Positions 1-64,000 of a stretch of DNA of 64,000 bases are shown here, in pieces (position 1 is the first letter of the stretch; the number at the start of each line of letters is the position of its first letter). The translations under genes and the position numbers were made by a program. The notes below the pieces were generated by a model, which saw nothing but the letters and a program-made list of their open reading frames with translations, made no database searches and was not told the DNA's origin. The stretch comes from a virus: positions 7,621-71,620 of the IMG/VR virus record IMGVR_UViG_3300006793_000023; one strand, given 5' to 3'.

Positions 1-490
1 ATTAACAAATAAATTTGATGATATTATGACTATTTCTTGGAAAGAAAACGGAGTAAAAAAATCAGAGAAGTTTTCTTGTACAACAGATCCAGGTAGGTAC
101 TGGTTAGTAGATAATCCAAATTCAAGAGGTACAGCTATTTTAAAAGAAGGTCAACATTTAAATTCTCATGGATTTGGAACACATAAAAGAAACCCTCCTT
201 CATACCCTGCATTAGTTCAAATTAACCCGGTTACGGTATGGAGAGATCGAAATGGAGATTCTTTTTACGATTTTACAAATCCAGAAAGAGGTAATTACGG
301 TATTAACATACATAGAGCAAGCCCTAGCAGGAAGAGTAGACAAGTTACAAAATGGTCTGCAGGATGTCAAGTAGTAGATAAAGCTCAAAGCTTAGATAGA
401 ATTTTAGAAATAGCTAATCAAGCTAAAGATAGGGTAGGACAAAGACAGTTTACCTATACTCTTATTAATTCAAATGATTTAACAATATAA
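1..490 (+). CDS. YkuD/L,D-transpeptidase-like cell-wall enzyme domain, 5'-truncated by the window
   Basis: The frame is open back to position 2 (LTNKFDDIMTISW). GINIH...WSAGCQV His/Cys motif. Paralogous to 38701..39309. Confidence 0.6.
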   Translation, partial: LTNKFDDIMTISWKENGVKKSEKFSCTTDPGRYWLVDNPNSRGTAILKEGQHLNSHGFGTHKRNPPSYPALVQINPVTVWRDRNGDSFYDFTNPERGNYGINIHRASPSRKSRQVTKWSAGCQVVDKAQSLDRILEIANQAKDRVGQRQFTYTLINSNDLTI

Positions 491-493
491 TAT

Positions 494-1189
494 ATGTATT
501 TACCTAAAAGCCAATACTGCTTAAAATCAATAGAAGAGTTAGGAACCTTTAATTTAAAAGTTAGTGGTAGAGAGCAAGATAAAAATAAAATAGAAAGAAT
601 AAAAAACACCTTATTTAATCAAACTACTAAGGTGGTAGTAACAAGCTTTGGCGCTATCTACAGCACTCTTGGTGTTAATTTAGAAAAAGGAGATTTCTCT
701 AACGCAACAGAACTAATATCAGAAGATCCTACAACATCACAACCTACACTAAATACTCCTGGTAATTCAGGAAGATCTTCTAACAATAGGTTAAAGTCTA
801 TAAAATTACCTCCTACATCTAAAGATAGAGACAATGGAGTAATGAAAAGATACTTCTATAAAAACAGAGCAACAGGTAACTGTAAAGAATTAAACAGAGC
901 TCAGTATATTAATAATATTAACTCTAGATCTAAACGTGATAAAATAGCCGCAATAGAGTGGTATATAAAAGGTCCGGTAAAAGATCAAATGATAAACGGT
1001 TATTTTTTAGAAGGAATAGAGAGCAAAAATTTAAAGTCAATAGAGTTACTTAAAAAAGAACTTCCCGGGGCAGAAAAACTTTTACTTGATCCATTGGAGT
1101 ACGTAAAAAATGAAAATATTGTAGAAGCTACCCCAATATTAGATCAAGATAAAGATATAATTATACCTTCACCAGGAAAAAGGTTGTAG
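494..1189 (+). CDS. hypothetical phage protein
   Basis: 231-aa ORF in operon context; no recognised motif. Confidence 0.6.
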   Translation: MYLPKSQYCLKSIEELGTFNLKVSGREQDKNKIERIKNTLFNQTTKVVVTSFGAIYSTLGVNLEKGDFSNATELISEDPTTSQPTLNTPGNSGRSSNNRLKSIKLPPTSKDRDNGVMKRYFYKNRATGNCKELNRAQYINNINSRSKRDKIAAIEWYIKGPVKDQMINGYFLEGIESKNLKSIELLKKELPGAEKLLLDPLEYVKNENIVEATPILDQDKDIIIPSPGKRL

Positions 1190-1211
1190 ATACGAAAATT
1201 TTTCGTATATT
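1183..1211 (+). promoter_or_regulatory. Bacteroidota sigma70-type promoter (GTTG-N19-TATATT)
   Basis: GTTG at 1183-1186 and TTTCGTATATT at 1201-1211; the same motif recurs more than 20 times upstream of genes. Confidence 0.7.
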
Positions 1212-1229
1212 ATTAAAAAGGTTTTACAA

Positions 1230-2555
1230 GTGTTTTATATAGTAGAAGAAGAATCAAAATTATCTTCGTTAGAAGGGTTAGTTAAATTAGGTTGTTATGT
1301 AGAGGTAATTCCTGCTAATGACCTATACCATCCACGACTTAATGATACAGTTGCTGTTTATATAAGAATGATAAACAGTAAACATGGGTACATTATTCCT
1401 ATTAATCATGACGAAGGACTGAACGTAGATAAGAATCGTATCTACAGTATGCTTTCTAAAGCAGGTAAACTATATACATTAAATAAAAAAAAACTGCTCT
1501 ACTACTTTAATTTACAGGAAGCCATAGACATATCTCTACTCTATTCTATGGTAGAGTTTAAAAGATTAGAAATACCCGGGGATACTTCAACTATAAATTA
1601 CTTCTATAATCGATACAGCGATAAGAGAGATTTAAACAGTATTATACCTATAGCTAAACTATACGAACGAAGTGAGAATATCTACGAAAGTATAAAAAAA
1701 GTAATAGATTTAGAAATACCATCAGGTTTTAATTTTTATAATAATATTGCTACTAACGTATTCTACCTACTTGAACAATCAGGAGTAGGGATACTGTATG
1801 ATAGTTTTAATAGTTTATTTAAACCTAAAAATCCCATTCATAACACAGTAGATAATAAAGTTTACACAGAATATAACCTTTATAATAATACATCTAGACC
1901 AACAAACACATTCAACTCAGTAAATTTTGCAGCAATACCAAAAGCAGAAGAGTATAGAAAATGTTTTAAACCTCAGAATGATTTTTTTGTAGAATTTGAC
2001 TTTGACGGGTACCATTTAAGACTTCTAGCAGAACAATTAGACTACCCTCTTACAGAAGAATCAGCACATAAACAGCTTGCTAAGTATTATTTTGGTAAGG
2101 AAGAGATAACAGAAGAGGAGTATGCTAAAGCAAAACAGATTAATTTTCATGCAATTTACGGAAAAATACCTGAAGAACATAAGAATCTAAAAATATTTAA
2201 AGAAATACAAGAATATATTGATGCTATGTGGAAAAGCTTTCAAGAAGGGGGTTATGTCTGGAATCCTCAATCAGGTAAACACTTTACTCAAGAATTAAAA
2301 GATATGAATCCAGCAAAATTAATGAATTATATGATGCAATCGTTGGAAACTTCAAATAATATCATTATATTAAAAGATATACTAAAGTACTTAAGAAATA
2401 AAAAATCTTTTATTACTTTATATACATACGATGCTATCTTATTTGACTTTAGTAAAGACGACGGTAAAGAAACTTTAGCAGATATACAGAAAATAATGGA
2501 GAGACAAGGTAAATACCCTGTTAAATTTAAATACAACACAGATTTAGTGTTATAG
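1230..2555 (+). CDS. divergent family A DNA polymerase-like protein (short)
   Basis: Motif A-like EFDFDGYHLRLLA, motif B KQINFHAIYG, motif C-like YTYDAILFD; GTG start. Confidence 0.75.
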   Translation: MFYIVEEESKLSSLEGLVKLGCYVEVIPANDLYHPRLNDTVAVYIRMINSKHGYIIPINHDEGLNVDKNRIYSMLSKAGKLYTLNKKKLLYYFNLQEAIDISLLYSMVEFKRLEIPGDTSTINYFYNRYSDKRDLNSIIPIAKLYERSENIYESIKKVIDLEIPSGFNFYNNIATNVFYLLEQSGVGILYDSFNSLFKPKNPIHNTVDNKVYTEYNLYNNTSRPTNTFNSVNFAAIPKAEEYRKCFKPQNDFFVEFDFDGYHLRLLAEQLDYPLTEESAHKQLAKYYFGKEEITEEEYAKAKQINFHAIYGKIPEEHKNLKIFKEIQEYIDAMWKSFQEGGYVWNPQSGKHFTQELKDMNPAKLMNYMMQSLETSNNIIILKDILKYLRNKKSFITLYTYDAILFDFSKDDGKETLADIQKIMERQGKYPVKFKYNTDLVL

Positions 2556-2575
2556 AACAGCACAACTATTTATAT

Positions 2576-3028
2576 ATGATAACAAACACAACAATACCTA
2601 AGTTCGATTACGACATCGAACCTTTTTTTACCAGCGAAGATATGAGTAATAAGCTGTTTTGTACTTTTTCAACAGAAGAAGACCTAGATAATGTATTAGG
2701 TAATATACAGGAAAGATACAAAATTATATATAATAAGATTTTTGTACTATATTCTAAAAGTCAAGACGAATATATGTGTACATATAATGTTGATTTTGGA
2801 AATGTAGGAGCATTTTTAGAAAATACTATATTAGTACATAGAAAAAAAGAAACCAATACACTGTATACTATTAACGCTCTTAATACTTTAATAAAAGAAT
2901 TAAACGGAGGAGTTCTAGACACAAGTTACAGAATAAACTGGCCTGATTATCGCAACTGCGTATTACTTACCAAAGGTCCAGAATTAAAGAGAGTAAATAC
3001 AAAGTTATATAAAATTATTGAGCTTTAG
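2576..3028 (+). CDS. hypothetical phage protein
   Basis: 150-aa ORF preceded by a CTATTTATA motif. Confidence 0.6.
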   Translation: MITNTTIPKFDYDIEPFFTSEDMSNKLFCTFSTEEDLDNVLGNIQERYKIIYNKIFVLYSKSQDEYMCTYNVDFGNVGAFLENTILVHRKKETNTLYTINALNTLIKELNGGVLDTSYRINWPDYRNCVLLTKGPELKRVNTKLYKIIEL

Positions 3029-3057
3029 TTGGCGATTTAATTTTTTATTCCTATATT
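3028..3057 (+). promoter_or_regulatory. sigma70-type promoter upstream of the SSB gene
   Basis: GTTG at 3028-3031, 20-nt spacer, TATATT at 3052-3057. Confidence 0.65.
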
Positions 3058-3088
3058 AATAATAAGTTATAATTTTAAAATTAGTTAT

Positions 3089-3895
3089 ATGGACATTAAT
3101 GCTATTCGCGCTAAATTAGATGCGCTAAACAACAACGGTCAGGATAAAGAGAAAACTGACTATTCCAAGATTTTCTGGAAACCACAATTAGGAAAGCAAA
3201 CAGTACGTATTGTACCTTCAGCTTTCGACCCTACTTTCCCTTTTAAGGAATTAAAATTTCATTACGGTATTGGAAAATACCCTATGGTAGCTTTATCAAA
3301 CTTTGGTAAGCAAGATCCGATTGAAGAGTTTGTAAAAGAGTTAAGAAAAACCAACGATAAAGATAACTGGTCACTTTCTGGCAAAATTTCACCTAAAACT
3401 AGAATCTTTGCTCCTGTTGTAGTAAGAGGAGAAGAAGATAAAGGAGTTAGATTATGGGGTTTTGGAGTAACTATTTATAAAGCATTACTTGCTTTAGCAG
3501 AAGATGAAGATATTGGAGACTTTACCGATGTATTAAACGGATGGGATATGGTAGTAGAACAGCAACAAGGTAATCCGTACCCTGAAACAACAGTACGTAT
3601 TAAACCAAAGCAAACACCTTTATCAGATAATAACGATTTAGTTGATACTTGGTTAAAAACTCAACCTAACCCGGTAGAGGTACATACTCAATACGATTAT
3701 GAATTTATTAAAAAGCAGTTACAAAATTACTTAGATCCTTCTGCAGCAGAAGAAAGTAATCAAACACCTGCAACTTCAAAAGAAGACAAACTGCCAGAAA
3801 GCTTAGGTCAACAAAAAGCAGACTTTACTTTGGAAACAGCTACGGCTGGCAACAAAGATACAGTGAGCAAATTTGATGATTTATTTAACGAATAG
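3089..3895 (+). CDS. single-stranded DNA-binding protein (T4 gp32-like)
   Basis: FWKP..G...VRIVP, DPI.E, acidic C-terminal tail KFDDLFNE; lies before recA. Confidence 0.75.
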   Translation: MDINAIRAKLDALNNNGQDKEKTDYSKIFWKPQLGKQTVRIVPSAFDPTFPFKELKFHYGIGKYPMVALSNFGKQDPIEEFVKELRKTNDKDNWSLSGKISPKTRIFAPVVVRGEEDKGVRLWGFGVTIYKALLALAEDEDIGDFTDVLNGWDMVVEQQQGNPYPETTVRIKPKQTPLSDNNDLVDTWLKTQPNPVEVHTQYDYEFIKKQLQNYLDPSAAEESNQTPATSKEDKLPESLGQQKADFTLETATAGNKDTVSKFDDLFNE

Positions 3896-3897
3896 AA

Positions 3898-4971
3898 ATG
3901 GCAAAACAAAAAAAAGAGGTAAAAGCAGCCGCATCTGCGGCAGTCAAGAAGAGTTTTAATCTTGGAAATTTTAAGAAAAAGAAAGGATTTTCTAATGCAT
4001 CTGTAAAGTTCAAAGAACAAGGATGGATTCCTTTATCAAAAGCTTTCCAAGATATTACATCTCTTCCTGGCATTCCAACAGGGCATATAACCCTACTAAG
4101 AGGACATAGTGATACAGGTAAAACAACAGCATTACTAGAAGCTGCTGTAAATGCACAAAAACTAGGAATCTTACCAGTATTTATTATATCAGAGATGAAA
4201 TGGTCGTGGGACCATGCTAAGGAAATGGGCTTAAAATTTGATGAGGTTACTGATGAAAACGGTAACGTAGTAGATTACGAGGGTCATTTTCTATATGCTG
4301 ATAGAGGTACATTAAATACTATTGAAGAAGTTGCCGTATATATGGCTGATCTTATGGATGAACAGGCAAAAGGAAATTTACCTTTTGATTTATGTTTTTT
4401 CTGGGACAGTATAGGTTCTATACCTTGCGATCTTTCAGTACGTTCTAATAAGAATAATAATGAATGGAATGCAGGAGCGATGTCTACTCAATTTGGTAAT
4501 AATTTGAATCAAAAGATTCTATTATCTAGGAAAGAGAACTCTCCTTATACAAATACTCTAGTAGCTATTAATAAGGTATGGACTATGAAGCCTGAATCAC
4601 CAATGGGACAACCTAAATTACAGAATAAAGGAGGAATGTCTATGTGGTATGATTCAACTTTAGTAATCACTTTCGGAAATATAACAAACCCTGGAACTTC
4701 TAAGATAAAAGCTATTAAAGATGGCCTACAGGTAGAATTCGCTAAACGTACAAACGTTCAAGTAGAGAAAAACCATATCGGAGGAGTACAATCCAGAGGA
4801 CGTGTTGTTATGACATCACATGGGTTTATACCTGATGATAAAAGAGCTATAGATAAGTATAAAAATGAGCATAAAGAGCATTGGCTAAAATTAGTCGGTA
4901 GTATAGATTTTGACTTAATTGAAGAAGGAGACTTAGAAGAAGAATCTATAAAACCTAATATTTTAGATTAA
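3898..4971 (+). CDS. RecA/UvsX-like recombinase
   Basis: Walker A GHSDTGKTT, Walker B FFWDS, KGG and VEKN motifs. Confidence 0.85.
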   Translation: MAKQKKEVKAAASAAVKKSFNLGNFKKKKGFSNASVKFKEQGWIPLSKAFQDITSLPGIPTGHITLLRGHSDTGKTTALLEAAVNAQKLGILPVFIISEMKWSWDHAKEMGLKFDEVTDENGNVVDYEGHFLYADRGTLNTIEEVAVYMADLMDEQAKGNLPFDLCFFWDSIGSIPCDLSVRSNKNNNEWNAGAMSTQFGNNLNQKILLSRKENSPYTNTLVAINKVWTMKPESPMGQPKLQNKGGMSMWYDSTLVITFGNITNPGTSKIKAIKDGLQVEFAKRTNVQVEKNHIGGVQSRGRVVMTSHGFIPDDKRAIDKYKNEHKEHWLKLVGSIDFDLIEEGDLEEESIKPNILD

Positions 4972-6005
4972 TGGTCAATTATAGTAATATACTTAATAAA
5001 CTTAAAGAAACCCCGCCCCGAGAGTTGAATGATCACATTCTAGTGATTGACGCTATGAATATGTTAATTCGTAGTTTTTCATTACTCAAAGCAATGAACC
5101 CATCAGGCCATCATATAGGCGGCCTGGTCGGTTTTATGCGTTCATTAGGGTATGTAACTAGAATATTTGATCCAACGAGAGTAGTTATAGTATGGGACGG
5201 GAAAGGAGGATCTGCAAATCGTAAGAATATAGATCCAAACTATAAAGCTCAAAGAGCAACTGCTCGTATAACACATTGGGGACTTTATGATTCGAAAGCT
5301 GAAGAGCAAGAGGCCCTAATAGGGCAACTTTACAGAACACAAGATTACTTAGAATGCCTGCCAGTCCAACAGATTGGAATGGAAAAACTAGAAGCAGATG
5401 ATATTATAGCGTACATAGCTCAAAAAGCTTCAACATCTAATGTTAAAAAATGTACTATTATATCATCAGATAAGGACTTTTTGCAGTTAGTCGATAAAAC
5501 TATCGAAGTATATGCCCCAGTAAAGAAGAAAACATTCAATGAAAGTAATATATTCGAAGAATTAAAAGTTCTTCCTGAGAATTACAATGTTGTAAAAGCT
5601 CTTCTTGGAGATAACTCTGATAATTTAGCAGGAGTAAAAGGACTTGGAATTAAAACAATAATATCAGAATTTCCTGAACTAGTTAATACATCGGGAACAG
5701 ACTTACAGTATGTTTATGATACATGTGCAAGTAAGTTAGAGGAAAAAAAATGCAAGAAAATTTTTCCTAAAATTATCACAGAGTGGGATCGTGTAGAAAC
5801 TAATTATAAATTAATGAATTTACATGATTCTGTGTTGGATGATAAAGAAAAAAATCATATATTAGATATAATAAAGAGTGACATACCCAACCTACAAACA
5901 GGGGCATTTTTACATCTTTTAGATCAAGATAAGATAGAAGGGATTACAAAAAATACTGAAGGTTGGTTAGAGAACTTTAGAGGTTTAACGGTTTTTAAAA
6001 AATAA
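4971..6005 (+). CDS. 5'-3' exonuclease / flap endonuclease (PolI N-terminal, T4 RNase H-like)
   Basis: IDAMN, VWDG, YKAQR, EADDII, SSDKDF, GDNSDN and GVKGLG motifs. Confidence 0.9.
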   Translation: MVNYSNILNKLKETPPRELNDHILVIDAMNMLIRSFSLLKAMNPSGHHIGGLVGFMRSLGYVTRIFDPTRVVIVWDGKGGSANRKNIDPNYKAQRATARITHWGLYDSKAEEQEALIGQLYRTQDYLECLPVQQIGMEKLEADDIIAYIAQKASTSNVKKCTIISSDKDFLQLVDKTIEVYAPVKKKTFNESNIFEELKVLPENYNVVKALLGDNSDNLAGVKGLGIKTIISEFPELVNTSGTDLQYVYDTCASKLEEKKCKKIFPKIITEWDRVETNYKLMNLHDSVLDDKEKNHILDIIKSDIPNLQTGAFLHLLDQDKIEGITKNTEGWLENFRGLTVFKK

Positions 6006-6012
6006 GTTATAG

Positions 6013-7359
6013 ATGACATTAAAAGCATTGAATCAGTATGGAAAAGGATTCCAGCTGAAAGTATTGGGCTCATTGCTAACAGATAAGGGTTTTCTTCTAA
6101 ACGTAAGAGACGTTCTTCAAGAAGATTACTTTGACTCAGACGCACACAAATGGATTATCAATCAGTTAGTTACGTATTTTGACAAATACCATACTACTGT
6201 AACTATGGATGTTCTTAAAGTAGAATTACAGAAAATAGAGAATGATATTCTTAAGGTAGCGTTAAAAGAAGAGTTACGTAACTCCTACCAAGCATCACAA
6301 GATGATTTAGAATACGTACAAGAAGAATTTACTACTTTTTGTAAAAATCAAGAAATGAAGCAGGCTATATTAAATTCTACTGATTTATTAAAAGCAGGGG
6401 ATTTTGACGGTATTAGAAATACTATTGAAAAAGCAATGCGAGCTGGTATGGATAAAAATATAGGTCATGAATATAATAAAGATATTGAGACTAGGTATCG
6501 ATCTGATTACCGTCCTACTATTCCTTCTCCTTGGCCTGTTCTTAATGATGGTATTCAAGGAGGATTTGGGCCTGGGGATTTGGCTATTGTATTTGGTAAT
6601 CCTGGTGGCGGTAAGTCATGGACTATGGTGGCTATTGCTGCTCATGCTGTTAAGCTTGGGCATAAAGTCAATTATTACACTTTGGAACTCGGGGAAGACT
6701 ACGTTGGTAAACGATTTGACTGCTATTTTACAGGGTACTCTATTGATGAAGTTAATAACCATCGTAAAGATGTACAAAAAGTAGTAGATAACTTAAAAGG
6801 TAAGTTAATTGTTAAAGAGTATGCACCTAAAAATGTCTCTGTAAATACAATTAAATCTCATATCCAGAAATGTATAGATATGGACCACAAGCCTGATTTA
6901 GTTATAATTGACTATGTGGATTACTTAAGAGCTCCTTCAAGAGGTAAGTCTTTTGAAAGGAAAGACGAAATTGATGATGTATTTATAGCTACTAAAGGTC
7001 TTGCAAAAGATATGAAAATACCTATATTAACTCCATCACAAGTAAATCGAATGGGTGCTAAAGATTCTGTTATAGAGGGTGACAAAGCAGCAGGTTCTTA
7101 CGATAAGATGATGGTAGCAGATATTTGCTTGTCTCTATCTAGACAGAAAGAAGATAAAGTACTAGGAACTGGACGCGTTCATGTTATGAAAAATAGATAC
7201 GGTCAAGATGGTATGACTTATAATGTAAAAATGGATACCAATAACGGTCATATTGAATTTGAAGGAAAAGCTGACTTAGACGAACAATTAAATTCTACAC
7301 AAGGTCCTATCTTCAGTCTTTCAAGAGAAAAAATGTCAGAGCTATTTGATAAAAAGTAG
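6013..7359 (+). CDS. DnaB-like replicative helicase
   Basis: GNPGGGKS Walker A, TLEL, IIDYVD, SQVNR and KNRYG motifs. Confidence 0.9.
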   Translation: MTLKALNQYGKGFQLKVLGSLLTDKGFLLNVRDVLQEDYFDSDAHKWIINQLVTYFDKYHTTVTMDVLKVELQKIENDILKVALKEELRNSYQASQDDLEYVQEEFTTFCKNQEMKQAILNSTDLLKAGDFDGIRNTIEKAMRAGMDKNIGHEYNKDIETRYRSDYRPTIPSPWPVLNDGIQGGFGPGDLAIVFGNPGGGKSWTMVAIAAHAVKLGHKVNYYTLELGEDYVGKRFDCYFTGYSIDEVNNHRKDVQKVVDNLKGKLIVKEYAPKNVSVNTIKSHIQKCIDMDHKPDLVIIDYVDYLRAPSRGKSFERKDEIDDVFIATKGLAKDMKIPILTPSQVNRMGAKDSVIEGDKAAGSYDKMMVADICLSLSRQKEDKVLGTGRVHVMKNRYGQDGMTYNVKMDTNNGHIEFEGKADLDEQLNSTQGPIFSLSREKMSELFDKK

Positions 7360-7383
7360 AATATATATGCTATTTATGGTAAC

Positions 7384-7424
7384 ATCTCCAATAGCAGATA
7401 TAGCTTTCTCTGGAGATTTTTTTT
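7384..7424 (+). terminator. hairpin plus U-tract upstream of nrdB (terminator or attenuator)
   Basis: ATCTCCA...TGGAGAT stem followed by a T run. Confidence 0.5.
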
Positions 7425-7451
7425 GTCTAATCTATTAATTAAAATTAAAAA

Positions 7452-8435
7452 ATGAGTTTACTTAACGAACGTGTGGTTTATAAACCCTTTGAATATCCAA
7501 AAGCTTTCGATTTTTGGCTTAAACAACAACAAGCACATTGGTTGCATACAGAAGTTCCTATGTCACAAGACGTAACAGACTGGGCTAGTAATTTAAAAGA
7601 CCATGAAAAAAATGTTATTGGAGGAATATTAAAAGGATTTGCGCAGACTGAAACCATAGTTAACGATTACTGGTCTACATTAGTCACTAAATGGTTTAGA
7701 AAACCTGAAATTATAATGATGGGAACTACATTAGGTTCAAGTGAAACAATACACGCGGAAGCATATTCATTATTAAACGAACAATTGGGGTTAGATAATT
7801 TTGCAGAGTTTTTAGAAGATGAAGCAACTATGGCAAAAATAGAAAATCTTATGGACGTAAGAGACGGACATGATGGAACTCCAAACTGGCACGATAGAGC
7901 TAAGTCATTAGCAATATTTTCTGCATTTACAGAAGGTGTTAACTTATTTTCTTCATTTGCAGTACTTTTATCATTTAAAATGAGAAACTTACTTAAAGGA
8001 GTAGGTCAAATAGTAGAATGGTCAGTTAGAGATGAATCTCTACACTCAGATGCAGGATGCTGGTTATTTAGAACCTTAATGGAAGAACACCCAGAATTTA
8101 AAACTCCTGAATTAGTAGCTGATATTGAAGAAGCAGCAAAAAATGCTTTACAGTTAGAGTTTGATTTTATAGATAAGATATTTGAAATGGGAGATTTAGA
8201 AAACCTTTCAAAGGAAGAGCTAAAGAATTTTATTCGTAATAGAGTAAATACAAAAATGAGCGATTTAGGATTAAAACCTATAGTTCCAGCTGAAGAAATC
8301 GATAAAGGAGCATTAAAGACAATGAAGTGGTTTGATGCGGTAATAGCAGGTAAGCAACATACAGACTTTTTTGCAAATCGAGTAACGAATTATGCAAAAG
8401 GGCATATGGAATGGGACGCTGCTACAATATTTTAA
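7452..8435 (+). CDS. nrdB: class Ia ribonucleotide reductase beta subunit
   Basis: ETIHAEAY, EGVNLFSSF, RDESLH and DFFANRVTNY motifs. Confidence 0.95.
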   Translation: MSLLNERVVYKPFEYPKAFDFWLKQQQAHWLHTEVPMSQDVTDWASNLKDHEKNVIGGILKGFAQTETIVNDYWSTLVTKWFRKPEIIMMGTTLGSSETIHAEAYSLLNEQLGLDNFAEFLEDEATMAKIENLMDVRDGHDGTPNWHDRAKSLAIFSAFTEGVNLFSSFAVLLSFKMRNLLKGVGQIVEWSVRDESLHSDAGCWLFRTLMEEHPEFKTPELVADIEEAAKNALQLEFDFIDKIFEMGDLENLSKEELKNFIRNRVNTKMSDLGLKPIVPAEEIDKGALKTMKWFDAVIAGKQHTDFFANRVTNYAKGHMEWDAATIF

Positions 8436-8445
8436 TAAGTAAGTT

Positions 8446-10161
8446 ATGAGTTTAATAGTTGATACTTCCTCTTGGGAAGCAGGGAAAGATTACCCTGAAT
8501 GGATGAATGAAATATCATTAGCAACAATATCAAAAGGGTATTTATTAGCTGATGAAACACCAAAAAAGGCATATAGAAGAGTAGCAGATACGATTGCTAA
8601 GAGATTAGATCGTCCTGACCTAGCGAATAAATTTTTTCGCTATATGTGGAAAGGATGGTTGAACTTAGCCTCCCCTGTATTATCGAACACCGGAACCGAC
8701 CGAGGATTACCGATCTCATGTTTTGGAATTGATACGCCCGATTCAATTCGAGGTATTGGATTAACCAATGCTGAACTAATGAGACTTACCTCCCTCGGCG
8801 GCGGTGTCGGTATAGGGTTGTCCCGTATTAGAGGTAGAGGAGAAAAAATCGGAACAGGAAATATGGGTCAATCAGAAGGGGTAGTTCCATGGGCTAAGAT
8901 ATACGATTCTACTATTATTGCTACTAATCAAGGTGCAGTTAGAAGAGGAGCAGCCTCGGTAAATTTAGACATTAATCACCCAGATATTAAAGAGTACCTT
9001 CAAATAAGAAGGCCAAAAGGAGACCCAAACAGACAGTGTCTCAACCTACATCAATGCGTTGTAGTGGATGATAGCTTTATGCAAAGATTAGAACATAGAG
9101 ACCCGGAAGCTATGGGATTGTGGGTGGAAATACTAAAATCTAGAGTAGAAACTGGAGAACCTTATATTATGTATAAGGATAATGTTAATAATGACAATCC
9201 TCCTGCTTATGTAAAGAATAATTTAGATGTTACTATGACTAACATATGTTCGGAAATTACTTTACATACAGATGAAGAACATTCCTTTATTTGCTGCTTA
9301 TCATCAGTAAATATTACAAAATGGCATGAATGGAAAAACACTGATTTGATAGAGACATCTATATACTTTCTAGATGGAGTATTAGAAGAATTTTTAGCTA
9401 AAACTTCTGGTAGAGATTCTTTAATAAGAGCACACCGATCGGCAAAAAAAGGAAGAGCTATAGGATTGGGAGTGTTAGGATGGCATACTTTCTTACAAAA
9501 CGAAAGAATTCCTTTTACTTCTATTGCTGCAACTTCTTATACCCATCAGATATTCTCTCAGATAAAGAATCAAGCAGAAGCAGCTTCTAGAAAACTTGCA
9601 GATGAGTACGGAGAGCCAGTATGGTGTAAAGGAACTGGAATGAGAAATACACATTTATTAGCAGTAGCACCAACAGTATCTAATTCTACAATATCAGGAG
9701 GAGTATCAGCCGGTATTGAACCAGTACCTGCTAACGTATATACTTTTAATTCTGCAAAAGGTACTTTTATTCGTAAGAATCCTGCGTTAGTAAGTTACTT
9801 AGAAGAAAAAGGAAGTAACACAGAAGAAGTATGGGATGATATTATGAAAGCTAGAGGCTCAGTTGCTAATTTACCTGAAGACATAATGCCTTTGCAGGAT
9901 AAACAAGTATTTTTAACTTTTGCAGAAATTAATCAACTTGCATTAGTAGAACAAGCATCAGTACGTCAAAAGTATATAGATCAAACTCAATCTTTAAATT
10001 TAGCATTTGATCCAACAGATTCACCAAAATTTATAAACTTAGTTCATCAAACAGCATGGAAACTTGGAATTAAGACTCTATACTACCTCCGAACAGACTC
10101 AGTAATTAACGGAGATATAGGTTCTAGAACTTCTGAGGATTGTTTAAGCTGTGATGGGTAA
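8446..10161 (+). CDS. nrdA: class Ia ribonucleotide reductase alpha subunit
   Basis: ISCF, GGGVG, TNICSEI, APTVS, KTLYY and C-terminal CLSC motifs. Confidence 0.95.
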   Translation: MSLIVDTSSWEAGKDYPEWMNEISLATISKGYLLADETPKKAYRRVADTIAKRLDRPDLANKFFRYMWKGWLNLASPVLSNTGTDRGLPISCFGIDTPDSIRGIGLTNAELMRLTSLGGGVGIGLSRIRGRGEKIGTGNMGQSEGVVPWAKIYDSTIIATNQGAVRRGAASVNLDINHPDIKEYLQIRRPKGDPNRQCLNLHQCVVVDDSFMQRLEHRDPEAMGLWVEILKSRVETGEPYIMYKDNVNNDNPPAYVKNNLDVTMTNICSEITLHTDEEHSFICCLSSVNITKWHEWKNTDLIETSIYFLDGVLEEFLAKTSGRDSLIRAHRSAKKGRAIGLGVLGWHTFLQNERIPFTSIAATSYTHQIFSQIKNQAEAASRKLADEYGEPVWCKGTGMRNTHLLAVAPTVSNSTISGGVSAGIEPVPANVYTFNSAKGTFIRKNPALVSYLEEKGSNTEEVWDDIMKARGSVANLPEDIMPLQDKQVFLTFAEINQLALVEQASVRQKYIDQTQSLNLAFDPTDSPKFINLVHQTAWKLGIKTLYYLRTDSVINGDIGSRTSEDCLSCDG

Positions 10162-10172
10162 ATACTAAAAGT

Positions 10173-19108: not shown

Positions 19109-19137
19109 TGTGTCGTAGAACCACAATAAAACAAAAA
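19109..19137 (+). ncRNA. preQ1-I riboswitch-like aptamer (second copy)
   Basis: Stem TGTG/CACA, loop TCGTAGAAC, tail ATAAAACAAAAA; upstream of the folE ATG at 19145. Confidence 0.65.
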
Positions 19138-19144
19138 TTAAATT

Positions 19145-19858
19145 ATGCCTAAAAAGTTTATAGAAGGAACAGAATTAGTAAAAGCCGGATTCGCTAACGG
19201 TATTTCAACTCAATTAGCAGAGAAACAAAAAGTAGAAGGACCAGAAGCTAGACTTACTGATCATGAAAAGCAAGTTATTATAGAAAGAGCAGCTCAAGCT
19301 TATGCTGACTTTTTAACTGCTTTAGGATGCGATTACAAAGAAGATCCTAACTCAGCAGATACTCCTTTTAGAGTAGCTAAAGCTTACGTTAATGATTTAT
19401 GGGCCGGAAGATATAGTCCTCTAGATAAAATTACAGCATTTCCTTCAGACGGGTATGACGGTATAGTACAAGAGAGTAACATACCTGTAACGTCTATGTG
19501 TTCTCACCATCATCAAGCTATTAGAGGTACAGTAAGTATTGCTTATATAGCTTCAGAAGACGGTAAGGTAGTAGGGCTATCTAAACTAAATAGAATAGTA
19601 GAACAATTCGGTAGAAGAGGAGCTATTCAAGAGCAGTTAACTGTAGCTATTCATAATGCAGTAGATAAGATATGTGAAGGTAATTTAGGAGTAGCAGTTC
19701 AAGTTAATGCAACTCATGCATGTGTATCTTGTAGAGGAGTTAAGCATGGAGGAGCTTCTATGCAGACAGCTAAACTTACTGGAGCCTTTTTAGACGAACC
19801 ATCAGCTAAAGCTGAGTTTTATAAAAATATAGAATTAGCAGAAAAATGCAGTCATTAG
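19145..19858 (+). CDS. folE: GTP cyclohydrolase I
   Basis: TP.RVAK, SMCSHH, GLSKL.R, IQEQLT and HAC.SCRG motifs. Confidence 0.95.
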   Translation: MPKKFIEGTELVKAGFANGISTQLAEKQKVEGPEARLTDHEKQVIIERAAQAYADFLTALGCDYKEDPNSADTPFRVAKAYVNDLWAGRYSPLDKITAFPSDGYDGIVQESNIPVTSMCSHHHQAIRGTVSIAYIASEDGKVVGLSKLNRIVEQFGRRGAIQEQLTVAIHNAVDKICEGNLGVAVQVNATHACVSCRGVKHGGASMQTAKLTGAFLDEPSAKAEFYKNIELAEKCSH

Positions 19859-20550
19859 AAGAAAATAATAACGATTTTGAAAATGATCCTGATTGGTTAG
19901 AGTTTTTAGAACATGCTGATAAACCAGGGCCTTGGTCTGAAGAAGATGATAAGATTCATACTATAGGAGGGCTATCAAACGATAAAGAAGGATCGTTTAT
20001 GAAGTTTCAAAATAAGATTAAAAATAAAGAGAAGATGAGTAAACAATTATCACTATTTGAAGAGGAAGAGTTACCTGTTTGGGTAAACGGAGTACCCTTT
20101 GTTGATGAAGTAGAGACATTTAATGCTACTTTCGGTAAACCTAACAATTATGAACCAACAATACCAGAGAAAAAAGAATGGCAATTTGTATACGACTTTA
20201 TACTCGAAGAATTGGAGGAATATAGACAAGCTTGCGAAAACGGAGACATCGTGGAAGTTTTGGATGCTTTGTGTGATATTACTTATGTTTCCCTTGGGAA
20301 CGGTGTTATGTTACACGGTCTTAAGAATCAGATATGGCCAGCATATCAAGAGGTACAAGCAAGCAATATGTCAAAGTCTTGCTCTACTGAAGAAGAAGCC
20401 ATACAGACTGTCTCCATACGAGCTAAAGAGCAGGGTGAGCCGTGTCATTATGAAGAAGTTAATGATAGGTACATCGTATATAGATCAAGAGATAGAAAAG
20501 TAATGAAGTCTGTAAATTACTTTAGACCTAATTTAAAAAAATTCTTTTAA
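19846..20550 (+). CDS. all-alpha NTP pyrophosphohydrolase (MazG/PRA-PH-like)
   Basis: EELEEY, EVLDALCDITYV, EVQASNMSK and KVMK motifs; the true start may be 20035. Confidence 0.8.
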   Translation: MQSLEENNNDFENDPDWLEFLEHADKPGPWSEEDDKIHTIGGLSNDKEGSFMKFQNKIKNKEKMSKQLSLFEEEELPVWVNGVPFVDEVETFNATFGKPNNYEPTIPEKKEWQFVYDFILEELEEYRQACENGDIVEVLDALCDITYVSLGNGVMLHGLKNQIWPAYQEVQASNMSKSCSTEEEAIQTVSIRAKEQGEPCHYEEVNDRYIVYRSRDRKVMKSVNYFRPNLKKFF

Positions 20551-20738
20551 TGGCAATAAAACTAGAAGAACATAAGGTTTACGTAGATAGTCATAAAATG
20601 GAAATGGTGCCGTTAACTGTAGCAATAGAAGCAGTAAATCAAGCATTAAATCCAGATATAGAAAAGTACACAGAAGAGCTAGAAAATGCTATGGAAGAAT
20701 TACGTAACTCCTTAAATAATATTAGTATAGATGATTAA
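20550..20738 (+). CDS. hypothetical protein
   Basis: 62-aa ORF overlapping both neighbours. Confidence 0.5.
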   Translation: MAIKLEEHKVYVDSHKMEMVPLTVAIEAVNQALNPDIEKYTEELENAMEELRNSLNNISIDD

Positions 20739-21531
20739 AATAGCTCACGAAAGCCCAAAAAGTATTTTTAGCGATGTACAAAAATATACAGACTACGATT
20801 ATGCTCTAGTACATTTATTTGAGGAAGATAAAGAATACTTAAATCAATTTAAAGAAGCAGTATCAAAAGGAAGAGAAGTTATATTAGATAATTCTATCTT
20901 TGAATTAGAGGAAGCATTTGATGCAGATAAATTCGCTCACTGGATTAATGAATTAAGACCTACATGGTATATAGTCCCTGATGTACTAGAAGATGCTAAA
21001 AAAACTATGAGTCAAATGGCTAGCTGGAATATGCACTATTCGGATGTAGTTTTTGGTAAAAAAATAGGAGTAGTTCAAGGTAAGACCTATAAACAAATAG
21101 TTGCATGTTATGAATATATGGATAAAATAGCTGATGTAGATATGATAGCTATATCATTTGATTATTCGTACTATACAAAGACGGTTCCTCATCCTAATAA
21201 ATACGTTAGCTGGATGCTAGGACGTATAAAGCTACTTGGAGATTTAGTTAAAGACGGAATTATAAATGAAAATAAACCTCATCATTTACTTGGATGCGGC
21301 TTACCACAAGAGTTTTCCTACTATTCTCAATACCCTTGGATATACTCTTTAGATACTAGTAATCCAGTTGTACATGGAATAAAAGGCATTAAATATAACT
21401 CAGACGGATTATGGTCTAAAGAAAGTCAAAAGTTGTTTGAACTGATTAATTACGAGGTAGGGGATACAAATTTAATTTTAGGAAACATTCATAAATTTAG
21501 ATGGTTAGCAAATGGCAGTAGAGAGTTATAA
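20731..21531 (+). CDS. dpdA: DpdA-type (DpdA3-like) TGT-fold 7-deazaguanine insertion enzyme
   Basis: TGT-family motifs ILDNS.FE, PDV, GVVQG, HHLLG and SLDTS, within the Que gene cluster. Confidence 0.75.
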   Translation: MIKIAHESPKSIFSDVQKYTDYDYALVHLFEEDKEYLNQFKEAVSKGREVILDNSIFELEEAFDADKFAHWINELRPTWYIVPDVLEDAKKTMSQMASWNMHYSDVVFGKKIGVVQGKTYKQIVACYEYMDKIADVDMIAISFDYSYYTKTVPHPNKYVSWMLGRIKLLGDLVKDGIINENKPHHLLGCGLPQEFSYYSQYPWIYSLDTSNPVVHGIKGIKYNSDGLWSKESQKLFELINYEVGDTNLILGNIHKFRWLANGSREL

Positions 21532-21706
21532 AATAGGAGATAAAGTAAAATTTAAGTTTATTGGCAGGCTTCAAGTAGGTATAATAGAAGATATAAAAGA
21601 AGGAGTTCAGGTGGATATCTGTAAAGAAAAAATTAGATTTGATATTAAAGACGGTAAATATACTTACCCAGTTGGTTTGGAAAATATTATAGAAAAAATA
21701 AAATGA
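21512..21706 (+). CDS. small SH3/KOW-like protein
   Basis: YKIGDKVKF...G.I pattern. Confidence 0.45.
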   Translation: MAVESYKIGDKVKFKFIGRLQVGIIEDIKEGVQVDICKEKIRFDIKDGKYTYPVGLENIIEKIK

Positions 21707-22242
21707 ATAAACCTTGGATAGCATTTTTTAGTCAGACAGGGTCTGAGATTGTTAGTATTGCTAAAGCTCTTAATAGATGGCCAGATGTTATAGTAACTAA
21801 TGAAAGACCTTCTAAACTTAGAACTATTAATTCAGCATTATTAGAACAGGATTTATTAGTTACAACTAGTAATAAACCTACAGAAACTGAATTATCTGAG
21901 TTACTTGAATACTACGATTCTCCAATAATAACTCTTCATGGATGGTTGAGAATAATGCCTCCTAAAATTTGTGAAAGTTATAATATATTTAACGGACATC
22001 CTGGCCTTATAACAGAATACCCAGAATTAAAAGGTAAAGATCCTCAAATGAGAGCTTTAAAAGAAGGGTACCCAGTAATGGGTTGTGTACTTCATAAAGT
22101 AGTTGCAGGAGTAGACGAAGGGAAAATCTTAGCAGAAGAAAGATTTAATGCTTTTAATATTAACGAAGAAGAAATGTGGATAGCTACTAGAGATAGATCT
22201 CTTTACCTATGGGTTAAATTTCTTGAGAAAGCTTTAATATGA
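21703..22242 (+). CDS. dpdN: PurN-like formyltransferase (DpdN-like, predicted preQ1 formylation)
   Basis: FFSQTGS, LHGWLRI, NGHPGL and GCVLH.V..GVDEGKI formyltransferase motifs; next to dpdA and queF. Confidence 0.75.
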   Translation: MNKPWIAFFSQTGSEIVSIAKALNRWPDVIVTNERPSKLRTINSALLEQDLLVTTSNKPTETELSELLEYYDSPIITLHGWLRIMPPKICESYNIFNGHPGLITEYPELKGKDPQMRALKEGYPVMGCVLHKVVAGVDEGKILAEERFNAFNINEEEMWIATRDRSLYLWVKFLEKALI

Positions 22243-22529
22243 CAGAAAAAGAGCACCTACTTGTACTCCTTATAGAAGAATGCGTAGAAGTATCTCAAAG
22301 AGCAACTAAGATACTTAGATTTGGCTTTAATGATCCTACAGGTACAGAACCTGATCAGCCGTATAATAATGAAGAAAGGCTTATACAAGAGATTAACGAT
22401 TTAGAAGCGGTTATAGATTTACTATTTCAAGATAAACCATTTTATAAATCACCTTTGCTTCAAAATAGAAAGAAAGAAAAAATAAAAAAATATTCTGAAC
22501 TTTCAAAAAAATTAGGTTTATTAAATTAA
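22239..22529 (+). CDS. MazG-like nucleotide pyrophosphohydrolase
   Basis: EECVEV...K.LRFG...EINDL (ExxE...ExxD) pattern. Confidence 0.65.
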   Translation: MTEKEHLLVLLIEECVEVSQRATKILRFGFNDPTGTEPDQPYNNEERLIQEINDLEAVIDLLFQDKPFYKSPLLQNRKKEKIKKYSELSKKLGLLN

Positions 22530-22559
22530 TTTTCGTATATTAAATATAAAGGTTATTAG

Positions 22560-23078
22560 ATGATTAAAAGAATAGCACTAGTAGGAGCTAGTAGTACGGG
22601 TAAGACTACTGTTTATGAACTACTTAAAAATAAATTACCTAAATACGAATTCGTAAACGAATCCACTAGAACTGTAGGTAGTTACGGATTTCCTATTAAT
22701 GAAGAAGGAACTTGTGCTACTCAGTTAGCTATCAGTAGTTTTCATTTAGAGGCTTTACTTCAACCTTATAACTTAGTATTAGATAGATGTTATATGGATG
22801 TAGTAGTTTATACTAAATTTATGAAAGGAGTAACTTCACATACTTACAATTATATAGAAGATACTTGGAATAGAGTAAAAAATGAATATACTCATTATAT
22901 TTACTTTCCTATTGAATTTGCTTCTGTAGATGATGGAGTAAGAAGTATAAGTGAAGAATGGAGAAAAGAAGTAGATGAAGAGTTTAGAGATGTATTAGAT
23001 GGAGTACGTCAACCTTACTTAACTATAACTGGTTCTCCTATGCAAAGAGTAGAACAAATAATGAAATTTATAAATTAA
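22560..23078 (+). CDS. P-loop nucleotide kinase (AAA_28/NadR-like, dNMP kinase candidate)
   Basis: GASSTGKTT, E..R, LDRC..D and DDGVR motifs. Confidence 0.75.
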   Translation: MIKRIALVGASSTGKTTVYELLKNKLPKYEFVNESTRTVGSYGFPINEEGTCATQLAISSFHLEALLQPYNLVLDRCYMDVVVYTKFMKGVTSHTYNYIEDTWNRVKNEYTHYIYFPIEFASVDDGVRSISEEWRKEVDEEFRDVLDGVRQPYLTITGSPMQRVEQIMKFIN

Positions 23079-23082
23079 AATT

Positions 23083-23994
23083 ATGTCAGACGTTAAAAAT
23101 TATCAAGAAGTAGTAGAAATCGCTTCTAAACATTTAGGGAAAGTAGGAGGAGATGGGTACAAAGATACCTACGCTCCAGAACTATTAGTTAAGGTACCCA
23201 GGTACTTAAACAGAGAAGGTTATGGATTAACCTCAGATAGCTTTGTAGGAGTAGACACTTGGAATTGCTATGAAGTATCAGCTATCACAACTAAGGGACT
23301 ACCAGTAGCAGGTATGTTAAAAATTGTATGTCCTTCAGATAGTGAATATCACGTAGAATCTAAGTCAATTAAACTATACTTAAATTCATTTAATATGACA
23401 CGTATAGGAGATAACTCAACAGACTGTATGGCAGTTATAGAAGCAAGAGTAAAGAGAGATTTAGATGAGCTACTAGAAACTAACACAACTGTATCTTTCT
23501 ACTCTTCAGAAGAAGATGGAAAAGCCTTTTCCTTTGAAGGATATACAGATCTTGGAGACATAGTAGATTTAGATCAAATAGATTTCACAGCGTTTAAATC
23601 AGATTCTTCTCAACTTTTAATCGAAGATAACTCAGACGATCCTATCGAAGTTAAGCTTAAATCTAATCTACTTAGATCAAATTGTAGAGTAACAAATCAA
23701 CCAGATTGGGGAGATGTATTTATTAGAATAAATGGTAGAGATGTACCTGCAGTAGATGCTTTAGCAAAGTATATTGTATCTCATAGAACTGTAAGTCATT
23801 TTCATGAAGAGATATGTGAAATGGTATTCAAGCACCTAATGGATGCCTATAAGCCAGAACAGTTAATGGTAGCATGTTTATATACTAGAAGAGGAGGATT
23901 GGATATTAATCCTGTGAGAGCTACTCATCAAAGCTTGATACCAGACTTTTTTACAAAGCCAGATTTAAGAATTGCTAAAACCTTAAGACAGTAG
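23083..23994 (+). CDS. queF: NADPH-dependent preQ0 reductase (bimodular QueF)
   Basis: VESKSIKLYLNSF QueF motif, SNCRVTNQPDWG, FHEE and YTRRGGLDINP. Confidence 0.93.
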   Translation: MSDVKNYQEVVEIASKHLGKVGGDGYKDTYAPELLVKVPRYLNREGYGLTSDSFVGVDTWNCYEVSAITTKGLPVAGMLKIVCPSDSEYHVESKSIKLYLNSFNMTRIGDNSTDCMAVIEARVKRDLDELLETNTTVSFYSSEEDGKAFSFEGYTDLGDIVDLDQIDFTAFKSDSSQLLIEDNSDDPIEVKLKSNLLRSNCRVTNQPDWGDVFIRINGRDVPAVDALAKYIVSHRTVSHFHEEICEMVFKHLMDAYKPEQLMVACLYTRRGGLDINPVRATHQSLIPDFFTKPDLRIAKTLRQ

Positions 23995-23995
23995 T

Positions 23996-24256
23996 ATGGA
24001 AAATATAAAGTTGCAAATGGAGTTAGAAGAGTTAAAATATGGAGGTAAGTCTCCCTTAGATGCAACAACTTCACTTTATGATTATTTAGGCCAAGCAGCA
24101 GGACCTGCATTAGGAAAAGATGTATATAATGTAGCGTTAAAATCTAAAGAACCTGTTGCTACTAGAGAAGTAAGTACTACTTACTACAAGGGTAAGGTAA
24201 TGTTATACCGGTATGAATTTTTAAAAGAGTATTTTGATGCAAAAAGAAATAGTTGA
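23996..24256 (+). CDS. hypothetical protein
   Basis: 86-aa ORF in the operon. Confidence 0.55.
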   Translation: MENIKLQMELEELKYGGKSPLDATTSLYDYLGQAAGPALGKDVYNVALKSKEPVATREVSTTYYKGKVMLYRYEFLKEYFDAKRNS

Positions 24257-24494
24257 AAATAGTAAATTAATTGCTGTAAGGGTACCGCCTGGAGATAACT
24301 GGGAGCTTGTTATTGATAAAGAGGCAGTGATTGAAGGATTGGTACAAACACTTACCCAATATATGAGGAAGACTAAATTTAAAGGTCACTACAGATTAGA
24401 ACCACTGAATGGGAAACTATTTGCTATAGTTGAAGAAGAAATAAACCTTCCAGAACCAGAACCTGAAGTATGGGATTTATATGGAGAATATTAA
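24234..24494 (+). CDS. hypothetical protein
   Basis: 86-aa ORF in the operon. Confidence 0.55.
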   Translation: MMQKEIVENSKLIAVRVPPGDNWELVIDKEAVIEGLVQTLTQYMRKTKFKGHYRLEPLNGKLFAIVEEEINLPEPEPEVWDLYGEY

Positions 24495-24551
24495 AGATTT
24501 AAGTTGCTTAATTGCAACTTTTTTCTTATATTAAAGTATAAAATAGGTTAT

Positions 24552-24986
24552 ATGAAAACAGCTAAATATTGGCAAGAAAAAGGTTTTGAAAAGATTGCTT
24601 GTATATACACTAGTGATAGATTAAAACAAGGTGTAGATGTAGAATTCACAATTAAAAAAGAAGATTGGAATAAACATCCTGGCGTTTATTTAATATGCTC
24701 TCTAGAAGAAGAGCTACTTAAAATAGGTCAATCAGCAAATCTATACCATAGAATTAACACTCAGTATAAGTGTGTAAGTAACTTAGGTAATAATAGAATT
24801 AGAGCTGAAATAAAAGATAAGTACGGTAAGGTACTTATATATGCTTTAAAAACACCTAAAGAAAAATTTTCTTTACTGAATTATTCTTTCTATATTAATT
24901 ATCAGAAAGGTTTAGAGGAAGCTATGCTTCATGATTATTATAATAAGGTTGGAGATATACCAACACTTAATATGCAACGAAATTAA
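24552..24986 (+). CDS. GIY-YIG-like nuclease
   Basis: GVYLI...LKIGQS.NL..RI motif; start reassigned to the ATG after the promoter at ~24503-24532. Confidence 0.6.
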   Translation: MKTAKYWQEKGFEKIACIYTSDRLKQGVDVEFTIKKEDWNKHPGVYLICSLEEELLKIGQSANLYHRINTQYKCVSNLGNNRIRAEIKDKYGKVLIYALKTPKEKFSLLNYSFYINYQKGLEEAMLHDYYNKVGDIPTLNMQRN

Positions 24987-24999
24987 TAATAGGTTATAT

Positions 25000-27309
25000 A
25001 TGCAAATAGAAAAAAAATACTACACAGTTAGAGATTCTGAAACTTTAAAACTAATGTTTCAACATATAGAAGAGTCAGAAGTTATTGCAATAGATACGGA
25101 AACTACTTCTTTAAATATGAGAAAAGGTAAGATCGTAGGATGGTCTATATCTGGAGCAGAGGGAGTAGGGTTCTACCTTCCTACTTTAGTATGGAATTTT
25201 GAAAAAAATATACTACAGCCGCAAATTATTGACGGTACATCCGCAGAAGTTATTTCTAAGAACTTGCTTAAAATGCTTAAAGGTAAGAAGTTAGTAATGC
25301 ATAATGCTTCGTTTGACTGTAGGTTTATTAAGAACTACTTTGGTGTAGATTTACTAGAAGATCTTTGGGTAGAGACGTTGCTCCTTGTTCATACAGTACA
25401 AGAAGAAGGTGCCGGTATGGGAGTGTTTGGATTAAAACCTCTAGCAATCTCAGTTCAGGAGCATATTGGTCTAGACGTAGAAAAAGCAGCTAATGAAGAG
25501 CAAATAGAATTAAAGGACTCTATTAAAGCTAATGGAGGAGAAGTAACTAAAACTAACTTTGAGATATATAAAGCAGATCTAGATATACTTTCTAAATACG
25601 CATCAGCAGATACAGATTTAACTTTACGTTTATGTAACTATTTCTTAACTAAGCTAAAAGAAGAAAACTTAGAAAAGTTCTTCTTTGAAGAGGAAGTAAT
25701 GCCGATTTATAAAGAGGTTACTATCCCTATGGAGGAATACGGAGTAGATTTAGATATGGACCTTCTTCATAAAACTCATGATAATATTGTAAAAGATTTA
25801 GAAGAGAATAAAGAGATTGTAATGAAAAGCCTATTAGCTACTTCAGAGGCTAAAAAATGGGTTATGAATACAGCTTTCGATAACTTCCCTCCTAATCATA
25901 AAGGAAGTTGGGCTCAAATGCTTGCTCAAAGGTACTCCTTAGCGTTACCTAAATCAGAAAAAACCGGTAAGTATTCTCTTACTCAAAAGAATATAGAAGA
26001 ACTAGAAGATAGTCCAGCTAAACAGTTTCTATTGACTGGTGATAATTCTGTTTTAGAGGAGTTAGAAATAGCTAGGATATCTATGGCTTTATGGAAAGAT
26101 AAAAACGATGGAGAATATATAAATATTCAATCAAAAAAGCACTTAGGAGAAATAGTTTTTAACTATATGGGTATAAAAGCTAAGAGTAAGACGAGAAAAG
26201 GTCAAGCTCAATTTGATATGGATATGTTAGAGTCTCTTGCTAAAACTTATGCTTGGGCAGAGAATTTACGTATTTACAATAAGCTACTAAAGATCAAATC
26301 TACTTATATAGATAGATTCATAGATAATAGCGAAGACGGTAGGTACTATTTCTACTTCAAGCAACATGGAACTGTATCAGGCCGATACGGCTCAGATGCA
26401 CAACAGCTTCCTAAACCTAAAGAAGAAGGAGAAGATGCTCCTATTATTGTTAACTATACTAATATAGTTAGAGCATTCCTAATTGCAGGTAGCGGTAGAA
26501 AAGTAATAGACTCGGATTACGAATCGCTTGAACCTCATTGTTTTGCGTCTGTAACTGGAGATGAAAAACTTCAAGATATTTTTAATAACGGTTGGGATTT
26601 CTACTCTACTGTTGCAATACAAACTGAAGAACTAAAAGGAGTATCCCCAGATAAAAAAGCAGATAACTACCTTAAAAAGGTTGATCCTGTTAAGCGAAAC
26701 CAGGCAAAAGCATATTCGTTAGGTATTGCTTACGGTATGGAGGCGTATGCTCTTGGTATGACTTTAGGTATCCCTACAAAAGAAGCAGAGAAACTAGTAG
26801 CAGGATATTTAGATGGATTTCCTGATCTTAAAAAATGGAGAGAAGATTCTAGACTACAAGTTAAAGCTCATGGGTATATTAAAAACTATGTAGGTCGTAT
26901 AAGACATTTACCTAAAGTCACTAAAATATATGAGAAGTTTGGAGAGCGAATAATGGACTGGAGATTTAGAAACCAATTATCTGATCAATACGGTAAAGAT
27001 CAAGTACTTCAAGTATATAGAGATTATCGAAACGGTTTAAATAACTGTTTAAATTTTCAACTTCAGTCATTAGCAGCATCTGTAGTAAACAGAGCAGCAT
27101 TGAAGATTAACCGTAAAGCTAAGGAGATGAATATAGATGCAATAGTTCAAGCTCAAGTTCATGATCAACTTATAATTAATATTAAAGAAGATCAAGCAAA
27201 AGAATTCGCACCTATAGTTCAACACATAATGGAGACTAATCTAGTATTACCTGGAGTGACTTTAAAAGCACCACCTGAAATAGCAGATAACTGGAAAGAA
27301 GGTCATTAA
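25000..27309 (+). CDS. polA: family A DNA polymerase with 3'-5' exonuclease domain
   Basis: Exo motifs DTETT, HNASFD and YASAD; TVSGR; motif A DYESLEPH, motif B KAYSLGIAYG, motif C QVHDQ. Confidence 0.93.
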   Translation: MQIEKKYYTVRDSETLKLMFQHIEESEVIAIDTETTSLNMRKGKIVGWSISGAEGVGFYLPTLVWNFEKNILQPQIIDGTSAEVISKNLLKMLKGKKLVMHNASFDCRFIKNYFGVDLLEDLWVETLLLVHTVQEEGAGMGVFGLKPLAISVQEHIGLDVEKAANEEQIELKDSIKANGGEVTKTNFEIYKADLDILSKYASADTDLTLRLCNYFLTKLKEENLEKFFFEEEVMPIYKEVTIPMEEYGVDLDMDLLHKTHDNIVKDLEENKEIVMKSLLATSEAKKWVMNTAFDNFPPNHKGSWAQMLAQRYSLALPKSEKTGKYSLTQKNIEELEDSPAKQFLLTGDNSVLEELEIARISMALWKDKNDGEYINIQSKKHLGEIVFNYMGIKAKSKTRKGQAQFDMDMLESLAKTYAWAENLRIYNKLLKIKSTYIDRFIDNSEDGRYYFYFKQHGTVSGRYGSDAQQLPKPKEEGEDAPIIVNYTNIVRAFLIAGSGRKVIDSDYESLEPHCFASVTGDEKLQDIFNNGWDFYSTVAIQTEELKGVSPDKKADNYLKKVDPVKRNQAKAYSLGIAYGMEAYALGMTLGIPTKEAEKLVAGYLDGFPDLKKWREDSRLQVKAHGYIKNYVGRIRHLPKVTKIYEKFGERIMDWRFRNQLSDQYGKDQVLQVYRDYRNGLNNCLNFQLQSLAASVVNRAALKINRKAKEMNIDAIVQAQVHDQLIINIKEDQAKEFAPIVQHIMETNLVLPGVTLKAPPEIADNWKEGH

Positions 27310-27412
27310 AAAAAGAAAATTAACACTATTTATAATAAAGGAAATTGACCCTAGAGCAATTTTATTTTTATATTAATCAGACGATCTTAGGACGTCACAA
27401 ATTTTAAATGAT

Positions 27413-27838
27413 ATGAGTACATTATTTTATGAACGTACACCGTTCGACATTTTAGTTAGAAATTTTTTTCAAGACGCCGGCAACTACCTTCCGCTGGCAG
27501 AAACCAAAGTTCCTCACCCAGTAGACATATACACAAACGAAAAAGGACTCTTTTTCGAAGTGGCTTGTACAGGGATCTCAAAAGAGGATCTTAAAATCGA
27601 AACCCAAGATAATATCTTACGAATTAATTACGATAAGAGTAAAGACGCAGGATGCTGTGAAGTAAACGATTGTGATTATATTCATAAAGGTATAGCTAGA
27701 CGATCTTTTAACTTAGGCTGGAAGATTGATAGTAAATTTGAACTAAGTAAGGCAGATGCTGAATTTAAAGATGGTTTACTAAAAATTGCTATTCCATTTA
27801 CAAAAGGATCAGAATTAAAAACTCTGAAAATCAAATAG
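27413..27838 (+). CDS. small heat shock protein (Hsp20)
   Basis: PVDI, G.SKEDL, HKGIARRSF and A.FKDGLLKI motifs. Confidence 0.9.
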   Translation: MSTLFYERTPFDILVRNFFQDAGNYLPLAETKVPHPVDIYTNEKGLFFEVACTGISKEDLKIETQDNILRINYDKSKDAGCCEVNDCDYIHKGIARRSFNLGWKIDSKFELSKADAEFKDGLLKIAIPFTKGSELKTLKIK

Positions 27839-27909
27839 GTTTTAACCGCTCTAGGGTTTGATTTTCGAATTATAGTTCGTATATTAATTAATAAATAAAA
27901 AAGTTATAA

Positions 27910-29848
<1,939 letters not shown>

Positions 29849-29976
29849 TGAGTAAGTATAAGGAAATACATTTTAAAAACGAGTATGGATTAGAAGATAC
29901 TTGGACCTATGAGGGTAGTAGGTTAATAAAAACAGAATTTAGATACCCTAGAATTATTAATAAAAAAAAGAAAATT

Positions 29977-30147
29977 ATGAGTGCAAAACAAGATTTATTT
30001 GAACAGATAGCTGAGCAATTTACAATCCTTCAAGAGAATAACGAAGGTTCGACAAAAACTTCTCAAGCTAGAGCTAGAAAAGCAGCCGGAGAGATTAAGA
30101 AATTAATTACTCCTTATAAGAAGGCTAATATGGCAGAGGTTAAGTAA
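29977..30147 (+). CDS. histone H1-like Hc1-family small DNA-binding protein
   Basis: MSAKQDLF...K....RARKA..EIKKL...YKK matches the Hc1 pattern; in-frame internal ATG of ORF 29848..30147. Confidence 0.55.
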   Translation: MSAKQDLFEQIAEQFTILQENNEGSTKTSQARARKAAGEIKKLITPYKKANMAEVK

Positions 30148-30155
30148 GTGAGTTA

Positions 30156-30193
30156 GGAGGGGGCGTTTTTCTCTTCTTGCCACGCGCGAATTT
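30156..30193 (+). ncRNA. GC-rich pseudoknot-like motif, copy 1
   Basis: GGAGGGGGCGTTTTTCTCTTCTTGCCACGCGC; related copy at 61925-61974. Confidence 0.45.
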
Positions 30194-30198
30194 ATAAG

Positions 30199-30224
30199 AC
30201 CCTTCCTTAACCGGAGGGGTTTTT
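30199..30224. terminator. intrinsic terminator between convergent genes
   Basis: ACCCTTCC-TTAACC-GGAGGGGT followed by TTTT. Confidence 0.7.
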
Positions 30225-30225
30225 A

Positions 30226-30585
30226 TTAAAATTTAAATCTTATTAACTTCCCCTTCTTTTTACCTTTTCTCGATATAAGGTCTAAAGTAACGCCAATCGA
30301 TATACCTCCATACGTTGTAGCAAGAAGATCTCTTGTATCAAAGTAGTTACCTTTTTGCCTGCTATCAATAGTTTCTTTAATAGTTCCAAACAAAACAGCA
30401 GTAGCTACACTAGCCAGAAAAGCTTTACGGTTATCTTCTGTTTTATCTAATACGTAAGCGTAAGTGAAGCTCCCAAAAAAAGCACCAGCTAAAAAATGCT
30501 CTTGCTTATCAGGTTCAGATAATAATTGCGCGTTACTTGGTACAATAGTAAACAAAAATAAAGGAATAAGGAATAGTAGTTTCAT
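30226..30585 (-). CDS. YfiM/VanZ-like membrane or exported protein
   Basis: Signal peptide ending NA-Q, DK..HF.AG, KE..D and DL.AT..G motifs; the only credible minus-strand gene, with its own ATATTTATA motif upstream. Confidence 0.7.
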   Translation of the reverse strand: MKLLFLIPLFLFTIVPSNAQLLSEPDKQEHFLAGAFFGSFTYAYVLDKTEDNRKAFLASVATAVLFGTIKETIDSRQKGNYFDTRDLLATTYGGISIGVTLDLISRKGKKKGKLIRFKF

Positions 30586-30678
30586 TGTAAGTATTTTTGT
30601 ATAAATATAGATTAAATTTGTTTGTATTAATTAATTTTCGTATATTTATTTATATGATGAAAGATTTTGAATTCTTTA

Positions 30679-30822
30679 ATGATGAATGGAACGAAACCTG
30701 TATTGAAAAAAGTAACTCTATCGTATCAGGAATGGAGGGAGTCATTGAAAATTCCACAACCGCAGAAGAATAAAAAAAAGTATACGCGTAAATTTAAACA
30801 CAAAAATAAAAGTTATGAGTGA
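30679..30822 (+). CDS. small basic protein with an ArfA-like KNKKKYTRKFKH motif
   Basis: 47-aa ORF below the track length cut-off; its stop overlaps the next start. Confidence 0.4.
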   Translation: MMNGTKPVLKKVTLSYQEWRESLKIPQPQKNKKKYTRKFKHKNKSYE

Positions 30823-31114
30823 TTCTATTAAAAAGTATTATGAACTAGTTGAAGAAGGAGCTTTTGAAAAAGAAGTTATATTAGAAGAAAGGCCTTATAT
30901 TTACGAATCTCCGGACGGAGGTAAAACTGTCTATAAAAGATTGATAGGAGAAAATCCTGCTGAACGTGAATTAGTAGATAATGAATCTGAAATATACACC
31001 TTGGAGTGGTTAGAGACTTACGCAAACCTTGCGCGACAGTATAAAGATGCATCACCTTCTCTTCTCAAAGAAATAACTAACGACGAAATTTCTGTTAAAA
31101 AAGTTTGCGATTAA
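30815..31114 (+). CDS. hypothetical phage protein
   Basis: IYESPDGGKTVYKR segment. Confidence 0.55.
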   Translation: MSDSIKKYYELVEEGAFEKEVILEERPYIYESPDGGKTVYKRLIGENPAERELVDNESEIYTLEWLETYANLARQYKDASPSLLKEITNDEISVKKVCD

Positions 31115-31139
31115 ATCTTTTATTCGTATATTACCGTAT

Positions 31140-31637
31140 ATGAAAGTAACTTTACCTTATAATCCTCTACATTCAGAAGAATGGTTAGATAAGTATTTTA
31201 AAAAAAACTACTATAAGAGACCTTATAATAGATTTCATTGGTGGAGGAGTTATGTCGATAAAAATAAACCTTTATCGGATAGAAGTCCTTTGAGAGATAG
31301 AATTCTTAATGGTGATTTTGATTTCGGTCCATATAAATTTGAAGCAGAAGTTGTAGAACATAGGCTCAATGAAAAGTATAAAGAGCATTTTGAAGATTTA
31401 GGAAGGTACGTAGAAGAGACTTCTTTAGATAGAGCTCGAAGAAAAAGGCTACTTGAAGATTATGAAGCAGATGAAAATAGGAAATTAGAATCTCTAGCAA
31501 AATCATTCAGTGAACTTATTGGAATAACAAAAGATAAAGTATTTGATGAATTAGTTGAATACAGTGATACGTTAATAGAATTTTACTATCACATTACAGA
31601 AAAATACCCTCGAAAGAATGGTATTGCATATTTATAA
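31140..31637 (+). CDS. hypothetical protein
   Basis: 165-aa ORF directly after a sigma70-type promoter. Confidence 0.6.
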   Translation: MKVTLPYNPLHSEEWLDKYFKKNYYKRPYNRFHWWRSYVDKNKPLSDRSPLRDRILNGDFDFGPYKFEAEVVEHRLNEKYKEHFEDLGRYVEETSLDRARRKRLLEDYEADENRKLESLAKSFSELIGITKDKVFDELVEYSDTLIEFYYHITEKYPRKNGIAYL

Positions 31638-31662
31638 TTAAATAATAACTTAAAAAACAGAC

Positions 31663-32007
31663 ATGAACACTATTTTAATTATTTTAGGACTCTTAGTTGT
31701 AGCAGCAGGAGTTTATTATTTCGGTTTTTATACCAAAGGAAAAATTAACGACCGAGACGGAGATTATATCCCAGATGAAGTAGAGGATACTATCGAAGAT
31801 GTAAAAGAGAAAGTTGAAGACATCCAAGAAGATGTTGAAGAAACTGTAAAAGAAGTAAAGCGTAGAGCTAAGCGAGTAAAACAAGAAGTTAAAGACGTAG
31901 TCGTAGCTGCAAAAGAAGTAGTTGATCAAGCTGGAGATGTTGCAGCAGCTGCTAAAGGTAAGCCAAGACGTGGTCGCAAACCAAGAAGAAGTAGTAAGAA
32001 AAAATAA
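31663..32007 (+). CDS. membrane-anchored protein with DxDGD motif and basic tail
   Basis: N-terminal TM, DRDGDYIPD, helical repeats, Arg/Lys-rich tail. Confidence 0.6.
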   Translation: MNTILIILGLLVVAAGVYYFGFYTKGKINDRDGDYIPDEVEDTIEDVKEKVEDIQEDVEETVKEVKRRAKRVKQEVKDVVVAAKEVVDQAGDVAAAAKGKPRRGRKPRRSSKKK

Positions 32008-32231
32008 TGCAGCAACCACAAATTAATTTTGATATATCTCAAACTCAAGGAGTAGTTTGTGAAGAATGTAACCACGTTCATTTTCAACAAGTACTAGTTA
32101 TAAGAAAAGCTTCAGGTTTGCTTACTGGAACAGGAAAACCTACTTATGTGCCAATTCCAGTCTTTGCTTGTAATAAATGTGGGCATGTTAATTCTGAGTT
32201 TTTACCTAAGGAGGTTAAGGATTTAGATTAA
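32007..32231 (+). CDS. small zinc-ribbon protein
   Basis: CEEC...CNKCGH. Confidence 0.65.
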   Translation: MQQPQINFDISQTQGVVCEECNHVHFQQVLVIRKASGLLTGTGKPTYVPIPVFACNKCGHVNSEFLPKEVKDLD

Positions 32232-32258
32232 CACATATTATTTTTATACACATAAGTA

Positions 32259-32284
32259 AGGAGGCAATTAGCCTCCTGCTTTTT
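32259..32284 (+). terminator. intrinsic terminator
   Basis: AGGAGGC-AATTA-GCCTCCT followed by GCTTTTT. Confidence 0.65.
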
Positions 32285-32356
32285 GTCCCTATTTATAATA
32301 AGGAATTCCTTAAATCCGACGGATAGTTATATATTGTTTAACTAATACATTTAATT

Positions 32357-32593
32357 ATGGATTTATTGAAGAAAATAGGTTCTTGGGCTGACGCCCTTAC
32401 GCAAATTGGAATAAGCTTAATTGCTTTTGGAGTAGTACTTGAAGTACTATTTGGAGGAGTAGAAATTCCATTCTTACCAAATATCTCAGTAGTAGGAAAT
32501 ATCATGGAGATATTAGGTTCGCTAAGTGCGGAAGGCTTATTAGGACTTGTAGGTGCATTTATACTGTACCACATTCTTAAGAAGAAAGGTTAA
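32357..32593 (+). CDS. small two-TM membrane protein
   Basis: Two hydrophobic helices; forms its own unit with an upstream CTATTTATA and a downstream terminator. Confidence 0.65.
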   Translation: MDLLKKIGSWADALTQIGISLIAFGVVLEVLFGGVEIPFLPNISVVGNIMEILGSLSAEGLLGLVGAFILYHILKKKG

Positions 32594-32610
32594 TTTAATC
32601 AGTAATATAG

Positions 32611-32632
32611 AGAGGGCGAAAGCCCTCTTTTT
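32611..32632 (+). terminator. intrinsic terminator
   Basis: AGAGGGC-GAAA-GCCCTCT-TTTT with a GNRA loop. Confidence 0.85.
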
Positions 32633-32656
32633 ATTTTTTAACTTAATACTTATAGT

Positions 32657-32842
32657 ATGGAATCAATTAAAATTAATAAAGAGGCATTAGCAATATTTAA
32701 AGAAATACATTCAATAAAAAAACCTAAGGAAATTAACCCACTACTTAATAAGGCAGTGAAAATAATAGAAGAACAATTATTTAGTTTAGAAATAAGATTG
32801 ACTCAATTAAAAGAAGAAAATAAAAGATTAGGTAGGCTGTAA
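32657..32842 (+). CDS. hypothetical coiled-coil protein
   Basis: 61-aa ORF. Confidence 0.4.
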   Translation: MESIKINKEALAIFKEIHSIKKPKEINPLLNKAVKIIEEQLFSLEIRLTQLKEENKRLGRL

Positions 32843-32920
32843 AACTTATAATAAGAAATGCAGTTTACACACTATTTATATTTAAACAAAAGTTTAGTTT
32901 ACAAAAAAATTAAGAATAAC

Positions 32921-35900
32921 ATGAAAAAATTATTACTTTGGTTATGCTTTATGCTTCCTTTTTTGAACATAGCCCAAGAAACAGCACCCGTAACCTTTAG
33001 ATTCGATGTTAATTCCATAATCGAAAGTATCCCCAACCCAGAACAAGCCAATGTGTATATCCAAACCAGTGTTACTGGATGGAGTGATATACCAATGGAA
33101 GATGTTGGAGGTAATGGGATTTACAGAAAAAATATTAATATAGGTCACCCAACAGATGAAAATGTAGAGGTATTTTATAGATTTAAGATAACATCTTTTG
33201 GTAATAATGGACTACCCTGGACACCATGGGAAGGAGGAAATAACTCTAATTTAGGAGACTGTGCTTTTCCCGCAGTTAGTATCGGCCTTTCAGGGGGAAT
33301 GGTAAGAGATGTAATAGTACCACAAGAATTAATAGATAACGGTACTTACGTAAATCCTTCAGGAGAATATAAATTAACTCATTGTTTTAATGTATGTGGT
33401 AATGAACCTTGTCCACCAGAACCTTGTGTGGACGGTTTAATATCATCAAATGCTTATCAACAATGTGTAGAGAATACTCAAGCTTTAATAGTTTTTGAAT
33501 GGGAGACAGAATGTCAAGTAGAGTCTGTATCCTACTCTAATGTAGAAGGAGCAGGACCTTTTATTTATACTGTTAATCCTGATGCAACTAACTTTGGAGT
33601 TTATGCTGGTAATGGACAGATGCCCCCTAATTGGAGTGTAGAACATCAGTTAGTTGTTAACTTTGCAGATGGTACATCATCTGATCCTATTTTATATACC
33701 CCAACCCCTTGTATACCAGGCTGTACAGATCCTAATTCAGATGCTTATAACCCATGGGCAACAGTAGACGATGGTTCTTGTTCTGGAACAAATTGCGACC
33801 CAGATACTGAACACCAAATAACAATGCAGATTACATTAGATGACTGGCCTAATGAAACTTCATGGACAATGAATAGTGGAGGTATTATAGGAGCAGTTAC
33901 AAATGGAACATATAATTTTAATGATATAGGAAAAACATTTACCTATAATTTCTGTATAGATAAAAATGTAGGATTTGAATTTATTATTAACGATACTTAC
34001 GGAGACGGTATAGCAGGTTCTACCTCAGGTGGAACTATAGATGGCTCAGTAAAAATATATGACTGTAATGGCGATATTATTTGGGAACTACCAGATCCTA
34101 ATTTTGGAGAAGTAGCTTATTCAGGTCAACAGTTTGGAGTTGACTGTGAAGGTACAGAAGAAATTTATGGTTGTACAGATCCAGCTTATCAGTCATATAA
34201 TCCAGATGCTACTATAGATGATGGTTCTTGTTCTGAATTACATATAGTAGGATGTATGGATGAGGATTCAATTAACTACAATCCAGATGCTACAAAACAA
34301 GAATTAGTTCCTGTTTGTGAATATAACTTAGTAGTAAGAGATGCAGCATCAGATGGATGGGGGAATTCTTTTATAGGAGTTGCTCAAGGAGGAGTTAGTT
34401 TAGGAACTTATACTTTAGGGCCTGGAATAGAAGAACAGATTTGGCCACTAAGCTTAAATTCAGATGAAGAAGTAGTAGTATATTACTTCGAAGTAGGTAA
34501 TCCTCAAACTACCCCAGAAGAATTAAATTTCCAAACTTTACAAAATTCATTCCTTATAGTAGATTCAGATGAACAAGTACTACTAGATGGTGGTACTAAT
34601 CCATTCGAAAATAACGGTCAAGGAGCATTACAAAACTTTGAAGCACCATTCTTTGAAAACTATTCAGCTTTACCATTCTGCGGTACAGTTTGTATTCCAA
34701 TAGTAGAAGGGTGTATGGATGAAACTTCGTTAAATTACAACCCTGAAGCTAATGTAGATGATGGTAGCTGTATTCCTTATATTGAAGGATGTATGAACCC
34801 ATTAGCATTTAACTACAACCCAGATGCTACAGTAGATGATGGTTCTTGTGTTGAAGTAATTGTAGGATGTATGGACCCAGATTCATTTAACTACAACCCA
34901 GAAGCTAACACCCCAGGTGACTGTATTCCAGTTATAGAAGGATGTATGGATCCAACATCATTTAACTATAATGAAAACGCAAATGTAGATGATGGTTCAT
35001 GTATACCTGTAATAGAAGGGTGTATGGATGTAAATTCAATTAATTATAATCCTGATGCTAATACTGATGATGGAAGTTGTATTCCAATTGTAGAAGGTTG
35101 TACAGATCCTGACTCATTTAACTACAATCCAGATGCTAATGTAGATGATGGTTCTTGTATACCTGTAGTCTTCGGATGTACAGATCCAGATGCATTTAAC
35201 TACAATCCAGATGCTAATACAGATAATGGAACTTGTGAACCAGTAGTCTTTGGATGTACAGATCCAGATGCATTTAACTACAATCCAAATGCTAATACAG
35301 ATAACGGTACATGCATTCCGGTAATACTTGGATGTACTGACAATACAGCATTTAACTACAATCCAGATGCTAATACAGATGATGGTTCTTGTATACCTAT
35401 TTTAGCAGGCTGTACAGATCCAGATGCATTTAATTATAATCCATTAGCAAATACTGACGATGGTTCTTGTGTTCCTGTAATTTTAGGATGTACAGATAAT
35501 ACAGCATTAAACTATAATCCAGACGCTAACGTAGATGATGGAAGCTGTGTTCCTATTCTATACGGATGTATGGACCCAGATTCATTTAACTATAATCCAC
35601 TTGCAACTGTAGACGATGGTAGCTGTATTCCTATAGTAACAGGTTGTACAGACCCAGATGCATTAAATTATAATCCTGATGCTAACACAGAAGATTTTAG
35701 TTGTATAGAAAAAGTTTACGGATGTATGGATCCTAACTCGATAAATTATGATCCTGAAGCTAATATAGATAACGGTAGTTGTATAACAGCTGTCGTAGGA
35801 TGTATGGATCCAGAATCATATAATTTTAATCCAGAAGCTAACGTTTCAGATCCGGATGCTTGTTTATATGATGCAGGTTGTATAGACGGTCCTGGTAATC

Positions 35901-36283
35901 CATACTGGTTAAATAATAACTGTTATGCTTGGGTAATTGATGTCGATCAGTATTGCTGTGATAATGAATTTGACTCTATATGTCAAGACATGTATAACTA
36001 TTGTGAAAATGGATTTCCTGAAGGATTTGATCTAAATTCAATACAGTCGTTATTTTCTAGATTTACTTCTATAGTTGTTTACCCTAATCCATCTAAAGGA
36101 GTATTGAATATAACATCTGACATCGAAGGAATAACTTATGAAGTAAGAGATATACTAGGTAAGCTTATCATACCAGAGACACTAGGATCTGAAGTAGACC
36201 TATCAGCTGCAAAATCAGGAGTGTATTTTCTTCAGATAAAAAATGGTACACAAACTTATAATAAAAGAATAATTATAGAATAA
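32921..36283 (+). CDS. large secreted Cys/Asp-repeat protein with T9SS type A C-terminal sorting domain
   Basis: Signal peptide MKKLLLWLCFMLPFLNIA-Q, about 18 GC[TM]D..A.NYNP.A..DDGSC repeats, C-terminal VYPNPS...DLS...SGVYFL.I......KRIIIE. Confidence 0.85.
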   Translation: MKKLLLWLCFMLPFLNIAQETAPVTFRFDVNSIIESIPNPEQANVYIQTSVTGWSDIPMEDVGGNGIYRKNINIGHPTDENVEVFYRFKITSFGNNGLPWTPWEGGNNSNLGDCAFPAVSIGLSGGMVRDVIVPQELIDNGTYVNPSGEYKLTHCFNVCGNEPCPPEPCVDGLISSNAYQQCVENTQALIVFEWETECQVESVSYSNVEGAGPFIYTVNPDATNFGVYAGNGQMPPNWSVEHQLVVNFADGTSSDPILYTPTPCIPGCTDPNSDAYNPWATVDDGSCSGTNCDPDTEHQITMQITLDDWPNETSWTMNSGGIIGAVTNGTYNFNDIGKTFTYNFCIDKNVGFEFIINDTYGDGIAGSTSGGTIDGSVKIYDCNGDIIWELPDPNFGEVAYSGQQFGVDCEGTEEIYGCTDPAYQSYNPDATIDDGSCSELHIVGCMDEDSINYNPDATKQELVPVCEYNLVVRDAASDGWGNSFIGVAQGGVSLGTYTLGPGIEEQIWPLSLNSDEEVVVYYFEVGNPQTTPEELNFQTLQNSFLIVDSDEQVLLDGGTNPFENNGQGALQNFEAPFFENYSALPFCGTVCIPIVEGCMDETSLNYNPEANVDDGSCIPYIEGCMNPLAFNYNPDATVDDGSCVEVIVGCMDPDSFNYNPEANTPGDCIPVIEGCMDPTSFNYNENANVDDGSCIPVIEGCMDVNSINYNPDANTDDGSCIPIVEGCTDPDSFNYNPDANVDDGSCIPVVFGCTDPDAFNYNPDANTDNGTCEPVVFGCTDPDAFNYNPNANTDNGTCIPVILGCTDNTAFNYNPDANTDDGSCIPILAGCTDPDAFNYNPLANTDDGSCVPVILGCTDNTALNYNPDANVDDGSCVPILYGCMDPDSFNYNPLATVDDGSCIPIVTGCTDPDALNYNPDANTEDFSCIEKVYGCMDPNSINYDPEANIDNGSCITAVVGCMDPESYNFNPEANVSDPDACLYDAGCIDGPGNPYWLNNNCYAWVIDVDQYCCDNEFDSICQDMYNYCENGFPEGFDLNSIQSLFSRFTSIVVYPNPSKGVLNITSDIEGITYEVRDILGKLIIPETLGSEVDLSAAKSGVYFLQIKNGTQTYNKRIIIE
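34690..35865 (+). repeat. about 15 tandem ~78-bp (26-aa) coding repeats
   Basis: Recurring GGATGTA(C/T)(A/G)GA...AA(C/T)TA(C/T)AATCC units inside the ORF. Confidence 0.85.
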
Positions 36284-36284
36284 A

Positions 36285-37352
36285 ATGAGAAAATTATTAA
36301 TATTACTTTTAGTAATCCCGTTTTTAGGTTTTAGTCAAAACTCTGAATCTAAATTTAAGAAAGAATTAAAGAAAACCCTTAAATTTTCAACTATATTTGC
36401 TGCAATTAATGGAGGTACTTCATTAGCAGATAAAAATACCTACTCAGTAAATACAGGTACTTTAATACCAGGGGTAATTGAAACACCATTTGATTATTCT
36501 CTATCTCTAGGTATTAGAAAAATAGCTAGATTTCAATATGAAAATAGAGAAAATGTATTTTATAACGGTACAGAAGAATCTTATTCAGATAATGCTACGT
36601 TAGGTAGGATAAAAGGATTTGAATTCTTATTCGAAGCTGATTACAGAAGAATTCAAGGTATTAAATATTTAGATCAACATCATTTCTTGAGATATGTAGC
36701 CGACGATTGGGTTGCTAAAGTAGAGTACTTAGTAGGAGGTTTTATTGATATAGAATATTTTCAAGCTTCTCAAAGATATAAGAAGAACATTACTAAAGAG
36801 TTTTCTGTTAACGTAGGAGCAGCACAAAGGTTAGCTCAACCTTACGGATATGATCCTCTACAAGAGTGGATGTTAAGTAATGGTAATTTACATTATACAT
36901 GGCTTGCTATTCAAGAAGGATATGAAGTTCAATTTGATGGAACAGGAGGAGAAACCTATTTAGACCCTTCAGGTAATGTTGTAGCAACAAGTACTGAAGT
37001 ATGGGAGGAAGTAGTTATTCCTCAAGTATTAGTTAACTATGTAGATAAGAAAACAGATGCTGCTCCATTGAGATTAGAGTACTCTTTAATATTTGGATTT
37101 GATTATTATAAGTATACGAAGAACTTTTGGCTTCATGCTTGGGGGAATGTAATGCCTTATCATATACAGACAGGTGATCAATTTTCTTTTCATAACTATA
37201 ATGGAGGACAGTGGATAGACTACTCAGGCGGTTTAATATTCGGCTATAAATTAACAAAATCTTTAGGATTGTTTGCTGAAGGAACGTATAATCAATATTG
37301 GAATAGAAACTGGCATAATTTTTCAATGGGTGTAAATTATATTATATTTTAA
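36285..37352 (+). CDS. outer-membrane beta-barrel-like exported protein
   Basis: Signal peptide ending FS-Q, aromatic alternating strands, C-terminal MGVNYIIF ending in Phe. Confidence 0.6.
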   Translation: MRKLLILLLVIPFLGFSQNSESKFKKELKKTLKFSTIFAAINGGTSLADKNTYSVNTGTLIPGVIETPFDYSLSLGIRKIARFQYENRENVFYNGTEESYSDNATLGRIKGFEFLFEADYRRIQGIKYLDQHHFLRYVADDWVAKVEYLVGGFIDIEYFQASQRYKKNITKEFSVNVGAAQRLAQPYGYDPLQEWMLSNGNLHYTWLAIQEGYEVQFDGTGGETYLDPSGNVVATSTEVWEEVVIPQVLVNYVDKKTDAAPLRLEYSLIFGFDYYKYTKNFWLHAWGNVMPYHIQTGDQFSFHNYNGGQWIDYSGGLIFGYKLTKSLGLFAEGTYNQYWNRNWHNFSMGVNYIIF

Positions 37353-37355
37353 AAA

Positions 37356-37640
37356 ATGGCAAAAGAATTAAGCGAAAATACTAGTTTTCAAATAAGCATA
37401 CAAACATTAATAGGTATTGCATTCGGTATAGCTACAGTAGTAGGTATGTGGTTTGCTCTTCAAGCAGATATAGAAGAAGCAAAAGAGCTGCCAGTTGCTC
37501 CACCACCAGATGTTACAAGGATGGAATATGATATGAAAGATCAATTGATTCGTCAAACAATTATGTCCACGCAAGAAGATGTGCAGGAGTTGAAAGAAGA
37601 CATGAAACGTATTGAAGATAAGATTGATAAATTAAGATAA
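37356..37640 (+). CDS. single-TM coiled-coil protein
   Basis: TM segment followed by a heptad-like C-terminus. Confidence 0.6.
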   Translation: MAKELSENTSFQISIQTLIGIAFGIATVVGMWFALQADIEEAKELPVAPPPDVTRMEYDMKDQLIRQTIMSTQEDVQELKEDMKRIEDKIDKLR

Positions 37641-37646
37641 TTTATT

Positions 37647-37976
37647 ATGAAAAAATTTATACTCGGTAGTTTACTTTTACTAACCTCACATTTAATGTTT
37701 GGTCAAGTAGGAGTAAAATACTTTAATGCAGGATGGAATAAAGCAAACGACATAGAATGGGTAAGTAAATTATCTGACTGTGAATTAGAAAGATTTGATA
37801 TAGGAGCTGACCCATCTCTTGCAGCAAAATATAAAGTAGTAGTAGTACCTACTGTAATTATTTTTCAAGATGGAGAAGAAGCAGAAAGATTTCAAGCAGA
37901 CATTAGTTTTAAAATGGCTGCTACTAAAGAAGATGTACAAGATTATATTGATGAACTTATAATGAGTGCATTTTAA
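37647..37976 (+). CDS. exported thioredoxin-fold protein lacking CXXC
   Basis: Signal peptide ending before Q; FNAGWN and LAAKYKV..VPT.IIF.DG.E..R motifs. Confidence 0.6.
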   Translation: MKKFILGSLLLLTSHLMFGQVGVKYFNAGWNKANDIEWVSKLSDCELERFDIGADPSLAAKYKVVVVPTVIIFQDGEEAERFQADISFKMAATKEDVQDYIDELIMSAF

Positions 37977-38018
37977 TATAGTTATAAAAAAATAAGTTAC
38001 TAATTAATACGTTATATT

Positions 38019-38273
38019 ATGATAAACTATTTAAAACGTAAATGGATGGCATTTAAAAATTTATTTGATGATGATAATAACATCAACGAAAAATCCGTAG
38101 TAGGGTTTTTAGCATTTACCGTAATGGTAATATTTGCTGTAGCAGACTTAGTAACTGGGTATATTGGAAAAGATTTAGTTATCAATGAATTTATATATGA
38201 TTCTTTCGTATGGATTGTATTAGGAGCATTTGGAATTGCAGAAGTAGGTAAGATATTTGGAAAAAAAGAATAA
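38019..38273 (+). CDS. holin-like two-TM protein
   Basis: Two TMs and a basic C-terminus, upstream of an endolysin-like gene. Confidence 0.5.
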   Translation: MINYLKRKWMAFKNLFDDDNNINEKSVVGFLAFTVMVIFAVADLVTGYIGKDLVINEFIYDSFVWIVLGAFGIAEVGKIFGKKE

Positions 38274-38274
38274 A

Positions 38275-38454
38275 ATGAAAAAGAAGATCACAGTACTAGC
38301 TTTAGCAAGTGTACTTACATTTAGCTGCGGAGCTTCTAAACCTTCTTGGGAAAGAAAAGATAGAACTGAAGTAAATAAAAACGACCACGCAATAATGGGA
38401 GTACTCCTCTCAGGATTAATTTTATTTTCTTTACATACTTTTACAACCAGGTAG
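38275..38454 (+). CDS. small lipoprotein
   Basis: MKKKITVLALASVLTFS-C lipobox-like signal. Confidence 0.45.
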   Translation: MKKKITVLALASVLTFSCGASKPSWERKDRTEVNKNDHAIMGVLLSGLILFSLHTFTTR

Positions 38455-38461
38455 AATAAAT

Positions 38462-38698
38462 ATGGCAGACACAGTAGCTTGTATGATTGCAATAAACGAC
38501 GTTAAGTCTTCAGTTCAAGGTAACGACCCAAGAACTTGGATGAAAGCATGTGCAATAGAAACTTTACTGAAAGGTAAAAGCGGTAAGCACTTTAAAAATT
38601 GCTTAATAGGTAAAATAGAATCTACAAAAGAGCATATCGAAAACCCAGAAGGATATGCAGAAGAATTGTTTAATAAGATAAAAAATAAATGTAGTTAA
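38462..38698 (+). CDS. hypothetical protein
   Basis: 78-aa ORF in the operon. Confidence 0.5.
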   Translation: MADTVACMIAINDVKSSVQGNDPRTWMKACAIETLLKGKSGKHFKNCLIGKIESTKEHIENPEGYAEELFNKIKNKCS

Positions 38699-38700
38699 TT

Positions 38701-39309
38701 ATGAGTTGTTATACTAGAGAAGAGATAGAAGAAGTAATGAAAGCTAAAGGCTATAAATACTTTACAGGAGGAGACTATGATGTTAATATAGTAGGAGTTA
38801 GAAATTCAGGTACTAAAGGAAGAGTTACAAATGCCTTTGATGACTGTATTACCGTATCATATAAAGTAGAAGGGGAATGGAAATTCCATTGCTTTAAAGC
38901 TACAACTGATCCCGGTTCTCACTGGGAGCAAAACCTTTTAAACGAAAAAGGAGTAGCAATTCTTAAACCAGGTCAGTATAGAGGTTCTCATAAGCTCAGG
39001 CTACATCAAGGGAAGTACTTAGCTTTAGGACAAAAATCCCCAGTTAAAGTATACAGAGATAATAATAGAGATGGTAAATACGACCTCTTAGAAGAGAATG
39101 TTGATGAAGGAATTTTTGGAATTAACATTCATAGAGCTACAGGACGTTCTGGAGGTAAATCCATAAGAGTAGATAAATGGTCAGCTGGATGTCAAGTTAT
39201 TGCTTCTAATGATGATTGGCATGAATTTTTAGATATATGTCAAACTGCAAGAGAAATTTGGGGTAATTCATTTACATATACGCTTATAGAAAGCAAAGAT
39301 ATTTCATAA
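38701..39309 (+). CDS. putative endolysin, YkuD/L,D-transpeptidase-like
   Basis: NIVGVRN, TTDPG and GINIHRA...WSAGCQV motifs; lies between holin-like and spanin-like genes. Confidence 0.65.
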   Translation: MSCYTREEIEEVMKAKGYKYFTGGDYDVNIVGVRNSGTKGRVTNAFDDCITVSYKVEGEWKFHCFKATTDPGSHWEQNLLNEKGVAILKPGQYRGSHKLRLHQGKYLALGQKSPVKVYRDNNRDGKYDLLEENVDEGIFGINIHRATGRSGGKSIRVDKWSAGCQVIASNDDWHEFLDICQTAREIWGNSFTYTLIESKDIS

Positions 39310-39347
39310 GAGTTGCTTTTTTAAAGTATTTTTCTTAAATTATAGTT

Positions 39348-39764
39348 ATGGCAGATAAAACTGAAGATAGAAAAGATTCTCAAGTTGTAGTCGTTCAGGC
39401 TAGAGGAGGAAAAGGTTTACAAGGGTATTTACTTTTTGCTATACTAGGAGGCTTTGTAGCCTGGATGGTATGGGGACAGTCGAAAATAGATGTAGATGTT
39501 AAAGCTTATCAAGATAAAATAGATAAGTTAGAGCAAAAAGTTGATTCATTGCATACTAAGAATAACCACTTGGAGGAAGAATCAGATTCTTTAGTAGCTA
39601 AAATTACAAGCTATACTAATAGAATAAATAATTTAAATTATAGAATTAATGTTATTAGAAAAGAAACTAAAGCAAAATTGGATGCTGTCAACAGTTATTC
39701 TTCTGATGAGTTACAACAGTTTTTCACAGACCGTTACGGATTCGACAAAGATAGTATTAACTAA
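39348..39764 (+). CDS. inner-membrane spanin-like coiled-coil protein
   Basis: TM plus coiled coil; overlaps the next ORF, downstream of the endolysin-like gene. Confidence 0.5.
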   Translation: MADKTEDRKDSQVVVVQARGGKGLQGYLLFAILGGFVAWMVWGQSKIDVDVKAYQDKIDKLEQKVDSLHTKNNHLEEESDSLVAKITSYTNRINNLNYRINVIRKETKAKLDAVNSYSSDELQQFFTDRYGFDKDSIN

Positions 39765-40080
39765 ACCAGTCGCTAAGTTAGTAATAAAAGATATAGTTGT
39801 AGGTGATCAATTAAAAATACAACTTAAAACAATAGAAGAGATTTTAAAACAGACCAACGGTAAACTAGAAACTCAATCTATACTGGTTACTAATTTAGAA
39901 AGTCAAGTTTTAAATTATAAAAGTATTATAGGAGAACTTAACTCTAAAAGTACAATTCAATCTCAACTTTCAAAAGATTTAGAAAAAGCCCTTAAAGCTC
40001 AGAAAAGAAGAACATTCCTTTATAAAGTAGGCACAATAGCAGGAGGAGTAGCAACACTTCTTCTTTTGGTACAGAAATGA
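39649..40080 (+). CDS. exported coiled-coil protein (possible spanin partner)
   Basis: Overlaps the previous gene; SFS-Q signal-like segment, coiled coil, C-terminal hydrophobic tail. Confidence 0.5.
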   Translation: MLLEKKLKQNWMLSTVILLMSYNSFSQTVTDSTKIVLTKPVAKLVIKDIVVGDQLKIQLKTIEEILKQTNGKLETQSILVTNLESQVLNYKSIIGELNSKSTIQSQLSKDLEKALKAQKRRTFLYKVGTIAGGVATLLLLVQK

Positions 40081-41300
40081 AAAATTTAAAAAAAGGAATA
40101 TTACCATTTTTAATAGCAACTTCTGCCCTGTCAGTATCTGCTTCGGCCGCTTTCTATTCAGTTAGCGGTCTTAGTAAGTTATTTGCTGGAGCATCTTTTG
40201 AAGTTATAATAATGGCCGGCTCTCTAGAAGTGGCTAAGTTAGTTATAGCGTCTCTCTTATATCAATATTGGGGTACATTAAACAAGCTACTTAGAACATA
40301 TTTAGTAGTGGCAGCAACAGTATTGGTATTAATTACTTCTATGGGTATTTATGGTTTTTTATCTGCCGCCTATCAAGAAACGTACTCTAAATTATCAGTA
40401 GTAGAAAATAAAAAAGGTTTTATTCAAAAGAAAATTGAATTTTATCAAAATGATGTAAATCGATATGATACGGAAATTGAAAGAATATCTAATAACATTA
40501 GTACTTTATCTAATGCAAAAACTTCGTCCATCCAAGTACGAGACACCTCGGTGGCTGGGGGCGTTAGAACAACAATCTCCACAACTGAGCTTAGAATGGC
40601 GCAGAGTCGTATTAACATTGAGGAGGAGAATCGCAAACTGGCACAAGAAAAACGAACAATAGCATCAGATAGTCTACAGAAGTTTCAATTACAAGTACTA
40701 GAATTAGATAATAATGCAGAAATAGCCGGAGAGTTAGGACCTTTACAGTATCTCTCAGGACTTACAGGTACACCTATGGATAAAATTATTAATATTCTAC
40801 TCCTTATAATAATATTTGTATTCGATCCTTTAGCAATATCATTAGTAGTCGCTGCTAACTTTGCTTTTGATAAAGCATATCCTAAGAAATTAAAAAATCT
40901 CTACGGTGAAGAAGAACATCCTGGAGACTTTGACGTTATAGCCAACTCTAAAAAATACTTTCCGGATAAAAAAAAAGCAAAAGGTTCAATCCCTAACGGA
41001 TTAAAATTTAATAAAGAGTACACTCAAGAAGAAGTATCAAATGCATTTAAAGAAATGGACGAAAAAAGAATGGATATTATAGGGCAAAATGGTAATGATG
41101 GATTACACTATGGAGAAGAATTCGATGAGGACCATGCTTTAGATATGGTACTTAATGATATGGTTAAAGACATGGAAGTAGTAGATGAAGAAGAGATCAA
41201 AAAAGAATTACAAAGAAAGATAAAATCTGTTCAGTCTATAAATAACTCTACCTGGAGAATTGTGTACAATGATAACTCTATTGAGTTCGTTGAGAAATAA
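40077..41300 (+). CDS. multi-TM coiled-coil membrane protein
   Basis: SAAFYSV.GL..LFAGA, LEVAKLV, TSMGIYGFLS and IIFVFDPLAI segments. Confidence 0.7.
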   Translation: MKNLKKGILPFLIATSALSVSASAAFYSVSGLSKLFAGASFEVIIMAGSLEVAKLVIASLLYQYWGTLNKLLRTYLVVAATVLVLITSMGIYGFLSAAYQETYSKLSVVENKKGFIQKKIEFYQNDVNRYDTEIERISNNISTLSNAKTSSIQVRDTSVAGGVRTTISTTELRMAQSRINIEEENRKLAQEKRTIASDSLQKFQLQVLELDNNAEIAGELGPLQYLSGLTGTPMDKIINILLLIIIFVFDPLAISLVVAANFAFDKAYPKKLKNLYGEEEHPGDFDVIANSKKYFPDKKKAKGSIPNGLKFNKEYTQEEVSNAFKEMDEKRMDIIGQNGNDGLHYGEEFDEDHALDMVLNDMVKDMEVVDEEEIKKELQRKIKSVQSINNSTWRIVYNDNSIEFVEK

Positions 41301-41365
41301 TATTTTTTAATATAGTTTGTACTTAAGTAATTATTTCGTATATTATAAGAATAAAAGAAGTATAT

Positions 41366-41593
41366 ATGAGTAAACTTATAGACATGCTGGAAAAGACAGC
41401 AGAAGCAGATAAAGCAAAAGCTTTACTTTCCTTAGATTTATTAAATAACAAAGCAGTAGGAATTGGAGATCATTCTACTTTAGATTTTTATAAGAACGCT
41501 GAAGAAGCATTAGCTATGTTAGTAGATGCTGACGATAGGTTAACTGCTTTAGATAAGTACTTTTCTAATAATAAGCAAACTCTAAACGGATAA
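41366..41593 (+). CDS. hypothetical phage protein
   Basis: VGIGDHS segment; follows a sigma70-type promoter. Confidence 0.6.
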   Translation: MSKLIDMLEKTAEADKAKALLSLDLLNNKAVGIGDHSTLDFYKNAEEALAMLVDADDRLTALDKYFSNNKQTLNG

Positions 41594-41848
41594 ATGAAAT
41601 TGCCAATTATAAAAAGTATAGCTACTGACTATACTCTCGCAGAAGCTGATCTCTACGCAGCAGTAAAAGTACTAGAAACAATAGGAGAAGCAAGAGGGGT
41701 ATCCGAAGAAGAACTAGATGTTATAGGAGAGCTTATATCTAATATAGAAGGAGCAAAAGTTGTAGTAGATCAAAACAGAAACTACAATATTCCTGTTAAA
41801 GACGCATTAAATAAGTTTATGAAAAGAGTTATTAATTCAATTAATTAA
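41594..41848 (+). CDS. hypothetical protein
   Basis: 84-aa ORF in the operon. Confidence 0.55.
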   Translation: MKLPIIKSIATDYTLAEADLYAAVKVLETIGEARGVSEEELDVIGELISNIEGAKVVVDQNRNYNIPVKDALNKFMKRVINSIN

Positions 41849-41856
41849 ATAGTTAT

Positions 41857-42303
41857 ATGAGCGACAGAGAAATAATGAACGCTAAAAAAGGAGAACCAAT
41901 TTCTGCTGGTTGTGATGTTGGCCAGTACCTTAACGAGGATACACAGAGCAAATCACCTGAAAAAGAAAAAAAAGCAAGTGAAATACTTAAAGAAGAATAT
42001 CCTACTATTTACGATGGTTATATGTCTATCATGGAAGAGCAGTTGGAGTTATTTAGTAAAAAACATTTGGACTACGGTATGCATAATATTACTGCTGGTA
42101 CTAGCCTTGCTAATGAAGATGAAAGGTCTTTCGCTCTCACAGGCCTATGGTATAGAATAAGTGATAAAGTTAATCGCTGGAAAAATATGATTATTACTGG
42201 CCGTAAAGCTCAAAACGAAACTTTAATAGATACGTATCAAGATCTTACTAACTACGGAATTATAGCTCAGTTAGTCGAAAGAGGTATGTGGAAAAATGAT
42301 TAA
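41857..42303 (+). CDS. DUF1599 / nucleotide-modification-associated domain protein
   Basis: F.KK..DYG..NI, R..DK..R..N and NE...DT..DL.NY.II motifs. Confidence 0.75.
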   Translation: MSDREIMNAKKGEPISAGCDVGQYLNEDTQSKSPEKEKKASEILKEEYPTIYDGYMSIMEEQLELFSKKHLDYGMHNITAGTSLANEDERSFALTGLWYRISDKVNRWKNMIITGRKAQNETLIDTYQDLTNYGIIAQLVERGMWKND

Positions 42304-42306
42304 CAC

Positions 42307-43245
42307 ATGCCAAAAAAGCTACCAAAAATAGTCAAGGAAGTTTGGGAGAGTAAAATCAAACAATCTCCTAAGACTAATAAACATATATCATACAGTCAAC
42401 TTTCAAGCTTTGCTACTTGTGAAAAGCAATGGTATTTGACGTATGTTAAGAGATTAGCTCCATACCAGCCTTCTATACATGCAGTATTTGGAACTGCTAT
42501 GCATGAAACTATTCAATCTTGGTTAGAGGTACTGTACCACGATAAAGTAAAAACTGCTAACGAAATGGACTTAGATGCTTTATTATATGAAAATATGATA
42601 AAAGCTTATAAAGGGCAGAAAGCTCAAAACGCTCATGAGCATTTTACTGATCAAAAAGAAATGAATATGTTCTATCTCGATGGTAAACATATTCTTAATT
42701 TTTTAAAGAAAAAGAGAGGTGGATACTTTAGTACTAAGGGAGTATATTTAGCAGGGATAGAGACACTCCTGTACCAAGAGTTACGCCCTGGAGTAGTATT
42801 TAAAGGCCTTATCGACTTAGTATTCTACGATGAAAGAGTAGATGAATGGACAATCATGGATATTAAAACATCTACATCAGGATGGAATAAGTTTGCTAAA
42901 AATGACGATAAAAGAAAATCACAGATTTTACTATATAAAGAATTTTTCTCAAGGCAATTTAGCATTCCTATAGAAAAAATAAACGTTGAATACTTTATAG
43001 TAAAGAGAAAAGTACCTGTAGAAGCTGAATTTGCATCAATGCAAAAAAGAGTTCAAGAGTTTAGACCTACTGATGGTCCCCGTAAAATGAAACAAGCTGT
43101 TGATCTTATGGAAAATTTTGTACATAAAGCAGTTGATATAGAAGGTAATTACATTGATAAAGACTATCCAACTAGTCCATCTAGAGATGCATGTAGATTT
43201 TGTGCGATTAAGGAAATGAGACTCTGTCCTGATGCAGTTTTTTAA
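42307..43245 (+). CDS. PD-(D/E)XK RecB/Cas4-like exonuclease
   Basis: ISYSQL...C, FGTAMH, KGLIDLV, IMDIKT, Q..LY and C-terminal CRFC...C motifs. Confidence 0.85.
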   Translation: MPKKLPKIVKEVWESKIKQSPKTNKHISYSQLSSFATCEKQWYLTYVKRLAPYQPSIHAVFGTAMHETIQSWLEVLYHDKVKTANEMDLDALLYENMIKAYKGQKAQNAHEHFTDQKEMNMFYLDGKHILNFLKKKRGGYFSTKGVYLAGIETLLYQELRPGVVFKGLIDLVFYDERVDEWTIMDIKTSTSGWNKFAKNDDKRKSQILLYKEFFSRQFSIPIEKINVEYFIVKRKVPVEAEFASMQKRVQEFRPTDGPRKMKQAVDLMENFVHKAVDIEGNYIDKDYPTSPSRDACRFCAIKEMRLCPDAVF

Positions 43246-43286
43246 AAAAGGTATATATTTATATATGTAGATAAAAGTTAAAAGTT

Positions 43287-43466
43287 ATGAGAAATAAAGA
43301 CAAAAAACTAACATCCGTTAGATTAGATCCAGATCTTTATGATGAATTTAAATTCCAGTGCTTGAAAGATAATTTTTCCTTTCAAAAGCTTGCCTCTCGA
43401 GCAATTTATCTTTATCTTAATGATAAGGACTTTAAAAATAAGTTACAAAAACAACTATTAAAATAA
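43287..43466 (+). CDS. small ribbon-helix-helix-like protein (59 aa)
   Basis: LTSVRLDPDLYDEFK...SFQKL..RAIYLYL; below the track length cut-off. Confidence 0.55.
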   Translation: MRNKDKKLTSVRLDPDLYDEFKFQCLKDNFSFQKLASRAIYLYLNDKDFKNKLQKQLLK

Positions 43467-43475
43467 ATAAGTTAC

Positions 43476-44921
43476 ATGAAAAATAAGTTTCGTTACCTAA
43501 AGCAAGAAGATCGTAAAAAAATCTTACTTCTCTGTGATGATATTAGAATGAATTCCGGTATAGGGAATATGGCAAAAGAAATAGTTTTAGGTTCAGCTCA
43601 CCATTTTAATTGGGTTAATTTAGGAGCAGCATTAAAACATCCTGATGAAGGTAAAGCATTTGACTTATCAGCGCAAGTTAACCAAGAGGTGGAAATAGAG
43701 GATGCTTATGTAAGATTAATTCCTTCAACAGGTTATGGAGACCCTAAAAAAGTAAGGGAGGTAATAGCAGTTGAAAACCCTGATGCTATTTTAATATTTA
43801 CTGATCCTAGATATTGGACTTGGTTATTTGAAATGGAAAGAGAAATAAGATCTAAAATTCCAATTTTTTGGCTAAACATATGGGATGACTATCCAGCTCC
43901 TCTTTATAATAAGCCGTACTACGAATCTGTAGATGTTTTGATGGCTATTTCTAAACAGACGAAAAATATAAATGAAATAGTATTAGGAGATAAAGCAAAG
44001 GAAAAGATTATTGAGTATGTTCCACACGGTATAAATACTAAACATTTCTTTCCTATTGAGGAAGGTACTGAGAATTACGATAAACTAGTAGACTTTAAAA
44101 AAGCAGTTTTAAATAATAAGGATATAGAGTTTGTTTTATTTTACAATTCTAGAAATATTCGTAGAAAAAGCACAGCAGATACTATATTGGCTTACAGGTT
44201 ATTCTGTGATAGGATAGGTAAAGAAAAAGCAAAAAAATGTGCTTTCATCCTACATACAACTCCTAAAGATCAACATGGTACAGATTTGAAAGCTGTCAGA
44301 GAAGCATTCTGTGACCCAAGTTACGTTAATGTATTCTTCTCTTCAGATAAATTATCAGTAGCGCAACTAAATCTACTGTATAATATGGCAGATGCCACTA
44401 TTCTTCTTTCTTCTAATGAAGGTTGGGGATTATCCCTTACAGAATCGTTAGTGACTGCTACCCCTATAATAGCTAATGTTACAGGTGGAATGCAAGATCA
44501 AATGAGATTTGAATCCGACGGTAAATGGATAGATTTTACTCCTGATTTTCCTTCTAACCATAGAGGTACGATTAAAAAATGCGGAGAATGGGCTACCCCT
44601 ATCTTTCCTTCCAACACATCAATAGTAGGTTCTTTACCAACTCCTTATATATTCGATGATAGATGTTCACCTGAAGATGCCGCCGCAGCAATAGAAAAAG
44701 TCTATAACTTATCAGACGAAGAGAGACGTACTGCAGGAAAAGCTGGATATAAATGGGCATTAGGAGACGAAGCTAGGCTTACAGCAGAGGGTATGAGTAA
44801 TAGAGTTATAGAGGTATTAGATAAAGGGTTTAATGAATTTACTCCAAGAAAGTCATTTGATTTTCATTTAATAAAAGATATAGAAGCAAATTATATAGAA
44901 CATAAATTAACAGGTTATTAA
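43476..44921 (+). CDS. GT-B (GT4-like) glycosyltransferase
   Basis: YVPHG, SRN.RRK and SNEGWGL...ES motifs. Confidence 0.85.
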   Translation: MKNKFRYLKQEDRKKILLLCDDIRMNSGIGNMAKEIVLGSAHHFNWVNLGAALKHPDEGKAFDLSAQVNQEVEIEDAYVRLIPSTGYGDPKKVREVIAVENPDAILIFTDPRYWTWLFEMEREIRSKIPIFWLNIWDDYPAPLYNKPYYESVDVLMAISKQTKNINEIVLGDKAKEKIIEYVPHGINTKHFFPIEEGTENYDKLVDFKKAVLNNKDIEFVLFYNSRNIRRKSTADTILAYRLFCDRIGKEKAKKCAFILHTTPKDQHGTDLKAVREAFCDPSYVNVFFSSDKLSVAQLNLLYNMADATILLSSNEGWGLSLTESLVTATPIIANVTGGMQDQMRFESDGKWIDFTPDFPSNHRGTIKKCGEWATPIFPSNTSIVGSLPTPYIFDDRCSPEDAAAAIEKVYNLSDEERRTAGKAGYKWALGDEARLTAEGMSNRVIEVLDKGFNEFTPRKSFDFHLIKDIEANYIEHKLTGY

Positions 44922-44922
44922 G

Positions 44923-46212
44923 ATGAGCAAACCAAGTATAGTTGTAAGCTGCCCAGTAGATACATATAGCGGGTACGGAGCAAGAGCAAGAGATTTTGTT
45001 AAAGCATTAATAGATATAGATGAGTACGATGTTAAGATATTAGCTCAAAGATGGGGCGAAACCAGATGGGGATATTTAGCCGACCATAAAGATACTGTAC
45101 TGACACCTAGAATAATTAACCAATTAACGAAACAACCAGATGTATGGATTCAAATATCAATTCCTAATGAATTCCAAAAGGTAGGTAAGTATAATATAGG
45201 AGTTACAGCAGGTATAGAAACTACCTTATGTGATCCTTCTTGGATTAAAGGAGCAAACAATATGGACTTAATACTAGCTTCATCTAACCATTCTGTAGAA
45301 TCTTTCAAAAGAAGTAAGTACGATATTAAAGATGATAGAACTGGTCAGATAAAAGACCAACTAGAATTAACTACTAAGATAGAGGTACTATTTGAAGGAG
45401 CAGACTTATCTAAATACTTCCCAATTTCAAAATCTAGAAGTTTAACCGATATAGAAAAGAGGTTAGATACGATACCTGAATCATTTTGTTTCCTAACTAC
45501 AGGACACTGGATGCAAGGAGAATTTGGAGAAGATAGGAAGAACTTAGGAGTCACTATCAAATCGTTTTTAGAAACATTTAAAAACAAAAAAAATAAACCT
45601 GCATTAATAATGAAATGTCATAGTATGACTACTTCTATAATGGATAGGGAAAGAATATTAGAACGTATAGATTCTATAAGAAGCACAGTCAAAGGAAGCC
45701 TTCCTAATATATACCTCCTACACGGAGAAGTATCTGATACTGAAATGAATTTGCTTTACAACCACCCTAAAGTAAAAGCATTTGTTTCCCTACCGAAAGG
45801 AGAAGGATTTGGAAGACCGTTTCTAGAGTTTAGTTTAGTAAATAAGCCAATAATTGCTTCTTTCTGGTCAGGTCAAAAAGACTTTCTTAACGTAGATTTC
45901 ACTAAATTTATCAGCGGTCAACTTAAACCAGTTCACTCTTCAGCAGTAGTTAAGAATATTATACTAAAAGAATCTGAATGGTTTACTCCTGATCCTATAG
46001 AGATAGGAAAAGCATATAAAGAAGTATATAAGAATTATAAAAAGTGGGCCAGTAAAGCTAAGAGACAGGGACATAAGAATAGAGCTGAGTTTAGTTTTGA
46101 CGCAATGACAGAAGTCTTAAAAGAGTTACTAAAAAATAATTTACCAGAATTTCCTAAGCAGGTAGAATTAACTTTACCTAAACTAGAGCTACCTAAATTA
46201 AAGATGATATGA
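44923..46212 (+). CDS. GT-B (GT4-like) glycosyltransferase
   Basis: YSGYG, DRKN and KGEGFGRPFLE motifs. Confidence 0.85.
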   Translation: MSKPSIVVSCPVDTYSGYGARARDFVKALIDIDEYDVKILAQRWGETRWGYLADHKDTVLTPRIINQLTKQPDVWIQISIPNEFQKVGKYNIGVTAGIETTLCDPSWIKGANNMDLILASSNHSVESFKRSKYDIKDDRTGQIKDQLELTTKIEVLFEGADLSKYFPISKSRSLTDIEKRLDTIPESFCFLTTGHWMQGEFGEDRKNLGVTIKSFLETFKNKKNKPALIMKCHSMTTSIMDRERILERIDSIRSTVKGSLPNIYLLHGEVSDTEMNLLYNHPKVKAFVSLPKGEGFGRPFLEFSLVNKPIIASFWSGQKDFLNVDFTKFISGQLKPVHSSAVVKNIILKESEWFTPDPIEIGKAYKEVYKNYKKWASKAKRQGHKNRAEFSFDAMTEVLKELLKNNLPEFPKQVELTLPKLELPKLKMI

Positions 46213-46940
46213 TAAGAACAGACGGAGATAGAGAATTATTAGATGATCCAAATTTATCTATTATTAAAAACCATCAGGCAAAGTATGGGGGTTTAGGTAT
46301 TGGAGTAGAAGAATGGGATGTAGAAAAAGATAGTAGGGTATTAGAGTCTTCCTGGGTTGCCAGGTATAACCATGAAGCTAATATACTGTGTAATATAATT
46401 AAAGACAATAATATTTCTAAGGTATTAGAACTAGGTAGCGGCCCAGGAAGATTAGCAGATACTATCCAAAAAGGATTAGATTCAGAGATTATTTACGACT
46501 TAGTAGATAAACCAAACGCTAAATTACAAAATGATAAATTTAATTATAAATGTAATAAATTCTTTGTTAAAGATCTTAACAATGGATTTGACACTAGCGG
46601 TTTAGAAGATGAATATGATCTTATTATTGCTAATGACTTTTTAGAACATATTGCTAATGTAACAGACTGTTTAGTAAGCTGTTACAATAAAGGCTCAGAC
46701 AACAGTAAGTTATTCATAAGTGTTCCAAACTGGCGTATGGGTCATTCATTTCAATATAGGGGATTATTTGATTATGATAATTGGGTTTATACTATGGAGG
46801 TACATGGTTGGAAAGTAGAAGGAGTATATAATTCTAATTTAGCATGTAAGTATGCTGATAAATTATCATCAGAGAGTTCTATGCCTGATCAATTAATACA
46901 GTCATGGAATTGGTATTTTCTAGCATCTAAAAAAATATAG
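46209..46940 (+). CDS. class I SAM-dependent methyltransferase
   Basis: VLELGSGPG, YDLII..D.LEH and SVPN motifs. Confidence 0.85.
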   Translation: MIRTDGDRELLDDPNLSIIKNHQAKYGGLGIGVEEWDVEKDSRVLESSWVARYNHEANILCNIIKDNNISKVLELGSGPGRLADTIQKGLDSEIIYDLVDKPNAKLQNDKFNYKCNKFFVKDLNNGFDTSGLEDEYDLIIANDFLEHIANVTDCLVSCYNKGSDNSKLFISVPNWRMGHSFQYRGLFDYDNWVYTMEVHGWKVEGVYNSNLACKYADKLSSESSMPDQLIQSWNWYFLASKKI

Positions 46941-46965
46941 TAATAAAAATTAAATAAGTTATAGT

Positions 46966-47415
46966 ATGAATAAAGATAAATTAGTAGAAGGTCCTTTTGG
47001 CAGTAATGCATGTTATGAACAGACTTTTGATAATAATGGTGAATCTGTAACAACATGGCTATGTTTTGGTAGCGGTTTTACTACATCCACTTTAATGACT
47101 AAAAATAGCCCTACAGTAGAGAACGCTATTAAAACTTCCCCAGAACTCTACAAAGACCTAATGTTTGAAGATACAAACGGAAGAGTATGGTTACCAGCTA
47201 CAATTACACTTCCAGAAAAAGGTATGGTATTTATTGACGGTACCTCAAAAGAGAATTGGAAGTGGGCTGGTGTAAAAGCTATACCTATATCTGAACAAGA
47301 TAAGAAAGTAGATGAAAATCAGACTCATAAAATGGATATGAAAAACTTAAAACATTTTGAGCAGAAAGATTTTATGGAAGCTGCAGATTTTATAGGAATG
47401 TTTAGTTTAGTATAA
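46966..47415 (+). CDS. hypothetical protein
   Basis: 149-aa ORF. Confidence 0.6.
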   Translation: MNKDKLVEGPFGSNACYEQTFDNNGESVTTWLCFGSGFTTSTLMTKNSPTVENAIKTSPELYKDLMFEDTNGRVWLPATITLPEKGMVFIDGTSKENWKWAGVKAIPISEQDKKVDENQTHKMDMKNLKHFEQKDFMEAADFIGMFSLV

Positions 47416-47437
47416 ATATATTTCGTATATTATTAGT

Positions 47438-48061
47438 ATGAAAATAAGTTATGCAATAACAGTTTGTAACGAATACGAAGAGATTCAAAAGTTAATATCT
47501 ACTCTGATGTTAAATACAAATGAGGAAGATGAGGTAATAGTCCTATTTGATAAAAAAGCTGGAACAGCAGAAGTATGGGAATACTTAGTAGGACTTCAAA
47601 GCCAAGACTTAATTAAAGCATACCCTAAAACTTTTAAAGGGCACTTCGCAGATTGGAAAAACCATCTTTCAAGTTTATGCTCTGGAGATTTTATATTTCA
47701 AATTGATGCTGATGAATACCCTAGTGAGGAGTTACTAAAAACACTTCCATTTTTACTTGAGATGAATAAAGATGTCGATGTAATATTAGTTCCGAGAGTA
47801 AATACGGTAGAGGGTTTAACTCAAGATCATATTGCTAAATGGAGATGGAGTGTTAACGAAAAAAATTGGGTAAATTGGCCTGACTATCAGTGGAGAATAT
47901 ATAAAAACTTAGATAAAATTAAATGGATTAATAAAGTTCATGAACGTTTAGACGGATTCGATCAATATGCTACACTGCCTATGGAAGAAGGTTTTGCTCT
48001 CTACCACCATAAAGGTATCGAGAGGCAAGAAAAGCAAAATAATTTCTACGATACATTGTAG
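47438..48061 (+). CDS. GT2 glycosyltransferase
   Basis: ISYAITVCNE, QIDADE (DxD), WPDYQ.R and VHE motifs. Confidence 0.85.
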   Translation: MKISYAITVCNEYEEIQKLISTLMLNTNEEDEVIVLFDKKAGTAEVWEYLVGLQSQDLIKAYPKTFKGHFADWKNHLSSLCSGDFIFQIDADEYPSEELLKTLPFLLEMNKDVDVILVPRVNTVEGLTQDHIAKWRWSVNEKNWVNWPDYQWRIYKNLDKIKWINKVHERLDGFDQYATLPMEEGFALYHHKGIERQEKQNNFYDTL

Positions 48062-48096
48062 TAATAGTTATAAATAAAAATTAAATAATTTTATAG

Positions 48097-48729
48097 ATGA
48101 GTAAAGATTTAGTAGTATATATTGCACATATAGATGATTTTGAGTGTGCAGTCTACGGGTACGTTTTAAATCACTATAAGAAGTATAATAAAGTTAAAAT
48201 TATTACTGCTACAACATGGCCAGCTAAAGTTAAAGTATGGGAAAAGAATAAAAGTGAATTTCCTGAAGAGCTTCAAGATAAGTTAGTAGATATTAACTTA
48301 GGGTATGAAGCAAGAACTTTGTGGAAAAATCTAGACGATATGAAAGATGACTTTTATAAGTTGATGGACTTTTCTTCTAGGTTTGACCTGATATCTCACG
48401 ATTCAGCAGACTGTCATACAGATCATACAGCTTGTTTCGCTGTAGCTAAAGGAATGTACAAGTACTGTAACAGGTTTATAACTATATATTCTCCTTCTTC
48501 TGCTGGATTAAACCCTAATTTCTTCGTAGGTATGACTGAAGAACAGTATAGTATTAAAAAGAAAGCATTAGATAGGTACGATATTCAAAAAGAACAATCG
48601 TATACAAAGTTAGGGTACTATTTACAAAGTGAGGAACATTATAACATAGGAAGAGCTCATGTATTAGAAAATTACGTATTTGACGACTATCCGTATTATG
48701 AAGTTTATAAGATACTAAAATGGTTATAA
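48097..48729 (+). CDS. PIG-L/LmbE-like N-deacetylase
   Basis: AHIDD.E and H...D.HTDH metal-binding motifs. Confidence 0.7.
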   Translation: MSKDLVVYIAHIDDFECAVYGYVLNHYKKYNKVKIITATTWPAKVKVWEKNKSEFPEELQDKLVDINLGYEARTLWKNLDDMKDDFYKLMDFSSRFDLISHDSADCHTDHTACFAVAKGMYKYCNRFITIYSPSSAGLNPNFFVGMTEEQYSIKKKALDRYDIQKEQSYTKLGYYLQSEEHYNIGRAHVLENYVFDDYPYYEVYKILKWL

Positions 48730-49295
48730 GTATTCATCAACCAGAGCATTTTCCCTATATGGGATACTTTCAAAAAATGGCTGAAGCAGATATGTTTGTC
48801 ATTTTAGATAATGTTAATTACAGGAAAAACTACTACCAGAATAGAAATAGGTTTTTAAATACTAATGGAGTTGAAGAATGGTTTTCTATACCAGTAGAGA
48901 AAGATGCTACTAAAAAGTGGATCAAAGATGTAGCAGTTAACAACAGCCAAAATTGGCGCAAAAAACTACTAACTAAATTAAATCAAAATTTTAAATTAGA
49001 TTTAGAATATGTATACGATTCTTCTAATTTATTAGAAATAAATACTAGAAGTATAGAGTGGGGTAGAGATAAACTAGGAATAAAAGTTCCTATAGTAAAT
49101 GCTTCAGACCTAGGTGTATCTGGAAATAAAAGTGAGTTACTAGCTAATATATGTAATAAGTTAAACGCTACTAAATACATATCAGGCCCAAGCGGAAAAG
49201 ACTACCTAGACTTAAGTTACTTTAATGGAATAGAAGTTGAGTTTTTTTCACCAAAAGTTGATAATTACTTTAGCAGTTTATATAATTTAAGTTAA
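48720..49295 (+). CDS. WbqC-family protein
   Basis: IHQP...P..GYF.K....D.FV.LD.V, QNRN and YISGP.G.DY motifs. Confidence 0.85.
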   Translation: MVISIHQPEHFPYMGYFQKMAEADMFVILDNVNYRKNYYQNRNRFLNTNGVEEWFSIPVEKDATKKWIKDVAVNNSQNWRKKLLTKLNQNFKLDLEYVYDSSNLLEINTRSIEWGRDKLGIKVPIVNASDLGVSGNKSELLANICNKLNATKYISGPSGKDYLDLSYFNGIEVEFFSPKVDNYFSSLYNLS

Positions 49296-50275
49296 TGGAT
49301 ATACGTTACGCAACATCAGAAATGGAATTTGCAGGTAAACTACCTGATAACTATCCATACATGAGAGTATTAGAAACACAGTTACGTTTTTTAGATTTAG
49401 ATCATATTCCACTATTTCATATTCTTCAATCAGACACTAAATACGAAGGAGGTATTATGTTTAATATAGGTAAAGGAGGATTAGATAAAGCTTATATCAA
49501 TATCCTTTACAGTAAATTTAATAATGTAGTAGAGCAACTTAAATCTAAATTTAGTAAAGTATACATTTATCAAGATGGAGAAATAGGTTGGTGGAATCAA
49601 ACAGATGTTAAATTGCAAGTATGGTGGTATAATCAACTATCCTCATCAGACGGTATACTAGTTCCAAATTCTACAGATGTCTGTTTTTATAGAGGCATCT
49701 TTAAAGACATACCAGTACGTGTTATAAGAAGTGTAATGACTGATGTAGGTTTAGATAATACAAAATTTAAAGAGAAATCAGGTAGAACAATTATTACAGG
49801 GCCTTTAACAAGAGAGTATAACGGATTAGTACAGGTTTTATTAGCACATAATTATGGACTTCCTATTGATATTCCTCCTATGGGACAGAGCAGAATGCCA
49901 AAAGATTCGTGGGAGATGGCTAATAACATCGGGGTTAGGTACCTTCCTTATATGTCATGGATAGAATGGATGTATAATCTCAATCAATATGAACTAGGGT
50001 ATATGATGTCTACCGCAACAGCTTCTGGATCTTTTGCTTTGAATTGTGCATACTTAGGCATCCCGTGCATAGGAGATAAAAGAGCAGATACACAATCAAT
50101 GCTTTTTCCTGACTTAGCAGTGAATAGTCTAGATACTCAAACAGCATTAGAGTTAACCCTTAAACTTAAAAAGGATAAAGAATTTTACAACTCAGTTATT
50201 AAGAAAGCTAAGTTGGTACTAAAAGAAGAATTTAATAAAAGTAAAATGTTAAAAGTATTGTATGAAAATAATTAG
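49295..50275 (+). CDS. glycosyltransferase-like protein
   Basis: GT-B-like C-terminus (SG.F.LNCAYLGIPCIG) in the GT cluster. Confidence 0.55.
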   Translation: MDIRYATSEMEFAGKLPDNYPYMRVLETQLRFLDLDHIPLFHILQSDTKYEGGIMFNIGKGGLDKAYINILYSKFNNVVEQLKSKFSKVYIYQDGEIGWWNQTDVKLQVWWYNQLSSSDGILVPNSTDVCFYRGIFKDIPVRVIRSVMTDVGLDNTKFKEKSGRTIITGPLTREYNGLVQVLLAHNYGLPIDIPPMGQSRMPKDSWEMANNIGVRYLPYMSWIEWMYNLNQYELGYMMSTATASGSFALNCAYLGIPCIGDKRADTQSMLFPDLAVNSLDTQTALELTLKLKKDKEFYNSVIKKAKLVLKEEFNKSKMLKVLYENN

Positions 50276-50933
50276 TAGTGAAGATATCTTTTCGTTAATT
50301 AAAGATAAAGATATATCAATTGTTGGTTCATCTCCTGAACTCAAAGGTAGTGGATTAGGATCCAAAATAGATTCTAATGATATAGTAGTAAGATTTAACG
50401 ATGCATTATTATTTTACAAAGATAATAAAGAAGACTACGGAAGTAAGTGTAACATATATGCAACATCTGGTTGGAGTCCCGATTTTAATGAAACTAATTC
50501 GTTAGACAAACATAAAAGCAATATAGACTTAAATAGTACATATATTCTTGGAACAAGACCTTTAGATAATAGTAATGTAGAACAACTTAAGAGAGGGTTA
50601 ATAATGAGAGGACCGGTATTTAACTGGGTAAGTCAAGTTGAATGTAACTTCATCAGTATGCCTAATGAGGTATTTAATTTACCTATTTTAAACGGTAATT
50701 TTAATTTAAGTAGTGGAATAGCAACTTTACTTCTTATATTACATTTTAATCCAAAAAGTATTTCAATGTTTGGGTTTAACTTTTTTAATCATAAAAAACC
50801 AACTCACTTCTGGAATAATGATTTTTTCTATACAGAAGATTCTGTAAGAAAAAAAGAAGGTCATGATGGTAGTTTTGAAAAAGGGTTAGTAGTAGAATTA
50901 TGTAAAAACTTTAATATTAAAGTACATGAATAA
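50262..50933 (+). CDS. GT29 sialyltransferase-like protein
   Basis: Sialyl-motif-L-like SIVGSS..L.GSGLG.KIDS.D.VVRFN...DYGSK, plus SSG, FGF.F and terminal H....E. Confidence 0.7.
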   Translation: MKIISSEDIFSLIKDKDISIVGSSPELKGSGLGSKIDSNDIVVRFNDALLFYKDNKEDYGSKCNIYATSGWSPDFNETNSLDKHKSNIDLNSTYILGTRPLDNSNVEQLKRGLIMRGPVFNWVSQVECNFISMPNEVFNLPILNGNFNLSSGIATLLLILHFNPKSISMFGFNFFNHKKPTHFWNNDFFYTEDSVRKKEGHDGSFEKGLVVELCKNFNIKVHE

Positions 50934-52095
50934 TAAAATTACATTTGTTATACCTTCAAGAAATAACTTAGAATTCTTGCAGTTAGCATATAAATCTATC
51001 CGTAACTTGGAAATAAAACACGAAGTACTAATCTTAAACGATGCTTCTACAGACGGTACACAAGAATGGATAGAACAGCAAAAAGACGAAGACCTCATCA
51101 CTTATAACAATCCAGGCCCTGAACGTATAGGAATCGTAGGTATGTTTGATAAAGGAATCGAAATGGCACGTACAGATATAATTATGGCGTTTCATGCCGA
51201 TATGGTTGCATGTAAGGATTTCGATAAAAATATTCTAAAACATTTAGATAAAGGAAAGGTAGTTACAGGTACAAGAGTAGAACCACCTCTACACCCAGAC
51301 GGTCCAGAAAAACTTTTACTTAATTTTGGAATAGAAGCAAACGAGTTTAATTTTGATATTTGGTACAAAGAAAGTGAAAAAGTAAAAGAAGATAAAACAA
51401 CTGAAGGGATCTTTGCACCTTGGTGTATGTATAAAGAAGACTTCTTAGCTATAGGTGGTCATGACGAATTATTTGCTCCACAATCAAAAGAAGATTCAGA
51501 CTTATTCAATAGATTTCAACTTAACGGATATAAATTTATACAACCCTGGGATGCTTTAGTTTATCATTTTACTTCTAGAGGTTCAAGATTTAATAAACAT
51601 GCAGGAGGAAGCGCAGGAAAGAACTCAAATGAGTGGATTCAAACTACAACTAAAAATGGTAGAAACTTTATTCGTAAGTGGGGACATTTTATTAAACATA
51701 CTCCGTTAATGAAGCCTATCATACCTCCTAAATACGATATTGGGTTTATTGTTAAAAATTGTAATTCAAATTTATTAGAACTTTTAGAGCCATGGTGTAA
51801 TAACATATACATTGAAGACGAAATGCAAGTTATTACTATAGATTATTTTGAAAAAGAAAAAAATAATACTCTATATGATTTAAGTGAGAGAATCAAACCA
51901 TACGATAACGAAAAACAAAATGAAATTTTAGTACGGTTGGATGCAGCATCGTTTACTCAAGCTGACTTTCAAATTATACAACAACTTTCAGAGATAATAA
52001 AAGATAGCGGTCAAATCGGTTCATTTAAATTAGGAAACTTTATAGTAGATATAATACAGATGAATGAATATCAAAACAATTTAATTAAAGTATGA
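50926..52095 (+). CDS. GT2 glycosyltransferase
   Basis: TFVIP.RN, LNDASTDGT, HAD, GG.DE.F and ED.D motifs. Confidence 0.85.
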   Translation: MNNKITFVIPSRNNLEFLQLAYKSIRNLEIKHEVLILNDASTDGTQEWIEQQKDEDLITYNNPGPERIGIVGMFDKGIEMARTDIIMAFHADMVACKDFDKNILKHLDKGKVVTGTRVEPPLHPDGPEKLLLNFGIEANEFNFDIWYKESEKVKEDKTTEGIFAPWCMYKEDFLAIGGHDELFAPQSKEDSDLFNRFQLNGYKFIQPWDALVYHFTSRGSRFNKHAGGSAGKNSNEWIQTTTKNGRNFIRKWGHFIKHTPLMKPIIPPKYDIGFIVKNCNSNLLELLEPWCNNIYIEDEMQVITIDYFEKEKNNTLYDLSERIKPYDNEKQNEILVRLDAASFTQADFQIIQQLSEIIKDSGQIGSFKLGNFIVDIIQMNEYQNNLIKV

Positions 52096-52994
52096 AAAAA
52101 GCAGCAGTTATAGGAGGAGCAGGATTTATAGGCTCTAATATAGTAAATACCCTAGTTAGTAGAGGTATAGACGTATCAGTAATAGATAATTTATCAACAG
52201 GTTTAGAAGAGAATATAAACAGCAAAGCTATTTTTCATAAACTAGATATAAGTACAGCTCACCAAAAAGAACTGATAGGTGCAATAACAGACTGTGAAGT
52301 AGTATTCCATACAGCAGCCTTAGCAAGAGTACAGCCATCGATAGAAAATCCTGTAGAGTTTGATAAAGTAAACACGAACGGAACTGTAAACTTACTTAAA
52401 GCATGTGTAGAATCTGGAGTCAAAAGAGTAGTATACAGTGCAAGCAGTTCCTGTTACGGAAACGCAGAGATATTCCCTACACCTGAGTCTCATCCAACTA
52501 ATCCACTATCTCCTTACGGCCTTCAAAAATATATCGGTGAACAATATTGTAAAATGTTTTCTCAAGTTTACGGAATTGATACTGTATCTTTAAGATACTT
52601 TAATGTTTATGGAGAAAATATGACAATGGAAGGAGCATATAAATTAGCTATTTCTATATTTGCTAATCAACATAAGCAAGGATTACCTCTTACTATTACT
52701 AATGATGGTAACCAAAGAAGAGATTTTACATATGTCGGGGATGTAGTAGATGCAAATATACTTGCAGCCACAAACACATCAGACCTCAAAGGAGAAAGTT
52801 TTAATATTGGAAACGGAGATAACTACTCTATTAATGAAGTAGCAGATATCTTTGGAGGTAAGAAAGATTACTTTAAAAAAGTATTAGAGCCTTTCGAAAC
52901 ACTGGCAGATAATTCTAAAGCTAAAAGAGTACTGGGATGGAATCCAAAAGGAGATTTAAAAAAATGGTTAACTAATTATATAAAAACACTATAA
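52092..52994 (+). CDS. NAD-dependent nucleotide-sugar epimerase/dehydratase
   Basis: GGAGFIGS, YGLQK (YxxxK), LRYFNVYG and RDFTYV motifs. Confidence 0.93.
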   Translation: MKKAAVIGGAGFIGSNIVNTLVSRGIDVSVIDNLSTGLEENINSKAIFHKLDISTAHQKELIGAITDCEVVFHTAALARVQPSIENPVEFDKVNTNGTVNLLKACVESGVKRVVYSASSSCYGNAEIFPTPESHPTNPLSPYGLQKYIGEQYCKMFSQVYGIDTVSLRYFNVYGENMTMEGAYKLAISIFANQHKQGLPLTITNDGNQRRDFTYVGDVVDANILAATNTSDLKGESFNIGNGDNYSINEVADIFGGKKDYFKKVLEPFETLADNSKAKRVLGWNPKGDLKKWLTNYIKTL

Positions 52995-53225
52995 AATGAA
53001 AAAAACATACTTAGTAGAATTTAAAGAAGCTAACGGTTCTACATACGAATTCGAGTTTCTAACAGATGATATCGATTCTTCAATAGAACAATACTGTAGA
53101 AATAGACACATCGTTAGCCATAAGGTAATAAACGAAGGAGCTGGTGGTAAAAAACAAATGTTGTTTGGATAAAATAACCAGCTATTTATTAGTATACTAC
53201 AATAATTTTTCTTATATTAATACAA

Positions 53226-53612
53226 ATGAAAGCAGATAAAAAATTTATATTAGAAGCTGTAAAACAGGTTATCGCAGAAGCAGCAAAAATTAAGTTTGCC
53301 GGGCATCAATTTATGCTTAAGGTAGATGTTAATGAAGATCCTCAAAAGAAAGGATTAAAGATTCAATTTATACCAACTACATTCGGACAGTTATCTAAAA
53401 CTGAGCAAAATGATATAGCTATAGAACTAGAAACTAGATTAGAAGCAGGATTAGATCAGTACGATATGAGAGTTGAAAGAGATAGAAATTTAAAAGATAA
53501 AACAATCATCGGGTTCTTTGTATATATAGAGTATTTTGATAAATTAGTTAGAAAAGCTTTATCAGGACAGAATCCATCTAAAGTAGATAGTGTAGATAAT
53601 GGCGAAATATAG
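53226..53612 (+). CDS. hypothetical protein
   Basis: 128-aa ORF downstream of a CTATTTAT motif. Confidence 0.55.
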   Translation: MKADKKFILEAVKQVIAEAAKIKFAGHQFMLKVDVNEDPQKKGLKIQFIPTTFGQLSKTEQNDIAIELETRLEAGLDQYDMRVERDRNLKDKTIIGFFVYIEYFDKLVRKALSGQNPSKVDSVDNGEI

Positions 53613-53731
53613 TTTTCATTCAAAGAATTCTAAGGAGAGTTTAAAAGTAATTAATGCTAACAGTAAAGCAGAAGCTGTAAAATATTTTGCTAAATTAAAA
53701 GTTTTACCGGAAGATAAATTTTTAGAACTAT

Positions 53732-54136
53732 ATGAAGTCACAAAAGGAAGATATTAGAACTATACTAAAATCAAGACTCAATATTAGTTATAGAATTAAA
53801 ATCAAACAACCTGACCGGGAAACTATGAATAAAAAGATCTTTATAAAAGTTATCAACCAGCTTAGAAAGATTGAAGAAAGAAAAGACTTTTTAGCTGAAG
53901 AAATAGGGATGGATATGACAGTTTATGAAGATCAATTCTTCAGTGTTATAGAAAACTTATTTAAACTAGCATTTAATAAATCACAATTAGGCTTAATACA
54001 GATGTACCTTTACCAGCTCGTACCTGATAAAGATTGGGATGGAACCATTACAATAGAACACGATAAATTAGAGAAAACAGTTCCATTTAAGTCTGCAGAC
54101 GAAGTTTGGGAAGTTATAAAAAAGTTTAATAAATAG
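53732..54136 (+). CDS. hypothetical protein
   Basis: 134-aa ORF. Confidence 0.55.
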   Translation: MKSQKEDIRTILKSRLNISYRIKIKQPDRETMNKKIFIKVINQLRKIEERKDFLAEEIGMDMTVYEDQFFSVIENLFKLAFNKSQLGLIQMYLYQLVPDKDWDGTITIEHDKLEKTVPFKSADEVWEVIKKFNK

Positions 54137-54194
54137 TTGCTATAACATATATTATTTCGTATATTAAGTTATTGTTAATTTAAAAGGTTATATT

Positions 54195-54524
54195 ATGAAT
54201 TTAAAAATGATTAAATGCCCCAAGTGCGGCGAAGATTTCCCAGAACTTAGAAAAACTAAATACGGATATAACTTCTGTGTAAATTGTTCAACTGTTGAGC
54301 CTGTTGTAGGTATTACTACTGTTGAGGGTTCTGGTGATCATACTTTCAACGATCTAATTATTATGGATCAAAGTAAAGCTAAAGCAATAGCAGAAAAAGA
54401 AGCTGAGCTTACTGGTAAGAGAGTATATATAGAAATGTTAGATTTAGATAAAGACGAATTCGCTGTATCTCAATCAGTGAAAGAAGAAGTGGATAAGGCT
54501 TTAGATGATGAAACAGAACATTAG
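54195..54524 (+). CDS. C4 zinc-finger protein (TraR/DksA-like finger)
   Basis: CPKC..P..R...CVNCS. Confidence 0.6.
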   Translation: MNLKMIKCPKCGEDFPELRKTKYGYNFCVNCSTVEPVVGITTVEGSGDHTFNDLIIMDQSKAKAIAEKEAELTGKRVYIEMLDLDKDEFAVSQSVKEEVDKALDDETEH

Positions 54525-54918
54525 TATGAAGTTTGCATTAATAGCACATGATAATAAGAAAGCAGATATGGTTGCTTTTGTTTCTAAACGCTTACCATTT
54601 TTCAATAGAGAAGATGTTAACATAGTTACTACAGGTACAACTGGTAAAAAAGTTAAACATGCCGGTATTGAAGATGTAGAAACAGTAAATTCCGGCCCGA
54701 TAGGAGGAGATGCTGAAATAGCTGCAATGGTAGTTAGAGGGGAAATAACCGCAGTGTTGTTTATGAGGGACCCGCTAGATAAGCACCCCCATGATGTTGA
54801 CATAAATATGTTAATGAGACTCTGTGATGTCCACGATGTTCCCCTCGCTACTAATTACCGTACAGCTTCTATCTTAATAAAATGGTTTAAAAACAAGTTT
54901 AATGGGCCGTCCAGCTAA
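54505..54918 (+). CDS. mgsA: methylglyoxal synthase
   Basis: ALIAHD.KK, TGTTG, SGP.GGD, DPL..HPHD.D and PLATN motifs; the start may be 54526. Confidence 0.93.
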   Translation: MMKQNISMKFALIAHDNKKADMVAFVSKRLPFFNREDVNIVTTGTTGKKVKHAGIEDVETVNSGPIGGDAEIAAMVVRGEITAVLFMRDPLDKHPHDVDINMLMRLCDVHDVPLATNYRTASILIKWFKNKFNGPSS

Positions 54919-55537
54919 GATACTAAAAAAAGAAGACATTCAAAGAGCTATGAAAATGACTCGTTCTAATCGAGCTGCTGCTAGATATCTTCATGTATCT
55001 TTCACTCACTACAAAAAGTACGCTAAGACGTATAAAGACGAAGAGACTGGCTCAACTTTATACGAGTTGCATAAAAACCAAGCAGGTAAAGGTATTCCTA
55101 AATTTCTTTCCAATGGAGGTAAAGAGCCTCCTATAATGGATTTAATTGAAGGAAGAGTACCTGTAGAGCATTTTGATCCTAAAAAAATTAAACAGAGATT
55201 AATATTTGAAGCTCTTATAGAAGAAAAATGTGCCTATTGCGGATTCTCAGAAAGAAGGGTACTAGATACTAAAGTACCTCTAGTTCTTAACCATAAGGAC
55301 GGAAATAAGAAAAATTGGAACTTAGATAATATAGAGTTTTTATGTTACAATCATGCATTTTTATATGCTACTTCTCCTATTACTGATAAGCAGGTAGAAG
55401 CTATGGAGGATTATGTTGATAGAAATGTAGAGGAGGTGAATTGGGAGCTTGATGAGCATCATATAGAGCATCTTAAAGAGTTAGGGTTATATCAAGAAGA
55501 AGAAAAACCAGGTGAAAAGTATATATCAAGACAATGA
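54902..55537 (+). CDS. HTH plus HNH-like domain protein
   Basis: AAARYL.VS HTH; CAYC...HKDGN..N...N...LC.N HNH-like motif. Confidence 0.65.
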   Translation: MGRPAKILKKEDIQRAMKMTRSNRAAARYLHVSFTHYKKYAKTYKDEETGSTLYELHKNQAGKGIPKFLSNGGKEPPIMDLIEGRVPVEHFDPKKIKQRLIFEALIEEKCAYCGFSERRVLDTKVPLVLNHKDGNKKNWNLDNIEFLCYNHAFLYATSPITDKQVEAMEDYVDRNVEEVNWELDEHHIEHLKELGLYQEEEKPGEKYISRQ

Positions 55538-55899
55538 GTCAAATAGAAGAATTAACGTATAGTGCAGAGCTTCACGGTAAAAAGAGTGAATTTATAAGAG
55601 TAGTAAATAAGTTTATAGAAGAAGAGCCTAATGAGTATTTAGATTCTATTTATATAAGAGCATATCAAATAGTAATGAACACTTAGATGAAAAAAAATAA
55701 AAAAATAAATAAATTCTCTACCTTCAAAAAGAAAAAACCTCTAGAAAGAAAAGTAGCTGATGATCTGGTGAAGAAATCAGAGCAGAACGAAAAGCTAAGA
55801 GAGAAAAATATAGGTACATCTTTTTTAGATTTATTTTAAAAAAGAGTTGCCTAACTGAGTTTTTTTTCTTATATTTAATTATATATAAAAATAAAGGTT

Positions 55900-56082
55900 A
55901 TGTTTAAAAAATTAAAATCAAATTTACTTACTTATTTATTTAAGGATTGGGTTAGTACTGAAACCGATTTAGAAACTCTTCATATTACTAAAAGTATGAT
56001 AAATAGAAGAGAGAATATTTTAATAGAAGATGTTAATACACCTAGAACTATAGTAAAAGGATTTAGAGGATTTAAAAAATAA
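55900..56082 (+). CDS. hypothetical early protein
   Basis: Follows a promoter; AAAGGTT-ATG start context. Confidence 0.55.
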   Translation: MFKKLKSNLLTYLFKDWVSTETDLETLHITKSMINRRENILIEDVNTPRTIVKGFRGFKK

Positions 56083-56087
56083 AGGTT

Positions 56088-56348
56088 ATGAGATTTAAAA
56101 ATTTAGGATTTATTCAGCATCCACATATTAAAGATTCTATTATGACTCAGGTATTTACTGACAGCGGTAAACGCGTATCTATAGTATGCGGTAAAGGATT
56201 GTACAGTTCATCTAGGGATGGTAATAAAGCTGAGTGTCAAAGAGTAGAAGATGCAGTGTCTTTTGAAGTACTTATTGAAGGAGAAGATGATATAAGAGGA
56301 TGGCAATCAAGAGAAGATATAGATAAACTTTTAGCAGAGCTCTTTTAA
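56088..56348 (+). CDS. hypothetical early protein
   Basis: AAAGGTT-ATG start context. Confidence 0.55.
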   Translation: MRFKNLGFIQHPHIKDSIMTQVFTDSGKRVSIVCGKGLYSSSRDGNKAECQRVEDAVSFEVLIEGEDDIRGWQSREDIDKLLAELF

Positions 56349-56349
56349 A

Positions 56350-56673
56350 ATGTCTGAGAAAAAAGGAGAAACGGTAAAGCTTATTAACGACTTTAATACA
56401 GCTGGATTACTAGAAGTATATATGACTAAATTAGGAGATTGGTATAGAGCTACTTCTAGAGAATTTAGGTCGTTTGACGGTAAGAGAAGAATAACCGAAC
56501 CTACTAAAGTAGAATTAGGTAATGTTATAGTTCCTATGAGAACTTATGAATATAATGGACCAGTCTATATGTTTGGTACGAATAATGAAGTAGAAACTGC
56601 TGATGAGGGTAAAATAGTTACTAGCCCTTATTGGGATAAAGCAAGAGGAAATACAGAAAATAGAGGAGTATGA
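56350..56673 (+). CDS. hypothetical protein
   Basis: ORF in the operon. Confidence 0.55.
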   Translation: MSEKKGETVKLINDFNTAGLLEVYMTKLGDWYRATSREFRSFDGKRRITEPTKVELGNVIVPMRTYEYNGPVYMFGTNNEVETADEGKIVTSPYWDKARGNTENRGV

Positions 56674-56972
56674 AAAAATTACATTTTGAAAATACAGATG
56701 AATTCGAAAGAGTATTTAAAGCTACTGATGAAGAAGTAACTGATGCTATGGTAGAAGGAATACAGGAAGCATTTACTTATCATAAAAAATCAGCTGAGTT
56801 ATTTGAAATTACCTTTGAAGATGCTGATCTAGTTTATGAAATTACTCTTCCGTCTACTCAATGGGAGTTAGCTTTAGAAACTTGTCTTAATCATTATAGA
56901 GATTTAGAAGCATCAGACAAAGCTATTGATACATACTTATTACAGAAAGATATTAGAAAATGGTTAAGCTAA
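56670..56972 (+). CDS. hypothetical protein
   Basis: ATGA overlap with the upstream gene. Confidence 0.55.
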   Translation: MKKLHFENTDEFERVFKATDEEVTDAMVEGIQEAFTYHKKSAELFEITFEDADLVYEITLPSTQWELALETCLNHYRDLEASDKAIDTYLLQKDIRKWLS

Positions 56973-57148
56973 TCTTCCTTGATGGAGAATATTATCAACT
57001 TGTTAGGGATATTAAAGTCGAACAGGTTATGGGGAATATGGACGGGCTAAAAGCTTGGAGAGATATGCTTCACTGTGATCATGTTTTAAAATACCAAGGA
57101 AAGTACCTTATGGTACGAAGAGTATTAGATGCAGAAATAATAGAATAA
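56960..57148 (+). CDS. hypothetical protein
   Basis: ORF in the operon. Confidence 0.5.
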   Translation: MVKLIFLDGEYYQLVRDIKVEQVMGNMDGLKAWRDMLHCDHVLKYQGKYLMVRRVLDAEIIE

Positions 57149-57225
57149 TTTAAAAAAAAGTTAGTGAGGTAGTTGCTTCTTAAGATATTATTTCTTATAT
57201 TTAAGTAACTTAAAAAATAAAGGTT

Positions 57226-57411
57226 ATGATATTAAGTGAAAAAAAAGTTGGTGATGAGTTTTACATGGATGGATTAAGCTATCCATATAACAACCCAGTA
57301 AAAACTAAGTGTACTCTCATTGAATATAAAGGTATGAATCAATACGTTATCGATTCGGAGAACTGTTTGGTTTTAGTTGATGGTAATAATAAAGTATATA
57401 ATTTAAAATAA
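57226..57411 (+). CDS. hypothetical early protein
   Basis: Promoter plus AAAGGTT-ATG start context. Confidence 0.55.
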   Translation: MILSEKKVGDEFYMDGLSYPYNNPVKTKCTLIEYKGMNQYVIDSENCLVLVDGNNKVYNLK

Positions 57412-57416
57412 AGGTT

Positions 57417-57647
57417 ATGTTTAGAATAGAATTAGATAGAGAAATGGCCTGGGTTACTTTCCTAGGAGATGGATTTGAAACGGTTTGGCACCCAGTAACA
57501 GATGCTTCCGGAAAGCAGTTAATGTGGTCAGAAGATATTATGGATTTCTGTAGAGCACAATTTAACGTAAAAGAATGTTGGGTTTCTTTTGGAATTGCTC
57601 CTACTAGTCAGATGCTAGTAAAAAACTCAGTAAGAGATAACATGTAA
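57417..57647 (+). CDS. hypothetical early protein
   Basis: AAAGGTT-ATG start context. Confidence 0.55.
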   Translation: MFRIELDREMAWVTFLGDGFETVWHPVTDASGKQLMWSEDIMDFCRAQFNVKECWVSFGIAPTSQMLVKNSVRDNM

Positions 57648-57648
57648 A

Positions 57649-57962
57649 ATAGTTGCTAGTTACAATTATATTTCTTATATTATAGTATATTAATAGTTAA
57701 AATAAAGGTTATGACAGTGTTACAAAGTTTAGACAGATTAGAAGTAAATTACATTAAGCATATGGAAAAATACAACGGCTATAAAGATGCCGGGTATGTA
57801 TGGTGGGAAAGAATTAAAGATTGTCAAAAATGGTGTAATAAAGAAAAGACATACGTACCTATGAGTAATACTGAGACATTAAAGATAATGAGGGAATGGG
57901 TAAAAAAACAGAAATCTTTTGATATAGTATAGTTGCTAGTTACAATTATATTTCGTATATTA
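57649..57962 (+). repeat. 34-bp direct repeat of a promoter (57649-57682 and 57929-57962) flanking one gene
   Basis: ATAGTTGCTAGTTACAATTATATTTC(T/G)TATATTA, one mismatch, 280 bp apart. Confidence 0.85.
57711..57932 (+). CDS. hypothetical early protein
   Basis: Lies between the duplicated promoters. Confidence 0.55.
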   Translation: MTVLQSLDRLEVNYIKHMEKYNGYKDAGYVWWERIKDCQKWCNKEKTYVPMSNTETLKIMREWVKKQKSFDIV

Positions 57963-57993
57963 AAGTATAAATATTAATTTTAAATAAAAGGTT

Positions 57994-58845
57994 ATGGCAG
58001 ATTTAGTGCAAAGTTTTAATAAAGGTTTAGATTCTTACCTTACAAAGGATCAGTTAAAAGAATTATGTCCTGTAGCGTTTAAAGACGCTCCTACTAATCC
58101 TAAGGTTACAGATAAGTATTTATTTGTTAATACAGAGACGATTGTAGATGATTTAGATAAGCTTGGATGGAAACCAGTATCAGCTGCTATGCGTAAGAGT
58201 AGAGGTAAGAATACTATTTTTTCTAAGCATATGGTTACCTTTCAAAATCCGGAGATTAAAATTACTTCTAAGGACGGAGATAATGCTTTTCCTCGTATTA
58301 TTATGACTAATAGTCATGATGGACTTCAAGCATTTAAATTTTCTGTTGGTATTTTTAGATTAGTTTGTTCTAATGGATTAGTTGTAGCTGATGAGAAGTT
58401 CTCTGATTTTAAAATACGTCATAAAGGTTATACGTTCGCCGAGCTTAGAGACGTTGTAGCACAGGCAGTTAAAGACCTTCCTAATAAAGTAGAGGTTTTA
58501 AATAAAATGAGAAATAAAATACTTACTCAAGATGAAAAGCAAAAACTTGCTCTCGATGCTATGCTTATCAGAGCTGGCATTACTCCTGATTCGGATAAAG
58601 CGAAGAAGTTTAAATATGATGAAGAAACTATCGAAGATATTCTAGAACCTAAAAGAAACGAGGATAAAGGAGATGATCTTTGGAAAGTATTTAACGTAAT
58701 TCAGGAAAAGATTACTCAAGGAGAATTTCATGCAGCTTTAAAAGGTGCTAATACTAAAGTACGTAAGGTGCGTAAGATCAAATCTTTTGAAAAAGATCTT
58801 CAGGTTAATAAAGAGTTATTCAAATTAGCTACTGCTCTAGTATGA
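57994..58845 (+). CDS. DUF932/DUF945-family protein
   Basis: NSHDG...F.FS.G.FRLVCSNG, IRH.G and DLW.VFN.IQE motifs. Confidence 0.85.
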   Translation: MADLVQSFNKGLDSYLTKDQLKELCPVAFKDAPTNPKVTDKYLFVNTETIVDDLDKLGWKPVSAAMRKSRGKNTIFSKHMVTFQNPEIKITSKDGDNAFPRIIMTNSHDGLQAFKFSVGIFRLVCSNGLVVADEKFSDFKIRHKGYTFAELRDVVAQAVKDLPNKVEVLNKMRNKILTQDEKQKLALDAMLIRAGITPDSDKAKKFKYDEETIEDILEPKRNEDKGDDLWKVFNVIQEKITQGEFHAALKGANTKVRKVRKIKSFEKDLQVNKELFKLATALV

Positions 58846-59064
58846 TAGAAGTAGTTAAGCATATATTTGGGTTTTGTGGAGAGCATTGGCATCCTAATAT
58901 TTGGACTGCCTTTGCATCCTCTCCGTTAATAGCACCAGCTGTGTATTTTATTAAATGTAGATGTGGAGGCTGGTTTATGCATAAGAGAGATTGTAAAAAT
59001 AAAAGTTAGTTAAAAGTTGCTAACTAACTTATTTTTTCTTATATTTAATTAAATAATAAAGGTT

Positions 59065-59304
59065 ATGTGTAAATGTATTAAATGTAGAGAGGATATTAAT
59101 CCTTTAAGAGTAAAAGCTTTACCGGGAACTAAGACTTGTGTTAACTGCTCTACTACCTCTAGGTGGTATGTTAGGAATGTTATTTCCGGAAAGACTGAAT
59201 ATGCTGAAGCAGAAGTAATTAAAGATCCTATCGCTGCTAAAAGTATTAGAAATATGGATAAGAGATTAGGATGGGGTTCTAATTTAAATAAAGTAAGAAG
59301 ATAA
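59065..59304 (+). CDS. TraR/DksA-type C4 zinc-finger protein
   Basis: CIKC..I.P.R..ALP....CVNC. Confidence 0.7.
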   Translation: MCKCIKCREDINPLRVKALPGTKTCVNCSTTSRWYVRNVISGKTEYAEAEVIKDPIAAKSIRNMDKRLGWGSNLNKVRR

Positions 59305-59305
59305 A

Positions 59306-59494
59306 ATGGAAGAATTATTTTACATACCGTCATTGAGAGTAAATGCAAAAGTAGCAGATCTAGTTATAGAAGGTAATCATATAGAAATAGATGGTATTAC
59401 CTATCAGAGATTATCTCGTAAACCTAGAGGACGTTCTATAAAAAGAAAATTAAGTAGTATAAAAAGTAATACTAGGATACTAATATACAGTTAA
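59306..59494 (+). CDS. hypothetical protein
   Basis: 62-aa ORF. Confidence 0.45.
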   Translation: MEELFYIPSLRVNAKVADLVIEGNHIEIDGITYQRLSRKPRGRSIKRKLSSIKSNTRILIYS

Positions 59495-59547
59495 TAGTTG
59501 CCTAACTGAATTAATTTTCTTATATTTAAGTATAAAATAAAGGTTTT

Positions 59548-59952
59548 ATGGCATTATGGCAAGTAAAAGATGAAATAGTTTATTCTGACGGACCTCTATC
59601 TATCTCTGCAGAGGAGATGTCTGGAGTGTTTGTTAAGAGGCATTTCTATACTGTTCCTTATTCTAATGTAGGTAAAGGAGGTATAATGAAAAGAGCAGAT
59701 GGTAAACGATTTCATACTCCTTCTTGGACTGAAGTTCATCCGGAAACTACTCTCAAAGATATTATAGTAGAGAAGAAACCTTTCGAAGAGTTGTTTGTTG
59801 AACCTAAGAGCTGGTCATTTAAATCAGCTTCTTCAGATAAAGAATATACTGTTAAGCTTAAGAGGGATGGTAATCCTTATTGCGACTGCTGGGGATATAT
59901 GGCTCATAAGAAATGTAAGCATGTTAAACAAGTAAAAGAAGAATTATGTTAA
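59548..59952 (+). CDS. SWIM zinc-finger protein
   Basis: Y.V......CDC......CKH motif. Confidence 0.75.
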   Translation: MALWQVKDEIVYSDGPLSISAEEMSGVFVKRHFYTVPYSNVGKGGIMKRADGKRFHTPSWTEVHPETTLKDIIVEKKPFEELFVEPKSWSFKSASSDKEYTVKLKRDGNPYCDCWGYMAHKKCKHVKQVKEELC

Positions 59953-60134
59953 TATATTTTCTGTTAGGTGTTGGTTGGTCATGGTGGTTAGAATACTTTA
60001 CTACTTCTAATCTTGATGATGTATATGGGCAGCCATGGGTTTGGAGAGAGAGGTTATTTCATATCTCATTATGGCCTTGGAGTTTAGGTACATTTATTTA
60101 TGCAATGTATAAAGAGTATAAAAGAAGAAAATAA
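59946..60134 (+). CDS. small membrane protein
   Basis: Trp-rich hydrophobic ORF. Confidence 0.5.
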   Translation: MLIYFLLGVGWSWWLEYFTTSNLDDVYGQPWVWRERLFHISLWPWSLGTFIYAMYKEYKRRK

Positions 60135-60325
60135 AAATTTAAATAAATAAAATAAGTTATGAAACAATTTTTAAACAATTATTACCCAGTTATTATAGCA
60201 TTTATATGTATGTGCTACTCTATTGGATTAGGATTAGCTGGGATGACAGAAGAAGCACAGTATTCTGCTCATTGGCCTGGAACAATTTTATTATTTGCAA
60301 TAGCAATTAGACAAAGAAGACGATC

Positions 60326-64000: not shown

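Follow-up and report, generated by a model that had tools for sequence, protein, structure and literature searches.

The DNA analyzed here (the window) is a 64,000-nucleotide stretch, positions 7,621 to 71,620, of the IMG/VR viral record IMGVR_UViG_3300006793_000023, for which CheckV gives a completeness of 44%. It belongs to an immuto-like phage of Flavobacteriia that encodes the full preQ1 pathway together with DpdA and a DpdN-like formyltransferase. The nearest named kin is Flavobacterium phage vB_FspM_immuto (immuto below), and the Cellulophaga phiST group is more distant. The pathway genes begin with queC (11938-12726) and continue on the plus strand with an operon at 15962-17525 consisting of orf80 (15962-16204), queD (16214-16678), and queE (16659-17525). 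The folE gene for GTP cyclohydrolase I (19145-19858, plus strand, 237 amino acids; PF01227 GTP_cyclohydroI, E value of 8.4e-42) follows, and downstream of it further pathway genes occupy positions 19846-23994 of the same strand: a MazG-like gene (19846), DpdA (20731; 80% identity to the annotated DpdA of immuto), the DpdN-like formyltransferase (21703; 57% identity to the DpdN of immuto), a kinase (22560), and QueF (23083). A family A DNA polymerase is also encoded in the window. The DNA of immuto is reported to contain 345,000 fdPreQ1 per 10^6 nucleotides with no dG peak (PMC10516641), and because immuto carries the same pathway, a very large GTP-derived flux is expected through that of the window phage.

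Two further features were noted near these genes. The Rfam tRNA model scores 41.8 bits at positions 12905-13017 (plus strand), where the anticodon arm would hold a 52-nt insert, while ARAGORN finds no tRNA in the window; this stretch, which has queC on one side and the que operons on the other, could be a tRNA-like gene or one that is interrupted. An open reading frame (ORF) at 24504-24986 (plus strand), directly before the family A DNA polymerase gene and overlapping its start, has a weak GIY-YIG match (E value of 0.0012, under the Pfam cutoff) and may be a homing endonuclease.

Downstream of queC, a short hairpin with an A-rich tail precedes each of the two operons. The folE element spans positions 19109-19135 of the plus strand (27 bases), and its letters are as the preliminary description gave them: TGTG (19109-19112), TCGTAGAAC (19113-19121), CACA (19122-19125), and ATAAAACAAAAA (19126-19137), ahead of the folE ATG at 19145. 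As RNA, the UGUG 5' strand of the stem (P1) pairs with the CACA 3' strand around the 9-nt loop UCGUAGAAC, and C19122 and G19112 form the pair that closes the loop. The A-rich segment AUAAAA (19126-19131), termed L3 by analogy with known aptamers, leads to CAAA (19132-19135), a putative 3' strand of a second helix (P2) for which the pairs C19132-G19118 and A19135-U19116 are proposed on suggestive grounds. The folE start codon comes 9 nt past this putative pseudoknot. The twin element (15931-15958, plus strand) reads AGTG-TCGTAGCAC-CACT-ATAAAAACAC in DNA letters from position 15931, that is AGUG, UCGUAGCAC, CACU, AUAAAAA, and CACA as RNA, and ends 3 nt before the orf80 ATG (15962). The differences between the copies that had been described are all present: the outer stem pair is U-A in the folE copy and A-U in the twin, one loop base changes from A to C, and the tails differ.

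These two copies are the only ones in the window, as shown by scans of the kind that had been proposed. Exact copies of the 15-mer GTGTCGTAGNACCAC number two, both in the window and in the full record of 71,620 bases; 3 mismatches must be allowed before a further site appears, and compared with shuffled sequences this is unremarkable. A covariance model of the phage element (R1), built from 36 distinct sequences, was run on both strands of the 64 kb and scored the twin at 47.2 bits and the folE copy at 43.4 bits, with the next best match at 17.5 bits.

Promoter-like boxes lie upstream of both elements on the plus strand, TGGATA-16-TATATT at 19072-19099 for the folE copy and TTGCCT-17-TATATT at 15887-15915 for the twin. 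As a consensus match, the promoter that had been assigned to folE is no more than chance would give, since boxes of this kind are no commoner in the window than in shuffles, but a TTG-N~20-TATATT box is conserved 5 to 11 nt before the stem across 60 distinct upstream regions of relatives. A candidate general promoter of the window, AATAAA-N3-8-TATATT, was rejected; it has 2 matches, both at the elements, where 1.5 are expected by chance. The conserved position of the box suggests that the RNA would start at or just before the stem, which for folE places the predicted start at about 19105-19108, a few bases upstream. The leader taken alone is nearly free of structure (-1.3 kcal/mol; z score of +1.24), and the 4-bp stem is marginal by itself. 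No terminator is listed between the element and the ATG, so control, if exerted here, would most likely be translational. The element contains no Shine-Dalgarno GG. Bacteroidota mRNAs are described as lacking Shine-Dalgarno sequences, with mRNA structure tuning initiation (PMC6847099), and the missing GG therefore fits a Bacteroidota host.

The same arrangement recurs in related phages. Among 80 IMG/VR loci collected around relatives of FolE, most carry this hairpin with its tail downstream of a promoter-like box and ahead of the folE start. R1 gave 95 matches in 63 of these loci, every one on the gene strand, with two matches in 32 loci and none in 17. The element sites in relatives lie before folE and/or before orf80-queD-queE, and the start codon comes within about 20 nt of the element. 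The order orf80-queD-queE after the element is preserved in related loci, and in some relatives the element stands directly before queD or queE, without orf80. The non-folE copy is followed by orf80, queD, or queE in all of the 21 loci listed except one (L193), where the sequence ends about 200 bases past the element. In four complete relatives (160 to 177 kb), the numbers of R1 matches are 1, 2, 2, and 1, and all fall within the que cluster. The statement in the preliminary description that the motif occurs only ahead of the two pathway-entry operons thus holds in the window and, with R1, in its relatives; since the non-folE copies always head orf80-queD-queE, queD, or queE where the contig reaches that far, the element is not a motif spread widely before unrelated genes. 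The element is absent before folE in 24 of the 80 loci, and several of these 24 retain the promoter box, which suggests that it is a dispensable add-on to a plain leader.

The product of orf80 (80 amino acids) is small, with a hydrophobic C-terminal half, and has no Pfam or PHROG match; its gene is the first one after the queD-type element in most related loci. Immuto itself has a single R1 match in 160 kb, the folE copy, and at the corresponding site before its gene 54 and queD (L003:2820-2846) the promoter-like box is kept and the hairpin is absent. No copy was found in the que region of Cellulophaga phage phi13:1 of the phiST group.

Outside these phages the element was sought in bacterial genomes. 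The pattern GWGTCGTAGMACCWCNNNAAAA, scanned against one genome for each of 185,579 species, matched 13 stretches, and only one contig among them carries the true element, in both copies; the other stretches were rejected for want of a proper stem or tail. That contig (L209, 5.9 kb, assigned to a "Verrucomicrobiales" metagenome-assembled genome) has elements at 3187-3216 and 5509-5538 as well as folE, and has the look of phage DNA that was placed in a bacterial bin. A sample of 151 Bacteroidota genomes yielded no R1 match at an E value of ≤0.1 and no match above the cutoff to the Rfam preQ1 model (RF00522); a single 25-bit RF00522 match in this sample was dropped, as it lies inside an 825-amino-acid ORF on the other strand. 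Across the bacterial pattern scan and the 151 Bacteroidota genomes, the variant was found only in phage DNA.

Segments of the queD, queE, and folE genes of close relatives turn up in metatranscriptome contigs (runs X1 to X4). In run X3, a contig that comes from a seawater RNA library has the TGAG/CTCA variant of the folE element, at window position 19128, and extends 94 nt upstream; relatives of the window phage are accordingly present in such libraries. Contigs from such libraries cannot reveal where a transcript starts or whether a given stretch was RNA.

Comparison of the relatives' copies bears out the covarying stem that had been noted from the two copies in the window. In 49 distinct sequences, P1 takes the forms UGUG/CACA, UGAG/CUCA, GGAG/CUCC, GGUG/CACC, AGUG/CACU, and UAAG/CUUA; 3 of the 4 pairs show changes on both sides, and 99.5% of cells are paired, although the choice of instances with no fewer than 3 stem pairs has partly selected for this percentage. 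None of 500 shuffles scored as high, and slid registers were 31 to 58% paired. The folE leaders viewed without selection for stem pairing also speak for P1. The loop-closing pair is G-C, with G on the 5' strand, in 49/49 sequences, and no G-U pairs occur in P1 among them. When the loop-plus-tail pattern was searched in IMG/VR loci, 97 of the 116 matches had a stem of fewer than 4 bp and 19 had at least 4 bp; 17 of the latter belong to the phage element family. The other 2 (L170 and L174), which have the same loop on a 5-bp stem, fall inside a long opposite-strand ORF with no que genes nearby and were set aside as chance. Two weak regular-expression matches (L051 and L100) were left out of the alignments because no start codon is nearby or the stem is poor.

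The loop and tail are the most constant parts of the element. The loop is near-invariant, UCGUAG[A/C]AC, with rare UUGAAG, UCGGAG, UCGAAG, and UCACAG forms and one ending in CCC. The first loop position is an invariant T column. The last loop C (column C18 of alignment A1) is also invariant and is kept in all 41 distinct rows of an R1 alignment that takes in variants absent from the R1 building set. Of 36 distinct cores, 35 have the dinucleotide AC before the P1 3' strand and the other has CC. In the same 36 cores, L3 measures 5 to 9 nt, most often 7, and is mostly A, followed by C-A; the regular expression had demanded an A-run and then C, and R1 matches found without such a demand show the same. 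The loop G and the tail C are never missing.

This pattern of conservation resembles the ligand pocket of class I preQ1 riboswitches (preQ1-I). In that class a strictly conserved specificity C adjoins the P1 3' strand on its 5' side, and in type II it is preceded by A (PMC11625349, PMC7641330), so that type II has AC where type I has UC (PMC11625349). The pocket is also described as having a G-C pair as its floor, a C7·G11-C30 ceiling, an adenine from L3, and U6, with which the loop begins (PMC11625349, PMC7641330). The phage columns matching this pocket are invariant or at least 90% conserved. Judged by position in the folE element, the first U of the loop would be the counterpart of U6, the following C that of C7, and the second G (G19118) that of G11, and the last loop C (C19121), which follows an A, would take the place of the specificity base. 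The closing pair C19122-G19112 would by the same reasoning occupy the position of the pocket floor, and the L3 tail, if it behaves as in class I structures, would lie in the P1 minor groove when folded. The tail has the A-rich L3 and the conserved C that in class I would pair with the loop G to form the ceiling, and the element is placed, like class I riboswitches, in the leader of preQ1-synthesis genes.

The closest counterpart is the Tte-like type II form, represented by the translational 33-mer of Thermoanaerobacter tengcongensis (Tte). Both consist of a hairpin followed by an A-rich tail, an architecture that can fold into an H-type pseudoknot. In both, P1 is closed by a G-C pair, the loop opens with U-C-G-N-A-G and has A-C as its last bases before the P1 3' strand, the A-run of the tail leads into C-A-A, and the start codon of a queuosine-pathway gene follows closely. 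In the alignment, the conserved phage bases correspond to the pocket positions of Tte-like preQ1-I, minus one P1 pair and one L2 base. The phage loop U-C-G-U-A-G-A-A-C aligns with U6 to C15 of Tte with one L2 base missing, and the tail C-A-A-A aligns with C30 to G33. P2 of the Tte aptamer is made up of G11-C30, G8·A31, A10·A32, and C9-G33, the last of which would be replaced by U-A in the phage. The phage P1 has 4 bp instead of 5, the core measures 27 to 28 nt instead of 33, and the loop has 9 nt instead of 10 to 12, with L2 at least 1 base shorter, and L3 has 5 to 9 nt. L2 is thus shorter than in any bacterial example compared. Unlike the bacterial forms, the phage element also lacks the Shine-Dalgarno G-G that closes their P2.

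Formal profile searches did not recover the likeness. A search with all 4227 Rfam families gave no preQ1 match at the gathering score (39 bits for RF00522), and none at an E value of ≤10 on stretches of 161, 161, and 47 bases at the elements. RF00522 alone, run on the record, gave 4 weak matches (9.7 to 12.7 bits), none of them at an element. The preQ1-II (RF01054) and preQ1-III (RF02680) models gave no match, and the element is far shorter than either class. Bacterial references were then taken from RF00522 matches in two samples of Bacillota genomes (151 and 34). Tte-like aptamers among them (L221, L222, L224, L225, and L229 to L235; at about 1505-1540 of each), with the loop UCGCAG...AC and an A-run followed by CAAGG, score 29.5 to 37.5 bits against RF00522, under the cutoff of 39. 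All 5 of the subcutoff aptamers tested sit before QueT, Vut_1/YhhQ, or QueF genes, so failing the Rfam cutoff is weak evidence against membership. With R2, a model built from four bacterial Tte-like aptamers, the top match in the 64-kb window was the twin, aligned in register (13.5 bits; E value of 0.33); the folE copy was absent from the matches, and 11 other phage loci gave no full-length match. R3, built from 11 bacterial aptamers, ranked the twin fourth at 9.3 bits. Conversely, R1 scored true bacterial riboswitches at 8.4 to 12.6 bits, within noise. Recognition between the phage model and the bacterial riboswitches is thus at noise level both ways, and by profile the element does not fall within the class. 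Of the preQ1-I-like identity that had been proposed, the correspondence to the pocket bases of type II holds, but the profile searches with RF00522, R2, and R3 either fail or remain at noise level.

P2 shows no firm covariation. A candidate pair between loop position 4 and the third base after the tail C is possible in 25 of the 36 distinct cores, fewer than the 28 allowed by a slid control. All 4 of the cores with C at loop position 4 have G three bases past the tail C, and at no other offset, although they may represent a single lineage. This UCACAG variant (in place of UCGUAG), with its G in the tail, is the only hint of P2 covariation. It was seen in the queD-type copy of four loci (L034:1195-1224, L045:548-577, L017:860-889, and L024:1715-1744).

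We consider the element to be a miniature, phage-specific, preQ1-I-like translational OFF switch that gives coordinated feedback on the two operons, and assign this reading a probability of roughly 0.6. Free preQ1 or preQ0 would pair with the last loop C; the A-tract would then dock in the P1 groove, and the tail C-A-A-A would pair with the loop (G-C, A·A, and U-A). The resulting H-type pseudoknot would end 9 nt before the folE start codon or 3 nt before that of orf80, at the extreme 5' ends of the folE and orf80-queD-queE mRNAs. Since Bacteroidota ribosomes need unstructured leaders rather than Shine-Dalgarno pairing, folding of the leader would block loading of the 30S subunit and act as an OFF switch. 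Whenever production of the base outpaces its insertion into DNA by DpdA, the switch would turn down both entry operons at once. By means of the element and a putative ligand, the phage probably throttles synthesis of the modified guanine for its DNA, and the limitation of GTP drain, which had been suggested as the purpose of such control, would be a reasonable one.

Other explanations of the same hairpin are less probable. Translational repressors of other phages act on RNA operators, and a phage or host protein that binds the loop and represses or times both operons would make the likeness to preQ1-I coincidental or vestigial. Protein-bound hairpins, too, look like this, with a loop that is invariant and a stem that is short and variable; the 4-bp stem is marginal alone, and the profile tests for preQ1-I all fail or stay at noise level. 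Such a protein operator would nonetheless have to match the class I pocket one for one, including the AC, the C that comes after the A-tract, and the direction in which the closing G-C pair is set. Nor did a candidate partner emerge: orf80, the constant neighbor of the twin, has a hydrophobic C-terminal half and no family match, and is missing in those relatives where the element directly precedes queD or queE. We regard an RNA operator as unlikely, if the most serious competitor of a ligand-sensing switch. It is harder still to see the element as a leader feature that senses nothing, either a stabilizing 5' hairpin or a fixed element tuning the translation of two coexpressed operons. The position at the predicted 5' end of the mRNA would suit this role, as would its dispensability, with 24 of 80 folE loci lacking it before folE (17 of them without any R1 match) and several keeping the promoter box. 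A stabilizing hairpin, however, needs neither an invariant loop nor a conserved tail C, and the restriction to two deazaguanine-entry operons in genomes of 160 to 177 kb would go unexplained, which makes a purely structural role improbable.

The remaining alternative places the function in the DNA, with TGTG-N9-CACA as a double-stranded operator for a dimeric repressor and the apparent covariation produced by half-sites that coevolve with it. The element does lie 5 to 11 bp past a promoter-like box, the usual position of an operator, and P1 shows no G-U pairs, which would prove pairing in RNA. Yet the half-sites vary (TGTG, TGAG, GGAG, GGTG, AGTG, and TAAG) around an asymmetric 9-nt spacer that is nearly invariant, the reverse of what an operator would show; none of the 95 matches in relatives falls on the strand opposite the genes, the conserved A-rich tail stands on one side only, and a start codon follows within about 20 nt; and no DNA-binding protein was identified in the cluster. 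Because the half-sites vary, the asymmetric spacer is fixed, and the copies are strand specific with a one-sided tail, we think it very improbable that the element works as a DNA site.

The proposed OFF switch invites comparison with known class I systems. The type II preQ1-I riboswitch of the B. subtilis queCDEF operon likewise exerts feedback by the pathway base on an operon that makes preQ0/preQ1 from GTP (PMC11625349). That switch ends transcription and its product goes to tRNA, whereas here two copies would govern two operons and the product goes to DNA. The type III riboswitch of E. coli is described as the smallest and most stringent class I model, and shares with the phage element the AC and translational control (PMC11625349); in type III the P1 5' strand is followed by UU and an AAGG Shine-Dalgarno sequence is buried, whereas the phage element has U-C at that point and no Shine-Dalgarno sequence, and type III is almost exclusive to Pseudomonadota. 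Beyond the switch itself, the chances seem about even that the element represents a fourth subtype of class I, one carried by phages and, at 27 to 28 nt, smaller than any other natural aptamer known, which is adapted to hosts that ignore Shine-Dalgarno sequences and whose two copies gate the entry operons of a pathway that replaces every genomic G. The ligand of such a subtype would fold away an A-rich, structure-free leader instead of hiding a Shine-Dalgarno sequence, and given the shortened L2 it could be preQ1, preQ0, or the formylated form.

In a search by title and abstract of the literature on preQ1 riboswitches in phages, DpdA, and 7-deazaguanine, no description of such an element was found, and the terms "riboswitch" and "regulat" do not occur in the available text of the immuto fdPreQ1 paper (PMC10516641). 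The Rfam preQ1 model misses Tte-like and smaller members, and surveys that depend on it would for that reason undercount preQ1 sensing in phages and metagenomes. If the element binds a 7-deazaguanine, it would be the shortest natural riboswitch aptamer, a test case for translational control by riboswitches without Shine-Dalgarno pairing, and a case in which a metabolite feeds back on a pathway of phage DNA hypermodification.
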